From: Patescibacteria group bacterium
GTDB taxonomy: Bacteria > Patescibacteriota > UBA1384 > XYA2-FULL-43-10 > 1-14-0-10-43-13
Direction: 5' to 3'
Assembly: GCA_041649155.1 (NCBI GenBank)
Contig: JBAZNP010000001.1
Location: 558,869 to 622,868 of the forward strand
Length of the DNA: 64,000 nt
This document shows positions 1 through 64,000 of the stretch, in pieces. The position numbers were made by a program, and so were the translations under genes. Under the pieces are notes generated by a model. It was not told where the DNA came from and ran no database searches. It saw only the letters and a program-made list of their open reading frames with translations. Numbering within the stretch: position 1 is the stretch's first letter; each line of letters begins with the position of its first letter.

Positions 1-626
1 TGCTTCCGTCATGTAATCGGAGATCTCTAATGTATTCGCATGAGAAACAGGTAATCTTTTTATTTCTTGATTACCATTATTATTAAACTCTTTTATTTCA
101 ATTTGTGAAAACGATGACAATCCTTTCGGAAACATTTTATCGTATAAAGACTTGAATTTATCTTTTATCGTATTTGCTAATGCTGGATTATTTTTTAGCT
201 TAACATCGATTTCTTTTTCAAATGAATCTTTATTTTTCTGCAATGCTTCTCCCCAATTTTTTTCCAAGGAAATGTTTTCACTATTTACAATAAAGTTGCC
301 GATTGGCTCAGATAAAACATCGGCAGGAATTTCTTTGGAACCATCTTCTTCGGTCTCAATATGTTCTGGAGCAAATTTTTGTGCAGTCTCTACACAAAAT
401 GACGTTTTGTAACTCTCTTTCATACGGAGAAAATTTATTGCTTCATTCTGATTAGCTGCTTCAGCTTTAATGCCGGAAAATAGAGTCGCGAGTATTGCTG
501 CGGGTATGACGTACTTTTTGTCCTTCAAAAAACGCTCCCACCCTGATGATTTATCATGCTCTATCTTTGTCATTTCCAGATCATGTTCATTTAATCCCAT
601 TTCTTTTGGCGAAAGTTCTAAGTTCA
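1..626 (-). CDS. Hypothetical protein, partial (3' end beyond window start). Begins MNLELSPKEMGLNEHDLEMTKIEHDKSSGWERFLKDKKYVIPAAILATLFSGIKAEAANQ...
   Basis: Manually translated minus strand: uninterrupted 208-codon ORF from ATG at 624-626 to the window edge. Not in the ORF track because no stop lies inside the window. Sits immediately downstream of the hydrogenase large-subunit gene on the same strand. Weak RBS (aaagga). Confidence 0.5.
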
Positions 627-641
627 TATCATTCCTTTGTT

Positions 642-1892
642 CTAATGTGTTGCGCAAGTTATGCATGGATCATATGCTCTGATCAGCATTTCAATTGTCT
701 TATTTCTTTCTTCTTTATTTAAATCTTTAATAATCGGTCCCAAGCTTTTTATGCTGAGCTCCATCGTGGCCAAGTTTTGTACTGTTGGTGTGATAATATC
801 ACACTCTATAATGAAGCCGTCTTTATCCAGTTTGTAGTAATGAAAAAGTGTCCCTCTTGGTGCCTCGCAGGCTCCAACTCCGGAACTAAAACCATTTGGT
901 AGCTTTACTGGTTCTTTTTTATCTATGCCGTTTTCTATAAAATATTTAACTAACTTATTTGATTCTACTGCAAAGTAATAATTTTCAATTGCCTGCGCCA
1001 TAACATTGTCAAAAGGATTATCAAAGTCTTCAATGATCTCTAATTCGTTTAACAACCGATGAACTTCTTCGCCCATAAACTGTCTTCCTAAATTCATTCT
1101 GGCCATTGCTCCCACCATCATTTCGTAACCTTTGAGTGTGGCAAATTTGGCCCTGGTGTATGGTCTTAATTCTTCATTCAGGTAATGACGGTAATTTTTA
1201 GCTGGAAATTCTTTGCCTTTTGAATTTGCAATGTCGCCATCATAAAAGGAATAATCTTTGCGATTATGCAGAGCACTATAAATTACTTTTTGGCTGACTT
1301 TTGGATATGTAAAACTCTTGAAAAGAAGAACGGTTTCTCTAGCGGTTTCAATGATTTCTGTTGATTTTTCTAATAATTTTTTTAAATCGTCTTTTGACGG
1401 GTAGCTTTTGAATCCGCCTGGTACGTTTGCAATTGGATGGACTGCCCTTCCTCCGATCGTATCTAAAATAGAATCGGCATATTGCTTTAATGAGATTGCC
1501 TTTTTAAATATTTCTGGATGATTTTTTTGCAATTCAAAAGATGAAGAAAGACCATAAAAATCAGGCAACACTAAAAGATATAAATGTAACGAATGACTCT
1601 GGATCATCTGTCCGCAGAGCATTAATTTTCTTAATCTATTAGTTTGCTCCGTGGGAATGATGCCGCAAGCTGCTTCTATGCCTTTTGTGGCGGTGACGTT
1701 GTGAATAGTGGGGCAGATGCCGCAAATTCTGGATGTGATTATTGGTGCTTCGTAGTATTTTCGACCTAATAAAATTTTCTCAACAAAACGATCGTTTTCT
1801 AGTCCGATAATTTGGGCCTTGTCGACTTGTCCGTTTCTCAGGTGGGCATAAAACGCGGCATGTCCTTCAATTTTTGGTACAGCTTCTGACAT
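642..1892 (-). CDS. [NiFe]-hydrogenase large (alpha) subunit, group 3 (sulfhydrogenase/F420-non-reducing type)
   Basis: N-terminal RICGICP (RxCGxC) and C-terminal DPCITCATH (DPCxxCxxH) Ni-Fe ligand motifs. 416 aa. Last gene of a 4-gene minus-strand cluster. Confidence 0.9.
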   Translation of the reverse strand: MSEAVPKIEGHAAFYAHLRNGQVDKAQIIGLENDRFVEKILLGRKYYEAPIITSRICGICPTIHNVTATKGIEAACGIIPTEQTNRLRKLMLCGQMIQSHSLHLYLLVLPDFYGLSSSFELQKNHPEIFKKAISLKQYADSILDTIGGRAVHPIANVPGGFKSYPSKDDLKKLLEKSTEIIETARETVLLFKSFTYPKVSQKVIYSALHNRKDYSFYDGDIANSKGKEFPAKNYRHYLNEELRPYTRAKFATLKGYEMMVGAMARMNLGRQFMGEEVHRLLNELEIIEDFDNPFDNVMAQAIENYYFAVESNKLVKYFIENGIDKKEPVKLPNGFSSGVGACEAPRGTLFHYYKLDKDGFIIECDIITPTVQNLATMELSIKSLGPIIKDLNKEERNKTIEMLIRAYDPCITCATH

Positions 1893-1915
1893 ATTATTGT
1901 CCTAAAATAAATTTA

Positions 1916-2647
1916 TTATTTTTTGTTTAATCTTAAATGTTCTTTTTCGTAATCACCATAAATGGTTAGCCAGTTTTCGATTTCCTGTTCTTCTAACATT
2001 GTACCAAGAATTTGGCGTATTTTCTTAAAATTGGCTTGATCTACAGGTCCACGACAGCCAAGACAGGCTTCACCTTTATTAATACAAATACTGCCACAGC
2101 CGGCTCTGGTAATGGGACCGAGACATGGTTTGTCGTTTTTTATTAAACATTTATTTCCGTTCAAACGGCATTCAGAACAGACAGATACATCGGGCAAAAC
2201 AAATTTTTTATCCCAATACGCGTCCATTAAGCATTTTACTAATTCAGAGTGACTTACTGGACAGCCGGGGACTATATAATCCGTTTTGATTGTTGCAGGA
2301 ATTGACTTTACGGTATTGTTTTTGAGAAACATTTTATGTGGCATGCGGTTTCTTTCTGACTGAATTCCACCCATATGAGCGCAAGCTCCGATTGCAATGA
2401 CGGTTTTAGTTTCCTTGCGAATTTTTTTCAGTAATTCAAATTCTCTTTTTGATTCAGGACTTCCTTCGACTAAAGCAACATCAAATGGTCCAGGCAGGTT
2501 ATCTTCTTGTCCCAACCGGAAATTTTTTATGTCATAAAAATTTAAAATTTGGTTAAGATGATCATAAAAAGAGAGTAATTCAAATTGACATCCTTCACAT
2601 GAGGTTAATGAAAATATTGCTAAAGATTTTTTTGGAAAGGCGGTCAT
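1916..2647 (-). CDS. [NiFe]-hydrogenase small (delta) subunit, group 3 type
   Basis: Proximal-cluster motif LTSCEGCQ and additional CxxC clusters (CSECRLNGNKC, GCGSIC...CLGCRGP). 243 aa, a truncated small subunit typical of cytoplasmic group 3 enzymes. Confidence 0.85.
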   Translation of the reverse strand: MTAFPKKSLAIFSLTSCEGCQFELLSFYDHLNQILNFYDIKNFRLGQEDNLPGPFDVALVEGSPESKREFELLKKIRKETKTVIAIGACAHMGGIQSERNRMPHKMFLKNNTVKSIPATIKTDYIVPGCPVSHSELVKCLMDAYWDKKFVLPDVSVCSECRLNGNKCLIKNDKPCLGPITRAGCGSICINKGEACLGCRGPVDQANFKKIRQILGTMLEEQEIENWLTIYGDYEKEHLRLNKK

Positions 2648-2671
2648 AAATTTGTAATTAATAATTCTTAA

Positions 2672-3478
2672 TTATTTGCCCAATTCTCCTTTAATTTTAT
2701 CAAATCGGAATACTGGTCCATCTTCACAGACTAAATATTTTCCAATGTTGCAATGCTGACAAATACCAATTCCACATTCCATTCTTCTCTCAAAAGAAAT
2801 GTAAACATTTTCTTCGGGAAGCCCTTTTTTAAATAAGACTTCATTACAATACGGGATCATGATTTCCGGTCCGCACATTAAAGCGACTGTTTTTTTGTTG
2901 TCGAAATTAATTTTTTCAAGTGCTTCTGTTATCATTCCGCGATCACCCCAAAAGTCTTTGCTTGAATGTTCAACCATTACTTTTAAAACATCGATTTTAT
3001 TTTGTAGTTTTTTTAATTCATCCTTAAATATAACATGATGATCTGTTCTGAAGCCGGCAACTAAATAAATTTTTTTGAACTCGGTTTTGTACCTTATTAA
3101 ATTTAGCAAAAGTGGTTTAAGAGGAACGAGTCCCATACCGCCGGCAATTAAAATTATGTTTTTGCCTATTAGTTTTGAGATGGGCCAGCCATTTCCGTAT
3201 GGTCCTCGCACGTTTAGAAAATCGCCCGGACTTAATTCTACTATTTTATTTGTTGTGCCGCCGGCTGCTCTTACGCAAATATCAAATGACTTCTTTTGGT
3301 CCGGATCGGAACAGATAGCGAGGGTTGCCTCTCCATAATGGTCGATTGCGACCTGAACAAACTGCCCCGGGTTGAATTTGATATGACCTTTGAGTGAAAA
3401 TAAAAAAGTTTCCGGAGCAACCTCTTCTTTGGCTACAATTTCATATTTTTGGTAGGCAAAGCCTCTATCGTTTTTCAT
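2672..3478 (-). CDS. Hydrogenase gamma subunit: FAD/NAD(P)-binding oxidoreductase with C-terminal 2Fe-2S (PyrK/sulfite reductase B-like)
   Basis: Flavodoxin-reductase-like fold signatures (FNPGQFVQV, GGMGLVP) and C-terminal CGIGICQHCN cluster. Position inside the hydrogenase cluster. Confidence 0.8.
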   Translation of the reverse strand: MKNDRGFAYQKYEIVAKEEVAPETFLFSLKGHIKFNPGQFVQVAIDHYGEATLAICSDPDQKKSFDICVRAAGGTTNKIVELSPGDFLNVRGPYGNGWPISKLIGKNIILIAGGMGLVPLKPLLLNLIRYKTEFKKIYLVAGFRTDHHVIFKDELKKLQNKIDVLKVMVEHSSKDFWGDRGMITEALEKINFDNKKTVALMCGPEIMIPYCNEVLFKKGLPEENVYISFERRMECGIGICQHCNIGKYLVCEDGPVFRFDKIKGELGK

Positions 3479-3579
3479 AATTTATATAGATACAAATAAC
3501 AAGATATAATTAATAATTCCTAAATCCTAATGTCAAAATGATTTGAAAATTTGGAATTTAGATTTTGTAATTTAATTGG

Positions 3580-4701
3580 TTATTGTTTCTCGTCTTTTGT
3601 TTCTTTTTCGCTGTCTTGTTCTATTAATGATTCCAAAATATTTTTCATATTTAAGTGAGCTGGGCAGGCTTCAATACATCGGCCACATCCGGTGCAGAGA
3701 AAGCGTTTGTTTTTGTGATATGATCTTACAAATTTGTGATGATACCAGTTATAAAGGCGATCGACATTTTTTGGTCTGAAATCATAATGATTTTGAATTT
3801 CAGAGAAACGTTTTGCAAAGCACGAATCCCAATTTAAGCATTGCTTACTTTCTCCTGTTAATTCATTTTTGAAGTCCTGTCTTGTGCAGAAGCAAAGGGG
3901 ACATACTGTGGAACAGGCGCCGCAACCGAAACAATTTTCTGAAATTTTATCCCAAAATTCTATATGTTTTTCTTTATTATCGATTATTTTAGAAATATTT
4001 TGTTCTGCAAAAGTTTTCTGGTTTGGTTTTATCTCACTTATCTGCAATTTTTTTTGTGACTGTTTTATGCCATTTTTCTTTAAAATTGCCTCCCCTCTTT
4101 TATTGCCGGAAAAAATGGCGTATTCGTTTTTTTCTTCCTGAACGTGTAAATCAAAAGGTGCCAATTTATTCGTTCCTGTCAAATCGCAAAAGCAATTTTC
4201 GTTTGGAAAGCATTCACTGGAAAATATTAAAATATTTTCTCTTTTGGGCAAGATTTTAGTGTCTGTAAATTCTTCCAATAGGTAATGCAGGGCCCAGACA
4301 TCGCAATTATTTAGACCGATTAGAGCAATTTTATTTGAGGAGTGAAGCGATCGAGAACTATTTCCGTTATTCCCGATCTCCAATTTGTCATTCCCGCCCC
4401 TTACTTTGTCATTCCCGCCCCGATGATTTATCGGGGTAAACATCCGGCGGGAATCTACTATTAGTGGATCACCGACTGGATCGGGGATGACAGAGGTAGC
4501 GTTCGGTTCCAAGAGGTTTGGAAATAAAATTTTCTTGAAAGGAATTATCGGCTTTTTATGACCAAGTTTTAAATCTGATGAGCTATTGAGCGCATCAAAA
4601 ACCAGCTTCCCGTCTTTTAACTGGGTGCCGTAAACTGTGTGAGTTTTTTTAATATAATCAATTAACTGATTTAATTGATGAATGGTTATTTGCGATTCCA
4701 A
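3580..4701 (-). CDS. Hydrogenase beta subunit, 4Fe-4S ferredoxin-domain protein, carrying an in-frame repeat-derived insertion
   Basis: Two Cys clusters: CFGCGACSTVCPLCFC and CTGCGRCIEACP. First gene of the minus-strand cluster. Residues ...INHRGGNDKVRGGNDKLEIGNNGNSS... are encoded by MITE-like repeat sequence at ~4383-4460. Confidence 0.75.
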   Translation of the reverse strand: MESQITIHQLNQLIDYIKKTHTVYGTQLKDGKLVFDALNSSSDLKLGHKKPIIPFKKILFPNLLEPNATSVIPDPVGDPLIVDSRRMFTPINHRGGNDKVRGGNDKLEIGNNGNSSRSLHSSNKIALIGLNNCDVWALHYLLEEFTDTKILPKRENILIFSSECFPNENCFCDLTGTNKLAPFDLHVQEEKNEYAIFSGNKRGEAILKKNGIKQSQKKLQISEIKPNQKTFAEQNISKIIDNKEKHIEFWDKISENCFGCGACSTVCPLCFCTRQDFKNELTGESKQCLNWDSCFAKRFSEIQNHYDFRPKNVDRLYNWYHHKFVRSYHKNKRFLCTGCGRCIEACPAHLNMKNILESLIEQDSEKETKDEKQ

Positions 4702-4899
4702 TTGCCCTCCATACTTATTTTATAGTTTTATCTTGTTTCGGGCAAATTTATTGAACAAAAGAATTACATCGTGATAAGATTAAAATGTAATATTCTTCGA
4801 GTTTGCCTGCCAGTGAGTAGGTAAAACGAGAAGTTTTAAATGTTTTTAAGTTCTCGGCTTTGCCTCGAACAATATGATAAAAATAGTTTTTGGAGGGCT

Positions 4900-6030
4900 A
4901 TGAAAAGTATTCGCGATGTTGAAGTTAAAAATAAAAAAGTCTTTTTAAGAGTTGATTTTAATGTTCCTCTTAAAGACGGCAAAATAACTGATACCAACAG
5001 AATAAAAAACTCTGTTCCGACGATAAAATATTTATTAGATAATGACGCAAAGATTATTATCGGCACTCATGTCGGCAGGCCGGAGGGAAAAGTAAATACG
5101 GAATTTTCAACTGTTCCAATGGCACAAGAATTGGCGAAAATGCTTGGCCAAAAAATAACTGTGACCGACCACGTCATCAATGATAAAGTTCTTTTAGAAA
5201 AAATTGATGCCATGCAGCCCAAAGACATTATTGTTTTGGGTAATTTAAGATTTCATCCTGAAGAAGAAGCGAATAATCATATGTTCGCAAAAAAACTGGC
5301 CAGTTATGCTGATATTTATGTAAATGACGCTTTTGCTGTTTCACATCGGTCAAATGCTTCAGTGGATGCTATTACCAGCTATCTGCCTAGTTATTCAGGT
5401 CTTCTTCTCGAATCAGAAATTACTTCTTTGGGATTATTATTAAAAAATCCACAGCCGCCTTTCGTGCTAATAATCGGTGGAGCAAAAGTTGTGGATAAGG
5501 CCGGTTTGATGAAAACCTTGGCCCAAAAAGCTGATAAAGTATTGATCGGCGGAGCGGTTGCAAATACTTTTCTATTAGCCAAAGGTGAAGAAGTGGGTCA
5601 ATCCTTAGTTGAAAAAGAAATGGTGGAAGATTGCAAGAAAATGCTGGAGGAACTTGGAGATAAAATCATATTGCCAGTTGATACAGTCAAAGATAGCGAA
5701 GGCGATAATTTTAAAATAATGGATATTGGTCCAGCTACCATAGCGAAATTCAGGAGCGAGATTTTAAGTGCAGGATCAGTTTTTTGGAATGGGAACTTGG
5801 GCTATACTGAAGACGGGAGATTTGCGGTGGGAACGATGGCGATTGCAAAGGCAATCGAAGAGAATACTTTCGGAACAAAAGTTGCTGCCGGCGGTGATAC
5901 AGTCGGTTTCCTTGATCAAAACAACATGCAAAAAAGTTATTCCTTTATTTCAACCGGTGGCGGAGCGGCGTTAGAGTTTCTGGCCGGCGAAAAACTGCCA
6001 GGGATAGAAGCGCTTAATAAAAATATATAA
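4900..6030 (+). CDS. pgk: Phosphoglycerate kinase
   Basis: KVFLRVDFNVPLKDG N-terminal motif and full-length PGK-like sequence. Start chosen at ATG 4900 (MKSIRDV...) after GGAGGG rather than the tracked 4840. Confidence 0.9.
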   Translation: MKSIRDVEVKNKKVFLRVDFNVPLKDGKITDTNRIKNSVPTIKYLLDNDAKIIIGTHVGRPEGKVNTEFSTVPMAQELAKMLGQKITVTDHVINDKVLLEKIDAMQPKDIIVLGNLRFHPEEEANNHMFAKKLASYADIYVNDAFAVSHRSNASVDAITSYLPSYSGLLLESEITSLGLLLKNPQPPFVLIIGGAKVVDKAGLMKTLAQKADKVLIGGAVANTFLLAKGEEVGQSLVEKEMVEDCKKMLEELGDKIILPVDTVKDSEGDNFKIMDIGPATIAKFRSEILSAGSVFWNGNLGYTEDGRFAVGTMAIAKAIEENTFGTKVAAGGDTVGFLDQNNMQKSYSFISTGGGAALEFLAGEKLPGIEALNKNI

Positions 6031-6046
6031 TCTGGAAATTTCAATT

Positions 6047-6115
6047 GTCATTCCAGACTTGATCTGGAATCTATATAAATAGTAACTGGATCCTGAATCA
6101 AGTTCAGGATGACGC
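6047..6115. mobile_element. MITE-like element (GTCATTCCAGACTTGATCTGGAAT-CTATATAAATAGTAACTGG-ATCCTGAATCAAGTTCAGGATGAC) directly upstream of fba
   Basis: Two perfect 8-bp-stem hairpins with an AT-rich TATATAAAT spacer. Termini GTCAT/ATGAC are inverted. Confidence 0.8.
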
Positions 6116-6124
6116 GAGGAAAAA

Positions 6125-6949
6125 ATGTTCATAAATGTTTCAGAGGAATTAAAAAAATCTAGAAGCGGCGGTTATGCGCTTGGTGCTTTTAATACAAATA
6201 ATCTTGAAGCGACAAAGGCTATTTGCGCAGCTGCTAAAAAGTCGGGCAAACCAGTAATAATTCAAACAACTCCCGGGACGATTGAATATGCAGGTTTAAG
6301 ACAAATATTCGAAATTGTAAAAACGGAAATTGAAGAAACAGGAATTCAGGCAGCGCTTCATCTTGATCACGGCAAAGATTTTGAAGTTGTAAAAGAGTGC
6401 ATTGATATTGGTTATCGCTCTGTAATGATAGACGGCTCAAAGTTACCTTTTGCTGAAAACGTTGCCCTGACAAAAAGAGTTGTTGATTATGCGAAGCCAA
6501 AGAATGTTTCGGTTGAGGCGGAGATAGGCGCTATTGGAACTGATGAAGGTGGAAAGAATGTAGGAGAAGGCACAATGAGTTCTCCTGACGAAGTAAGAAG
6601 ATTCGTGGATCTAACAGGCATCGATTCGATCGCTGTCTCGGTTGGAAACGAGCATGGGGCTCCTGAAGGGGAAAAAATTAATGTAAAGTTGCTTGAAGAA
6701 ATTTCAAAAATTATAGAAATTCCTTTAGTTATGCATGGTGCTTCCGGACTGTCTAATGAAGACATTAAAGCGGTTATTGGTCTTGGCATCGCCAAAATTA
6801 ATATTGATACACAAATTAGAAGGGCGTTCATCGCTGGAATGTCAGACATTGATGAAGAATGCAAAGACTATAGAGATGTTCTGAAAAAATCGATAAACAA
6901 TATAGAGAAAGTGGTAGAGGAAAAGATAAATTTGTTTTCAGAAAAATAA
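6125..6949 (+). CDS. fba: Class II fructose-bisphosphate aldolase
   Basis: YALGAFNTNNLE, HLDHG, MHGASG motifs of class II FBA/tagatose-bisphosphate aldolases. 274 aa. Confidence 0.9.
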   Translation: MFINVSEELKKSRSGGYALGAFNTNNLEATKAICAAAKKSGKPVIIQTTPGTIEYAGLRQIFEIVKTEIEETGIQAALHLDHGKDFEVVKECIDIGYRSVMIDGSKLPFAENVALTKRVVDYAKPKNVSVEAEIGAIGTDEGGKNVGEGTMSSPDEVRRFVDLTGIDSIAVSVGNEHGAPEGEKINVKLLEEISKIIEIPLVMHGASGLSNEDIKAVIGLGIAKINIDTQIRRAFIAGMSDIDEECKDYRDVLKKSINNIEKVVEEKINLFSEK

Positions 6950-6960
6950 ATTTTCGTCTT

Positions 6961-7082
6961 GTCATCCCGAGCAGAGTGTAACGGAGTCGAGAGATCTTGT
7001 GATAGTTAATTCATTAAAAGATTTCCCTGCCTGCCGGCAGGCAGGTCCGCCCCTTCGACAAAGCTCAGGGAGTCGAAATGAC
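6961..7082. mobile_element. MITE-like element, long variant in inverse orientation, with nested 20-bp palindrome (7026-7045)
   Basis: GTCATCCCGAGCAGAGTGTAACGGAGTCGAGAGATC...[CCTGCCTGCCGGCAGGCAGG]...CTTCGACAAAGCTCAGGGAGTCGAAATGAC. Halves are reverse complements of those at 11306-11410. Confidence 0.75.
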
Positions 7083-7108
7083 AAAATAATAATAATTCAT
7101 ATAAATTT

Positions 7109-8122
7109 ATGAAATATGACATCGTAACAATTGGTGATGCATTTGAGGATGTTTTTGTTTTTCCTTCTGATCTTCATGTGAAAAGAGATAAAAACTTTTC
7201 CGGTGGATACGGAGTTAGTTTTGAGCTGGGCGAAAAAATTCCCTTAAAGGAAGTTAGCTATGATGTTGGCGGTTCCGCCTGTAATGCATCTATAGGTTTT
7301 TGTCGGATCGGGCTTGATGCTTCCTTGGTTACAATAGTCGGACAGGACTCGCCAGCTGAAAAAATTTCAACACGACTTTCTTCTGAGTCTGTGGATCTTT
7401 CAAATATTAAAATTGATAAGAAAATGAAAACTAATTTTTCTACAATATTTTCTCTACCGGAAGGTCGAACTATTTTTACATACCATGGCCTTAAAGACTA
7501 TAATCAGTTAAGGATTAAGAAAAATATTCATTCTAAATGGTTTTTTTTGGCACCGATTGGAGATGGCACGGAAGAATTAGAGAAAGATTTAATTGCTAAA
7601 GTGTCGGAAGAAAATTCTTTTTTGGCTTGGAACCCTGGTTCTTTGCAGATAAAAAAAGGAGCTAGTAAGTTTCGTAATTTATTAAAAAATACCTCAGTAT
7701 TATTTCTAAACAGAGAAGAAGCATTAAAATTTATTGATTATCCGGTCAGACCATCCGAGGAAGAAATGCTTAAAAAATTATTTTTCCTAGGTCCAAAATT
7801 GGTTGTAATCACTAACGGGGATAAGGGCGCAAAGGCTTATGACGGAAAATCTATTTATCATGCGAATTCAATTGAAAATTTGAAAATGGTTGATGCAACC
7901 GGTGCCGGAGATAGCTTTGCGGTTGGTGTCATCTCGAATTTATTTTTGTGCAATTGGTCGGGGGAGTCCGATCAGGAATGTATCTCAGTGGCTCTTAAAT
8001 GGGGGATTGTTAATTCTTCGTCGGTGATTGGTTATGTCGGAGCTCAAAAGGGATTGTTGAACAAATCTCAGATCGAGAAGGAACTGGCCGGCAATCCAAG
8101 ACTAAAAGTAGAAGTTGATTAG
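7109..8122 (+). CDS. PfkB-family carbohydrate kinase (ribokinase/phosphofructokinase-like)
   Basis: C-terminal DATGAGDSFAVG anion-hole motif and GG N-terminal motif of the PfkB family. Placement within the glycolytic gene run. Confidence 0.8.
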   Translation: MKYDIVTIGDAFEDVFVFPSDLHVKRDKNFSGGYGVSFELGEKIPLKEVSYDVGGSACNASIGFCRIGLDASLVTIVGQDSPAEKISTRLSSESVDLSNIKIDKKMKTNFSTIFSLPEGRTIFTYHGLKDYNQLRIKKNIHSKWFFLAPIGDGTEELEKDLIAKVSEENSFLAWNPGSLQIKKGASKFRNLLKNTSVLFLNREEALKFIDYPVRPSEEEMLKKLFFLGPKLVVITNGDKGAKAYDGKSIYHANSIENLKMVDATGAGDSFAVGVISNLFLCNWSGESDQECISVALKWGIVNSSSVIGYVGAQKGLLNKSQIEKELAGNPRLKVEVD

Positions 8123-8166
8123 TAAATTAGTTGTAATTTTTCAGTAAATCAGCTGTCACTCTTCAT

Positions 8167-8235
8167 GTCATCCCCGTGAAGACGGGGATCCAAGATAGTA
8201 ATGGATTAGTAGATTCCCGTCTGCGCGGGAATGAC
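8167..8235. mobile_element. MITE-like element variant (GTCATCCCCGTGAAGACGGGGATC...GATTCCCGTCTGCGCGGGAATGAC)
   Basis: Two hairpins with GTCAT/ATGAC termini. Same family as the insertion inside hydB. Confidence 0.7.
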
Positions 8236-8464
8236 AAAGGGTCTTGAGTTGTCAGTTGAGCTAAAAGCTTGCCATGCATTGTGGACTATTTTGCTATTGC
8301 TAAATAAAAGTAATTTATCGTATAATGTTGTATATTACATTAATTTAAAATTTAGAATTTAAATTCAATTTAAAAATCTAAATGTTTAAACATTTTAAAT
8401 TAAATTATTGAAAATTCATTTTAAATTGAAAATTTTAAACTTTAAATTACTCCGAAGGAGTCTT

Positions 8465-9319
8465 ATGCACAGAGAAAAACTTACGGTGACAGTGAAAAAA
8501 GATCTTATTAAAAAGATCGATTCAATTGTTGACGGAGTGAAAATTAGAAACCGTTCTCATGCTACTGAATATTTGATCGAACAGGGGCTAGGTATAAACA
8601 AGGTCAACAAAGCAGTTATTTTGGCTGGTGGCAAGGGAACGCGTCTAAGGCCTTTTACATACGAACTTCCTAAACCATTGATCCCATTACAAGGAAAACC
8701 TCTTTTGCAGCACAGTCTTGATTTATTGAAATCTCACGGCATCACCGAGATCTATCTTTCAATCGGGTATAAGGGCGAACAAATTAAAGAATATTTCGGC
8801 AATGGTGAGAAGTTTGGCTTAAATATTAAATATCTGGAAGAGAAAGAACCCCTTGGAACTGCCGGTCCGTTGAAATTGGCGGAGAAATACCTGGATGACA
8901 CTTTTCTTTTAATCTGGTGTGACGTCTTGGCTGACATCGATCTTGATGATTTCATCTCTTTTCACAAAAATTCAGGTGGATTAGCTACAATGGCTCTTGC
9001 CTCGGTGGACGATGTAACAGCATTTGGAGTCGCCTCCCTGAAAGGATCTAAAATTAATGGTTTTGTTGAAAAACCAACAAAAGAAGAAGCGCCAAGCAAC
9101 TTAATTAATGCTGGCATGATTATTTTAGAGCCTAAGGTTTTTAAATATTTCCCTGATCAGAAAGTGATTTCGATCGAAAAAGAAGTTTATCCTAAAATCG
9201 TCGAAGCAGGAAAGATGTATGGTTATCCATTTTTTGGCCAATGGTATGATACTGGAACTCATGAAGCTTATGAGAAGGCAATCAAAGGCTGGAAAGGCCA
9301 TCGGGCGGGAAAGAAATAA
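8465..9319 (+). CDS. Sugar-phosphate nucleotidyltransferase with an N-terminal ribbon-helix-helix (CopG-like) domain
   Basis: ILAGGKGTRLRPFTYELPKPL NTP-transferase signature. N-terminal ~45 aa (LTVTVKKDLIKKIDSIVDG...RSHATEYLIEQGL) looks RHH-like. RBS ggag before ATG 8465; the tracked start 8408 lies in a very AT-rich repeat. Confidence 0.75.
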   Translation: MHREKLTVTVKKDLIKKIDSIVDGVKIRNRSHATEYLIEQGLGINKVNKAVILAGGKGTRLRPFTYELPKPLIPLQGKPLLQHSLDLLKSHGITEIYLSIGYKGEQIKEYFGNGEKFGLNIKYLEEKEPLGTAGPLKLAEKYLDDTFLLIWCDVLADIDLDDFISFHKNSGGLATMALASVDDVTAFGVASLKGSKINGFVEKPTKEEAPSNLINAGMIILEPKVFKYFPDQKVISIEKEVYPKIVEAGKMYGYPFFGQWYDTGTHEAYEKAIKGWKGHRAGKK

Positions 9320-9417
9320 GCAGTAAGTCGATAAGCGTGTAAACATGTAAGCAGTAGGGATAAAAATATCAGCTCTAAAGAGTTGATATTTTTTATGGTA
9401 ATCGTTTACTCTTAGTT

Positions 9418-9504
9418 GTCATTTCGACTCCTTGGCCTTGTCCAAGGGTGGAGAAATCCTATAAATAAACCAATAGAAGATCCCTCCACTTCGGTCGGGA
9501 TGAC
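9418..9504. mobile_element. MITE-like element, long variant (GTCATTTCGACTCCTTGGCCTTGTCCAAGGGTGGAGAAATC-CTATAAATAAACCAATAGAA-GATCCCTCCACTTCGGTCGGGATGAC)
   Basis: Same architecture as 11306-11410. Confidence 0.75.
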
Positions 9505-9599
9505 ATAGGGGCAAGTAAGTATTTTTTTGTGTCTTCCATTACTAACCAATAAGTGGTATAAGTTTAATTAGCGATCTTTTGACATGGAGGTAAGGGAGG

Positions 9600-9890
9600 A
9601 TGTCAGATAGGTTTTTTACGGGAGCGATAACATCTACTAGGATCATGGTTGCTTCCAGATCTGACGGCACTATTGCCGTTGATGGGTTTCTAGCAGAAAC
9701 AGCAATCCTTTCTGAAAGTTTAGGAAATAAGACCTCGCTTAAGTTTAGCGATCTCAGTCGGATTAATCAGGTGAATCTAAGGATTCTTAGCAACGGTAAA
9801 CTGTCCTACACATTGGGACCGTTCAGGGTTGGAGAATTGAGCCATCGAAAGGGATGTGCGGTGCTTAGCATTCCTTTTGAACTTCGTTAA
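9600..9890 (+). CDS. Hypothetical protein (96 aa)
   Basis: Strong RBS (ggaggtaagggagg) directly upstream and a perfect 9-bp GC stem terminator directly downstream. No recognisable domain. Confidence 0.4.
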   Translation: MSDRFFTGAITSTRIMVASRSDGTIAVDGFLAETAILSESLGNKTSLKFSDLSRINQVNLRILSNGKLSYTLGPFRVGELSHRKGCAVLSIPFELR

Positions 9891-9906
9891 TCCTTTTTCA
9901 TTATTA

Positions 9907-9937
9907 GCGGCCGCCTTTAGGCGGCCGCCTTCTTTTA
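9907..9937 (+). terminator. Rho-independent terminator (GCGGCCGCC-TTTA-GGCGGCCGC + T-rich)
   Basis: Perfect 9-bp GC stem followed by CTTCTTTT. Confidence 0.7.
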
Positions 9938-10032
9938 ATATCGGATTTTTTTTGCTAAGCTAATTAGGTCAGAATCAAAAATTATGAATCTGGAATAATG
10001 AATTTTAATAATAAATTGTTTGGCATCTAATA

Positions 10033-10077
10033 GGATCCTGAAACAAGTTCAGGATGACACTATTAGTTTGTCATGAC
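10033..10077. mobile_element. Partial MITE-like element (GGATCCTGAAACAAGTTCAGGATGAC...GTCATGAC) immediately upstream of tig
   Basis: Second-hairpin half of the 6047-6115 type. Confidence 0.55.
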
Positions 10078-10089
10078 GTTGGAGAAAAA

Positions 10090-11289
10090 ATGGAAGTTAA
10101 ATCAGAAGATCTTAAAAAGGGTAAGTTTAAATTAACTATTACTGTTTCGGCGGGGGAGATGGTCAATTATTTCAATAAGTCCTACGAAAAAATTGCGCCA
10201 ACTATAAAAATGGATGGATTTCGTCCAGGGAAAGCACCAAGAAAATTGGTTGAAGCAGCAGCCGGTACTGCCAGAATTCTTTCTGAAGCGCTGGATATGG
10301 CAATATCAGAAAATTACTACAAAGCAATAATTGAAAAAAATCTTAATCCGATCGTGCAGCCAAAAATTGTTGTAAATAAATATCCGAATTATGGCGACAC
10401 AACAGAAAGCGTTAAGGAAGATTTTGTATTTGAAGCAGAAATTGAAGTTTTGCCTCCAGTTGAACTGGGCGATTATAAAAAGTTGAAAGTTGCTAAAAAA
10501 TCTCCAGATAAGGCTAAACAAGAAGATGTCGAAAAAGTACTGAAACATTTTCAAAAACAATCATCCACTTTTGCTGATCTTGATCGCGCAGCCAAAAAAG
10601 GAGACAGAGCTGAGCTAAATTTTGAAGGTTTCTTAAAGAAAGTTAGAATTGATCAGATGTGTTCTAAAAATCATCCTGTAATTTTGGGCGAGGGAAACTT
10701 AATTCCAGGATTTGAAGATGAAATTATCGGAATGAAGAAGGGCGAAAAGAAAGAATTTAAGATAAAATTCCCGAAAGATTATCATTCTAAAGAATATGCG
10801 AGTAAAGAAGCTGAATTTAAGATCGAATTACTTGACTTGAAAGAAGTCAAATTATCGGAACTTGATGACGAATTTGCGAAGAAATTTGGTCACAAAAATA
10901 TGACCGAATTAAAAAATGCAATTGAGAAAAATTTAAATCAAGAGCTGGAAGAAGATCACAAGAGAAAGCTTGAAGCCGATGTGATTGAAAAAGTTTTAAC
11001 CGTTTTGAAAGTTGAAGTGCCGGAATCTTTGGTTGAACAGGAAACTCAAAGAATTTTAGGTGAATTTAGTAATCAGCTGACTTCTCAGGGAATAAATATT
11101 GATAGATATCTGGAAAGCATCAAAAAATCACAGGAAGATTTGCTTAAAGAGATGAAACCTCAAGCTGAAAAAAATGTTAAGACCGGACTTTTGCTCGGCA
11201 AGATTATTGAAGAAAAGAAATGGGATCCAAAGGATCCAAAAAATGGTGAAAAAGCGATACAATATTTGGTTAGTGAACTAACCAAATAA
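10090..11289 (+). CDS. tig: Trigger factor
   Basis: Ribosome-binding N-terminal domain, central FKBP-type PPIase region (PGFEDEIIGMKKGEKKEF) and C-terminal chaperone domain. Start set at ATG 10090 after GGAG; the tracked start at 10054 lies inside a MITE terminus. Confidence 0.85.
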   Translation: MEVKSEDLKKGKFKLTITVSAGEMVNYFNKSYEKIAPTIKMDGFRPGKAPRKLVEAAAGTARILSEALDMAISENYYKAIIEKNLNPIVQPKIVVNKYPNYGDTTESVKEDFVFEAEIEVLPPVELGDYKKLKVAKKSPDKAKQEDVEKVLKHFQKQSSTFADLDRAAKKGDRAELNFEGFLKKVRIDQMCSKNHPVILGEGNLIPGFEDEIIGMKKGEKKEFKIKFPKDYHSKEYASKEAEFKIELLDLKEVKLSELDDEFAKKFGHKNMTELKNAIEKNLNQELEEDHKRKLEADVIEKVLTVLKVEVPESLVEQETQRILGEFSNQLTSQGINIDRYLESIKKSQEDLLKEMKPQAEKNVKTGLLLGKIIEEKKWDPKDPKNGEKAIQYLVSELTK

Positions 11290-11305
11290 ATCGTTACTGC
11301 TGGCT

Positions 11306-11410
11306 GTCATTCCGACTCCTTGGCTTTGTTCAAGGGTGGAGGAATCTTACAAATTAAATTGAAAACTATTATAAGATCCCTCGACTCCGCTACGCTCTGC
11401 TCGGGATGAC
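11306..11410. mobile_element. MITE-like element, long variant, upstream of the MFS transporter
   Basis: GTCATTCCGACTCCTTGGCTTTGTTCAAGGGTGGAGGAATC...GATCCCTCGACTCCGCTACGCTCTGCTCGGGATGAC. Confidence 0.75.
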
Positions 11411-11496
11411 AACAGGAGATAGTGAGCAGTTATAAAATTCGTTATTCGTTAATTCGTATTGCAAATTAACTAGTTAACAAATTAACTATTTTTCAA

Positions 11497-12729
11497 ATGC
11501 AAAGCACATTTTTAAATGTTCTAAAATTTCCTGATTTTAAAAAGATTTGGTTGTCCCAAGTTTTTTCTCAAATTGCTTTAAATATGGTTACTTTTGCTTT
11601 GGTTTTGGATATTTTTGAAAAAACAAAGTCAAATACTTCAATCTCTTTGGTTATGATCGCTTCGGCGATTCCAGTTGCAATATTTGGACCGTTTTCAGGA
11701 GCGATTGCCGACAGAATTTGTTATCGAAAAATCCTCATGTATACTAACATTTTCCGTTTTGTTGCTGCAATTTTGTTGATAGTTGCTCATAGTAATATTT
11801 TGGCTATGCTAGAAATCATTTTTCTAATTTCGGCATTATCGCAATTTTTTACTCCTGCCGAGTCCTCGTCTATTCCTTTAATTGTTCCCAAAGAAAAACT
11901 TGTTCATGCAAATTCTTTGGTCATGACCACAACTTACATAACACTTTTGATCGGTTATGCTTCTGCCGGTCCGATTATGAACTATATTGGTTCTAAATGG
12001 CTTTTTGTAATATGTGCCGGTCTTTTTTTGCTTGCGACCGAGGCTACAAGAATGCTGAGTGATTTTGATAAAAAAGAAAATAAGTTATTGTCGATACAAA
12101 CACTCGCTTCTGATATTGCAGAAATTTGGAAAGAAGTTAAAGACGGTCTTAAATACTTAAGACACAAAAGCAATGTGTTAAATCCAATGATAAAGCTCAC
12201 AATCGGGTGGGCAATGCTTGGAGCGTTCATTACTCTATTGCCTGCTTTTGGTGAAAGTGTACTGAAAATCGCCCCAACGTTTATTGGCCCAACAATAATT
12301 GCACCTGCAGGTTTGGGGATGCTTATTGCAGCTGTCGTGATCAGTAAGAGAACAAAATTGAATCAATTAAAAGTTTTAGACAGCGGATTTCTGATTGCCG
12401 GTATTGGTTTTATTTTCTTTTCATTATATAAGTTTTATGATGCCTTTGAGCTTTCCAAATTATTTTTAATTTTATTGGTAATTGTGCTTGGTTTTGGTTC
12501 GGCGATGATTCAAATTTCTGCCCAAACATTATTACATTTGAATTCAGATGAAGAGCAAAGAGGCCGTGTTTTTGGGATTTCTTCGATGCAGTTGCGCCTA
12601 GCCACTTCTTTGCCGGCTCTAGTCATTGGTGGTGTTGCCGACCTGACTTCACCGCTTGTAACAATGATGATTTTGGCATCATTATTCTTTATTTACTCTT
12701 TCTCACTAATATTTGAAGAAAGAGTATGA
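11497..12729 (+). CDS. MFS-type transporter
   Basis: 12 predicted TM helices; MFS-like motif (GAIADRICYRK) between TM2 and TM3. 410 aa. Confidence 0.75.
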   Translation: MQSTFLNVLKFPDFKKIWLSQVFSQIALNMVTFALVLDIFEKTKSNTSISLVMIASAIPVAIFGPFSGAIADRICYRKILMYTNIFRFVAAILLIVAHSNILAMLEIIFLISALSQFFTPAESSSIPLIVPKEKLVHANSLVMTTTYITLLIGYASAGPIMNYIGSKWLFVICAGLFLLATEATRMLSDFDKKENKLLSIQTLASDIAEIWKEVKDGLKYLRHKSNVLNPMIKLTIGWAMLGAFITLLPAFGESVLKIAPTFIGPTIIAPAGLGMLIAAVVISKRTKLNQLKVLDSGFLIAGIGFIFFSLYKFYDAFELSKLFLILLVIVLGFGSAMIQISAQTLLHLNSDEEQRGRVFGISSMQLRLATSLPALVIGGVADLTSPLVTMMILASLFFIYSFSLIFEERV

Positions 12730-12801
12730 TAAATCAAAAATTCTAATGTCTAATTTCAAATTATTCTAAACAAGCACCAGCCAATAAGGTAATGGTTCAC
12801 T

Positions 12802-12870
12802 GTTATCCCAGACTTGATCTGGGATCCATATAAATAATTACTGGATCCTCGGGTCAAGCCTGAGGATGAC
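12802..12870. mobile_element. MITE-like element upstream of clpP
   Basis: GTTATCCCAGACTTGATCTGGGATCCATATAAATAATTACTGGATCCTCGGGTCAAGCCTGAGGATGAC. Confidence 0.75.
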
Positions 12871-12978
12871 ACGAGATATTTGTAATTAGGATTTAGAAAT
12901 TATTATTTTTCTATTGTCAGAATAATTTTCTGGTGGTAGAATACTGTGTTATTAGATTTATTATAAATAAGGAAGATT

Positions 12979-13557
12979 ATGAGTTATTTAATCCCCACTG
13001 TAATAGAAAAAACTTTTCAGGGCGAACGCGCCTATGATATATATTCCCGTCTTTTGAGGGATAGAATTATATTTTTGGGAGGTCCGATAAATGATGCGGT
13101 TGCAAATACTGTAGTCGCTCAGCTTCTTTTTTTGGAATCCGAAGACCAGAAAAAAGATATCCAGATGTACATTAATTCTCCTGGTGGAGAAGTTTATTCT
13201 GGCATGGCCATTTACGACACAATGAATTATGTAAAGCCCCACGTTTCAACTATTTGCGTGGGATTAGCTGCTAGCATGGCCGCTTTTCTCCTTTCTGGCG
13301 GGGAAAAGGGTAAGCGTTTGGCATTACCGAATTCCAGAATTTTAATCCATCAGCCAATGGGCGGGACGCAAGGACAGGCGTCTGATATCAAAATTCAGGC
13401 AGAGGAGATTTTAAAGATCCGCGAAGAAATGAATAAAACTCTATCAAAAAATACTGGTCAACCTTTGAATGTGATAGAAAAAGATACAGACAGGGATTTC
13501 TACATGAAAGCAATAGAGGCAAAGAAGTATGGAATAATCGATAAAATTATTTCTTAA
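12979..13557 (+). CDS. clpP: ATP-dependent Clp protease proteolytic subunit
   Basis: Ser-His-Asp triad context: GLAASMAAF (active Ser), ILIHQPMGG (His). Typical 192-aa ClpP. Confidence 0.95.
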
Positions 13558-13687
13558 AGTTGTGGTATAATAGCAAGTGAACTATATTATTATAGTGCTG
13601 TGGATTATTTTTTGAGCGAAACGAAGTGTGGTCGAGAAGTTCGATAATTCTCGATTCGTCGAGCTCTCTTGAACAATAAAATATTAT

Positions 13688-14284
13688 ATGGGAGGGGTTG
13701 TGAAAATTAAATCAAAAGCATTTACATTAGTTGAACTTTTGATAGTAATGGCCATTATCGGAGTGCTTGCTGCAATCGTTGTAGTCAACTTAACCAGGTC
13801 ACAAAAAATATCAAGGGATGCACGAAGAGTTGCTGATTTAGATACAATAAATACTGCTTTAATGCTGCATTATGATTCAAAGAAAAAGGTGATTACCAGT
13901 GCATGCGATAATAACACTTATACAGTTAATGATTTGAATTTAAACCATTTCTTGGTTGATGAGGGGTATTTACCGAGTATGCCGAAAGACCCCAAATATC
14001 CAACATCTGGCAATTATTATGAGCAATATTTATATGTTTCAACAACATATTCTACCCACTATTATCCTCATGTAGCAAGTTCTTGCGGGGACTATAGTGA
14101 TAGTGTGGCATTTAGCTGCAGCGCTTCTACTGGAAGTCCTTGTAGCAATTACTTCCTTTATGCCAACTTAGAAACTGATAAATACCAAAATATTACAACT
14201 GAATCATTATGGACAGCTAATCACATGTCTTCTTTAAGTTTCAATGATAAAAATTTATATTATATGTTAGGACCAAATAAGTAA
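13688..14284 (+). CDS. Type IV pilin-like protein (prepilin-type N-terminal cleavage/methylation domain)
   Basis: KAFTLVELLIVMAIIGVLAAIVVV class-III signal peptide (G/FTLxE) followed by a hydrophobic helix. Confidence 0.8.
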   Translation: MGGVVKIKSKAFTLVELLIVMAIIGVLAAIVVVNLTRSQKISRDARRVADLDTINTALMLHYDSKKKVITSACDNNTYTVNDLNLNHFLVDEGYLPSMPKDPKYPTSGNYYEQYLYVSTTYSTHYYPHVASSCGDYSDSVAFSCSASTGSPCSNYFLYANLETDKYQNITTESLWTANHMSSLSFNDKNLYYMLGPNK

Positions 14285-14303
14285 TTAGGGTAAATAATTA
14301 AGT

Positions 14304-15260
14304 ATGAACATTCAAGAAATTTATAACTTAGCAATTCAGATTGGCATCGACAATGATCCAAGGGGTCGAGCCAAAGTTGAAAAAATTCTTTCAAAAAGGA
14401 AGGAAGAGTATTTGGAATTGCCGAAAGAGAAGAAGAAAGATTTTGATATTTCAAAATTGGAAAGTCCTTATTCTGACTCAGGAATTCATTTTGGAGACAC
14501 TAAAAAGGAAATTAAAACCATTCTTGTCGGCATTGACATTGGTGTTGAGGAAATTTTGCTGGCAAAAGAACTAGAAAGGCAAGGCAAGAAAATTGACTTG
14601 ATTTTTGCTCACCATCCGGAAGGCAAAGCCTTGACTAATTTGCATGAGGTTATGGATATTCAAACCGATGTTTTGGCTCGTGCTGGAATGCCGGAAAACA
14701 TTGCCGAAGGTGTGCTGGCCGACAGGATTAGGGAAGTTTCGCGAACAATTGCGCCGATCAATCATTACAAACCGGTTGATGCTGCAAAATTATTAAATAT
14801 GCCTTTATTAAATATTCATACACCAGCCGATAACTGTGTTTGGAATTTTGTTGATAAATATATAGAAGAAAAAAAGCCTGAAACTGTTGGCGAAGTGGTT
14901 GAGACTCTAAAAGAAATTCCAGAATACGCAGAGGCAGCCAAATTAAATACTGGCCCAACTATTTTCGCCGGCAGCGAGAAAGGGAGAGCGGGAAAAATTG
15001 TGGTTTCAGGCATGACTGGTGGTACCGGCGGCAGCGAGAAGATTTTTGAACGCATGAGTCACTATGGAATTGGAACCGAAATTGGCATGCATTTAGGAGA
15101 AAAACATCGGGAGGAAGCAGCCAAGCATTATATTAACATTGTAATTGCCGGTCATATTGCTTCTGATTCTTTGGGTCTTAATATTATTATGGACGAGCTC
15201 GAGAAAAAAGGGATTGAGATTATCCCATGTTCGGGATATATACGACATTCGAGAATATAA
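14304..15260 (+). CDS. Nif3-like dinuclear metal centre protein (YbgI/DUF34 family)
   Basis: FAHHPEG, NIHTPADN and AGHIASDSLG motifs match the HHP / HTxxD / GHYxSE pattern of the Nif3 family. Confidence 0.55.
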   Translation: MNIQEIYNLAIQIGIDNDPRGRAKVEKILSKRKEEYLELPKEKKKDFDISKLESPYSDSGIHFGDTKKEIKTILVGIDIGVEEILLAKELERQGKKIDLIFAHHPEGKALTNLHEVMDIQTDVLARAGMPENIAEGVLADRIREVSRTIAPINHYKPVDAAKLLNMPLLNIHTPADNCVWNFVDKYIEEKKPETVGEVVETLKEIPEYAEAAKLNTGPTIFAGSEKGRAGKIVVSGMTGGTGGSEKIFERMSHYGIGTEIGMHLGEKHREEAAKHYINIVIAGHIASDSLGLNIIMDELEKKGIEIIPCSGYIRHSRI

Positions 15261-15291
15261 ATATAATAAATATAAAAGTACTAGGAGGGAT

Positions 15292-15903
15292 ATGCAATTT
15301 TTTAAAAGAAAAAAAGCCTTTACTTTAATAGAGATTTTAGTAGTTGTATCTATTATTGGTATATTAGCTTCTGTCGTTACAGTTAACTTGATTTATGCCC
15401 AGAAGAAGTCGAGAAATACAAAAAGAATCGGAGATTTGGAGGCAATGAACAATGCCATAAAACAATATTACGCTACAGAAAATAACTTGCCTGATAATCG
15501 CGCTAGTAGCGGAGCCTGTATTGTAGGGTCAAGCTATGGAGGCGGAGTTTGCCTTGGCGAATTAATAAGTAATTACATGGCTGTGCTTCCAACTGATCCA
15601 TTAAATCAGCCTGGCAATAAATATTCTTATCATAATTATGGCACTTACGTTACGATATTTGCGAGTCTTGAGCCACAACAATATGGTCCTTTTCCATATG
15701 GCTGGAACTGTAGCGGTGACAACTCGTCTGGCGGTTGGTGGGCTGGCATGGAATGTGATAGTATAGGAGATTCAACGGAAAGAAAAATATGTACCGATGC
15801 TCTCATGGACAATAACCCAACAACAACATATACTCCTCCAGAAGGAATAACATTAAATGTGCCGGGAGATACCAAAAAGTATTGCAATGGATTTAAACTA
15901 TAA
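15292..15903 (+). CDS. Type IV pilin-like protein
   Basis: KKAFTLIEILVVVSIIGILASVV prepilin N-terminus. AGGAGGGA RBS before ATG 15292; the tracked 15145 start overlaps the upstream gene. Confidence 0.8.
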   Translation: MQFFKRKKAFTLIEILVVVSIIGILASVVTVNLIYAQKKSRNTKRIGDLEAMNNAIKQYYATENNLPDNRASSGACIVGSSYGGGVCLGELISNYMAVLPTDPLNQPGNKYSYHNYGTYVTIFASLEPQQYGPFPYGWNCSGDNSSGGWWAGMECDSIGDSTERKICTDALMDNNPTTTYTPPEGITLNVPGDTKKYCNGFKL

Positions 15904-15908
15904 TACTT

Positions 15909-16502
15909 ATGTTTATATTTAATTTATTAAAAAGAAAACAGAGGAAAGGGTTCACACTAGTTGAACTTCTAGTTGTTACGGCGATTATTGCAATGCTGGC
16001 ATTAATTGTGGTTATTAATGTGAGTCAATCGCAAAAACGTTCACGTGATTCGAGAAGAAAAGCAGATCTTAATTCAATTTTAACAGCTATGCTGTTTTAT
16101 TATGATGATCATAATACTCTTTCATTAGCTGGGTGTAATTGTGGATATAACAATGAAGGGAGAGGTTGGTTTAATTATGTGGGTGGCGGGTCTTACGCTA
16201 CTTCAATTGCGGAATATCTTAAATCAAGTAACTATCTAAGCAGTACTGTCATCGACCCGTCAGGCAAGACCTCTTGTATGCCAGGCGCTGGTGGTAGTTG
16301 TGATACTGAAGATGGCGGACCGTATATGCTGCATTATGATCTTGGTACAGGAAAAAAGATTACTGTTTATGCTAAAATGGAATCGACGAAATCGGTGGTT
16401 GATGTTAACAACAGTTGCAATTCCAGTCCTGCTATTCCACCGGCAGGGACTCTATATTGTACTGACTACTATAGGAATTATTCTTTAACTGCTACAAAAT
16501 GA
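15909..16502 (+). CDS. Type IV pilin-like protein
   Basis: KGFTLVELLVVTAIIAMLALIVV prepilin N-terminus. Confidence 0.8.
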   Translation: MFIFNLLKRKQRKGFTLVELLVVTAIIAMLALIVVINVSQSQKRSRDSRRKADLNSILTAMLFYYDDHNTLSLAGCNCGYNNEGRGWFNYVGGGSYATSIAEYLKSSNYLSSTVIDPSGKTSCMPGAGGSCDTEDGGPYMLHYDLGTGKKITVYAKMESTKSVVDVNNSCNSSPAIPPAGTLYCTDYYRNYSLTATK

Positions 16503-17092
16503 GTACTATAACATATCGAGGAGGACGAGTGGATAGTAAAAGAGCTTTCACATTAATCGAATTATTGGTTGTGGTTGCTATTATTGGTATTTTGGCGACT
16601 ATTGTGTCATTAAACATTGTTGGCGCACAGGAAAAATCAAAAGTTGCCAAGGCGGTGGAGCAAATAAATACAGTCGAAAAAGCAGTGAAAATGTATTACG
16701 CTGATGTTTATGATTGGCCGCCAACTTGTAGGTCTGTTGATTATCATGCAGACTGTAATTCAACAGAAGACCCATTTTTGTTAACTCCGACCGGTGTTGA
16801 TAGATGGAATGGTCCCTATATAGACGAAGGTATTTATAACATGAAGCATCCTTGGGGGGGAGCCGTAGAATATTGGAAGGATACAACTGCAGGTAAATTG
16901 AAGGTTGTTTTAGACGATGATGCACCAGCAAAAGCTTCAGTTGATAATAGCGGAAATATCCCCGATTCGGCATTGCTAAAAATTGATCAGTTAATTGATG
17001 ATGGCAATTTACATACAGGATCTGCATTGCAGTCAACTGATGGTGGCGCAGGGTACATCGGCGAGATAGTGCATTCTTTCGTTTCCTTGTAA
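16499..17092 (+). CDS. Type IV pilin-like protein
   Basis: RAFTLIELLVVVAIIGILATIV prepilin N-terminus. 4-nt overlap with the upstream gene. Confidence 0.8.
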   Translation: MSTITYRGGRVDSKRAFTLIELLVVVAIIGILATIVSLNIVGAQEKSKVAKAVEQINTVEKAVKMYYADVYDWPPTCRSVDYHADCNSTEDPFLLTPTGVDRWNGPYIDEGIYNMKHPWGGAVEYWKDTTAGKLKVVLDDDAPAKASVDNSGNIPDSALLKIDQLIDDGNLHTGSALQSTDGGAGYIGEIVHSFVSL

Positions 17093-17184
17093 GAGTTTTA
17101 TTGGCAAACATTGATTATTTGTAATATGCTTAAAACAATAGTGTGGGTTATCTGAATACCTAAACAGATCTATAAGGAGGCGGG

Positions 17185-17730
17185 GTGAAAAAAATAAAAG
17201 ATTGCAACCTTGAGCAAAGTCGAATGGGCTTTACTCTGATTGAACTATTGGTTGTAGTGGTTATTATTGGTGTTTTAGCCACAGTTGTAGTGGTTAGCCT
17301 AACCAGCGCTCAGGAAAAATCAAGAGATGCAAAGAGAATCAGTGATCTAAAACAAATTGACCTGGCGATTGATTCATTCTATACGGACTATCAACATCTT
17401 CCCGGTGGGTCATCGATGGGCACCTTCAGCCTTTATGTTATAAACAACAATACTTACACTGGAGATACCTCAAGCTGTAGTGCTGGTGGTTTATTGCCTT
17501 ATCTTCCTGACGTGTGTAGGGATTATGGACCCAAACATACTACTGCCACCGCTGATGCTTACAAGGACGTTTATTTATATGGTTTCGCTGATGCCAAGAA
17601 AGACACTTACCATCTTGGTGCTCAATTCGAATCTTCTAATAATCAAGGTAATACATTCACTTATTGTAGTTCGAGTTCAAATTGTTCAGCCACTGATACA
17701 AGTTATACTGGTTATTATCTAATAAAGTAA
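17185..17730 (+). CDS. Type IV pilin-like protein
   Basis: MGFTLIELLVVVVIIGVLATVVVV prepilin N-terminus. GTG start after AAGGAGG. Confidence 0.8.
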   Translation: MKKIKDCNLEQSRMGFTLIELLVVVVIIGVLATVVVVSLTSAQEKSRDAKRISDLKQIDLAIDSFYTDYQHLPGGSSMGTFSLYVINNNTYTGDTSSCSAGGLLPYLPDVCRDYGPKHTTATADAYKDVYLYGFADAKKDTYHLGAQFESSNNQGNTFTYCSSSSNCSATDTSYTGYYLIK

Positions 17731-17771
17731 TCTAATATTGTTAGTCGGACAATGCCAAAAAAAGGAAAGAA

Positions 17772-18299
17772 ATGAAATATAAAAAAGGGTTTACTCTGAT
17801 AGAGATTTTGGTCGTCGTCGCTATTATTGGAGTTTTAGCCACAGTTGTGATGGTAAACGTAAGAAGAAACATAGCCAAAGCTAACTATACAAAAACTCTG
17901 AGCGACATGACGGCGATTGCTAAGTCAGTCAATCTTTATACTGCCGAACACAATGTAACAAAACCAAAGGAATGGAGCGGGTATAGAAATTATTCTCATG
18001 CTACTGATGGCGCTCACACATTTTATAATAGTACGGATTCTTCTGACTCTAATTACAATGATTTTTTTGCGGACAAATTAGATAACGTGAGACCCGTGCC
18101 ACCATGTGAAGGTTCTGCTTATTCTTATTACAACAGTTCGACTTATTCTTTTATCATATATTGGACACCGAATTCTGGAGGTCATAGTAATGTTATGTTG
18201 CCAGTGGAGGGTGTTATGCCTTCAGGTTATGTTAATATTAAAAACAAAACTGAAAAAAGCATTTCATGTAAAGAAACACGGGACTCAGATTTTCAATAA
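17772..18299 (+). CDS. Type IV pilin-like protein
   Basis: KGFTLIEILVVVAIIGVLATVV prepilin N-terminus. Confidence 0.8.
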   Translation: MKYKKGFTLIEILVVVAIIGVLATVVMVNVRRNIAKANYTKTLSDMTAIAKSVNLYTAEHNVTKPKEWSGYRNYSHATDGAHTFYNSTDSSDSNYNDFFADKLDNVRPVPPCEGSAYSYYNSSTYSFIIYWTPNSGGHSNVMLPVEGVMPSGYVNIKNKTEKSISCKETRDSDFQ

Positions 18300-18346
18300 T
18301 TTGCAGATAGCTTCTTAGCTGGCCTATATTAATCTAATTTGTGCTG

Positions 18347-18375
18347 TTGACAAAATCTATTTTTTTGAGTAGTAT
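18347..18375 (+). promoter_or_regulatory. Putative sigma70-type promoter for 16S rRNA (TTGACA-17 nt-TAGTAT)
   Basis: Consensus -35 TTGACA at 18347-18352, a 17-nt spacer, then TAGTAT. About 210 nt upstream of the 16S 5' end. Confidence 0.5.
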
Positions 18376-18582
18376 TGACTTACTGAATAAAAACTAACTG
18401 TTCGAATACATTGGGGGATTGTTTTTATTCTGTTAAAATTTGCTCTTTGACAACTAAATAGTGATAAGTACGCTTGTTTCAACTCTTTCCACATGAAGGA
18501 GTTGAACAATTCTTTTGAGAGAAAAAAAATTTGATTAGTATAAGAGCTAATCAAACTCATAAATATTTGTATCGTAAGATAC

Positions 18583-20045
<1,463 letters not shown>

Positions 20046-20170
20046 TAAGGAGAATCGTCCATCAATTCAATGATGGTTCGATACGGTCGATCGTCTGATA
20101 TTCGTTCTTGAATATCGAGACGCAAATCCTATGCTAAACCTTAGCATAGGTGCGTACTTTATCACTATTT

Positions 20171-20245
20171 AGTTGCAAAAGAGCTAAAAACAACAGACCT
20201 GCCTGCCGGCAGGCAGGTTACAGATCGTACGAATAATACGAATGC
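20171..20245 (+). repeat. Direct repeat copy 1, flanking the 16S-23S interval (TAAAAACAACAGA + 20-bp palindrome + TACAGATCGTACGAATAATACGAAT)
   Basis: About 85% identical to 41788-41866 in the same orientation. Confidence 0.8.
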
Positions 20246-20565
20246 TGTATGAAAAAGCCACTCGAAAGAGTGATTTTTTGTTATAATAAAAACAGAGGTG
20301 ATGATTATGCGGAAGTTAAGAAGACAGAATATGGGGGAAAGAAGGGGTTTTGCTACTCTATTGACTCCTCTGCGCGATAGAGTGGATAATAGCCGAAAAC
20401 CACATTCTAGAGGTATTCGCTTCAGGAGAAGTTTACTTCATGGTCATCATGTGCGAAGCGGCAGTACTCTCGGCTCGGGCGTCTCTTCTCGCCCGAGCTT
20501 ATTTTTGCAAAATTTAACGTTCTTCGAGTTTAAATTAATTCTTAGGATAAAAGATATAGCAGTCT

Positions 20566-20603
20566 ATCTTAGGTTTACATACGGCCGTTGCAAAATCTAA
20601 GAT
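20566..20603. repeat. 38-bp repeat copy A: ATCTTAG-GTTTACATACGGCCGTTGCAAAAT-CTAAGAT
   Basis: 7-bp inverted arms around a 24-nt core. Identical copy at 21188-21225. Near-identical copy at 52548-52585, with 6 substitutions in the first 10 nt of the core. Confidence 0.8.
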
Positions 20604-20621
20604 AGGCACTAGAATATAAAT

Positions 20622-21194
20622 ATGGTTAGATATTCAAAAAAATATGGAGATATGCTTGAAAATCCATTTACTTGGGGGCTGGAAATTGCATTGGGATATC
20701 TTTTAAAATTGGGAAAAAATTATGTCTATAAAGCACGTGACAGCAAAGCGCTATATGAAGAGTTAAACAACGCTAGCGATCATCAGCTTTCGCCTCGCCA
20801 AGTTTCAAATATGATTTATCAGTTGAAAAATAGTAATTATATTGAAATTTGTGACGAAGAAGGGGAAAAATCAATTAAGTTAACCAATAAAGCAAAAATA
20901 AAATTAGTTGAAAAAATAATTGAAGAGGAACCCAAAGATAACAAATATCGTTTTGTCTCTTTTGATATCCCTGAACGATTACATCATAGGCGTGATAAGT
21001 TTCGTCGAACAATAAAAAGGATGGGATTTCGTCAAATCCAACAGAGTTTATGGGTTACGGATAAAAATATAGGGGAAATGGTCGATATTGCAGCCCAGGA
21101 ATTTGAAGTTGAAGAGTATGTCGCCTACATTGTTTCTGAAAAATCAAACATTGATCTGCACATTAAGAAAACATTGCATGTGGAGCTATCTTAG
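20622..21194 (+). CDS. PaaX-like regulator: N-terminal winged-helix plus C-terminal Cas2-fold domain
   Basis: C-terminal YRFVSFDIPERLHHRRDKFRRTIKRMGFRQIQQSLWV matches the YDI...R+K..K.L...G.R.Q.SV(F/W) Cas2/PaaX_C signature. N-terminal region is wHTH-like. Flanked by 38-bp repeat copies A and B; the stop codon TAG lies inside copy B. Confidence 0.6.
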   Translation: MVRYSKKYGDMLENPFTWGLEIALGYLLKLGKNYVYKARDSKALYEELNNASDHQLSPRQVSNMIYQLKNSNYIEICDEEGEKSIKLTNKAKIKLVEKIIEEEPKDNKYRFVSFDIPERLHHRRDKFRRTIKRMGFRQIQQSLWVTDKNIGEMVDIAAQEFEVEEYVAYIVSEKSNIDLHIKKTLHVELS

Positions 21195-21225
21195 GTTTAC
21201 ATACGGCCGTTGCAAAATCTAAGAT
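21188..21225. repeat. 38-bp repeat copy B
   Basis: Identical to copy A. Overlaps the stop of the PaaX-like gene. Confidence 0.8.
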
Positions 21226-21239
21226 GCATTAAAGATAAT

Positions 21240-21656
21240 ATGGAAAAAAATGATGGTCTAGCTTATACATTTATGGTGGCGGGAGTTGTGTTGCATCAGG
21301 ATGGTAAATACTTGCTTGTTCAGGAAAAAAAGCCTGTATGTTATGGCAAATGGAATTTGCCAGCCGGTAAAGTTGATAAAGGTTATTCAATTGAAGAGAC
21401 AGTGATCAAAGAGGCTAAAGAAGAATCTGGTTTTGATGTTGAGCTCATAAGAAAAATTGGTGTTTATCAGGATAAAGTTGATGAGCCTGTTAAGCATGCT
21501 TTTGAAGCAAAAATTATTGGTGGAGAACTTTCTGTGCCGGAAAATGAAATTTTAGATGCGAAATGGTTTTCTTTTCAAGAAATATTAAATATGAAAAATG
21601 AGCTGAGGGTTGATTGCGTGTGGCAGGCAATTGAAAAAGCAGAGGAATTAAGATAA
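21240..21656 (+). CDS. NUDIX hydrolase
   Basis: Nudix box LPAGKVDKGYSIEETVIKEAKEESGF (GX5EX7REUXEEXGU). Start set at ATG 21240; the tracked 21210 is a TTG inside repeat copy B. Confidence 0.85.
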   Translation: MEKNDGLAYTFMVAGVVLHQDGKYLLVQEKKPVCYGKWNLPAGKVDKGYSIEETVIKEAKEESGFDVELIRKIGVYQDKVDEPVKHAFEAKIIGGELSVPENEILDAKWFSFQEILNMKNELRVDCVWQAIEKAEELR

Positions 21657-21736
21657 TTTTTAAATTTGTTTGGACTATCACTGTGATTTGGGGTCTTGAT
21701 TATTGTTCGGTTTGAACTTTTCACATTGACACTGTA

Positions 21737-22759
21737 TTGTTCATTATCAATATGGAAAAATCTTTTCAAAAAACATCAAATTATAAAAACTGTCAAAATC
21801 TTTTAGATGAATATAGGATTAAAAAAATAAAGCACAGGGGTAAGCTTTTGTCTTTTGATATGGAAATGGGAAAGACTAATTTAGACGTTATTGAAAAAGA
21901 TATTACTGTCTATAATCCGACTAAACCACTTACCAACCATGGAACTAGATATCTACTTGCCAGAGTTGAGCCAAAAAATTCCGAAAAATCAAAAGTTGTA
22001 TTTTTTGAGAGAAAAAATAGAAAATGGCAAGTTTCAGATTATCCAACCTTTGATTTGCAGGATCCTTTCTATATCCAAAATATTCAGGGCTGGCAGATTT
22101 TGGGCGGAGTTAAAATTTATGAACAAGATTCCAAAATATTTGATTACCAAACTGTTTTTTATCGATACAAAAAATGTGCGACAGAACTGATTGATAAAAA
22201 AGGTGTGCTTCTTAAGCCTTTCGCTGTTGGTCCCAGAAAAATGAAAGACATCAGATTAATTGAACTAAAAAACGGAAAAGTCGGTGTATTTACACGTCCT
22301 CAGGGTGGTAAGGCTGGTTTGGGTAAAATTGCTTATGTTGAAATTAATTCTCTTGATGAGTTGGAAAAAGGAATACCGAAAGCTAAAATCATTGAAAACC
22401 AATTTGGCGATAATGAATGGGGTGGAGTTAATGAATTACATTTATTGAATAATGGAAAAATTGGAGTTTTGGGACATATTGCCTGTTATGAGGGCGAGGT
22501 CAAACATTATTATGCGATAACTTTTGTTTTTGATCCGCAAAATCAGACTGCTTCAGATATAGAAATTATCGTTACAGCTGATCAATTCCCTAAAGTTAAA
22601 TCAAAAAAACCAGATCTTGGAAAAATTATTTTTAGCGGTGGATTGGAAAGGCAAAACGACGGAACGGCCGATCTTTATGTTGGGATTGGCGACACAAAAG
22701 CAGGGCAGATCGAAATAACTGATCCGTTCTTAAAATATGAGTACGCTTTAACTAACTAA
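21737..22759 (+). CDS. Hypothetical protein (340 aa), possibly beta-propeller/glycosidase-like fold
   Basis: Long ORF with good coding statistics. No motif I can name with confidence. Confidence 0.55.
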   Translation: MFIINMEKSFQKTSNYKNCQNLLDEYRIKKIKHRGKLLSFDMEMGKTNLDVIEKDITVYNPTKPLTNHGTRYLLARVEPKNSEKSKVVFFERKNRKWQVSDYPTFDLQDPFYIQNIQGWQILGGVKIYEQDSKIFDYQTVFYRYKKCATELIDKKGVLLKPFAVGPRKMKDIRLIELKNGKVGVFTRPQGGKAGLGKIAYVEINSLDELEKGIPKAKIIENQFGDNEWGGVNELHLLNNGKIGVLGHIACYEGEVKHYYAITFVFDPQNQTASDIEIIVTADQFPKVKSKKPDLGKIIFSGGLERQNDGTADLYVGIGDTKAGQIEITDPFLKYEYALTN

Positions 22760-24265
22760 AATATTTCCTTTCATATCACTTGGAGCTGATAGATCCATGA
22801 GGTTTAATATCGTTGGCGCGATATCAATAAGTTTGCCATTTTTTTGTTTTAGCTTTAATTTTTTGTTGCTGACAGCTAAAAAAGGTACGGGATTATTTGT
22901 ATGTTCAGTATCAGAAAGACCATTTATTGGGTTTATCATCTGTTCAGCATTGCCATGATCGGCGGTGATCAGGGCGATGCCGTCATAGCTTAAAATCTTT
23001 TTTATCATTTGTTTCAAACACGTATCAACTGCTTCTACTGCTTTAATTGCGGCTTCCAGATTTCCGGTGTGACCGACCATATCGGAATTAGCATAATTAA
23101 TTACAGAGAAATCAAATTTTTCTATTTCGGAAATAGTTTTTTTTGTAATCTCCGAGGCTGACATTTCCGGCTTCTTGGCATAATTATCAATCTTGATTGA
23201 TGGAATTATTATTCTTTTTTCCTGTTCGGTTTGTTTTTCGTTTCCTCCGTTAAAAAAGTATGTTACGTGAGCATATTTTTCTGTTTCCGCGATATGAAGA
23301 TGTTTTAATTTCTTTTCAGAAAGCGCAGAAGCTAAATATGAATTTATTTTCATACTTTCGAAGGCGATTTTTACTGGTAAATTTTCCTGATAGGATCCAA
23401 AAGTTATAAAATCTAAATTCTTTACAATCTTTTTTCTTTCAAATCCATCAAAATCTTTCTGAACCATTGCATTTGTTAATTGCCTTGCTCTATCACTTCG
23501 ATAATTATAAAAAACAACACAATCATTTTCGGAGATACAGGGTGTGCCGGAAATTTTTATAGGCAGTAAAAATTCGTCTGTGATGCCGTTTGCGTATGAA
23601 TCTAAAATTGCTTTGGAAGCCGATGATGAAGTAGAAACATTGCCGGAAACTATTACATCGTAAGCCTTTTCAATTCTGTCCCAGTTTTTATCCCTATCCA
23701 TAGCATAAAATCTTCCCGATACACTGGCGATTTCCCCGATCTTTAATTCAGAAATTTTATCTTCAATTTGTTTCAGGAATTTTATACTACCGGTATTTGC
23801 AGTGTCTCTGCCATCAGAAATCAGATGAATAAAAACGTTTTTGACCTCTGTTTTTTTAGCCAATTCAAGCAAAGCAAATAAGTGGGAAATGTGGGAATGA
23901 ATACCACCATCACTAGTCAAACCAATAAGATGGATGTTCCTACTATTTTTTTTTGCAGTTTCAAAAGATTTTTTCAGTATTTGATTGGAAAAAAATGAAC
24001 CGTTACTAATTGATTCATTTATTGCAGTGAGTCCTTGACTAACAGGTTGGCCTGATCCTAAATTTAGGTGCCCTACTTCGGAGTTTCCAGGTTCACCAAA
24101 AGGCAGCCCTACTTCTGTGCCGGAGGCGATGAGTTGTGTTGACGGATACTTTTCGTATAATTCGGCCATTGTCGGAGTATCGGCTAAAGCGACTGCGTTT
24201 CCGCCCCATGTTTCGGCTAAACCCCATCCGTCTAAAATAATTAGTGCAACTTTATTTTTTTGTAT
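22748..24265 (-). CDS. gpmI: 2,3-bisphosphoglycerate-independent phosphoglycerate mutase (iPGM), with a non-canonical start
   Basis: SDGGIHSH and GHTGN motifs and a full iPGM-like body. The conserved N-terminus KNKVALIILDGWG is encoded upstream of the tracked ATG (24169) in the same frame. There is no in-frame ATG/GTG/TTG. The only candidates are ATA (24263-24265) or ATT after AAGGGAGGG. Confidence 0.8.
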   Translation of the reverse strand: MQKNKVALIILDGWGLAETWGGNAVALADTPTMAELYEKYPSTQLIASGTEVGLPFGEPGNSEVGHLNLGSGQPVSQGLTAINESISNGSFFSNQILKKSFETAKKNSRNIHLIGLTSDGGIHSHISHLFALLELAKKTEVKNVFIHLISDGRDTANTGSIKFLKQIEDKISELKIGEIASVSGRFYAMDRDKNWDRIEKAYDVIVSGNVSTSSSASKAILDSYANGITDEFLLPIKISGTPCISENDCVVFYNYRSDRARQLTNAMVQKDFDGFERKKIVKNLDFITFGSYQENLPVKIAFESMKINSYLASALSEKKLKHLHIAETEKYAHVTYFFNGGNEKQTEQEKRIIIPSIKIDNYAKKPEMSASEITKKTISEIEKFDFSVINYANSDMVGHTGNLEAAIKAVEAVDTCLKQMIKKILSYDGIALITADHGNAEQMINPINGLSDTEHTNNPVPFLAVSNKKLKLKQKNGKLIDIAPTILNLMDLSAPSDMKGNILVS

Positions 24266-24436
24266 ATACCCTCCCTTTTAATTTATATAATAATGAAATT
24301 GTCACATGTTTGCAATAAATTGTTTGTTGCCAGCTTCATCCCTTATAACGATAATCAAAAGTTTGGTTCGCAAAACTTTTGACAATAATAAGTGACGGTT
24401 GTACACTAAACAAGAGATACTAAAATTGGAGGGAAT

Positions 24437-26038
24437 ATGGAAAAAAATAAAGTTAGTAAGCTTTTACTTTGGCTGCTTGTTTTTGTGCTGGTTTTAGCAG
24501 GTGCTCTCTTGGCTGTGATCAAATTTAATCTACTAGGTTTTAATTCATCGACAAAAACCGTTAAAGATGAAAAGGTTGCGCTAGACAATATCAGCATAGG
24601 AACAATAAAGGCACCGAAGAATATTTATCCCATGTGTGCTAACGAAGGCTCTGAAATTGCTTTTAATAGTGCTATCTTTGAGACGTTAGCAACTTTCAAT
24701 CGGGACAATATTATTGTTCCGGTGCTTGCCACTAAATGGGATAATCCTGACAATAAGACTTGGAGATTCTATCTTTCATCTGAAGCTAAATTTAGTAATG
24801 GAGATCCAGTAACAGCAGATGATGTTAAATTCACTTTTGATACAATAAGAGCTGATGAGACATCTCAAATGAGCACTGTTCTTCCTACTGCAGAGGTTAA
24901 AGTTATTGATAGCGGTACAGTAGAATTCATAACTCAAAATCCAGATCCTGTGCTTTTAAATAAACTGGCCGGATCTTTCTTTGTTATGTCAAAAAAAGAC
25001 ATAGAAGAGAATGGATTTAATAACAAAAATATCGGTAGCGGGCCATATATTGTTTCGGAGTTTGCGGATGGATATACAAAAATGACTGTTAACGATAGCT
25101 ATTGGGGTGATAAGCCAAAAGTTAAGAATGTGACTTATAAGTCGATTGAATCAGGCAAGGAAGTTGATGCCTTAATTAACGGCGACATAGATCTTATTTT
25201 TTATCTTACTCCCGAGAATAAAGCTGATATTAGACTGACAGAAGCAATACAAAATAACAAAGTTTATTTAGCTGAAACAACTTCCGATAATGTTAATTAT
25301 TTTGATATTGATTCTTTGAGAGATAAAACGCCTTATATTAATTTAGATTCTAATCCGCTTAAAGACAAAAGAGTTAGAGAGGCGATAACTTTGTCGCTAG
25401 ATATGGACGATTTTATCACAGACGTTCCTGATACTGTTATTGCAAATCAAATGGTTACTCGAGGTGTATTTGGATATAATCCAAGCATTACCAAAACTCA
25501 TCGCGATGTAACAAAAGCTAAGGAACTCATGAAGGAAGCGGGCTATGAAAATGGTTTTACGCTAACTGTTGACATAATTGAATCTTCAACAGCCGTTGAT
25601 CTAATTAATAGATTTTCAAGTTATCTTACCGGTATAAATGTAAAATTAGTGCCGAACAGTCTCTCCCAAGATGATTTTTTTGGAAAAGTTGTTAGTAAGG
25701 ATACCTCGGCATTTTTTGTGGGATTTTCCACAACATCTAAAGATGCCAGCGAAGTTCTAGAGGGCATGATTCACACTCCCAGTGATGTCTATGGCCAGTA
25801 TAATTTAGGATATAGCAATGCCACTTTAGACAAAATGATTGAGGAAGCCTCTATCACATTAAATCAACAAACCAGACAACAGGAATTGCAAGAAGCAATG
25901 AAAATAGCAATGGAGGATTACGCTAAAATACCTCTTTTCTCATATAGTTTTGAGTCTGCCGTTTCGTCAAAAATTTATTGGCAACCTAGGGTGGATGCGC
26001 TTTTAATTGCTACCGAACTAGCTGGGAAAGTGCAATAA
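24437..26038 (+). CDS. ABC transporter substrate-binding protein, family 5 (oligopeptide/nickel type), membrane-anchored
   Basis: N-terminal TM anchor. Overall SBP_bac_5-like architecture (533 aa), with the typical WGDKPKVKNVTYK and DIDLIFYLTPEN segments. Confidence 0.8.
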   Translation: MEKNKVSKLLLWLLVFVLVLAGALLAVIKFNLLGFNSSTKTVKDEKVALDNISIGTIKAPKNIYPMCANEGSEIAFNSAIFETLATFNRDNIIVPVLATKWDNPDNKTWRFYLSSEAKFSNGDPVTADDVKFTFDTIRADETSQMSTVLPTAEVKVIDSGTVEFITQNPDPVLLNKLAGSFFVMSKKDIEENGFNNKNIGSGPYIVSEFADGYTKMTVNDSYWGDKPKVKNVTYKSIESGKEVDALINGDIDLIFYLTPENKADIRLTEAIQNNKVYLAETTSDNVNYFDIDSLRDKTPYINLDSNPLKDKRVREAITLSLDMDDFITDVPDTVIANQMVTRGVFGYNPSITKTHRDVTKAKELMKEAGYENGFTLTVDIIESSTAVDLINRFSSYLTGINVKLVPNSLSQDDFFGKVVSKDTSAFFVGFSTTSKDASEVLEGMIHTPSDVYGQYNLGYSNATLDKMIEEASITLNQQTRQQELQEAMKIAMEDYAKIPLFSYSFESAVSSKIYWQPRVDALLIATELAGKVQ

Positions 26039-26083
26039 CAAATTTGGCTCGGACCTAATGTTCATGCTAAATATTAAAATAAA

Positions 26084-26971
26084 GTGTTCAAATTAAATAG
26101 TCTGAAAAAGAAGTTTATCCTTTTGATTACTGCTATTATGCTGGTTATTTTTTCTGTGTCCGGCTATATAGTGTGCCAGGACAGCATAAAAAAAACCAGA
26201 AGGAACTTAACCCAGCAGGCAACTGCCTTCGCTAAACTATCAACAAAGCCTCTGGCTGAGGCCTATGAATTATACTTTGATTCTGGATATTATAAATTCA
26301 GGGAAATTTTTAGGGAAAACAAGGACCTGGATTCAAGCATTAAAAAAATTCAAATTATTAATGTTAATGGAAAAGTTATACTTGATTCAGGCAAGATAGG
26401 TGATAGCAGCTATTTGGGCGGAGATACTGAAACAGTAGATAAATCAACATTAGACAAAGTTACAAGTGCAGATCCGACTTATGAGCATAATCAGAATAAT
26501 GCATCCGAATTAACCGAAATTTTTTATCCATATTTTTCAGATTGGGGTAGTCATCCTTATACTGTAAGATATTTTGTTTCATATGATCAGATTAGATCGA
26601 ATATAATAACAATTATTGAGCAAACCGTTCTTTTGTTTATAGTTTCTTTCTTTATTGTTGTTTTCGCCATTACCAGTTCTGTTAATCGTTTTATTTTGTC
26701 TCCAATTAAAAAGGTTAGTGAGTTGGCGCAGAGGATCAGTCGGGGAAAATACGGAGAGAGAATAAAAATAAAGACAAATGACGAGATAGAAGATTTGGCC
26801 GGTTCTACTAACAAAATGGCTAGAAAATTGGAACAGGATATTATAGATTTAAGGGAATTAGATAAATTAAAAGATGAATTTATCGATGTGGCCGCTCATA
26901 ATTTTAAGGCTCCCTTAAATCATTTGAAATTTGATATAGCCTATCTTATCCAGCATGTTGAAAAAAAGTGA
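26084..26971 (+). CDS. Sensor histidine kinase, N-terminal part (2 TM + HAMP + DHp H-box), ending in a frameshift
   Basis: Two TM helices and a HAMP-like segment. H-box AAHNFKAPL. The ORF ends at HVEKK* inside an A7 homopolymer. Confidence 0.7.
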   Translation: MFKLNSLKKKFILLITAIMLVIFSVSGYIVCQDSIKKTRRNLTQQATAFAKLSTKPLAEAYELYFDSGYYKFREIFRENKDLDSSIKKIQIINVNGKVILDSGKIGDSSYLGGDTETVDKSTLDKVTSADPTYEHNQNNASELTEIFYPYFSDWGSHPYTVRYFVSYDQIRSNIITIIEQTVLLFIVSFFIVVFAITSSVNRFILSPIKKVSELAQRISRGKYGERIKIKTNDEIEDLAGSTNKMARKLEQDIIDLRELDKLKDEFIDVAAHNFKAPLNHLKFDIAYLIQHVEKK

Positions 26972-27546
26972 GCGAAAAAGAGTTTGAACTATTGCAGGAC
27001 ATAAATATTAGCGGAAAAAAACTGCAGCTTTTAAGTGAAGATCTTATCGGCATACAAGCTCTCCAGAACAAAGAGACCGGCAATGTTTTTGTCCCTGTGG
27101 ATTTATCGCAACTGTTAGCAGATGCATTAAATGAATTAAAACACTCTGCTGATGTTAAAAATGTTAAATTTAAGTTTCAGCTAGACAGGAAGATGATTGT
27201 TCTTGGAGAGTATCAAAAACTTAAGCAATTATTTTTAAATTTGATAGACAATGCTATACAATATTCAGATAAAAAGGAGAGCACGGTCTCAGTGCGGATT
27301 AAGGAAAGCGACAATTCCTACATTGTCGAAATTGAAGATCAGGGAGTCGGAATGTTGCCTGAAGAAATTAAAAAGTTATTTCAAAAATTTTACCGTGCTC
27401 CCAGCTCCGAGATTTATAATAAAGAAGGTGCTGGTCTTGGACTCTATCTGGCAAAGCTGATTGTAAATGTTCATCATGGAAATATTTGGGTCGAGAGTGA
27501 AAAGGATAAGGGTAGTTGTTTTCACGTGTCTTTTCTTAAAAAATGA
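26968..27546 (+). CDS. Histidine kinase, C-terminal part (rest of DHp + HATPase_c)
   Basis: N box LIDNAIQYS. G1 EDQGVGM. G2 GAGLGLYLAKLIVNVHHG. Starts at GTG overlapping the upstream stop (GTGA). The frame is restored by +1 nt in the A7 run. Confidence 0.7.
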   Translation: MSEKEFELLQDINISGKKLQLLSEDLIGIQALQNKETGNVFVPVDLSQLLADALNELKHSADVKNVKFKFQLDRKMIVLGEYQKLKQLFLNLIDNAIQYSDKKESTVSVRIKESDNSYIVEIEDQGVGMLPEEIKKLFQKFYRAPSSEIYNKEGAGLGLYLAKLIVNVHHGNIWVESEKDKGSCFHVSFLKK

Positions 27547-27560
27547 TTATGTTTAACAAA

Positions 27561-27592
27561 AAAGTTCACTTAATTTATTAAGTGAACTTTTT
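27561..27592. terminator. Bidirectional hairpin terminator (AAAGTTCACTTAATTTATTAAGTGAACTTTTT)
   Basis: 12-bp stem with a flanking T/A run. Sits between the HK gene (+) and tRNA-Ile (-). Confidence 0.6.
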
Positions 27593-27593
27593 A

Positions 27594-27670
27594 TGGTGGG
27601 CGTACATGGACTCGAACCATGGACCTCGTCATTATCAGTGACGCGCTCTAACCAGCTGAGCTATACGCCC
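27594..27670 (-). tRNA. tRNA-Ile (anticodon GAU), CCA encoded
   Basis: Manual fold of the reverse complement: GGGCGTA acceptor stem, GCTCAGCTGGTTAGAGC D-arm, anticodon loop CTGATAA, T-arm CATGG-TTCGAGT-CCATG, 3' CCA. Confidence 0.85.
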
Positions 27671-27760
27671 AATTCTTTATTGATAATATCAAATTTTGAT
27701 CTATTTTTCAATAATGCAAATTATTTTAGCTTTTTTAAAAAATTGTGTTAATATATTCTT

Positions 27761-28699
27761 ATGGAAAACGAGAAAAAAATAAGAGTCGGTATAATATACG
27801 GAGGGGCATCTTTTGAACATGAAGTTTCAAGGATGACCGCCAAATCAATTCTTATAAATATTGATAAAAATATTTTTGATATTACCGAGATTTACATAGA
27901 TAAAAATGGCAATCTGGACGAAAGTTTACTCAAAGATATTGACATAGCATTCTTGGCTGTTCATGGACCAAACTGTGAGGATGGAAAATTGCAGAAATAT
28001 CTTGAAGACAAGGGAGTAAAATATACTGGTTCCGGCGTAGAGGCGAGCGATCTTAATATGGATAAAATCAGGATGCACGACGCATTCAAAGTAGCTGGAC
28101 TAAGAGTAGTTGAGTATTTTAGTGCTGATAAAAACTCAAATGTTTCGCAGATTGGCGATAGTGTCAGTAACTCCTTCGGTTATCCATGCTTTGTCAAAGC
28201 AAATAATGCTGGCTCTTCTGTCGGCGTTTCAAAAGTAGATAATGTCGCTGGCTTGGAAGAAGCATTGGAAGAAGCATTTAAATGTGATGATGAAGTAATC
28301 ATTGAAGCTGCGATACAAAATCCCAGAGAAATTGAAATAGCAGTGCTTGGCAATAGTGATTTGCTATTGTCTGATCCAGGAGAAGTCGATTCAAGCGGAG
28401 AATTTTATTCATACGATGCTAAATATTTCCACCCGTTTGAAACAAAAGTAAGGGCTGTGTTAACAGGTAAACAAGTCGAAGAAATCAAGACTATGGCTAA
28501 AAAGGCATATGAAACAACCGGCTGTCGTGGGTATTCAAGAATTGATTTTCTAATGGATCGGGATAATAACATTTATATAAACGAAATAAATACTCTACCA
28601 GGGTTTACTAAAATCAGTATGTTCCCTAGGATGATGGAAACATCTGGCATTTCATATAAAAATCTTATAACCAAAATAATTCATTTAGCTTTAGAATAG
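27761..28699 (+). CDS. ddl: D-alanine--D-alanine ligase
   Basis: ATP-grasp motifs: GYPCFVKANNAGSSVGVSKV, EINTLPGFTKISMFPRM. 312 aa. Confidence 0.9.
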   Translation: MENEKKIRVGIIYGGASFEHEVSRMTAKSILINIDKNIFDITEIYIDKNGNLDESLLKDIDIAFLAVHGPNCEDGKLQKYLEDKGVKYTGSGVEASDLNMDKIRMHDAFKVAGLRVVEYFSADKNSNVSQIGDSVSNSFGYPCFVKANNAGSSVGVSKVDNVAGLEEALEEAFKCDDEVIIEAAIQNPREIEIAVLGNSDLLLSDPGEVDSSGEFYSYDAKYFHPFETKVRAVLTGKQVEEIKTMAKKAYETTGCRGYSRIDFLMDRDNNIYINEINTLPGFTKISMFPRMMETSGISYKNLITKIIHLALE

Positions 28700-28901
28700 T
28701 TTGGCTATTTTTTAATTTTAAAAAAATATCTAAAATAAACCGTCTTATTTTGCATAATACTCTATGCTTAATTTTAACTTTGCTTAATATGGCCTTAATG
28801 TGTTGATGCTACAATACAAACTATGTTACCATGCGTTGAGTCTCAGCGACGCTCGTTCGTAGTTGCGGCTGGACAGAAGTAACATAGGAGGTGAAGCACG
28901 A

Positions 28902-29402
28902 ATGCTTGTGCTTACAAGAGGGATGGGTCAGACTATCGTTATCAACGATAATATCGAAGTGACGGTTATTGAAATTAGGAGCGAACAAGTACATCTGAGC
29001 ATAGAAGCTCCTTGCTCAATTCCCATATATCGCAAGGAACCGCTCGATCAGATTGAAACGGAAAATTCGGACGATCCTGATGCCATGATAGTGCCTGAAA
29101 AGCAAACATCCATGTTCATAATGGGAGTGGGTCAGGCTATTGTCATTGGCGATAATATCAAAATAATGGTTGTCGAAATCAATGGTGGGCAGGTACGTTT
29201 GGGCACAGAAGCTCATAGGTCAATTCTCGTGTATCGCAAAGAACTGCTTGAGCAGATAAATGCGCATGCATCGGCCAGACCTGATGTCGCAACGGTAGCT
29301 AAAGTAAAAACGCCTGTGCTTGCAAAGGTGCATCTGGGCAGGTTGGTTTCCGTACGTTGCAAAGAACTGCTTGTGCGATTAATACGGAAACTGCATCTTT
29401 AG
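28902..29402 (+). CDS. csrA: Tandem (two-domain) CsrA-like RNA-binding protein
   Basis: Domain 1 MLVLTRGMGQTIVINDNIEVTVIEIRSEQVHLSIEAPCSIPIYRKEPLDQI. Domain 2 MFIMGVGQAIVIGDNIKIMVVEINGGQVRLGTEAHRSILVYRKELLEQI. Both align to the CsrA consensus (MLxLTRR.GE...IGD.I.v.V......V.iGi.AP..v.v.R.Ei). AGGAGG RBS before ATG 28902. Confidence 0.75.
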   Translation: MLVLTRGMGQTIVINDNIEVTVIEIRSEQVHLSIEAPCSIPIYRKEPLDQIETENSDDPDAMIVPEKQTSMFIMGVGQAIVIGDNIKIMVVEINGGQVRLGTEAHRSILVYRKELLEQINAHASARPDVATVAKVKTPVLAKVHLGRLVSVRCKELLVRLIRKLHL

Positions 29403-29531
29403 AGTCTGATTCCAATGTTAAGAGCAACATCTGAAGCGATTAATGGTTTGCACGGTCGCTTAATCGGTTCTAGTCGAAGGCCGGGAGCTTGTCTCTCGGC
29501 CTATTCTTTTTATATAATAGATATATTAAAT

Positions 29532-29978
29532 ATGATGACAGCAACTCACATAATTGCAGCAGGGTATGTCGGAGAACGGATTGGAAATCCGTTTATAGCT
29601 TTTTTAGTTGGTATAGTTATTCACTTCATACTTGATTCTATCCCGCATTACGATACTACGGACGGCGGTAAATTGACTAAACGGCAATTAACCCTAACTT
29701 TTGTCGATCTGACTATTGGTATATTGATTATCAAATTCTTACTGAAAGCTGACCTAAGTTTTGGAAGTTCGTTTTTGTGGGGAGCGGTTGGCGGGATATT
29801 CCCCGATATTTTGGACGTCATACCGTTTTGGCAGAAAGCTTTTCGAAGCACTAAATTTGGAAAAAGGTTTCATAAATTTCATGATGACATTCAGCGAATT
29901 AGTTTGCCTCCAATTTCAGGGCTTTTAATACAGGCTATTATAATCATCATTTTTTCGTATTTGTATTTAACAAGATAA
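29532..29978 (+). CDS. Membrane protein, possibly membrane-bound metal-dependent hydrolase (DUF457/YdjM-like)
   Basis: 4 TM helices. HFILDSIPHYD histidine cluster. Start placed at internal ATG 29532 (MMTATHIIAAG). Confidence 0.45.
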   Translation: MMTATHIIAAGYVGERIGNPFIAFLVGIVIHFILDSIPHYDTTDGGKLTKRQLTLTFVDLTIGILIIKFLLKADLSFGSSFLWGAVGGIFPDILDVIPFWQKAFRSTKFGKRFHKFHDDIQRISLPPISGLLIQAIIIIIFSYLYLTR

Positions 29979-30110
29979 ATATTGGAAAACAATCTACATT
30001 AAAATAATCGCCAGACTGGTGATTATTTTAAGTGTATTTACTTTTTTCTATAACATGTTATAATTTTATCCATTAACTATCCTGAAGAGATGGTTGGGAG
30101 GGGAGAACGA

Positions 30111-30293
30111 ATGGATTCGTTTTTGATTTTTTTATTCGTAGCTTCAATCTTTGTGCCTTTACAGTGGCCACCTTTATTTCTGGTTTCCTTATGGGAGATG
30201 AGGGTCAGAGATAGCGAGCTGGCGTATCCGGATGGACCGCCCACACATAACTATGCTGGTCGCCTATTGCCGACTGGTCATGATCTTGATTGA
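30111..30293 (+). CDS. Small hypothetical membrane protein (60 aa)
   Basis: GGGAGGGGAG RBS before ATG 30111. One TM helix. Followed by a hairpin terminator at 30310-30337. Confidence 0.3.
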   Translation: MDSFLIFLFVASIFVPLQWPPLFLVSLWEMRVRDSELAYPDGPPTHNYAGRLLPTGHDLD

Positions 30294-30343
30294 TGCAATA
30301 TAAAGTTCTGGACAACCCCGTTTTACAGGGGTTGTCCATTTTT

Positions 30344-31720
30344 TTAAAAATAAAGATCTCTTTCGCCATTTTCAATTCTTTTTAGTCGATCCATGGTTTC
30401 TATTTTTGTGTCTTCTTTTTCGATCATATCTAAATATTTTTCAATTATTTTTTGACCTAGTTTTTTGATTTTCGCATTAGCATAGTCTTCTAGATACTCT
30501 TTAAAAGTTAGTACGGCATTCGGGCGGCAGAGATTGTGAATGTCGCCTGGTTTCGCGATAGCCATAAATTTTTCGCCGGTTCGTCCTTGTCTGTAACAAG
30601 CGGTACAGAAACTTGGAAGCAAATCCTGTTGTAATATACTCTCAATTATTTCTGGTACATTTCTTTCATCGGCAACATTGAATTGTTCTAATATTTTTTT
30701 ATGTCCGTATCCTCCTGGAGCGGTTTTGGAGCCGGCACTGGTTTGGGAAATACCAATCTTAAAGGCCTTGGCTCTTGTTTCTGGTTTTTCTCTTGTTGAA
30801 ATGATCATTCCGGTGTAGGGGACTGCTAGCCTCAAAATTGCAATTATTTTTAATAATTCATCTTCTGAAACTTTATAAGGCGAATTAAATTTCACTGAAT
30901 CGGCCGGTTGAAATCTGGGAACGGAAAAAGTGTGTGGTCCGACTCCGAATTTTTTGTCTAGATACTTTGCATGAGATATTAAGGCTAAAACTTCAAATTT
31001 GTAATCATACAAGCCAAAAAGAACGCCAAGTCCAACATCGTCAATTCCGGCTTCGAAAGCACGATTGTGAGCGAAAAGCTGTCTTTCATAATTCTGTTTT
31101 GGGCCGTTGTGCAGTTTTTCGTATGATTTTTTATGATAAGTTTCCTGAAACAATTGGTATGTGCCGATGCCGACCTCTTTTAATTTGCGATAATCTTCAA
31201 CTGTGGTAGCGGCAATATTTATATTTACTCTGCGGATTTCGCCATTTTTGAATTTTATTTTATAAATTTCTTTAATAACATCGGTCACATAATCGATCGG
31301 GTTTTCTTTTGGGTCTTCTCCAAACTCGAGAAGCAGCCGCTTATGCCCCATATTTTCAAGAATTTTGACTTGTTCCCGCACTTCTTTCAGAGTTAATTTT
31401 TTTCGTGGTGATTTGTTTCTTCTATGAAATCCACAGTATTCACAATCATTTACGCAGAAGCTGGAAACATAGAGAGGAGCAAACAAAACCAGCCTTTCGC
31501 CGTAGATATCATTTTTTATTTTTTCGGCGGTTTTAAATATTTCCTCAATCAATTGCTTACCATCAACATTTAACAAAAAACCGACTTCCTCTAAATTCAA
31601 CCCCTTTTTGTTACGGGCTTTTTTTAGTATTTTCTCGACGATTTTTTTATTTGGTGATTTGGTTAAGCCCAATATCCGATATATTTTTTGTTCATCGATT
31701 ACATCTTTTATATTTGGCAT
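30344..31720 (-). CDS. Radical SAM protein of the HydG/ThiH tyrosine-lyase family, HydG-like (C-terminal CX2CX22C)
   Basis: CVNDCEYCGF (CX3CX2C radical SAM cluster) near the N-terminus. C-terminal CTACYRQGRTGEKFMAIAKPGDIHNLC is an exact CX2CX22C spacing, as in HydG. 458 aa. Confidence 0.75.
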   Translation of the reverse strand: MPNIKDVIDEQKIYRILGLTKSPNKKIVEKILKKARNKKGLNLEEVGFLLNVDGKQLIEEIFKTAEKIKNDIYGERLVLFAPLYVSSFCVNDCEYCGFHRRNKSPRKKLTLKEVREQVKILENMGHKRLLLEFGEDPKENPIDYVTDVIKEIYKIKFKNGEIRRVNINIAATTVEDYRKLKEVGIGTYQLFQETYHKKSYEKLHNGPKQNYERQLFAHNRAFEAGIDDVGLGVLFGLYDYKFEVLALISHAKYLDKKFGVGPHTFSVPRFQPADSVKFNSPYKVSEDELLKIIAILRLAVPYTGMIISTREKPETRAKAFKIGISQTSAGSKTAPGGYGHKKILEQFNVADERNVPEIIESILQQDLLPSFCTACYRQGRTGEKFMAIAKPGDIHNLCRPNAVLTFKEYLEDYANAKIKKLGQKIIEKYLDMIEKEDTKIETMDRLKRIENGERDLYF

Positions 31721-31830
31721 TTTGATCCTTTCTCAGCTCTTTTAGTATATATGATTTTTCCACATGACAAAATGCTTGTAGATTTCTCGATCTGGTGCTA
31801 TAAAATAATCGACGGATATGGAGGTGAGTA

Positions 31831-32163
31831 ATGTGGTACGTTATAGCGGCCATATTGGTGTTAGCGGTAATGCTAGGTAGCAGTGTTTTTTCTTTGTTCT
31901 GGGTTGTGGCTTGGATAAAAATTAAGAATTGGATTAATGCCGAGGAAGATGATTCAAACCGGCTTTTCGAGCGGTTGCGAGATCAGTTATCCTCAAGAAA
32001 CTTGCAGGGTGCAGTTGAGACGTACAGAATAATCGTTCAATTGGGCGATTCAAGCTGGCCATCTCATGCATTAGATCTTATCAGGCAATATGATATGAAT
32101 CTTGCCGAAAAGATAAGATCGCAGTCCGATCTTGTGTCCAATCCTAGCCCTTCGCAAGTGTGA
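31831..32163 (+). CDS. Hypothetical membrane protein (110 aa)
   Basis: N-terminal TM helix. Followed by two stem-loop terminators at 32179-32210 and 32233-32260. Confidence 0.4.
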   Translation: MWYVIAAILVLAVMLGSSVFSLFWVVAWIKIKNWINAEEDDSNRLFERLRDQLSSRNLQGAVETYRIIVQLGDSSWPSHALDLIRQYDMNLAEKIRSQSDLVSNPSPSQV

Positions 32164-32284
32164 TGTTCTATTTCGTTCAGTGGTTTCTACCAGTTGGTAG
32201 AAACCACTTTCTAGATATTTTGATAAAAAATGTGGCCGAGCGGAATATTCCGCTCGGCCAGTTTCGTTTATCAGTAGTGTAGTA

Positions 32285-32605
32285 CTACAGATAGTGAGAT
32301 TCTACATCACTGAGTAAGATGTTGCCTCCGGATGGTCTCTTGAATCTTAGCTTATAGTAGTGATCTCCTTTAGCAGTCCGGTACTCGACACTTCTTGAGC
32401 AACCAGGCTTGATAACAAGTGTGTCGAGCTCCACATCGACTGCTTTGTAATGGGCTATACCATCTATGATAATTTCATTTGGCAACATTCCGGTTGTGGA
32501 GATGTGGTTCCAGAGAGCTCCTCGTATCTTGCTAGTATTTATCCCTTGATTCAGCGAGCAACCATTCAATACAAATGCATGCCCCTGACTTACTGCTATG
32601 GCCAT
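32285..32605 (-). CDS. Hypothetical protein (106 aa)
   Basis: ORF with reasonable codon usage. No recognisable motif. Confidence 0.35.
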   Translation of the reverse strand: MAIAVSQGHAFVLNGCSLNQGINTSKIRGALWNHISTTGMLPNEIIIDGIAHYKAVDVELDTLVIKPGCSRSVEYRTAKGDHYYKLRFKRPSGGNILLSDVESHYL

Positions 32606-32838
32606 TCCCTTATCCTCCTTGTATCTGGGATTTTGACTTTATCTTACTATTATTTGGCCGATGTGTCAATGCAAAAAAGCAGGATATTGGTAATTGCCAA
32701 CTATAAAATTGTTTGTTCTAAGTCGGATGGATTTATTCGCGGCGATATTTAGAGTAAAATATAATTAAATTGGAGGGGATTATTAGAAAAAGTTCTAGAA
32801 AATTTGGTTTTACCCTGTATAAATCCAACAAAGTTGGT

Positions 32839-34194
32839 ATGCCGAAGGCATATTTAACAGGGTTTACTCTTATTGAGATAATGATCGACATCTCGGTTCT
32901 TGCTCTTGTGGCTACAGGCGTACTTTCGGCATACTCGGCCAGCTTTAAAGCGATGGAACTTGCCAAGGCAAAAACTGCCTCTGTTGCATTGGCAAATGAA
33001 AAAATGGAAGAAATTCATAATATGTCCTATGACAGTTTGGCAACGGAGCACGGAATCATATATCCTCCTGGGACTATTAAGGACGATGAAGAATTTACAC
33101 GACGCGGAGTAAAATTCAATGTACATACGATAATATCGTATATTGATGATCCCTATGACGGCAATGCTGATGGATCAATCGTCGGTAAGCCAAAAGATCT
33201 TTATCCTTATGATTATAAAAAAGTCGAAGTTGTAGTTTCTAAAATTGGTCGAGCCGGACATCTGGCGCAATTAACTACGAATATTGCAGCTAAAGCAGCT
33301 GAGACGCCATCTAACACAGGTATTATAAAGCTTTGTGTTGTTGACTCTGCTGGCACACCAGTGTCGGGCGCTACCTTAACAGTTCAAAATTTTGAAGTAG
33401 ATCCCGCTGTTGATATTTCGGGAGAATCAGGAATAGATGGATGTATTATGATACCGAATTTGCCTCCTGATAGTCAGAACAGCTACCATTTAACGGCTAC
33501 TAAAGACGGGTATTCTACGGACATTACTTATCCACGTACTTCTCAGAATCCTAATGAAGAATATCAGGATGTAGATGTTATCGTTCAAAATGTCACAAAT
33601 AAAACATTGGTTATTGATAAACTCAGTACAATGGAGATAAATTTTGTTGATTCGAGTGGAAATTCTTTACCGAATATTAATTTTCATTTGGAGAATTCTA
33701 AAGAAATTTATTTTAATCCTACGACTTTTAAATATTCAGAAAATTTAACCACTGACGCTAATGGTTACCTGAGACTAACCGGCATGGAATTTAGCGACTA
33801 TAAAATTACAACCGGAAGCGGAATGATCGCTGCAATTTCCCCTTATCAGCCGGTTGGCCTTAAAGCGGATGTAAATTTAAGTGTGCAAGTTGTGATAACT
33901 AACTCTCCAACACAGCCCATAATTTTGTCTTCTGACCCGCTAAGTGGAAAAAAAGACGACATTGTTTATGTTACTATTCTCGGAAATAAATTTGACAGTT
34001 TAATCGGTGTTAAACTTATAAATCAATCAGGAGCTGAAATCGTTGGGTCAAATGTAAAAGTAATAGGAAATAATACAATTGAAGTGGAGCTTGATACTCA
34101 TGGGGTTGCAATAGGACTTTGGGATATTGTAGTTACTAATCCTGGAGGTGAAAGTACAAAGCAGTTAAATGGTATTGAGATAAAAAATGAGTAA
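32839..34194 (+). CDS. Large pilin-like protein (prepilin N-terminus plus ~400-aa beta-rich/Ig-like C-terminal region)
   Basis: LTGFTLIEIMIDISVLALVATGVLSAY class-III signal-like N-terminus. Repetitive T/S/N-rich beta-strand C-terminus. Confidence 0.65.
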   Translation: MPKAYLTGFTLIEIMIDISVLALVATGVLSAYSASFKAMELAKAKTASVALANEKMEEIHNMSYDSLATEHGIIYPPGTIKDDEEFTRRGVKFNVHTIISYIDDPYDGNADGSIVGKPKDLYPYDYKKVEVVVSKIGRAGHLAQLTTNIAAKAAETPSNTGIIKLCVVDSAGTPVSGATLTVQNFEVDPAVDISGESGIDGCIMIPNLPPDSQNSYHLTATKDGYSTDITYPRTSQNPNEEYQDVDVIVQNVTNKTLVIDKLSTMEINFVDSSGNSLPNINFHLENSKEIYFNPTTFKYSENLTTDANGYLRLTGMEFSDYKITTGSGMIAAISPYQPVGLKADVNLSVQVVITNSPTQPIILSSDPLSGKKDDIVYVTILGNKFDSLIGVKLINQSGAEIVGSNVKVIGNNTIEVELDTHGVAIGLWDIVVTNPGGESTKQLNGIEIKNE

Positions 34195-34199
34195 ATCAT

Positions 34200-34287
34200 G
34201 TCATTCCGTACTTGATACGGAATCTATACAAATAGTTTCTGGATCCCAGATACAAGCCTGCCTACCGGCAGGCAGGTCTGGGATGAC
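34200..34287. mobile_element. MITE-like element (GTCATTCC...GGGATGAC) with nested 20-bp palindrome. Its 3' terminus supplies the ATG of the downstream pilin gene.
   Basis: GTCATTCCGTACTTGATACGGAATCTATACAAATAGTTTCTGGATCCCAGATACAAG-[GCCTGCCTACCGGCAGGCAGG]-TCTGGGATGAC. Confidence 0.75.
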
Positions 34288-34864
34288 GGCGAAAAATAAA
34301 AAAGCATTTTCCTTAATTGAGATGGTGGTGGTAGTGGCTTTGGTTTCTATGATTACAGTAGTGGTTACAGCTTTTTTTTCAGAGAGCGTTAAAACCTACA
34401 GACTAAAACGTCAAAGTGTGGATCTTGAAGAAAAGGCTGCACAGGTAATGCGGAAATTTGAGATAACTACACGGGCAGCTAGTAAGGTTACTAAAGCGGA
34501 TAACAATGAATTAATATTTCTTCGCTACTTTGACTTAACGAGCGTTTCTCCAACTCAAGTTAGATATTTTATGGATGGAAATCAATTTAAAATAGGACTT
34601 ACGCAACCTTCGGGAACTGAACCGAATATTATTTATCCGCCTGAGAATGAAACGATCGAATTATTAATAAATGATGTTGCGAATGCTGATTTACTCTTTA
34701 CATATTTTGATGGTTCTAATGCCGAATTAAATTTACCGATTAACATTACAAATTTAAAAATGATAGGCCTTTCAATTTCACTTGATAAAAATGGTGATCT
34801 CCCACCGGCATCAATTACGGAAACAACAAAAGTTTCGTTTCGGAATATGAAGGATAATTTGTGA
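34283..34864 (+). CDS. Pilin-like protein (minor pilin, PilW/PilV-like)
   Basis: KKAFSLIEMVVVVALVSMITVVV prepilin N-terminus. ATG at 34283 comes from the MITE terminus. Confidence 0.65.
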   Translation: MTAKNKKAFSLIEMVVVVALVSMITVVVTAFFSESVKTYRLKRQSVDLEEKAAQVMRKFEITTRAASKVTKADNNELIFLRYFDLTSVSPTQVRYFMDGNQFKIGLTQPSGTEPNIIYPPENETIELLINDVANADLLFTYFDGSNAELNLPINITNLKMIGLSISLDKNGDLPPASITETTKVSFRNMKDNL

Positions 34865-34903
34865 AACAAATTATCCTTCATAAATGGATAGCGAATTATA
34901 CTA

Positions 34904-36271
34904 ATGGCTAATTTACGAATGTTAAAAATGAAAATTGGAAAATGGAAAATGAGAATTTCCCGAGTGAAACGCGGGAGCTATTTACCTGTTATTTTAATGG
35001 CCTCGGTTTTGTTTTTGGCTTTTTCGATAGCCATAATCACGCTATCAATGTCAAATGTAAAAATTGCTAACTTGCATAACAAAAAAATCACCTCGATGTC
35101 GATTGCCGAAGCCGGAATAAATTATTATCTTTGGCATTTGGCTCATAATAATGAGGACTATTGTGATGGACAAGCAACATGCGACAGTAATACTTCATTT
35201 AAGCATGATTATACGGATGAAGCCGGTAATGTTTTGGGAACGTATGAACTTTTCATAACTCCGCCATCACTTGGTCAATCTTCTGTTACGGTAAAGTCGG
35301 TGGGCAAGGTTAACGGCACAAGCCCCACTCGCACTATTATCACTACAATCGGAATGCCTTCATTTACTAAATATACTTTGCTTGTAAACGGTGAACAACT
35401 TTGGGTTGGTCCAAGTGAAAGAATTACCGGTACGGTTCACGTTAATGATAGTGGAATATACAACCAAGGTGAAATCACCGGTGACGCTTCATCAACTGAA
35501 TCGACCTATAATAGTTGGAATTGGGGAACTCAGCCGGGTGTGGCAGGATCTGGAATTTATGGCGGATCAAAATCATACCCTATTCCGCGAATTGATTTTA
35601 ATCAAGTGGACGTCGATGTTAAAACGATTAGGGATAATGGGGAAGGGGATTATTATGACAATGCTCCTAGTGGTAGTAGAGGTTATCACATTGTTTTAAA
35701 AACAGATGGTTATGATTTATATAAAGTAACTAATTTCAATAATACAAGACTTAATATTACGGCGGAAACACTTTTGGGCAATCATCGTTATCCGGAAGAT
35801 GGAATTATTTTTCTTGAGGATAGTGTTTGGATTAATGGAACCATTGATAATCAGAAAATAACGATAATTGCTGCTGACCCTGAAAAAAATGGGAATCAGC
35901 GTAAAAGAATTATTATCCCTGATTTATTAAAATATACTAACTTGGACGGTTCTGATAAAATTGGATTAATAACTCAGACCGATATTCTGGTTGCTCAAAC
36001 TGCTCCGTATAACATGGAAATTGATGCTGCCATGATTGCTAAAGATGGGGAAATTAGAATAAACGACTACAGCGGTCTTCATAAAGGCAACATGAAAGTT
36101 TATGGTAGCATGGCTCATAATTCTGGTTTGATTTGGACGTATGATCATGGAAGTGATTGGACGGGATATGCAACTACTGAAACTATTATCGATCAATCAA
36201 ATGTATTAAATCCGCCGCCAAAGTTTCCTTTAACTGGTACATATGAAATATTGAGTTGGCGCGAAGAATAG
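34904..36271 (+). CDS. Pilus assembly / PilX-like protein (N-terminal TM, 455 aa)
   Basis: N-terminal LPVILMASVLFLAFSIAIITLSMSNVKIANL...SIAEAGINYYLWHL resembles the PilX N-terminal domain. Follows two minor-pilin genes. Confidence 0.5.
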   Translation: MANLRMLKMKIGKWKMRISRVKRGSYLPVILMASVLFLAFSIAIITLSMSNVKIANLHNKKITSMSIAEAGINYYLWHLAHNNEDYCDGQATCDSNTSFKHDYTDEAGNVLGTYELFITPPSLGQSSVTVKSVGKVNGTSPTRTIITTIGMPSFTKYTLLVNGEQLWVGPSERITGTVHVNDSGIYNQGEITGDASSTESTYNSWNWGTQPGVAGSGIYGGSKSYPIPRIDFNQVDVDVKTIRDNGEGDYYDNAPSGSRGYHIVLKTDGYDLYKVTNFNNTRLNITAETLLGNHRYPEDGIIFLEDSVWINGTIDNQKITIIAADPEKNGNQRKRIIIPDLLKYTNLDGSDKIGLITQTDILVAQTAPYNMEIDAAMIAKDGEIRINDYSGLHKGNMKVYGSMAHNSGLIWTYDHGSDWTGYATTETIIDQSNVLNPPPKFPLTGTYEILSWREE

Positions 36272-36274
36272 TAA

Positions 36275-36742
36275 AACAACAGATGACGAATAATACAGAT
36301 AATACGAATGACAGAAAAGTAGAACAGCTGATTTATAAGGAGTTGTCTTATAAGCTAGTTGGTCTTGCGTATGAAGTATGCAACACTCTTGGCGAAGGAT
36401 TAAAAGAAGAAGTATATAAAGATGCTTATGCGTTATTACTTGATAAAGAAAAAATTCCTTATGCGAAAGAGTATTATTATTCAATAAAGATAAGAGATGA
36501 AATCATTGCAAAAAGATTCTTTGATTTTTTGATTGATGATAAAATAATAGTTGAATTCAAAGTGGGCGGAAAAGCATATTTTAGTTCTTATAAACAATTA
36601 TTGGAATATCTTAAATCCAGTAAGTATAAATTAGGGTTGATAATCAGGTTTTCGTTAGATGGTGTAAAGATAAAGCGTATCCCAAATTTGTATTAATCAA
36701 CTTAAAAATTAGTATTATTTGTCTTATTAGTAATCTGTTGTT
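36275..36742. mobile_element. TIR-bounded cassette carrying the GxxExxY gene
   Basis: Head AACAACAGATGACGAATAATACAGATAATAC. Tail revcomp AACAACAGATTACTAATAAGACAAATAATAC. Imperfect ~30-bp TIRs. An internally deleted ~90-bp derivative lies at 56588-56677. Confidence 0.65.
36283..36696 (+). CDS. GxxExxY family protein
   Basis: LVGLAYEVCNTLGEGLKEEVYKDAYALLL...IIVEFKVGGKAYFSSYKQLLEYLKSSKYKLGLIIRF matches the GxxExxY/PD-(D/E)xK-like family pattern (GPGFLExxY ... DhhV(E)hK ... LLNYLKxxGLKLGLLINF). Confidence 0.75.
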   Translation: MTNNTDNTNDRKVEQLIYKELSYKLVGLAYEVCNTLGEGLKEEVYKDAYALLLDKEKIPYAKEYYYSIKIRDEIIAKRFFDFLIDDKIIVEFKVGGKAYFSSYKQLLEYLKSSKYKLGLIIRFSLDGVKIKRIPNLY

Positions 36743-36745
36743 CAT

Positions 36746-36937
36746 ATGAAGTTTTTAATTTTTTTAATGTGTGAAGGGCTGGGTTTTGTTTCGATAATTT
36801 ATACAAAATGGCTGGTCGATTCTATCGGCAGATCCCAATTTTTTGAAGAAAAATTGGGCAGTGGTGGAACGTATACTTTCTGGAAGCTACTCGGTGTTGC
36901 ATCAATAATTTTTGGCTTCTTTTATTTGTTTAGTTAA
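36746..36937 (+). CDS. Small hypothetical membrane protein (63 aa)
   Basis: Two TM helices. Followed by a hairpin terminator at 36951-36980. Confidence 0.35.
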   Translation: MKFLIFLMCEGLGFVSIIYTKWLVDSIGRSQFFEEKLGSGGTYTFWKLLGVASIIFGFFYLFS

Positions 36938-36981
36938 TTTTATACAAGAAAAAAGCATCACTTACCGTGATGCTTTTTTCT

Positions 36982-37057
36982 TGGTGGACCTGAGGAGACT
37001 CGGACTCCTTACCTCAGCAATGCGAATGCTGCGCTCTACCAGATGAGCTACAGGCCC
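36982..37057 (-). tRNA. tRNA-Ala (anticodon CGC), CCA encoded
   Basis: Reverse complement GGGCCTGTAGCTCATCTGGTAGAGCGCAGCATTCGCATTGCTGAGGTAAGGAGTCCGAGTCTCCTCAGGTCCACCA. G3:U70 Ala identity pair. Anticodon loop TTCGCAT. Confidence 0.85.
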
Positions 37058-37238
37058 TAAACTTGTTTTAATATACTCAATTTATAAAAAAAATTCCACT
37101 ATTAAAGTGGATTTTCTTTGGTGGAACGCATTGTTGCAAGTAAGAAATATCATTATGAACTCAACTGAATATGTTTATATCCCGAAGATAAGAATAAGAA
37201 CCTATTGAGTTAATTTCTTAATCCCTGATATAATCAAA

Positions 37239-37526
37239 TTGATGATTAACAAATCCAATACTAAGAAAATATTTTTTTTGATTGCCTCTCTTGCGGTAAT
37301 GGTTCTGAGCGCACTTAGTGCTCTGTGGCTCATAGGGGCTTCTTACCATCTTCCAAGTCTTGGTTTATTTTATTTTGCGATAGCTTGGCTTGTCGTACTG
37401 ATTGCTAATTTCATTGCTTGGATTTCGATATTCTGGACCAATAAATTCTATTTTCTATTAAAAATCTGCCTAGGATTAAATTTGGTGCCCATCGTTTTAA
37501 TCCTTTTATGGTTTTTCTTGGGTTAA
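37239..37526 (+). CDS. Hypothetical membrane protein (95 aa, 3 TM)
   Basis: Hydrophobic profile only. Confidence 0.35.
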   Translation: MMINKSNTKKIFFLIASLAVMVLSALSALWLIGASYHLPSLGLFYFAIAWLVVLIANFIAWISIFWTNKFYFLLKICLGLNLVPIVLILLWFFLG

Positions 37527-37577
37527 TTTATTCTTATTTTATTAGTTCTAACCATCACTTTGGGTATAATAAAAAGA

Positions 37578-37823
37578 CTAGTCAGAGACTAATAGATGTT
37601 TATTTCTAAATGCCTTGCCAGAGGAGGATTTTAGATAATCCTCAAATCTTGCGGCTAACTCTTTTGTTTCAAACGCCGCATACCACGCTACTTTGACAGG
37701 TCTAAATTTTGAAGTATGCGGAACACCACCAGATTGATGTTTTCCAAATCGCGCCGAGAGATCCTTTGTTGATCCAGCGTAAAAAGTATTATTTGATAAT
37801 TCCAACAAATAAGTATAGTACAT
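37578..37823 (-). CDS. GIY-YIG nuclease superfamily protein (small, YhbQ-like)
   Basis: YYTYLLELSNNTFYAGSTKDLSARFGKHQSGG...ELAARFEDYLKS matches GIY-x10-YVG...R...H...G...E of GIY-YIG domains. Confidence 0.7.
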   Translation of the reverse strand: MYYTYLLELSNNTFYAGSTKDLSARFGKHQSGGVPHTSKFRPVKVAWYAAFETKELAARFEDYLKSSSGKAFRNKHLLVSD

Positions 37824-37973
37824 GCATTTATTATACAAAAAAGTCCAACTTCACTCAAATCAAAGCACATTTGAGCTACGCTGGACAAACTTCTTGCTTG
37901 CCATCCAGAAACACTTAACTGTTTTGAATGGTTTGGCTTGCCAAGCGAAGCCGATGTTCGTGAAGGCGAAGTT

Positions 37974-38049
37974 TGGTGGACCCGACAGGATTCGAACCTG
38001 CGACATCCTCGTTGCAAACGAGGCGCTCTACCAACTGAGCTACGGGCCC
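37974..38049 (-). tRNA. tRNA-Ala (anticodon UGC), CCA encoded
   Basis: Reverse complement GGGCCCGTAGCTCAGTTGGTAGAGCGCCTCGTTTGCAACGAGGATGTCGCAGGTTCGAATCCTGTCGGGTCCACCA. G3:U70 pair. Anticodon loop TTTGCAA. Confidence 0.9.
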
Positions 38050-38240
38050 ATTTCTGAGTATAATCATACTATAAAAACGATTTATTATCAAGATCCTGCA
38101 ATTCTATAATTATTTAGGAATTATCACGTGGATTTAAGAACTGACCCCCTTGATAGTTTTTAAGGGGCTATTTTATTGACAATTTAAGAAGATGTTGTGA
38201 TACTAACGCTTAGTTGTAGCTTTGAATCGAGGAGGAAGTA

Positions 38241-38546
38241 ATGGATTACTTGGAAGAAAAAAAAGAAAATAAACAGCTTTGGTGGATTTCCGATGGTCGT
38301 TTTTTACAACTTGATGATTATCGTAAAAAACAACTTTTGAATCCCTCAAGAACGATTGAATTGCCCGGTATTGATGCAACAAGTCATGTTTTAAATAATG
38401 CTGCTCAAATTGCTATTGGCATGACCGCATTGATTAAAAGGGGATTAAAATCAAAAACTGAGGTGGATCATGAAATGGTTGATGATATAAAAGATAACTT
38501 GGAAATCATTATAAATTTTATCAAGGCATACAATATTGTAAAGTGA
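38241..38546 (+). CDS. Hypothetical protein (101 aa)
   Basis: GGAGG RBS. Terminator hairpin at 38569-38593. Confidence 0.4.
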   Translation: MDYLEEKKENKQLWWISDGRFLQLDDYRKKQLLNPSRTIELPGIDATSHVLNNAAQIAIGMTALIKRGLKSKTEVDHEMVDDIKDNLEIIINFIKAYNIVK

Positions 38547-38819
38547 TTAATGACAATCCAAGATCACTGGCCCCTGTCATGTTTGGCAGGGGCATTTTTC
38601 GTGAAATTTAATCTTGCTAGATTGATTAAGCTGATTAAAAAAGGAGAGGAATTAAAGATGGGCGAATTAATTATCAAGACTCCAAGGAAGCTGCCGTTAT
38701 CAGTATTTTTGTGATGTGTGACAACGAACTTCTTTTATAAAAGAATGGTCGACCTAATTTTAATGCAAAACATCACACTGGAATAGCGTGATGTTTGTAT
38801 TTGCTGCAGAGCGAGGATG

Positions 38820-39194
38820 CTAAGCAGCTGTTTGTGCTTGTAATAGCGGGGTGTCGGCTTTGCCGATTGGCAATACATCTAAGTTAATCGGCGTAGAAAT
38901 GTCGTTGTTATGCGGAATTCCTTTGCGAGGATGTGGTTGCAGATGTCGGTGAACACTTCTGCTACCTTTGATTTCTATAACAAAAGGAGAAAATTCTTGT
39001 CCGTCTTTCAAGACAATGAATGGTCGGTTGCAATTAATGCATTCACCAACATCCCCCTCTTCGTTTAGCAATTGCCAACTATCTGATAACGAGTCCGGAG
39101 GCAAATGCCCGCAATGTGGACACCCGTATCTTAAATAGTCTTTTTGGCTTATGGCAATGACATCTTCAATACATTGCTCTTCTGGTTCAACCAA
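38820..39194 (-). CDS. Zinc-ribbon hypothetical protein
   Basis: CPHCGH...CINC four-Cys ribbon. Confidence 0.4.
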   Translation of the reverse strand: MVEPEEQCIEDVIAISQKDYLRYGCPHCGHLPPDSLSDSWQLLNEEGDVGECINCNRPFIVLKDGQEFSPFVIEIKGSRSVHRHLQPHPRKGIPHNNDISTPINLDVLPIGKADTPLLQAQTAA

Positions 39195-39342
39195 AACCTA
39201 ATACCTCCATCTGTCATGATTGCGTGCTCATAATAATATAAAGAGACCGATTAGTCAATTTATTCAGCACCTGAGTTGAATAATCGGCGATTAGGTGGTA
39301 ATTTTTCAGTAAGGAATTCATCAAATACGGAATAGGGGGATT

Positions 39343-39708
39343 GTGATGAAAATAGCATTGCTATATCTTGCTGCTCTTTTTGTAGCAAGTGTTGCTACAG
39401 ATTCGATTACGCGCAACGGAATTAGGGATTTGCTTGAGAAGCTTCGGGAAAAAATTATAGACTTTGTTCTTTGGTGCGGAGCATCTCTTTGGGCGGTTGG
39501 AACACTGGTGCTTGACAGGTTCTTTGCTGGACTTGCGTTATGGATCCTATGGATTTTACTTGGATTGGTAGTAGCCGATACGTTGCCGTGGCCTGCATGG
39601 ACTGTCCTTTTGCCTCACATCGGAGCACCTTTACTTATGCTGGTGTTACAATTCATTTTTCTTCAATGTTTTGGAGATTGTGAGTATGATGAGGTTATTG
39701 GGTACTAA
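39343..39708 (+). CDS. Hypothetical membrane protein (121 aa)
   Basis: GGGGG RBS. 3-4 TM helices. Confidence 0.4.
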   Translation: MMKIALLYLAALFVASVATDSITRNGIRDLLEKLREKIIDFVLWCGASLWAVGTLVLDRFFAGLALWILWILLGLVVADTLPWPAWTVLLPHIGAPLLMLVLQFIFLQCFGDCEYDEVIGY

Positions 39709-39764
39709 AACTATGGCCGTTTGGATATTATATCCGGACGGCCAATTGCTTTAACGTTTGTTAT

Positions 39765-40634
39765 CTATTTGTTCTTATGCGTCAGATTAGTCGGCAAGAG
39801 ATCGTCAAGTGATGGAGCGGTGGGTTCGTTTAGTGTGCCACCACCATAATCTCTTGAGCTGTGCATTGGGTACAGGAGGATTAAAAGATACCCGATAAGG
39901 AAAATAACGCTAAAATATTTAGAAAAAATATTAATCATGGAAATTTCGGGATTACCGGTTTTTAGTATTTTAAAGTCGGTGAGATAAATTGCTTCACAGG
40001 CCCCCATTCCAGTATCTGTCCGGGTGGTGCTTGATGATCTGCCTATTCCGGTTGAAGTATTATTTTTCTTCGCGGAATATTCAGCCAAATATCCCTTTAA
40101 ACTGACCTGATCGCCGACTTTCGCTTTTCTCAGTTCTTCGTAGACTGAAGCATTATTATTTTTAGCAGCCAAAAGATGATTATTTGAAAGATCTTCATTT
40201 GAAAATTTTGCATAAACGGCGTTATCATCTGTTTTAAAAAAGCAGACGAATTCTTCGCTATAAAACTTTGCATTTTGGTAGACGCTATTTTCAATGTTTT
40301 TTCCGTAAACAACACAAATATCTTTTGTATTTAAAGGGTCTGATTTTCTGAATCTTGAGTACCATACTTCATTATTAGCAACAGACACAACTAATCCGTT
40401 TAATTCGTAATCATAGAGTGGGGTTATTTCATAAGTTAGATCACTGGTATTGACTTCAAATTTTTTAGTTTCCGTAGTTTTTTGTACTGGTTTGTTAAAA
40501 AGACTTGGGTCAATCAAACTTTTATCAGGAAGGCGGTTTTGTAGAAAAAAAGTGATGACAAAAACTGAAAGAGAAACTAAAAAGAATATTCCTAAAATTT
40601 TTTGAAGCTTAAAAAGACTGTTCATTAGATACAT
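39765..40634 (-). CDS. Hypothetical membrane-anchored/extracytoplasmic protein (289 aa)
   Basis: N- and C-terminal TM segments around a hydrophilic domain. Confidence 0.45.
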   Translation of the reverse strand: MYLMNSLFKLQKILGIFFLVSLSVFVITFFLQNRLPDKSLIDPSLFNKPVQKTTETKKFEVNTSDLTYEITPLYDYELNGLVVSVANNEVWYSRFRKSDPLNTKDICVVYGKNIENSVYQNAKFYSEEFVCFFKTDDNAVYAKFSNEDLSNNHLLAAKNNNASVYEELRKAKVGDQVSLKGYLAEYSAKKNNTSTGIGRSSSTTRTDTGMGACEAIYLTDFKILKTGNPEISMINIFSKYFSVIFLIGYLLILLYPMHSSRDYGGGTLNEPTAPSLDDLLPTNLTHKNK

Positions 40635-40755
40635 TATACAATATTGTCTGATTTAATTTAATTAAATATCAGATTTAAAAAAGCGACCATCGTATTTTTA
40701 ATAAATGGTCGCTTTACCCTTTTATTTTAAGGAATATATTTCTTTAAAAAATTAG

Positions 40756-40938
40756 TTAACGATTTTCCGATTTCTTGCCTTCTTCAATAAGCTCCTTGAC
40801 TCTTTGTCCGCCTTTGGTTCCAATCTCAGAATAGAAGCCTCGTCCATATCTCTGGCTCGTGGTTTTTCCGCCCTTCTTGCCACCTTTTCTGCCAGCTTCC
40901 TGTACGCTCATTTGACCCTTGTTATCTTTCATCTGCAT
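40756..40938 (-). CDS. KGG-repeat stress-induced protein (GsiB/YciG-like)
   Basis: MSVQEAGRKGGKKGGKTTSQRYGRGFYSEIGTKGG matches the KGG repeat. Confidence 0.65.
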   Translation of the reverse strand: MQMKDNKGQMSVQEAGRKGGKKGGKTTSQRYGRGFYSEIGTKGGQRVKELIEEGKKSENR

Positions 40939-40975
40939 TTAAAATTCACCTCTTTTCAATTATCCGTTTGAAAAT

Positions 40976-41245
40976 TTACCATTCGTCATATTCACTTTTG
41001 TTTTTTCCTTTGTTCCGTTTCTTATTTTCAGCTTTCTCTCCCTTTTTTATAAGATCCCGTACTTTTTGCCCGCCCTTAGTGCCTATCTCATGATAGAACT
41101 CCGGTCCGTATTCACGACTTGTGGCTCGACCTCCTTTAGTACCTATCTCATGATAGAACTCCGGTCCGTATTCACGACTTGTTGTCCGGCCGCCTTTTTG
41201 TCCTGCTTCCTGTACGGACATTTTAATCTTGCCTTTTTCTGCCAT
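40976..41245 (-). CDS. KGG-repeat stress-induced protein with internal 60-bp tandem duplication
   Basis: TSREYGPEFYHEIGTKGG appears twice, encoded by 41073-41132 and 41133-41192. Confidence 0.65.
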   Translation of the reverse strand: MAEKGKIKMSVQEAGQKGGRTTSREYGPEFYHEIGTKGGRATSREYGPEFYHEIGTKGGQKVRDLIKKGEKAENKKRNKGKNKSEYDEW

Positions 41246-41296
41246 TTTTATCCACCTTGTTCCTAATTAATTATTAAAATAATTAAGTCTAAAAAT

Positions 41297-41503
41297 TTAC
41301 ATGTTCTTGCTTCTTCCACGTCTCTTTCCTCCTTCGCTTTCTTTTCCTTTTTCGATAAGGTCCCTAACTCGGTGTCCGCCTTTAGTACCTATATCATGAT
41401 AAAATTCTGGTCCATGTTCTCGGCTTGTGGTTTGACCTCCTTTTTTGCCGGCCTCCTGTACTGTCATTTGGCCCTTTTTTCCTCGCATTTGCATAATCTT
41501 CAC
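41297..41503 (-). CDS. KGG-repeat stress-induced protein
   Basis: MTVQEAGKKGGQTTSREHGPEFYHDIGTKGGHRVRDL. Confidence 0.65.
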   Translation of the reverse strand: MKIMQMRGKKGQMTVQEAGKKGGQTTSREHGPEFYHDIGTKGGHRVRDLIEKGKESEGGKRRGRSKNM

Positions 41504-41633
41504 CTCCTTACTTTTTTGTAACGCAAACCCATAGTATATTTAACGGAGCATTGAATCATTAATGAAACACCCAAATAACCCCAAAAGAAATCATTGTTTT
41601 TTTAAGTTAATTAACAAAAGTGGTTTTGTGCTA

Positions 41634-41788
41634 TTGACATCTTCAAAATAATTAGTTAAGATCTCTTTAGAAACTCTAAAAGAGGTCTATGGTCAATCAC
41701 TACACCAATGAGAGGGGGACAAGCGGATGAGATAAAATAGGGGTATTTTATTTTTTTATCTCAATTATCCGCTGCGGCGGTTTTTTTT
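41634..41788 (+). ncRNA. Candidate small RNA: TTGACA-17-TAAGAT promoter to CCGCTGCGGCGG-T8 terminator (~120 nt transcript)
   Basis: Consensus -35/-10 at 41634-41662. Internal hairpin GAGATAAAA...TTTTATCTC. Intrinsic terminator at 41769-41788. No ORF. Confidence 0.3.
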
Positions 41789-41866
41789 GTCGCAAAAAGC
41801 ATAAAAACAACAGACCTGCCTGCCGGTAGGCAGGTGACAAATCGTACAGATAATACAGATTACGAA
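41788..41866 (+). repeat. Direct repeat copy 2, flanking the 16S-23S interval (with nested palindrome)
   Basis: GCAAAAAGCATAAAAACAACAGA-CCTGCCTGCCGGTAGGCAGG-TGACAAATCGTACAGATAATACAGATTACGAAT. Compare 20171-20245. Confidence 0.8.
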
Positions 41867-42235
41867 TTGTACGAAATATCAGGATAGCAATTGTGAGATA
41901 GGGGCTCACAAGTTGAGATTCTATAGCGCACATTAACAATTAAATAACGCTTTATTAAATATTCAACCACATTTAATAAAGCAAAGAGCAAATATATAAC
42001 TTAAATAATAATATTTGTGTAATTTCAAATTTACCCAGTTAGATGGCGTAAGCTTATCTAACAGGGTGTATATCTTCCGATATAAAAAAATTTCTCAAAA
42101 CAAGTAATTAATATTTCATCCGCCATCTGGCGAGATGGAATCCAGTAATTGCTAGTCAAGATTCTAAGTCGGGCAGTGGGGCAGATACTCAGTAATGAGT
42201 TTTTGCCTTCACTATTCGACCTCTGGAAAAATAAT

Positions 42236-45062
<2,827 letters not shown>

Positions 45063-45293
45063 TATTATTTTTACAATCTTGACTAGTGATTACTGGGTTA
45101 TTCCAGTATTCTTCGAGCGTTTATGATACCGTTCATTGGCTTCCATCTCCTCACCCTTTCTTCGAAAGGATGAGGGACGATGCTGGTGCATCGGATCTAG
45201 CTCAATTTGTTTTCAAATGTGGATGTGGTTTTAGAATAAAGCCTCATCCTGTGTGAAAGCAAAATATTTGCTTTTAAAATTTAAAATAGTTTT

Positions 45294-45412
<119 letters not shown>

Positions 45413-45482
45413 AAAGCTATTTTTTTTATTACAAAAAAAAGACTTGATAAATTCAAGCCTTTTTAATGTGGTTTGCTTTAGA

Positions 45483-45536
45483 CTTAGCAGCTGCCGCATC
45501 CGTCGCAACCTTCGCATCCACCATTAGGATCGTACA
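45483..45536 (-). CDS. 17-aa cysteine-rich peptide MYDPNGGCEGCDGCGSC
   Basis: AAGGAG RBS 6 nt upstream of ATG. Hairpin plus T-run terminator immediately downstream (45430-45470, minus strand). Lies 95 bp downstream of padR-like on the same strand. Confidence 0.35.
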
Positions 45537-45632
45537 TATTTTACTCCTTATTTTTAGTTGTCAGTTGTCAGTAAATAAGTGAATCAGTTTTTATATAATT
45601 TACAACTGATTTACTTACAACTTACTACTATT

Positions 45633-45992
45633 TTACAGCATTATTGCTTCTCGAAGCAAGGGCAAAACTTCGCCGTAGGATTTTGCTGCGGAACGATGAG
45701 CAGATCTTCCCTTTTCTGTCAGCGAATACATTTTTCTAATTCTTGAGCCAACAGAAATTTCATTTGAAGTTGCGTAACCATCTTTTTCTAACTGATCAAG
45801 AGCTGGGTATATGGTTGATTCGGTTGGTCTGCAAGTCCCTTCGGAAAGTTCTTCAATTCTTTTGACAATTCTATAACCGTAGCTTTCTTTGTCTTTGTAT
45901 AAAACCTTTAAAAGAAAGAATTTAATCAATCCTTGATTGATAAGTTTTCTCCAATAGCCTTCTGAAGTTAAATCCACGTTCGCTCCGTTCAA
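45633..45992 (-). CDS. PadR-family transcriptional regulator
   Basis: LLKVLYKDKESYGYRIVKRIEELSEGTCRPTESTIYPALDQLEKDGYATS winged-helix of PadR type. Confidence 0.75.
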   Translation of the reverse strand: MNGANVDLTSEGYWRKLINQGLIKFFLLKVLYKDKESYGYRIVKRIEELSEGTCRPTESTIYPALDQLEKDGYATSNEISVGSRIRKMYSLTEKGRSAHRSAAKSYGEVLPLLREAIML

Positions 45993-46185
45993 ATTAAAAA
46001 ATCAAAAATAAAAATGCAAAACTTTTTTACCAATTTTACATTGTGATTTTTATTTTTATATTTTATATTGAAAGACCCCTCGTCTTTCGATGCACATTTA
46101 TAGTATATGATGCTTTATATTTTGTCAAATTTGCGCTTGGTGCTCTAAACGGTTATAATTTGAATGATTTTTAAGAGGAATTCAT

Positions 46186-46809
46186 ATGAAAACTAAACTA
46201 TTTATTGATTTTGATGGTACTTTATTTGATACTAGACGCTTAAAGACAGATTTGTTTAATACCTTTAAGTCAATGGGGTTTGCTGAAGATAAGATTGAAT
46301 TGACGTACAAAAAGGCTTGCGAAGATTATATTTATTCTCCAATTGAACAATTGCAATTATTGCAAGATTTTAAAAAATGCGACGCTAAAGAAGCCACAGA
46401 AAAATTTGAAACACTTTATAAAAAAGTGCCGGATTATTTATTTAAGGACTCGGTAGATTTTTTGGGGAGTTTAGATAGAGAAAAGTATGAGGTAAGTTTA
46501 TTAACTTTGGGCGATGAAGATTTTCAAAAGAAAAAAGTTGAGTCATCTAAAATTGCTAAATATTTTGATAATATTTATTATTGCAGAAATCAAAAGTGGA
46601 TCTTCCTGAAAGAATTGGTTGATCTGGATGAAAAGTTTTTTATTATAGATGATAGGGGCGATGCGATGTATGAAATATCTAAAGAATTCAAAAATAGTAT
46701 ACCAATAGAGATTAACCGGTCGAAAGAAGCACTTGATATTATGGAAAAACCATCGTCTTATGATGGCTTGAGTATAAAAAATTTTGTAGAGGCTACACAA
46801 TATTTATAA
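46186..46809 (+). CDS. HAD-superfamily hydrolase
   Basis: Motif I LFIDFDGTLFDT. Motif IV-like FIIDDRGDA. Confidence 0.7.
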   Translation: MKTKLFIDFDGTLFDTRRLKTDLFNTFKSMGFAEDKIELTYKKACEDYIYSPIEQLQLLQDFKKCDAKEATEKFETLYKKVPDYLFKDSVDFLGSLDREKYEVSLLTLGDEDFQKKKVESSKIAKYFDNIYYCRNQKWIFLKELVDLDEKFFIIDDRGDAMYEISKEFKNSIPIEINRSKEALDIMEKPSSYDGLSIKNFVEATQYL

Positions 46810-47020
46810 AGGGTATCATACTCCAGGGCAAGCCCTGAACCCTGCCCCGATGAATCGGGGCATATTGCGCGGCAAGCCGCGCGGTATTTCACCTTTTTTA
46901 CGCACTGAGTTATTTACTAATATATCTTGTAATAAAGGAGCTTGATGCCTGAACTTCCGGAAGTCGATCCCACTTCGCTAAAGCTTTGCGGGACAAGAAC
47001 AATTAAAAAAGGAGAAACTG

Positions 47021-47953
47021 ATGCCTGAGTTACCGGAGGTAGAGACGATTAGGCTGGGATTGCAGAAGACTATAGTAGGTAAAAAAATTGAAAAATTTGA
47101 ATCAAGAGATTCAAAAGTTGTTCAGTTTAAGCCCAAAGACGTGGAGGGAATGTATGTTTCTAATATTGAACGACGAGCTAAGATATTAATTCTTTATTTG
47201 AATAGTTCTCGGCCTCTGGCCTCGAACAATAAATATTCTTCGAGCGAAAGCGAGAAGTCCATTCTTTGTCATCTTAAGATGACCGGCCAATTGATTTGGG
47301 AAGCTTGTTCTGGTGGGACTGAATTTTGCCTCAAAAAGAGTCGGGTTGCTGGCGGGCATCCATCACCGGATTGGGTGGCAAAATTACCAAATAATTATAC
47401 GAGAGCAATATTCACTTTTAATGATAAGTCAGTTTTGTTTTTTAACGATTTGCGCAGATTTGGTTATTCAAAACTATATAATACTAAAGATTTGAGTAAT
47501 ATTTCAGAGCTGAAAAAATTAGGTCCGGAGCCCTTTTCTAGTGAATTTACAGTAGAATACCTGATGAGGCGAGCGGCAAAAATACCAAATCGTAAAATCA
47601 AACAGTTTATTACCGATCAGGAGATAATCGCCGGTGTGGGGAATATTTATGTCGATGAGGCTCTTTTTTATGCAGGAATTTTGCCGACAAGGCCGGCGAA
47701 GGATATAAAATTATCGGAATGGCAGAAAATTCGCGATTCAATAATTAAAGCCTTGGAACTTGGTCTAAAATACGGCGGATCTTCCGAAGATACTTATGTC
47801 GACGCATTTGGTAATCAGGGGACAATGAACGAGCATTGCAATGTTTACAGGAGGACGGGCCAAAAGTGCAACAGAAACGGCTGTCAGGGCACTGTGAAGC
47901 GCATCGTACTAGGTGGTAGGGGCACGCATTTCTGTGAAAAATGCCAAAGTTAG
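47021..47953 (+). CDS. mutM: Formamidopyrimidine-DNA glycosylase (Fpg/Nei family)
   Basis: N-terminal MPELPEVE (catalytic Pro2/Glu3). H2TH region. C-terminal zinc finger CNVYRRTGQKCNRNGCQGTVKRIVLGGRGTHFCEKCQ. Confidence 0.85.
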   Translation: MPELPEVETIRLGLQKTIVGKKIEKFESRDSKVVQFKPKDVEGMYVSNIERRAKILILYLNSSRPLASNNKYSSSESEKSILCHLKMTGQLIWEACSGGTEFCLKKSRVAGGHPSPDWVAKLPNNYTRAIFTFNDKSVLFFNDLRRFGYSKLYNTKDLSNISELKKLGPEPFSSEFTVEYLMRRAAKIPNRKIKQFITDQEIIAGVGNIYVDEALFYAGILPTRPAKDIKLSEWQKIRDSIIKALELGLKYGGSSEDTYVDAFGNQGTMNEHCNVYRRTGQKCNRNGCQGTVKRIVLGGRGTHFCEKCQS

Positions 47954-48094
47954 AATTATGAATTTAGAATTAGGAATCATGGGGCGGAAAATATACATTG
48001 AATATCAATCAGTATTCAGATAAAATATTACTAGTTTATTGAAATGCTTGATTCTAGATTCTTGATTCTAGAATCTGGCTAAAAAGGAATTATT

Positions 48095-49378
48095 ATGGAA
48101 ATTTTACGAAATATGTGGAGGAGAAAATTCAGGACTTTTTTAACTGTAACAGGTATTGCTGTTGGCATTTTTGCATTTACAGTTATGGGTTCTATGGCAT
48201 TGAAATTAAATAAAATGATCGATGGTGGCAAGAAATACATCACTGGCCAGATTACAATCATGCCGAAGGGAACTGATTTTGCTACCGGTCAAATGAGCGG
48301 AATGTTGCCGATAGACACATTAAATAAAATCGCTAAAGTCGAAGGTGTTGAAGCAGTGGAGGGTTCGGTCAGCATAGCGGTTGATGAGCCAAATCCAGAT
48401 GAACCGGTTTCCATGAGTATGAGTACACCACCAACAATTTATTCGCTTGATACAGCTTCAAATTTTAAGAATAAAAACTGGGAAACTCTGGCAATGAAGG
48501 AAGGAAAGTTGATTGATAAAGATAGCGCCGATAATGATATTTCAATCGGTTCAACAGTCGCTTTGGATAAAAACTGGAAGGTGGGCGATACGGTAAAAAT
48601 AAGAGGCAAAGAATTTAAAGTTGCAGGTATTTTGGAAAAGACAATGACAGGACCAGATAGTTATGTTTTTATAAAATTACCAGTAGCGAGAGAACTATAC
48701 ATTGAGTCAAATCCATTTTTGAAATCACTTAGAGATCGTGCGTCAGAAGCGGCCAATATTTCCGATACAGAATTGGCAAAACTTTCACCTGAAGCCAGAA
48801 ATCAGGTTATACAGGCTAAGGCGTTTAAGGTTGAAGATGTCTCAACCGGAGCAGCAGCCTCATGGAAGAGTGATGCTGATCCCGAAGCGGTTGTTAATAG
48901 AATTAAAGATCAATATAAAAATGAAGTTGTTGTATTGTCGCCGCAAAAAATGGGCGAGCAAATCGACAAAGCTTCGGCAACAATGAATGCCATTATTTAC
49001 GGAGCCGCAATGTTGGCTTTAATAGTTGGTATTTTTTCAATAACAAATACTATGGTGATGTCAATTTCCGAAAGAACAAAGGAAATTGGAATTAAAAAAG
49101 CAATTGGTGCTTCAGGTAAATCTATTTCTTTTGAGTATACACTGGAAGCTGGAGTTATTAGCTTGATCGGCGGACTTGTTGGCATGGGAATAGGGGTTTT
49201 GGCAATTTCAGTTATTAATTCGAAAATGGCGAGTAAGGGAGCGGAGATATTCTTAATCGAGCCAAACTTTTTAACAGGTGTTATTATCTTCTCATTTTTT
49301 ATTGGTATTGTGGCTGGATTTATTCCAGCGATGAGAGCGGCAAAGCTCAAAGTTGTGGAAGCGATCAGAGAACTATAA
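48095..49378 (+). CDS. ABC transporter permease, FtsX/MacB family (MacB_PCD + FtsX domains)
   Basis: N-terminal TM, ~250-aa periplasmic domain, C-terminal 3-TM FtsX domain. Confidence 0.8.
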   Translation: MEILRNMWRRKFRTFLTVTGIAVGIFAFTVMGSMALKLNKMIDGGKKYITGQITIMPKGTDFATGQMSGMLPIDTLNKIAKVEGVEAVEGSVSIAVDEPNPDEPVSMSMSTPPTIYSLDTASNFKNKNWETLAMKEGKLIDKDSADNDISIGSTVALDKNWKVGDTVKIRGKEFKVAGILEKTMTGPDSYVFIKLPVARELYIESNPFLKSLRDRASEAANISDTELAKLSPEARNQVIQAKAFKVEDVSTGAAASWKSDADPEAVVNRIKDQYKNEVVVLSPQKMGEQIDKASATMNAIIYGAAMLALIVGIFSITNTMVMSISERTKEIGIKKAIGASGKSISFEYTLEAGVISLIGGLVGMGIGVLAISVINSKMASKGAEIFLIEPNFLTGVIIFSFFIGIVAGFIPAMRAAKLKVVEAIREL

Positions 49379-49429
49379 TCTTAGTTGTCAGTTGTCAGTA
49401 AATAAGTTGTAAGTTATTTAAGGAATATT

Positions 49430-50107
49430 ATGAATAAAATAATTATTGAAGCTAAAGGGTTGGAAAAGTCCTATAAAATGTCTAAAACCAACACGGTTAA
49501 GGCATTAAACGGAGTAGATCTTGTAGTTAATGAAGGTGATTTTTCAGCAATTGTCGGACCTTCAGGGTGTGGAAAATCTACCCTGATGCACATTTTAGGT
49601 CTTTTGGATCGGCCAGATGAAGGGCAAATCACTATTGACGGCGTTGATGTGAGCAAATTAAAGGATAAAATTGCCTATAAATTGAGAGCTCAAAAAATTG
49701 GTTTTATTTTTCAGGGATTTAATTTAATTCCGACCCTAACTGCATTGGAAAATGTTGTGCTTGCTGGCAAGTATGGTGGCCTAAAACTGCAAGCCAGAAA
49801 GAAGAGAGCGATAGAATTATTGGAGTTGGTTGGGTTGAAAGACAGGATGAACCACAAGCCAAACGAGCTTTCCGGCGGACAGCAACAAAGAGTGGCGATA
49901 GCCAGAGCTCTTGTTAACAATCCAACGGTAATTTTGGCTGATGAGCCAACCGGGGAGCTGGACAGTAAAACTTCACTGGAAATTATCGATATACTTAAAA
50001 AGCTTAATAAAGAAAACAATCAGACGTTTTTGATTGTTACTCATAATACTGAAGTCGCGGAGGCTTGCAAAAAGACCATTAGACTTAGAGACGGTAAGAA
50101 CACCTAG
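49430..50107 (+). CDS. ABC transporter ATP-binding protein (MacB/LolD-like)
   Basis: Walker A GPSGCGKST. Signature LSGGQQQRVAIARAL. Walker B ILADEPTGELD. Confidence 0.9.
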   Translation: MNKIIIEAKGLEKSYKMSKTNTVKALNGVDLVVNEGDFSAIVGPSGCGKSTLMHILGLLDRPDEGQITIDGVDVSKLKDKIAYKLRAQKIGFIFQGFNLIPTLTALENVVLAGKYGGLKLQARKKRAIELLELVGLKDRMNHKPNELSGGQQQRVAIARALVNNPTVILADEPTGELDSKTSLEIIDILKKLNKENNQTFLIVTHNTEVAEACKKTIRLRDGKNT

Positions 50108-50155
50108 ATCTTTGAAAATAATATTCAAAGATGCATAATTTATTCTCCTATTTTT

Positions 50156-50671
50156 TCATATGTTTACATATTTTAGAACTTTATTTAGTGCGATTTTAAA
50201 CCAATAAGTATATTTGTCAGGTGATTTTTTAAAGTTTTTCTCCAATTTTTCAATTGAAATCCATTTGTAATTTGAAGCTTCCTCCGGATTAGGTTTTGGA
50301 TTATCATTATGGCAACCAATAAAAACATGGTCACACTCATTTTCTGTAATATTGTTTTCCAATTTTATCTTATATCTTAGTAGAAATATCTCCTTTAATT
50401 CGCAATCAAATCCCATTTCTTCTTTTAGCCGTCTGTGGGCGGCAGCTAGAACATTTTCTTTTGGCTTTGGATGGCTGCAGCAGGTATTGGACCAAAGTCT
50501 GGCGGAATGATATTTATTCTTATCTCTTTTTTGAATTAATAATTCTTTTTTATCATTAAATACAAAAACCGAAATAGCACGGTGCAGACTTCCCTTGATG
50601 TGTGCTATCAGCTTTTCATCAATTCCGATCTCATTATTGGATTCATCTACCAAGATTAGTTTTTCTGTCAT
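50156..50671 (-). CDS. idi: Isopentenyl-diphosphate delta-isomerase, type 1 (NUDIX fold)
   Basis: WSNTCCSHP catalytic Cys motif and Glu-rich Nudix-like region. 171 aa. Confidence 0.8.
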   Translation of the reverse strand: MTEKLILVDESNNEIGIDEKLIAHIKGSLHRAISVFVFNDKKELLIQKRDKNKYHSARLWSNTCCSHPKPKENVLAAAHRRLKEEMGFDCELKEIFLLRYKIKLENNITENECDHVFIGCHNDNPKPNPEEASNYKWISIEKLEKNFKKSPDKYTYWFKIALNKVLKYVNI

Positions 50672-50939
50672 TTTTCTAATTTAGAAGGATTATGATCAAC
50701 CATTAATTATTACATGAAAAACTTTTGGTTTGACTGGTACTCGGCTAAGTAGTTTTTTTGCGATTTACAGTTAATATTATATAGAAATAAAAACTGCCTG
50801 GCCACAAGCTAGTTTTTTGTTTATGTGCAGAAAATTTAATTTTCAATTGTCCCGATTAATCTGGGCGACTTTCTTTTTAAAGACATTTTTATTTGTTATA
50901 CTTGCCTTAAAGTAAAGTTAACAAAATCAGGAGTTTAAA

Positions 50940-51686
50940 ATGGATAAATATATAGCAATTGTGTTGGCGGCCGGAAAAGGCACCAGAATGAATGAGGGGA
51001 TTGCTTCTCCAATTCCAAAAGTAATGTTTGAGATTGCTGGTAAACCGATTATTTATTACACGGTTGATAATATCAAAAAAGTTGGAATTAACCATGTTGC
51101 TTTGGCCGTTGGTTATAAAAAAGAATTAATTGAAGAATATTTAAAAGACGAAGTTGAATACGCTGTTCAGGAGAAGCAATTAGGCACAGGTCATGCCGTA
51201 ATGATGGCAAAGGAATTATTGATCGGTAAATCTGAAGCAGTGATTATTTGTTATGGAGATATGCCGTTGGTTAAACCAGAAACGATTAAGAAATTAATCA
51301 ATGTATTTGAGAGCGATAATCCAACAATTGCTATGATTTCAGCAATTTCGGAAGATCCTTTTGGTTACGGAAGAATTATCAGAGACTCAAATGGCGAAGT
51401 TTCAGGTATTAAAGAGCACAAAGATTGCAACGAAGAGGAACTCAAAATTAAGGAGTGGAACCCCGGCTTCTATATTTTTAATTCAGAATGGCTTTGGACT
51501 AATAGTGATAAACTAGATAATAATAATGCTCAAAAAGAATATTATCTGACTGATCTAATAAAATTTGCCAAAAAGCAGGGTAAAAAAATAATTGCCATTC
51601 CAGTTTCCGAAGAATCTGAGGCTTTGGGCATAAACTCTCAGGAACAGTTGAGGGAGGCGGAAGCAGTTCTTGTTAATCGCAAATAA
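50940..51686 (+). CDS. GlmU N-terminal-domain-like sugar nucleotidyltransferase (UDP-GlcNAc pyrophosphorylase domain, no LbH acetyltransferase domain)
   Basis: LAAGKGTRM, LGTGHAV, GYGRII, EHKDC and NAQKEYYLTD all match GlmU uridyltransferase-domain motifs. The protein ends after ~248 aa. Confidence 0.75.
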   Translation: MDKYIAIVLAAGKGTRMNEGIASPIPKVMFEIAGKPIIYYTVDNIKKVGINHVALAVGYKKELIEEYLKDEVEYAVQEKQLGTGHAVMMAKELLIGKSEAVIICYGDMPLVKPETIKKLINVFESDNPTIAMISAISEDPFGYGRIIRDSNGEVSGIKEHKDCNEEELKIKEWNPGFYIFNSEWLWTNSDKLDNNNAQKEYYLTDLIKFAKKQGKKIIAIPVSEESEALGINSQEQLREAEAVLVNRK

Positions 51687-51691
51687 ATATC

Positions 51692-51758
51692 GTCATCCCA
51701 GACTTGATCTGGGATCCAGTTACTATTTATATAGATTCCGTATCAAGTACGGAATGAC
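51692..51758. mobile_element. MITE-like element (GTCATCCCAGACTTGATCTGGGAT...TACGGAATGAC) directly upstream of recO
   Basis: Two 8-bp-stem hairpins separated by an AT-rich spacer (revcomp GGAATCTATATAAATAGTAACTGG), as at 6047-6115. Confidence 0.75.
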
Positions 51759-51769
51759 AGAGCGGAATC

Positions 51770-52507
51770 ATGAATATTCGAACAAGTGGGATAGTACTAA
51801 AGCGTATGAACTTTGGCGAAGCCGATCGGATTTTGACTATTTTTACTGAGCGGTTTGGCAAAGTTAAAGCTATCGCCCGAGGGGTTAGAAAAGGAAGGTC
51901 GAAATTGGCCGGCCATCTTGAACCATTTATGCTTTTAGATTTGCAACTTTATGAGGGTAAAACTTTTTATACTGTCACCGGTTCGGAAATTAAATCTGAT
52001 TTTTCAGAGATTCACACTGAGCTAAAAAAAACTTCTCAAGCCTTTTATCTAGCTGAATTAGTTGATAGATTTTTGCCCGATCATCAGGGATCAGATGAAG
52101 TTTTTAATCTTTTTTGCAGAGCTCTTCAATATCTGAATAAAAATGAGAAAAATTTATTTCTGCGAATCTTTGAGCTAAAAATTATTGAAGCTTCTGGCTT
52201 TTATCCGGAGCTTTATGAATGTGTACATTGCAAAAATAAATTAGAGGAAGAAAGTAATTTTTGGGATGCGGTTGAAGGCGGTGTAATTTGTGGTGATTGT
52301 CAGAAAAAATTTCATCATGGTAAGAAAATTTCAAACCAATTAATAAAATTATTACGCTTAATAGAGAAAAGCGATTTTTCAATTTTGGAAAAATTAAAAA
52401 TATCGAACGAGGTAGAAGAAGAAGCAGAAGAAATATTATCCACATACATCGCCTCGGTCTTGGAAAGAGAACTAAAAAGCAAAGGTTTTATGAAACTGGT
52501 AAACTAG
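51770..52507 (+). CDS. recO: DNA repair protein RecO
   Basis: N-terminal OB-fold (GIVLKRMNFGEADRILTIFTERFGKVKAIARG). C-terminal zinc site C-x2-C ... C-x2-C. Confidence 0.85.
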   Translation: MNIRTSGIVLKRMNFGEADRILTIFTERFGKVKAIARGVRKGRSKLAGHLEPFMLLDLQLYEGKTFYTVTGSEIKSDFSEIHTELKKTSQAFYLAELVDRFLPDHQGSDEVFNLFCRALQYLNKNEKNLFLRIFELKIIEASGFYPELYECVHCKNKLEEESNFWDAVEGGVICGDCQKKFHHGKKISNQLIKLLRLIEKSDFSILEKLKISNEVEEEAEEILSTYIASVLERELKSKGFMKLVN

Positions 52508-52547
52508 TTTTCATTTAAACTTATTTTAATCGTATATATGGATAATT

Positions 52548-52585
52548 ATCTTAGTATTCAATATGGCCGTTGCAAAATCTAAGAT
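52548..52585. repeat. 38-bp repeat copy C
   Basis: ATCTTAG-TATTCAATATGGCCGTTGCAAAAT-CTAAGAT. Compare copies A and B. Confidence 0.75.
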
Positions 52586-52679
52586 AGTTATTAACTGGTT
52601 ATTTTTAAATGTAATATGTAATAAAGAGAAGCGCCCCGATGGAAAATTCCATCGGGGCGCAACGGTTGTGGTGAGGGTG

Positions 52680-53513
52680 TTAGCCCTCTACAAACAGCAT
52701 GGCGCTGTTGCGGGGAGAGTAGATGGGGAAGCCGAGTTCTCGGCCTTTGCGGCGATACCACTGGTCAGAGGCGGCCCAAAGTTTGTTGTTAGGGTGAATC
52801 CAACTACATTCAGCATAAGGATCGATATCTGCTTTGCTGAATGATTTGACATTCATTTCGCTGGTTTCAACTTCGATTAAATATCGGATGCAATGATCAA
52901 GCTGAAAACCCCGAGTTCCCCATTCTGTTGGTTCTTTGGCATACTGGCGAAGGAACGATGGATTCTTGGGAATATTGACTCGTTCAAAGCTCTGTCCTGT
53001 GATGCATGGCCCCATCCAGATACTTATTTCGTTGTTTTTATCTGGCCATTCTTCAAAGAACTTCTGGATAACCCCAAAGGGAAGCTGGATTATTTCCGGC
53101 CACCCGACATGCATGTAGCCAATCCATCTGTCAGACCAAATGATGATGCAGGCGCAATCGCCGAGAAAGGTCTCGATCACAAATGGGAATGAACTGCCAG
53201 TTCTTTGGACGATTAAACCGTCGCAAGAAAAGACAATCGGCATAACATACTTGTCTTTTACGATTTCTACGATATTGTGTGATTCGTGAGCAAGCGATAC
53301 GTGACAAATAGGTCCGAAATTCCTGCCAAGTGTCTTTTCGATAACTTCTCTGCCAATATCGGCCGGCGTGTTCTTGTCCCCGATATAGCCTATTGGGAAC
53401 TTTTGAGTGGCTAGCGGGTACACGACTCTGAGTGATCGCTCGGCGTCGATATACCCAAAATCCTTGAACTGCTTTGACCCGAAAAGGGCCTCAAAATCAT
53501 ACTTATGCGGCAT
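52680..53513 (-). CDS. YfiH/PgeF-like (DUF152, laccase-domain/peptidoglycan-editing-factor family) protein, locally higher GC
   Basis: GDCACIII (cf. TADCLPVLL), MHVGWPE (cf. HAGWRG) and MGPCITGQSFE (cf. LGPCIGPCCYEV) sit in the correct order. GC is visibly elevated versus neighbours. Perfect 12-bp GC hairpin terminator at 52631-52660. Confidence 0.5.
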   Translation of the reverse strand: MPHKYDFEALFGSKQFKDFGYIDAERSLRVVYPLATQKFPIGYIGDKNTPADIGREVIEKTLGRNFGPICHVSLAHESHNIVEIVKDKYVMPIVFSCDGLIVQRTGSSFPFVIETFLGDCACIIIWSDRWIGYMHVGWPEIIQLPFGVIQKFFEEWPDKNNEISIWMGPCITGQSFERVNIPKNPSFLRQYAKEPTEWGTRGFQLDHCIRYLIEVETSEMNVKSFSKADIDPYAECSWIHPNNKLWAASDQWYRRKGRELGFPIYSPRNSAMLFVEG

Positions 53514-53744
53514 TTACCGCACCCCCTTCATATGTAGTATGTGCTTTGAGCTCAAATACGATGAGATCCTTCGGCTGTGCCTCAGGATGACAACTTATTT
53601 GAACATCAACCGTATATTACATCATAAATCTCTGGAAATATCAATAGTGAAGAATGCTACATAGTGTGGTATATTGTTTTTAGTTCTTGGTTTATTTAAA
53701 AAATAATTAGGTCTCTGTTTTCTGGAGATTTATGAAGGGGAGTT

Positions 53745-54320
53745 ATGTTGATAAAAAACCACGGTAAAGTAAGAGAAGATAATGGTTTTACTTTAATAGA
53801 ACTTTTGGTTGTGGTGGCTATTATCGGAGTTTTAGCGACAGTTGTAGTAGTAAGCTTAACTGGAGCGCAAAAAAAATCAAGAGATTCGAAAAGAAAGTCA
53901 GATGTTGCAGCGATTAAACTCAGCATGGATTCGTTTTATGTTGATAATCATCGATATCCTATTTGTGATAACACGACTGAATGCAAATTCAGCAATATAA
54001 CTAATTCAAATGAGCGTTCTATCAATGATACCAACAAAACAATTATTGCAGATGATATAACTAAAATTACAACGTATTTACCAGTTTTCCCCAAGGACCC
54101 CACTGTTAAAAGGAATGGTTTGCCTGCATATTATGCATATGCGGATAGTGATAGCAATGCTCTTGGGAATCAATCTTACTCAATCGGAGTGGCGCTGGAG
54201 GTGGCAGAAGGTGATGATCCGTATGAGCTTGAAATAAGCGGTAAGACATATTATTTATGTAAATCAAGTACGAGTGGGCTTGACGTTATGTGGGAGACTT
54301 GGCCAAAATGCGATTTTTAG
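53745..54320 (+). CDS. Type IV pilin-like protein
   Basis: NGFTLIELLVVVAIIGVLATVVVVSL prepilin N-terminus. Confidence 0.75.
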   Translation: MLIKNHGKVREDNGFTLIELLVVVAIIGVLATVVVVSLTGAQKKSRDSKRKSDVAAIKLSMDSFYVDNHRYPICDNTTECKFSNITNSNERSINDTNKTIIADDITKITTYLPVFPKDPTVKRNGLPAYYAYADSDSNALGNQSYSIGVALEVAEGDDPYELEISGKTYYLCKSSTSGLDVMWETWPKCDF

Positions 54321-54354
54321 ATCAGTAAAAAAAAGGAAACATTGAGGAAATATT

Positions 54355-55839
54355 ATGGCAAAAGAAAATAACAATGCCGCATCCGACAAAGTCGGAGCGG
54401 GCACCCCTGCTTATACTGAAAGCGGAATGCGAGGCAAGATGGAAAAGATTATCTCTTTATGTAAAAGACGTGGGTTCGTCTATCCTGCTTCGGAGATCTA
54501 CGGTGGTTTTGCAAATGCCTTTGACTATGGTCCGCTTGGTGCGCAATTAAAGAAAAATGTTAAAGATGTCTGGTGGCAGAAGTTTGTAACTGAGCGCGAT
54601 GACATGGTCGGGCTTGACTCGGCAATTATTCAAAATCCAAAAACATGGGAAGCTTCAGGGCATTTGAAATCTTTTTCTGATCCTCTTGTAGAATGTAAAA
54701 AATGCCATAAACGTTTCCGTGAAGACCATATTCAAGAATTGTTGGAAAAGATTGGTGCTGCTGCTGACGCGGTGACGGGATCCCTGATCAAGTCCGGGAT
54801 GACAGAAGGGTTATCACAGGAACAAAGAGATATGTTGTTTTGCAAAGGCGCAGAAGAGCATGATTTTACGGAAGCGAAGAATTTTAATCTTATGTTTAAG
54901 ACTTTTATAGGCGTGACGGAAGATTCGGCTTCAACTGCATATTTGCGGCCGGAAACTGCTCAGGGTATATTTTTAAATTTTAAAAATGTTCTGCAGTCAA
55001 GCCGTGTCAAAATTCCTTTTGGTATTGCCCAGATCGGAAAAGCTTTCCGCAACGAAATTACTCCGGGAAATTTTACCTTTAGAACAAGAGAATTTGAACA
55101 GTCTGAGATTGAATATTTTATCAAACCAGACAAAGAAGAGTCGCAGAAAACTTTTGACTACTGGATAAAGATCTGGAAAGAGTTCTTCTCTGATTTGGGT
55201 ATTAAAGATGAAAATCTTACCATTAGAGCGCATGACAAAGAGGAACTTTCTCATTATTCAACTGGTACGTCAGACGTAGAGTATAACTTTCCGTTTGGAG
55301 TATCAGAACTTGCCGGTGTAGCCCAAAGAACTGATTTTGATTTAAAACAGCACGAAAAATATTCCGGACAGGATGTAAAATATTTTGATGAGACTACCGG
55401 TGAAAAATTTATTCCTTATGTGGTTGAACCAACGATGGGTGTTGATCGAGCTGCCTTAGCATTTTTAGTAGATGCTTATGATGAATCAGACGGAACTGAT
55501 GGCAGGGCAGAAGGGGAGGTCACACTTCATCTACATCCAAAACTAGCTCCTATTAAAATCGCAGTGTTCCCGCTGGTAAAAAAAGAAGGTCTGCCAGAAA
55601 TAGCCAAGGAAATAGTTTCTAATTTGCGAAAAGCAGGAATCGAAACTTTTTATGATGAAAGCGGATCAGTTGGTAAGAGATATCGAAGACAGGATGAAAT
55701 TGGCACTCCATGGTGCGTTACAATTGATTTTGACTCGATAAAAGACAAAACAGTGACAGTCAGAGATAGAGATACGATGAAGCAGGAGAGGATGAAAATT
55801 ACAGAAGTAATTGGTTTTGTGCAGGGAAAATTAATCTAA
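54355..55839 (+). CDS. glyQS: Glycine--tRNA ligase, alpha2 (homodimeric, GlyQS) type
   Basis: Class II aaRS motifs. N-terminal RRGFVYPASEIYGG...FDYGPLG characteristic of alpha2-type GlyRS. C-terminal anticodon-binding domain. Confidence 0.85.
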   Translation: MAKENNNAASDKVGAGTPAYTESGMRGKMEKIISLCKRRGFVYPASEIYGGFANAFDYGPLGAQLKKNVKDVWWQKFVTERDDMVGLDSAIIQNPKTWEASGHLKSFSDPLVECKKCHKRFREDHIQELLEKIGAAADAVTGSLIKSGMTEGLSQEQRDMLFCKGAEEHDFTEAKNFNLMFKTFIGVTEDSASTAYLRPETAQGIFLNFKNVLQSSRVKIPFGIAQIGKAFRNEITPGNFTFRTREFEQSEIEYFIKPDKEESQKTFDYWIKIWKEFFSDLGIKDENLTIRAHDKEELSHYSTGTSDVEYNFPFGVSELAGVAQRTDFDLKQHEKYSGQDVKYFDETTGEKFIPYVVEPTMGVDRAALAFLVDAYDESDGTDGRAEGEVTLHLHPKLAPIKIAVFPLVKKEGLPEIAKEIVSNLRKAGIETFYDESGSVGKRYRRQDEIGTPWCVTIDFDSIKDKTVTVRDRDTMKQERMKITEVIGFVQGKLI

Positions 55840-55855
55840 ATAAGTTGGGAGGGAC

Positions 55856-56398
55856 ATGAATAGGAGAGCGTTTGCCCTAGTTAAATCCGGCGAGGCCGGT
55901 AAGTCAAAAGCTTATTTAACGGGGTTTACTTTAATAGAACTTCTAGTGATGGTTGCCATCATCGGTATTTTGGCTACTATAATTTCTTTAAATGTAATAG
56001 GAGCACAGGCTAAAGCGAAGTATGCAAAGGTTATTGCTGATATGGCGACTATAGGTAAAGCGGTTAATTCATATTGGGTTAGTAATTATAGCGAATATCC
56101 GAAAGATGTGACTTATAATACGTTACCAACTGATGCTGGTTTTTCTGAATATCTCTCTGTTTGGCCCAAAACACCTTGTAATAGTAATTACTATTATGAT
56201 TACGAAAACTGGTCAAATGATCCTGTGCCTGTTCCCAACAAAGGGATCATAGGAATCCAATTTATCTATAGGAATGGAAGTGCTAATAGATACATATATT
56301 ATTATAATATTCATGATTTTTCATCAGTTGCCGACTCTCTTTATAGGGGTGTTAACATAGAAGATTTGTCTGATAAAAAAATAACTTGTTCCGAGTAA
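55856..56398 (+). CDS. Type IV pilin-like protein
   Basis: TGFTLIELLVMVAIIGILATIISL prepilin N-terminus. Terminator at 56412-56450. Confidence 0.75.
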   Translation: MNRRAFALVKSGEAGKSKAYLTGFTLIELLVMVAIIGILATIISLNVIGAQAKAKYAKVIADMATIGKAVNSYWVSNYSEYPKDVTYNTLPTDAGFSEYLSVWPKTPCNSNYYYDYENWSNDPVPVPNKGIIGIQFIYRNGSANRYIYYYNIHDFSSVADSLYRGVNIEDLSDKKITCSE

Positions 56399-56411
56399 GC
56401 AATTGTTTAAA

Positions 56412-56450
56412 TAAAAAAATCAGCCTTATAAAACAGGCTGATTTTTTTTT
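56412..56450 (+). terminator. Rho-independent terminator after the pilin gene (AAATCAGCCT-TATAAAAC-AGGCTGATTT + T9)
   Basis: Stem-loop followed by a 9-T run. Confidence 0.7.
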
Positions 56451-56587
56451 AATTATCGTTTTCTGTACTGCATAAATTAGCATTTACTATTATTGTCCAC
56501 AAATTTGTGGAGAGAAGGGTTGTTGACGATGGGGCAAGTAAGCACTAAACTGGTAAGTAGTGGGTGACAGTGGGAAAAGGTGGGAGA

Positions 56588-56677
56588 ACAACAGATGACG
56601 AATTATACAGATAATACAAATATTGGAATTCAAATTCGTCATTAGTATTATTAGTTTTTATTAGTAATCTGTAGTTT
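56588..56677. mobile_element. Internally deleted (MITE-like) derivative of the GxxExxY TIR cassette
   Basis: Head AACAACAGATGACGAATTATACAGATAATACAAAT plus tail TAGTATTATTAGTTTTTATTAGTAATCTGTAGTT. Same ends as 36275-36742 but only ~90 bp long. Encodes the remnant MTNYTDNTNIGIQIRH*. Confidence 0.6.
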
Positions 56678-56679
56678 AT

Positions 56680-57111
56680 ATGTTTATTGGAGAATATTCA
56701 CACAGTTTGGATGATAAGGGGCGAGTATCTCTTCCGGTAAAGTTTCGCGGAAAGTTAGCTTCCGGTTGTGTGGTCACTAGAGGGCTTGACCATTGCTTAT
56801 GGGTGTATTCTTTGGAGGAGTGGGAGAAATTGGCTGAGAATTTATCGTCTCTCCCCATTACTTCCAAGAACGCCAGGAGTTTTTCCAGATTAATGCTTGC
56901 TGGAGCGATGGACTTAAAAATCGATAGTGCAGGACGCATAAATTTACCAAATTATTTATCAAAATATGCTGGCATCAAAAATAAAGTAGTCATTACAGGT
57001 ATGTATAACCGATTGGAGATATGGCCGGAAGAGGGTTGGAGTGAATTTAAGAAAGGAATGGAAGAAAATAGCGAGGAAATTGCCGAGCAGATAGAGGAAA
57101 TCGGCTTCTAG
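56680..57111 (+). CDS. mraZ: Transcriptional regulator MraZ
   Basis: MFIGEYSHSLDDKGRVSLPVKFR and a second DxxGR repeat. 143 aa. First gene of the dcw cluster. Confidence 0.9.
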   Translation: MFIGEYSHSLDDKGRVSLPVKFRGKLASGCVVTRGLDHCLWVYSLEEWEKLAENLSSLPITSKNARSFSRLMLAGAMDLKIDSAGRINLPNYLSKYAGIKNKVVITGMYNRLEIWPEEGWSEFKKGMEENSEEIAEQIEEIGF

Positions 57112-57113
57112 GA

Positions 57114-57170
57114 AACAACAGATTACAGATCATACGAATAATACAGATTACAAATTGGACAGATAATATT
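57114..57170. repeat. Solo TIR-like copy of the GxxExxY-cassette end (AACAACAGATTACAGATCATACGAATAATACAGATTACAAAT), immediately after the mraZ stop
   Basis: Related to the heads at 36275 and 56588 and to the rRNA-flanking repeats. Confidence 0.55.
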
Positions 57171-57344
57171 AATAATGAATATCGCATCTTAACAATTTTA
57201 TTTAAATAAGTAGCCAACAAACACCTTGTGAGTTCATTTAGAAGCTGTACGAACAGCACACGGAGGAGGGTTCCTATTCATAGAATGGGAACAAGCGAAG
57301 GAGGGCATCATCCTCCTACACTCAGGTTTGGTTCGAGGACTACG

Positions 57345-57364
57345 CCTGCCTGCCGGCAGGCAGG
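57345..57364. repeat. 20-bp perfect palindrome CCTGCCTGCCGGCAGGCAGG (solo copy)
   Basis: Same palindrome at 7026-7045, 20198-20217, 34256-34276 (1 mismatch) and 41815-41834 (1 mismatch). Confidence 0.85.
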
Positions 57365-57546
57365 TCCACGCAGCCAAAACTTCGTTTTGGAGGATTTCAC
57401 GGCAAAACTATCAAAAAATAGTCGAGCTCAAAAACAAAAACTTTATTTTTATAGGCACGTTCTGGGTGCATAAAACAAAAAAGTTGGCTACTGATTTTAA
57501 TAAAATTGTAAATCTTTGTTTTTTTAATTTCTTATTGGGAGGGAAA

Positions 57547-57900
57547 GTGGGTAGAGTTCTAACAATCACAAACAGCAGTCACAATATTGCAGGTGTCCGA
57601 AAAAAGACAATTGGAAGAGAAATTGTTATTGGGCCCAATGCAATCAAATTTGTAGCAATTTCAATATTTGCTATATTGGCAATCGTTTATTTAACCCAAT
57701 CAACTTCGGGGGCTAATAGAAGTGTCAAGGTTCAGGATTTAGACGATAAAAAAACACAATTACAAATGCAAAAAGAGCGTCTCGAAGTTGAACAGACTAG
57801 ATTAAAATCTCTCAAAGAAATTGATAGCACGGTTGAAAATGAAAAAAATACTTTAGAACCAGCATCGAATGTGGACAATATAAGTGGAACTGTTCATTAG
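57547..57900 (+). CDS. ftsL: FtsL/DivIC-like cell-division protein (single TM + coiled coil)
   Basis: GTG start after GGGAGGGA. TM helix AIKFVAISIFAILAIVYL then a coiled-coil (QLQMQKERLEVEQTRLKSLKEI). Sits between mraZ and ftsI. Confidence 0.45.
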   Translation: MGRVLTITNSSHNIAGVRKKTIGREIVIGPNAIKFVAISIFAILAIVYLTQSTSGANRSVKVQDLDDKKTQLQMQKERLEVEQTRLKSLKEIDSTVENEKNTLEPASNVDNISGTVH

Positions 57901-57962
57901 GATTAACTGATATCATCAAGCAGGATTATTGCGTCATAGAATAAATTGCAATATTATTATAA

Positions 57963-59732
57963 TTGACTATGTCTGAATATACTAAGACAATTGAAAGACG
58001 CCTAAAGGCCATGGGCGTTATTGTTGTATTAATTACAGTAATACTGATTTTTAGAATGTTTGATATTCAAATTATTAAACATAGTCATTATCTTGCTTTA
58101 GCGCAAGGACAGCAAAGGTTCGAAAAAACGGAAACAGCTCAGAGGGGCAAAGTTTATGTTCACGATTCTTTTTCGGATCCAGATTCTTACTATCCTTTAG
58201 CATTTGATGTTAAGAAGTTCTCTGTCTGGGTTGTACCGCATCAGGTAACAAAAAAAGAGGAACTATCCGGTAAATTAGCAGGTCTGGTTGGTCTTACTTC
58301 ACAGGAGATCTTCGATAAAATAAATAACGACAAACTTTATATACCTCCGATTAAAAAAGGGCTTTCTTTGGACGAAGCAGAAAAGGTTAAAGATGAACAA
58401 TTGACCGGAGTATTCGTCATGCCTGAATATAGTCGCTATTATCCTGAAGCGACTTTAGCATCTCATATTTTGGGCTTTGTTAATGCTGATGGTGAAGGAA
58501 AGTATGGTTTTGAAGGTCATTATAACAACGAGCTTAAGGGAACTGCGGGAAATGTAACAGGAGAGAAGGATACATTGGGCAGAATGATTAATCTTTTAGA
58601 TCAGACTGACCCCAAGGATGGTACAAGTTATGTTCTAACAATTGACAGATCTGTCCAATATTTTGTTGAAAAGAAACTAAATGAAGCCTTACAGACGTAT
58701 CAGGCAGAATCCGGTACTGTCATTATTATGGATGTAAAAACAGGTGGAATTGTTGCGATGGCTAGTGCTCCCAGTTATGATCCTAATAATTTTAAAGATT
58801 ATGCAAAAGATAATGCCGGCATATATGTTAATCCATCGATAGCTCATCTCTACGAACCAGGAAGTATTTTCAAGCCAATCGTTATGTCTGCGGCCATAGA
58901 TCAAGGAGTTGTAACACCAGAAACAAAAGGCAACTTTGACTGGCATGTTATGATTCAGGGGCATGAAATTAAAACAGCAGAAAAAAAAGCATTCGGTGAA
59001 GAAGATATGACACAGGTTCTGCAAAATTCAGACAATGTTGCTATGGTCTGGCTTTCAGAAAAACTGGGCAAAGATTCCATGTATAAATACTTGAAGGCTT
59101 ACAATATGTTTGACAAAACCGGTATAGATCTTGATTCGGAGGTTGCGGGCTATGCGCCTGAGCTAAAGCGTTGGCAAGACATTAATAGGGCTACAATATC
59201 ATTTGGACAAGGTATCTCTGTGACCCCGATTGAGATAGTTGCTGCTTATGCTGCTATGGCTAACGGTGGGGTTTATGAATATCCTCACATTGTTGATAAG
59301 ATGATTTTCTCGGATGGTACTGAAAAAAAGGTTGAGAAACAAGAAGGAGAAAGAATTATAAAGAAAGAGACCGCACAGCAACTTGGAGAAATGCTGTACA
59401 ATGTTGTGGAAAAGGGACATAGTTGGCGTGCAAAGGTGCCAGGATACAAGATAGGGGCAAAAACCGGTACTGCTCAGATTCCAAAAGCAGAAGGAGGTTA
59501 CGAGGAGTCTGAGGACGGATTGGGGATTTATATTCATTCTCTCGCTGGATTTGCACCAACAAATGATCCAAGGTATGCTATGTTAGTTAAGCTGGATAAG
59601 CCGAAATCTAATAAATACGCCGAAAATACTGCTGCACCGCTATTTGGAGAAATTTCTTCTTTTCTATTAAACTATTATTATAGATTGGCGCCAACAGAAC
59701 CGATAACATCGGCTGGTTACACTCCGTCTTAA
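57963..59732 (+). CDS. ftsI: Peptidoglycan D,D-transpeptidase FtsI/PBP2-family (class B PBP)
   Basis: N-terminal TM, PBP dimerisation domain. Transpeptidase motifs SIFKP (SxxK), SDN, KTGT. Confidence 0.9.
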   Translation: MTMSEYTKTIERRLKAMGVIVVLITVILIFRMFDIQIIKHSHYLALAQGQQRFEKTETAQRGKVYVHDSFSDPDSYYPLAFDVKKFSVWVVPHQVTKKEELSGKLAGLVGLTSQEIFDKINNDKLYIPPIKKGLSLDEAEKVKDEQLTGVFVMPEYSRYYPEATLASHILGFVNADGEGKYGFEGHYNNELKGTAGNVTGEKDTLGRMINLLDQTDPKDGTSYVLTIDRSVQYFVEKKLNEALQTYQAESGTVIIMDVKTGGIVAMASAPSYDPNNFKDYAKDNAGIYVNPSIAHLYEPGSIFKPIVMSAAIDQGVVTPETKGNFDWHVMIQGHEIKTAEKKAFGEEDMTQVLQNSDNVAMVWLSEKLGKDSMYKYLKAYNMFDKTGIDLDSEVAGYAPELKRWQDINRATISFGQGISVTPIEIVAAYAAMANGGVYEYPHIVDKMIFSDGTEKKVEKQEGERIIKKETAQQLGEMLYNVVEKGHSWRAKVPGYKIGAKTGTAQIPKAEGGYEESEDGLGIYIHSLAGFAPTNDPRYAMLVKLDKPKSNKYAENTAAPLFGEISSFLLNYYYRLAPTEPITSAGYTPS

Positions 59733-59759
59733 GATGCGTCAAATAACTCAAGTTGGTAT

Positions 59760-61010
59760 ATGAGGAACATTTATTTAAAATTTATTTACAAAATACTTGC
59801 TTTTTATGCAAGGAAAGTAATTGTTACGCACAATCCTTTTGTCATTGCTGTAACCGGTTCTGTGGGAAAGACATCGACAAAGGAAGCCATTTATCAGGTT
59901 TTGCATGATAAATATGGAGATTCAGTCAGAAAGAATTTCGGTAATTTAAATGCTGAAATTGGCATTCCGTTAACTATTTTAGGTTATGAGAAAGTTCCAA
60001 ATAAATTTATCTGGCCATTGTTTTTATTGGCTGCATGGTTCAAAACAAGGGTGAAAAGTTATCCAAAGTATCTGGTTTTAGAAATGGGAGTGGAACATCC
60101 CTGCGATATTGAGTATTTTTCTTCAATAGTTCGTCCTGATATTGCAATAATTACAAGCACTTCATCGGCCCATCTCGCAAATTTCCAAAATGAAGAACAA
60201 TTCCAAAAAGAGAAAATTTCTTTAATTGATCATTTAAGAGATGGCGGCAAGGCAATCTTGAATTTTGATGATGAAAATCTGGTAAAAATTAAGGGTGAAA
60301 ATATTTATTCCGTTGCTATTAATAATAACGCTGCAAATTACAAGTCTGAGAGCATTAAATTATCTCTGATGGGAACAGAATTCAGGATTGCTAAAACAGG
60401 ACACAAGATTTCTGTAAAATCACAATTATTGGGAAATCAGATGATTTACCCTCAAATGTTTTCTTTTGCAGTGGCTGATATAATGGGATTTTCTCTGATT
60501 GAAACCGGCAAATCTTTAGAAAAAATTTCTCCCATACCAGGCAGGTTAAATCTAATTGAAGGAAAGGATAATATTGCAATAATTGATGATACATATAACT
60601 CTAATCCAACTTCGGCCAAGCTGGCCATTGATTTCTTGGATCAGGTGGATTATAAGGGGAGAAAGATTGCGATTTTGGGTAACATGAATGAACTGGGTGC
60701 CAATGAAAAACTTCTTCATCAAAAAATTGCAGAATACAGCAAAGACAAATTTGACCAGGTGATATTTGTTGGCGTAAATTCATCAATTATGCAAGAAAAA
60801 TGTGATCGTAATTCCTTAAGTTTTAAAACAAGAAAAGAACTAATTAATAATCTGGACAAAATATTAAAGCCAAATGATCTTGTGCTCATAAAGGCTTCGC
60901 AAAATAAAAATTATTTAGAAGAAGTAGTAAAAAAAATAATGAAAAATCCAAGTCTTGCAAAAGAGCAGCTAGTAAGGCAAAGTAAAGAATGGATAAACAG
61001 AAAACGATAG
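59760..61010 (+). CDS. murF: UDP-N-acetylmuramoyl-tripeptide--D-alanyl-D-alanine ligase (Mur ligase family, MurF-like)
   Basis: VIAVTGSVGKTSTKE P-loop and Mur ligase middle/C-terminal domains. 416 aa. Confidence 0.75.
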   Translation: MRNIYLKFIYKILAFYARKVIVTHNPFVIAVTGSVGKTSTKEAIYQVLHDKYGDSVRKNFGNLNAEIGIPLTILGYEKVPNKFIWPLFLLAAWFKTRVKSYPKYLVLEMGVEHPCDIEYFSSIVRPDIAIITSTSSAHLANFQNEEQFQKEKISLIDHLRDGGKAILNFDDENLVKIKGENIYSVAINNNAANYKSESIKLSLMGTEFRIAKTGHKISVKSQLLGNQMIYPQMFSFAVADIMGFSLIETGKSLEKISPIPGRLNLIEGKDNIAIIDDTYNSNPTSAKLAIDFLDQVDYKGRKIAILGNMNELGANEKLLHQKIAEYSKDKFDQVIFVGVNSSIMQEKCDRNSLSFKTRKELINNLDKILKPNDLVLIKASQNKNYLEEVVKKIMKNPSLAKEQLVRQSKEWINRKR

Positions 61011-61033
61011 GTGAATAATATCAAAGGAGTTTT

Positions 61034-62047
61034 ATGGAATTGTTGATGATTTCGACTTATGATTTAACAAAAATGTTCTGGCTTGCATTGCTTGCTTTTA
61101 TAATAGCAATTGCATGGACGCCGATTTTAACTAATTTTTTATACAAAAATAAGATCGGAAAGAGGATCAGAAATGGCAAAGACACTCCGATTTTCTCAAA
61201 ATTGCATGAAAAGAAAAATGGGACTCCAACAATGGGTGGAATTTTAATATGGGTAACAGCGGCGATTTTGACTTTAATTTTCAATCTTGAACGAACTGCT
61301 ACATGGCTGCCTCTGTTTTGTTTGGTCTCCGTCGGAATTGTTGGAGCTGTTGATGATCTGTGGAATGTTCAAGGGAAAGGGCCAAATGGCGGAGGAATGC
61401 GTTTCAGGCAGAAATTCATCTTATATACTGCCATTGCAGCTGCTGGTGCATGGTGGTTTTATGAAAAATTGGGTTGGAATTCCATACATATTCCAAGTTC
61501 AGGAGATTTTGTAATTGGTCTTTGGTATGTTCCTCTTTTCATACTCGGGCTAGTTTGGATGGCTTTTTCTTCAAATGAAACCGATGGGCTTGATGGCTTG
61601 GCAGGTGGAATTTTTGCATTGTCATATGGAGCCTACGCTATAATTTGTTTAGTTGAAGGAAAGTCTGAATTAGCTGCTTTTTGCGCCACTATAATGGGCG
61701 GTCTTCTGGCATTTTTATGGTTTAACATTCCTCCAGCCCGCTTTTTTATGGGCGATACAGGTTCAATGGCACTAGGAATGACATTGGGCGTGATTGCCTT
61801 TTTAACTAATACAATTGTCATATTGCCGATCATTACAATTGTTTTCCTAATAGAAGGCTTAAGCTTCATAATTCAGTTTACTTCCAAAAAATTACGAAAC
61901 GGAAAAAAAGTCTTTTTATCATCGCCAATCCATCATCATTTTGAAGCGATAGGTTGGCCCGAGCATAAAATTACAATGCGTTTTTGGATTATTGGGGCGG
62001 TTGGGGCGGTAGCCGGCCTTATTTTAGCTATCGTTGGACGGGGATAG
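61034..62047 (+). CDS. mraY: Phospho-N-acetylmuramoyl-pentapeptide transferase
   Basis: 10-TM protein with DDxxN-like GAVDDLWN, NETDGLDGLA and MGDTGSMALG motifs. Confidence 0.95.
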   Translation: MELLMISTYDLTKMFWLALLAFIIAIAWTPILTNFLYKNKIGKRIRNGKDTPIFSKLHEKKNGTPTMGGILIWVTAAILTLIFNLERTATWLPLFCLVSVGIVGAVDDLWNVQGKGPNGGGMRFRQKFILYTAIAAAGAWWFYEKLGWNSIHIPSSGDFVIGLWYVPLFILGLVWMAFSSNETDGLDGLAGGIFALSYGAYAIICLVEGKSELAAFCATIMGGLLAFLWFNIPPARFFMGDTGSMALGMTLGVIAFLTNTIVILPIITIVFLIEGLSFIIQFTSKKLRNGKKVFLSSPIHHHFEAIGWPEHKITMRFWIIGAVGAVAGLILAIVGRG

Positions 62048-62085
62048 CCCTAGAAATATTAAGTAATTTGGCCTAGAATATAACT

Positions 62086-63516
62086 ATGAGCAATCTCGAT
62101 TTAAAAGATAAAAAGGTCGCTATTTTGGGGTTAGGCATTGAAGGCATGGCTCTTTTGAAGTATCTCGATGGCAAAACTTCAAATATAACTATTCTGGATC
62201 GTCTTTCTGTTTCGGAAATTATTCAAAATTTAGAAGAAGGCGAAAGAGCTGACGCAGAAAACCTGATCAGAAAATATAAAATCATATCCGGTGAAAAATA
62301 TATGGATGATCTTTCTGGTTTTGACGTAGTATTTCGTTCTCCTGGTATTTCCATTAACCATCCCAAATTACAAGAAGCTGAAGAAAAAGGTGCAATCATT
62401 TCCAGTCAGATTAAACTGTTTTTCGATCTTTGTCCGGCCATGATTATCGGCGTAACCGGAACTAAGGGAAAGGGAACGACTTCTTCTTTAATATTTGAAA
62501 TATTAAAGAAGAGTTCTCAGTTCTCAGTTCTCAGTTCTCAGTCAAATCCCAACGTTTATATTGCCGGCAATATTGGTTATCCTGCTATAACGTTGATACC
62601 TCAATTGAAAAGTGATGATATTGTCATACTTGAACTCTCTAGTTTTCAGTTGATGGATTTGGAAAAGAGTCCTCATATGGCGGTTGTCACCAACCTGACA
62701 GTTGATCATCTGGACTATCATAAAGATGTTGATGAATATCAAGATGCAAAGAAAAGTATCTTAAAATTTCAGAGCAAAAATGATTTCGCTGTATTGAATA
62801 GTGACTCAACATTTGATTCTGACTTTATTAATAATGAGACAAGATCCAGTATTAAATATTTTTCTCATACCGAAGATAAAGACGCCGTAGTTAAGGACGG
62901 AAAAGTAGTTTTGGATCCAAAAAACAAAAGTATTACGATTTGTGACGAAAATAATATCAAACTTTTTGGGCGGCATAATCTTGAAAATATTGCTGCAGCT
63001 TCCATTGTCGCTGAGATATTAGGAGTTGATTTTGATGTTATTAAAAAAGTTGTGGCTGAATTTAAAGGTCTGCCTCATCGTCTGGAGTTGGTTTCTGAGA
63101 TTGATGGCATCAAATTTATCAATGATTCTTTCGCCACTAATCCCGAACCAACAATTGCTGCTGTGGATTCATTTTCCGAAAATAAAGTTCTAATACTCGG
63201 CGGAAGCAGCAAAGGTGCAAATTTTGATGAATTATCAAAAAAAATTGTTAAGTCCAATGTTTCTAGTGTAGTGACAATTGGGATTGAGGGAGAAAAAATT
63301 GAAAATTCACTTAGTAAGAATAAGTATGACGGCACGATAATTCAAGGTGGAAATTCAATTGAAGAAATTATCGTTAATGCCAAAAAACTAGCAAAAAGTG
63401 GAGACGTTATTATTTTTTCTCCTGCCTGTGCCAGTTTTGATATGTTTAAAAATTATAAAGATAGAGGTGAGAAGTTTAAGGACAGTGTCCTTAAACTTCA
63501 GAATCATGAATCATGA
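62086..63516 (+). CDS. murD: UDP-N-acetylmuramoylalanine--D-glutamate ligase
   Basis: GLGIEG N-terminal Rossmann and GVTGTKGKGTT P-loop. Contains a (AGTTCTC)x4 heptanucleotide tract at ~62512-62541. Confidence 0.9.
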   Translation: MSNLDLKDKKVAILGLGIEGMALLKYLDGKTSNITILDRLSVSEIIQNLEEGERADAENLIRKYKIISGEKYMDDLSGFDVVFRSPGISINHPKLQEAEEKGAIISSQIKLFFDLCPAMIIGVTGTKGKGTTSSLIFEILKKSSQFSVLSSQSNPNVYIAGNIGYPAITLIPQLKSDDIVILELSSFQLMDLEKSPHMAVVTNLTVDHLDYHKDVDEYQDAKKSILKFQSKNDFAVLNSDSTFDSDFINNETRSSIKYFSHTEDKDAVVKDGKVVLDPKNKSITICDENNIKLFGRHNLENIAAASIVAEILGVDFDVIKKVVAEFKGLPHRLELVSEIDGIKFINDSFATNPEPTIAAVDSFSENKVLILGGSSKGANFDELSKKIVKSNVSSVVTIGIEGEKIENSLSKNKYDGTIIQGGNSIEEIIVNAKKLAKSGDVIIFSPACASFDMFKNYKDRGEKFKDSVLKLQNHES

Positions 63517-63589
63517 ATTAGGAATTAAGCAGGTTGTTTTATTCTTATCAAATACATGATTCATAATTCGTAATTCATTATTCTAAACC

Positions 63590-64000
63590 ATGAATCAAAC
63601 TCAAAAAACAAAACAGGATTATTTAATTTCTCTCGCTGTTTTTGCTTTGGCTGCTTTCGGTTTAATAATGATCTATTCTGTTTCGAAGTATTATTCATTA
63701 CAGGTAACCAACGAGGCCACAGATAAATATTTTCTTCTTAAACAGTTGAAATTTCTAATAGTAGGCATTTTCGCGTGGATGATTTTTCAGTCAATTGATT
63801 ACAGATTTTGGCAAAAAAAATCAGGTTTAATGCTTTTTATTACCTTTGGCCTACTTCTTTTGCCATTTTTACCTTTTGGCCATGGCGGCGGCGTGGGAGA
63901 AAGGTGGATAAACTTAGGATTTGTTAATTTTCAACCTTCTGAAGTTGCAAAATTAACCTTAATTTTTTATCTTGCCGGGTGGTTTTCAAGTCAGGGTGAA
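63590..64000 (+). CDS. ftsW: FtsW/RodA (SEDS) family protein, partial (3' truncated by window)
   Basis: MNQTQKTKQDYLISLAVFALAAFGLIMIYS... with multiple TM helices. Position after murD. Confidence 0.75.
   Translation, partial: MNQTQKTKQDYLISLAVFALAAFGLIMIYSVSKYYSLQVTNEATDKYFLLKQLKFLIVGIFAWMIFQSIDYRFWQKKSGLMLFITFGLLLLPFLPFGHGGGVGERWINLGFVNFQPSEVAKLTLIFYLAGWFSSQGE

Follow-up and report, generated by a model that had tools for sequence, protein, structure and literature searches.

The GxxExxY cassette and its arms

Within the window, by which we mean the whole 64-kb stretch of DNA that was analysed, the only GxxExxY gene lies between two inverted arms (Table 1). The inverted-repeat ends that an earlier note had described around this gene are real, with the letters exactly as quoted there: they form an imperfect inverted repeat of 35 nt, 86% complementary, with arms 398 nt apart whose outermost 10 nt are identical. 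The unit is packed closely between its neighbours. The upstream gene ends with a TAG at 36269-36271, followed by TAA, and the head arm begins 3 nt past this stop, while the tail arm ends 3 nt ahead of the ATG (36746) of a downstream ORF for a 63-aa membrane protein. The ATG of the GxxExxY ORF is itself inside the head arm, such that the first 10 or so residues of the nuclease (MTNNTDNTND) are translated head arm, and no Shine-Dalgarno sequence of its own is evident in the cassette.

It is clear that the arms are heptamer arrays and not classical transposon TIRs. Each array consists of 3-6 degenerate heptamers, WACNRAT in consensus, at a spacing of approximately 9 nt behind a well-conserved terminal box of 10-15 nt with which it starts; these are direct arrays, and a single arm is not a stem-loop by itself. 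Two counts rule out a chance origin of the inverted arms. Allowing up to 3 mismatches, the 64-kb window has 6 occurrences of the 17-mer AACAACAGATKACKAAT where 1.0 is expected, and 0 of 100 shuffles reach 6; it also has 8 arrays with three or more AC[N][AG]AT units, compared to 0.18 in shuffles.

The nuclease matches TIGR04256 (GxxExxY) with 89.5 bits (cut-off 35) and PF13366 (PDDEXK_3) with 81.4 bits (cut-off 22), in both cases over the full profile length, and these are its only Pfam/NCBIfam matches. The motif that names the family (G39-E42-Y45) and the triad D81, E91 and K93 are invariant in an alignment of 22 sequences, and the fold is a generic PD-(D/E)XK, restriction-endonuclease-like one. 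A sequence search of the PDB found no relative of GxxExxY/PDDEXK_3 with a solved structure, the PADLOC defence-system models gave no match for the nuclease or its neighbours, and viral contig and phage collections yielded no GxxExxY relatives. The family is large and spans many phyla, with almost nothing written about it; the only classification that we found gives its function as “Unknown” (PMC3424549).

Table 1. Cassette, gene-less palindrome and solo arrays in the window (+, forward strand; -, reverse strand)
Feature	Position	Strand	Description
Head arm	36275-36309	+	terminal box AACAACAGAT, then 4 units ACAGAT, ACGAAT, ACAGAT, ACGAAT at 9-nt spacing
GxxExxY / PDDEXK_3 nuclease gene	36283-36696	+	137 aa
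Tail arm	36708-36742	-	reverse complement of head, AACAACAGATTACTAATAAGACAAATAATACTAAT
Gene-less 90-bp palindrome with cassette-type arms	56587-56676	.	head array 56591-56621, tail array 56634-56672
Solo head array, 6 units	57114-57164	+	begins 2 nt past the mraZ stop
Solo head	20189-20243	+	145 nt downstream of the 16S rRNA gene; box AACAACAGA, 3-unit array
Solo head	41806-41867	+	365 nt upstream of the 23S rRNA gene; GC palindrome 41815-41834
Short 3-unit array, ACGAAT x3, weak family member	11437-11457	-	tail orientation

Gene-less and solo copies in the window

The window contains two units with a full palindrome, plus three solo arms, and the arms are 81-94% alike. The gene-less unit upstream of mraZ, for which the earlier note had claimed the same head and tail as the cassette, is present, and its head reads ATG ACG AAT TAT ACA GAT AAT ACA AAT, that is MTNYTDNTN. 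It stands between three MraZ boxes (GTGGG at 56560, 56570 and 56580) and the mraZ ATG (56680), so that its location is the mraZ leader. The palindrome and the cassette have in common a head-specific variant, GACGAAT, as well as a tail-specific one, TACTAAT, and the palindrome is a paralogous whole unit. Among relatives, an orthologous but diverged copy of it is found at locus L128, with other states at L125, L126 and L129.

All three solo heads that the earlier note had listed exist, with the correction that its positions 20219 and 41837 mark the array part only. At the site orthologous to the solo after mraZ, locus L006 carries 4 tandem heads. In the two solos at the rRNA flanks the terminal box AACAACAGA is placed 30 nt ahead of the array, with a 20-nt GC palindrome, CCTGCCTGCCGGCAGGCAGG, inserted between (at 20198-20217 in the solo near the 16S gene), and the box of this same solo also makes up the 3' end of the stem that flanks 16S (18429-18467 / 20159-20197). 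While present as claimed, these two are not independent copies; they are duplicates held within a 72-nt direct repeat (85% identity). The weak array at 11437-11457 sits 40 nt upstream of the ATG of ORF 11497-12729. The mraZ leader and the rRNA flanks are sites where these elements may affect expression.

Recurrence among metagenome homologues

To describe the bracket beyond the window, we scored the flanking inverted repeats of 77 GxxExxY loci (76 homologues from other metagenomes and the window itself), with 205 other ORFs from the same loci as controls. The median score is 40 for the GxxExxY loci and 17 for the controls (Mann-Whitney p=3e-33), and 92% of the 77 loci exceed the control 95th percentile, with about 8% of the metagenome loci below it; against a null of mismatched flanks, 53/78 loci lie above the 95th percentile. 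The gene and its two inverted arms are therefore a discrete recurring unit, as had been proposed. The earlier note had also named two outcomes that would refute its reading, namely arms that do not recur elsewhere and orthologues that lack them, and neither was found.

Four heptamers (TACTAAT, TACGAAT, TACAAAT and TACAGAT) are enriched 28-49x in GxxExxY flanks and are strictly inward-oriented. Over 344 kb of metagenome loci, 98/116 arrays lie within 200 nt of a GxxExxY gene, and array density is roughly 24-fold higher at these genes than elsewhere. Unit period ranges from 7 to 11 nt with 3-6 units per array, tandem amplification of whole arrays occurs (x3 at L047, x4 at L006), and in some sublineages the arms end in ...GTAG(GGT), the box of the window being AACAACAGAT. 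The mismatch rate between arms depends strongly on position within the unit, with values of.02 for A,.03 for C,.36 for N,.07 for R,.01 for A,.04 for T and.19 for the spacer. This pattern, with one free position, is expected of sequence-specific recognition that ignores that position and not of base pairing. Readings of the unit as a CsrA or Hfq site, a DnaA box or a -10 box were rejected, as its core positions do not seem to fit these motifs.

Within strings of co-directional genes, the cassettes take up the space between the stop codon of one gene and the start codon of the next (37/41 upstream and 29/38 downstream neighbours are co-directional), and the arms abut these codons with median gaps of about 2 nt upstream and 4 nt downstream. 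Unpaired solo arms are frequent, and they persist at orthologous sites; after stop codons, the polarity of solo arrays relative to the gene is sense in 16 cases and antisense in 4. A gene-less copy at L084 (4113-4195) has the same boxes as a cassette of the same genome. At L122 arms of the cassette kind enclose a GIY-YIG gene, not GxxExxY; a GxxExxY cargo is therefore no strict requirement of the arms. Other short-motif array families, GTCAGT, GAAT and GTAACTT, flank other genes in these genomes, and therefore array-type spacers may be a broader feature of them. A scan of genome contigs, in a collection without source species, recovered the relatives CAYIJI01 and CAYPDD01 plus some 30 chance matches; in CAYIJI01, 57 kb in loci picked for carrying the motif hold 13 arrays and no GxxExxY gene.

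Inheritance, loss and evolution of the arms

Gene and arms are found together at syntenic sites across 58-73% protein identity, both in the group of the window and in about 10 other groups, and the cassette is mostly vertically inherited in place and not recently transposed. It is also lost at times and turns up in new contexts at others, with loss probably leaving gene-less palindromes and solo arrays. At L042, the closest relative (83% identity in the upstream gene), the gene is absent from the orthologous site and an array palindrome of about 130 bp is kept, while the gene is present in orthologous loci of greater divergence (L045, L046 and L047). This supports the suggestion of the earlier note that the gene-less palindromes are deletion derivatives, and indicates that such palindromes can arise by gene loss.

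The two arms of one locus resemble each other more than they resemble their orthologues, with an identity of 0.89 within a locus and of 0.84 (head) and 0.80 (tail) between orthologues. In the synteny group of the window, comparing the more diverged orthologues (the window or L045 to L046 or L047), identity is 0.86-0.96 within loci vs. 0.58-0.79 between orthologues; for the closest pair, the window and L045, the figures are 0.89/0.91. Head and tail thus undergo concerted evolution, in which the third position of the unit is free to vary. Related cassettes at L108 and L114, and at L110 and L120, have 73-77% DNA identity and are homologous only as far as the outer ends of the arms. At L050 there are two cassettes 1 kb apart whose arm sequences differ. 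An apparent in-place inversion of a cassette (L050 compared to the group L063-L073) was discarded, being in fact these two different cassettes together with a rearranged neighbourhood.

The same layout in other phyla

The layout is found in at least four bacterial phyla of very different GC content. GxxExxY genes of Bacteroides, Sphingomonas and Bernardetia have the same inverted bracket, with scores and arms of 45 (TTCACCACAGAGGACGCAGAGG), 41 (TTCACGCGAAGGCGCGAGG) and 36 (AACACAGAGAT...), respectively, and those of Gemmatirosa have array palindromes adjacent to them. The unit across phyla is roughly YRCRRAK, related to the WACNRAT of the window, and the Bacteroides arm is 94% identical to Gemmatirosa arrays over 32 nt. 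Dispersed gene-less copies occur in three phyla. In Bacteroides they were found in the gmd|fcl and dnaN|exonuclease spacers, and in Gemmatirosa two array families occupy at least 79 and 18 places, each family also standing beside a GxxExxY gene, with tblastn giving 3 places for such genes. No component other than the nuclease is shared by all of the cross-phylum loci. The Persicobacter gene has no bracket, and the repeats that flank the Fusobacteria and Prevotella genes are direct, not inverted.

Interpretation and alternative explanations

The layout points to a class of dispersed repeats with which the GxxExxY nuclease family is in an undescribed partnership; we found no description of it in the searchable literature. 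The reading that we prefer, which in our judgement falls a little short of an even chance, is that the unit in the window is one case of a family-wide nuclease-array architecture in which the nuclease reads the arrays, in the manner of a REPtron or TIRtron. It builds on the anatomy, the gene-family specificity, the motif-structured conservation, the vertical inheritance with loss and the dispersed gene-less copies in three phyla described above. One resident enzyme gene would be flanked by a repeat whose other copies, non-autonomous palindromes, are scattered over the genome; the arrays would be protein-recognition sites for the encoded nuclease, which may cut or recombine at them. Such action would account for the spread, tandem amplification, concerted evolution and decay of the arrays, and by analogy the nuclease may be both the array-reading factor and the driver of array dynamics. 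More tentatively, a so far unrecognised class of palindromic array repeats (approximately YRCRRAK at 9-nt spacing), dispersed in genomes of several phyla, could have GxxExxY nucleases as its dedicated enzymes, in a functional analogue of RAYT and REPIN with a PD-(D/E)XK nuclease in place of the tyrosine transposase.

Several observations do not sit easily with a partnership. The 90-bp palindrome of the window has stayed empty, the arms at L122 carry a GIY-YIG gene, some family members are bracket-less, the 57 kb of CAYIJI01 have arrays and no GxxExxY gene, and array families of other motifs stand beside other genes. It is also important to consider that the fold is the generic one of PD-(D/E)XK enzymes and that array recognition by the nuclease is what we infer.

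With its hallmark DNA architecture the GxxExxY family has a concrete substrate hypothesis, YRCRRAK heptamer arrays. The architecture also accounts for the short palindromes and spurious ORFs that recur in intergenic spacers of Bacteroides and CPR genomes. The more tentative reading, if correct, would explain the “odd” operon-internal locations of the family, the short palindromes between housekeeping genes of Bacteroides, Gemmatimonadota and CPR genomes, and low-complexity translations of the arrays, namely the N-termini of called homologues (MTNNTDNTND, MTDKTDITDKT) and the spurious ORFs that read through the Gemmatirosa arrays.

The palindromic arrays could instead be older, independent intergenic repeats into whose centres small selfish nucleases (GxxExxY, GIY-YIG) insert. 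The centres would be neutral multi-copy targets, and empty palindromes would be cut and repaired from an occupied copy with the arms as homology. We regard such homing as unlikely, even though it would suit a gene placed exactly mid-palindrome with an empty form of matching head and tail variants in the same genome, the GIY-YIG gene at L122, the excess of Gemmatirosa palindromes over genes, the sporadic presence of the gene between conserved neighbours (as for free-standing homing endonuclease genes) and the lack of target-site duplications, which is expected for repair-mediated copying. The single polarised locus shows loss, not gain; the empty palindrome of the window is unfilled despite a cassette with near-identical arms 20 kb off; the neighbouring cassettes at L050 differ in arm sequence; and the location of 98 of the 116 metagenome-locus arrays at the gene is hard to square with a repeat that is, in the main, independent of the gene.

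Less likely again is an element acting at the RNA level, in which a head-tail stem around the nuclease ORF in the polycistronic transcript makes the insertion tolerable to the operon, whether by sequestering the start codon, by being cut by RNase III (cf. rRNA intervening sequences) or by juxtaposing the upstream stop and downstream start. The co-directional neighbours, the abutting codons and the ATG inside the head are all consistent with this. A promoter and terminator scan inside and around the cassette found nothing above shuffles, and the predicted fold of 36265-36752 closes on both arms (-105.5 kcal/mol, z=-4.3). For the 90-bp palindrome, set against this, the gain in folding over shuffles is modest (z=-2.2), and mismatches between arms show no RNA-wobble bias, 40 being sense-compatible vs. 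48 antisense-compatible. Conservation follows motif position and not pairing, partnerless solo arms are common and stable, and an Rfam scan of the cassette gave no family at the gathering threshold or at E<=1, with weak terminator-like and generic-hairpin matches only elsewhere.

The earlier note had read the cassette as a TIR-bounded transposon with MITE-like derivatives, that is, a classical non-autonomous element with cargo and an internally deleted copy, mobilised by a transposase in trans. The inverted-repeat ends with their best-conserved outermost 10-15 nt, the short palindromic derivative, the solo ends and the homology that ends at the outer edges of the arms (L108/L114, L110/L120) would all be reasonable for such an element, which we nevertheless hold to be very improbable. 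Target-site duplications were absent from every copy inspected: the cassette (flanks TAGTAA|...|CATATG), the 90-bp copy (GTGGGAG|...|TATATG), L084, L108, L114, L078 and L109. Transposases were likewise absent from 18 kb of called genes around the cassette and from the annotated neighbours in 7 finished records. The arms are arrays that amplify in tandem, gene and arms stay syntenic, and one architecture with different arm sequences in four phyla is a poor fit to a single transposase family. “MITE” therefore describes the shape and not a demonstrated mechanism. The least credible explanation, that the arrays are regulatory or structural spacers of compact host genomes with an incidental GxxExxY association, draws on the other array families and the 16 vs. 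4 polarity after stops and conflicts with the 24-fold density at GxxExxY genes, with control ORFs that have no flanking inverted repeats and with an association that holds in unrelated phyla of very different GC content.

Comparison with known systems

Like the intervening sequences of 23S rRNA, the cassette encloses a small ORF in complementary arms, and the rRNA genes of the window have arm-like copies close by. This identity was rejected: the cassette stands between protein-coding genes, the 16S and 23S genes match Rfam models 1-1533 and 1-2925 without interruption, and the copies at the rRNA flanks are outside the mature rRNAs (145 nt after 16S and 365 nt before 23S). TIGR-Tas systems, in which 36-nt dual-spacer units stand beside a Nop-domain Tas protein (PMC12045711), are likewise short-period, poorly conserved arrays in CPR genomes. 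They were set aside given a period here of 7-11 nt, 3-6 units and a PD-(D/E)XK nuclease as partner.

Correia/NEMIS, ERIC/IRU, RUP and BOX elements are transcribed palindromic MITEs with defined TIRs, usually with a TA or other target duplication. They resemble our arrays in forming palindromes of approximately 70-150 bp in operon spacers and leaders, in solo and composite forms. To our knowledge these elements are geneless and have no tie to a PD-(D/E)XK gene family, whereas the arrays described here come without target duplication and are tied to the GxxExxY gene. Free-standing homing endonuclease genes include the phage Seg and Mob genes and the PD-(D/E)XK homing enzyme I-Ssp6803I. Here too a small nuclease gene sits precisely between conserved co-directional genes, sporadically among close relatives, with no transposase and no target-site duplication. 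We know of no bracketing inverted repeat arrays or dispersed gene-less derivatives for them, and the GxxExxY gene, unlike these, stays at one locus over deep divergence.

The closest parallel is the REPtron or TIRtron, in which the gene of a RAYT (REP-associated tyrosine transposase) is flanked by REP/REPIN sequences or long TIRs and REPINs are dispersed through the genome (PMC3337134, PMC3733652, PMC3116915). In both, the inverted repeat around a small enzyme gene has further copies elsewhere in the same genome, as singletons or as palindromic doublets that contain no gene; gene-less copies of this kind were found in the window, at L084, in Bacteroides and in Gemmatirosa. In both, the repeats lie mostly directly downstream of genes, each enzyme gene has its own repeat sequence type, and the enzyme gene is low-copy and largely vertical. 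The components differ. The enzyme here is a PD-(D/E)XK nuclease of about 125 aa, while a RAYT is an IS200/IS605-like HUH Y1 transposase, and the arms here are degenerate heptamer arrays with 7-11-nt spacing, while a REP forms one GC-rich stem-loop and carries a GTAG (or CGTC) tag. If our reading is true, the GxxExxY units would be a second, mechanistically different association of the REPIN-RAYT type between an enzyme and its repeats, long-lived and vertically inherited.

The cassette and its copies in the window

The inverted repeat that the earlier note had reported around the GxxExxY gene is confirmed in the window, as are its solo ends, and the sequences it quoted at the cassette and at the 90-bp copy read exactly so (see table). 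The sole ORF between the arms encodes a full-length GxxExxY/PDDEXK_3 protein by profile matches. The head (upstream) arm begins 3 nt past the stop of a 455-aa gene and includes the ATG of the GxxExxY ORF, while the tail (downstream) arm ends 3 nt short of the ATG of a 63-aa ORF. In each arm a terminal box, AACAACAGAT, precedes 3-6 units of the form AC[N][R]AT at a spacing of about 9 nt. Arrays of this unit occur 8 times in the window against 0.18 expected, and a chance origin of the repeat is excluded.

Alignment of the arms shows that a head-specific GACGAAT and a tail-specific TACTAAT are common to the cassette and the gene-less 90-bp palindrome, which is preceded by three MraZ boxes (GTGGG at 10-nt spacing) and followed by the mraZ ATG. 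Because these variants are shared, the two are paralogous whole units rather than independent assemblies. The two solo heads flanking the rRNA genes are mutual duplicates within a 72-nt direct repeat, and in both a 20-nt GC palindrome is inserted behind the terminal box.

Coordinates of repeats and associated features in the window
Feature	Position	Description
Cassette inverted repeat	36275-36309 / 36708-36742	35 nt, 86% complementary
GxxExxY ORF	36283-36696	between the cassette arms
Gene-less 90-bp palindrome	56587-56676	cassette-type head and tail nearly abutting
Solo head	57114	directly after mraZ stop
Solo head	20189	145 nt past 16S gene
Solo head	41806	365 nt ahead of 23S gene
72-nt direct repeat	20168-20239 / 41785-41856	85%; brackets 16S-23S interval, duplicates 16S 3' flank
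rRNA interval	18585-45411	16S 18585-20044 and 23S 42232-45069, 22 kb apart
tRNA-Ala genes	36982-37057; 37974-38049
Small GIY-YIG ORF	37578-37838 (-)	86 aa, between the tRNA-Ala genes
Likely mraZ promoter and MraZ boxes	56523-56584	TTGACG-N17-TAAACT, then the three boxes
Conserved non-coding element	57189-57512	between mraZ and ftsL-like ORF, the usual place of rsmH
GC palindrome CCTGCCTGCCGGCAGGCAGG	7026, 20198, 34257, 41815, 57345	20-nt perfect palindrome, five copies
Further hairpin repeats	6044, 10028, 12799, 34197, 51689, 54773; 6954/11364; 9406/11294	intergenic spacers
Other short-period arrays	45548-45640, 49383-49399, 47950-48076, 63500-63583	spacers
60-nt-period repeats	40775-41477 (-)	two copies called 41070-41197, 88% matches; dispersed direct repeats across the interval

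Flanking arrays in the gene family and in other phyla

A homology search with the window protein finds 175 sequences at E<=1e-5, and the N-termini of the closest (MTNHTNNTN or MTDKTDITDKT) are the array in translation. A metagenome scan yielded 80 loci whose homologues have 37-73% identity, and for each locus the upstream flank was aligned with the reverse complement of the downstream flank to give a flanking-repeat score. In 53 of 78 loci this score lay above the 95th percentile obtained for a null of mismatched pairs; its median was 40 for GxxExxY loci versus 17 for 205 other ORFs of the same loci, with 92% of the former above the control 95th percentile (p=3e-33). The arms throughout are arrays of TACTAAT, TACGAAT, TACAAAT or TACAGAT, motifs which are 28-49-fold enriched in the flanks and all inward-facing, and of the 116 arrays found in 344 kb of metagenome loci, 98 are no more than 200 nt from the gene. 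Terminal boxes are sublineage-specific (AACAACAGAT, ACCCTACTAAATTAC, AAATGGAT.., TTCAATACAAGAT..). The inverted-array architecture is a property of the GxxExxY gene family.

It also generalises across phyla, as judged from finished plasmid and chromid records outside CPR. The gene is bracketed by TTCACCACAGAGGACGCAGAGGACACGGAG and its inverse between radA and an FAD protein gene in Bacteroides finegoldii (score 45), by TTCACGCGAAGGCGCGAGGACGCGA between fabD and fabG in Sphingomonas (41), and by AACACAGAGATAAGGAGAACCACAGAGA between ade and manC in Bernardetia (36). Palindromes follow each of two Gemmatirosa genes, with CGCGGAT units at one and CGCAGAGGA units at the other, and on the two megaplasmids these types occur at at least 79 and at 18 places versus 3 tblastn places for the gene. 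A Treponema locus has a repeat of one unit only, Fusobacteria and Prevotella have direct flanking repeats, and the Persicobacter gene has no flanking repeats. The Bacteroides arm, which shows 94% identity to the Gemmatirosa arrays, was found again in 13 Bacteroides records, where gene-less palindromes in the gmd/fcl and dnaN/exonuclease-gene spacers span from near the upstream stop codon to shortly ahead of the next start codon. The common unit pattern is approximately YRCRRAK at about 9-nt spacing, over GC contents from 32% to 72%, and the nuclease is the sole component common to the cross-phylum loci.

Inheritance, loss and turnover

Neighbours of the cassettes are mostly co-directional (37 of 41 upstream, 29 of 38 downstream); the median gap is about 2 nt between the upstream stop codon and the head, and about 4 nt between the tail and the next start codon; prediction of promoters and terminators in and around the cassette returned none. 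The homologue loci group into about 10-15 conserved neighbourhoods. The window and the metagenome loci L045, L046 and L047 are orthologous, and gene and arms have therefore been retained here through 58-73% protein identity. In the closest relative found, the CPR MAG CAYIJI01 (L042; upstream-gene identity to the window 83%, compared with 73% for L047 and 63% for L046), the gene is missing from the orthologous site, where degenerate head and tail arrays persist over about 130 bp. By parsimony this absence is a loss, so gene-less palindromes can be deletion derivatives, as the earlier note had proposed for the 90-bp copy. Relocation also occurs, since related cassettes with 73-77% DNA identity (L108 vs. 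L114, L110 vs. L120) sit in unrelated contexts and their homology stops at the outer arm ends.

Among mraZ loci of relatives with 79-90% MraZ identity, one (L128) has a diverged orthologous palindrome, another (L125) a solo head, a third (L126) a different palindrome with a GC-palindrome insertion, and L129 no palindrome or array, while the post-mraZ solo of L006 is four tandem heads. These differing states mean that array turnover outpaces change in gene order and that arrays amplify in tandem. Tandemly amplified head arms are seen upstream of position 477 in L047 (three 41-nt copies), at 136-248 in L006 (four 26-nt copies) and at 3760-3819 in L042 (two copies), which suggests slippage or unequal recombination inside arrays. 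Solo arrays following stop codons are sense in 16 cases and antisense in 4, the polarity to be expected of gene-proximal halves left by elements that formerly spanned the spacer.

Other elements of the same spacers

The GC palindrome, set in an AT-rich window and found also in L126 and L128, is repeatedly inserted within array elements or other repeats; relatives L006 and L046 have a second type, CCGCCAGCTGGCGG, and these palindromes look like an independent mini-repeat family. Further hairpin families are of the GTCATTCC-N-GGAATGAC and GTCATCCCGAGCAGAG... types. In L122, inverted hairpins of the former type directly flank a GIY-YIG nuclease ORF (2455-2745) set between a head array at 2222-2245, just past the stop codon of the GlyRS gene, and a tail array at 2839-2875, just ahead of the next ATG (span 2222-2875); it has the top flanking-repeat score of the 205 control ORFs. 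Other short-period arrays, present also in L126 and L084 (2200-3260), belong to GTCAGT/ATCAGT, GAAT-type (e.g., ATGAATCATGAATTAGGAAT) and GTAACTT/GAAACTT families and sometimes bracket a gene or element as inverted pairs, the last family surrounding a thioredoxin-reductase gene in L084.

The MraZ boxes are kept in L125-L129. The non-coding element downstream of mraZ, also found in L006, L125, L126, L128 and L129, has a closing stem of 20-30 bp (GTAGCCAAC...GTTGGCTAC), internal conserved blocks CACGGAGGAGGG, ATGGAGGGG and CAAAAACAAAAAC, and covariation at two stem pairs (4 sequences); Rfam gave no match, and it is a candidate structured RNA. Between the 16S and 23S genes lie protein genes, with tRNA-Ile(GAT) and tRNA-Ala(TGC) on the opposite strand; no array arms are evident around the small GIY-YIG ORF. 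The 60-nt-period repeats run over small minus-strand ORFs with dispersed direct repeats of 43-107 nt, and one of these ORFs has weak LEA_5 and faint KGG Pfam matches in L001; the product is probably a repeat-containing stress-type protein.

Constraint on the arms and interpretation

Arm identity within loci is 87.5% in the mismatch analysis and 0.89 in the orthologue comparison, versus 0.84 (head) and 0.80 (tail) between orthologues. In the synteny group of the window the values are 0.86-0.96 within loci versus 0.58-0.79 between more diverged orthologues (window or L045 vs. L046 or L047), with 0.89/0.91 for the closest pair, window and L045. The paired arms thus evolve in concert, since arms of one locus remain alike while orthologous arms diverge. 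Mismatches occur at a rate of.36 at N,.01-.07 at A, C, R, A and T and.19 in spacers, a pattern that fits sequence-specific recognition with one unread position together with homogenisation at the DNA level. In the mechanism we propose, the encoded nuclease would recognise the arrays as its sites and would cut or recombine at them.

One rival reading, that small nuclease genes home into palindromes already present, is favoured by the GIY-YIG gene within like arms in L122 and by the excess of palindromes over genes. An RNA stem formed in the operon transcript, for which the genomic context is favourable, is disfavoured because arm mismatches show no sense-strand G-U-compatible bias (40 vs. 48) and gather at the single free unit position; selection for RNA pairing was accordingly rejected as the arm constraint. 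A classical transposon with terminal inverted repeats, or a MITE mobilised in trans, is the part of the earlier reading that is unsupported (its cassette, deletion derivative and solo ends stand): the arms are heptamer arrays, target-site duplications were seen at none of the inspected copies, and no transposase is among the called or annotated genes around the inspected cassettes. That the arrays are incidental spacer sequence is disfavoured by their concentration near the gene and by the low scores of control ORFs.

Full-text searches of the literature on GxxExxY, PDDEXK_3, PF13366 and CPR/Bacteroides palindromic repeats yielded only incidental mentions and a superfamily survey, which lists the function as unknown (PMC3424549), with no description of this architecture; the arrays offer this uncharacterised nuclease family a testable candidate substrate. 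The nearest likeness in anatomy is to REPtrons/TIRtrons. In these systems the enzyme gene is small, present in few copies and inherited vertically; the repeat whose inverted copies enclose it is also scattered as non-autonomous palindromes, and every enzyme has a repeat type of its own (PMC3337134, PMC3733652). The cassette does not qualify as one of them, for two reasons: the enzyme here is a PD-(D/E)XK nuclease rather than an HUH Y1 transposase, and the repeat structure differs. The best reading by analogy is therefore a system that would operate like a REPtron without being one.
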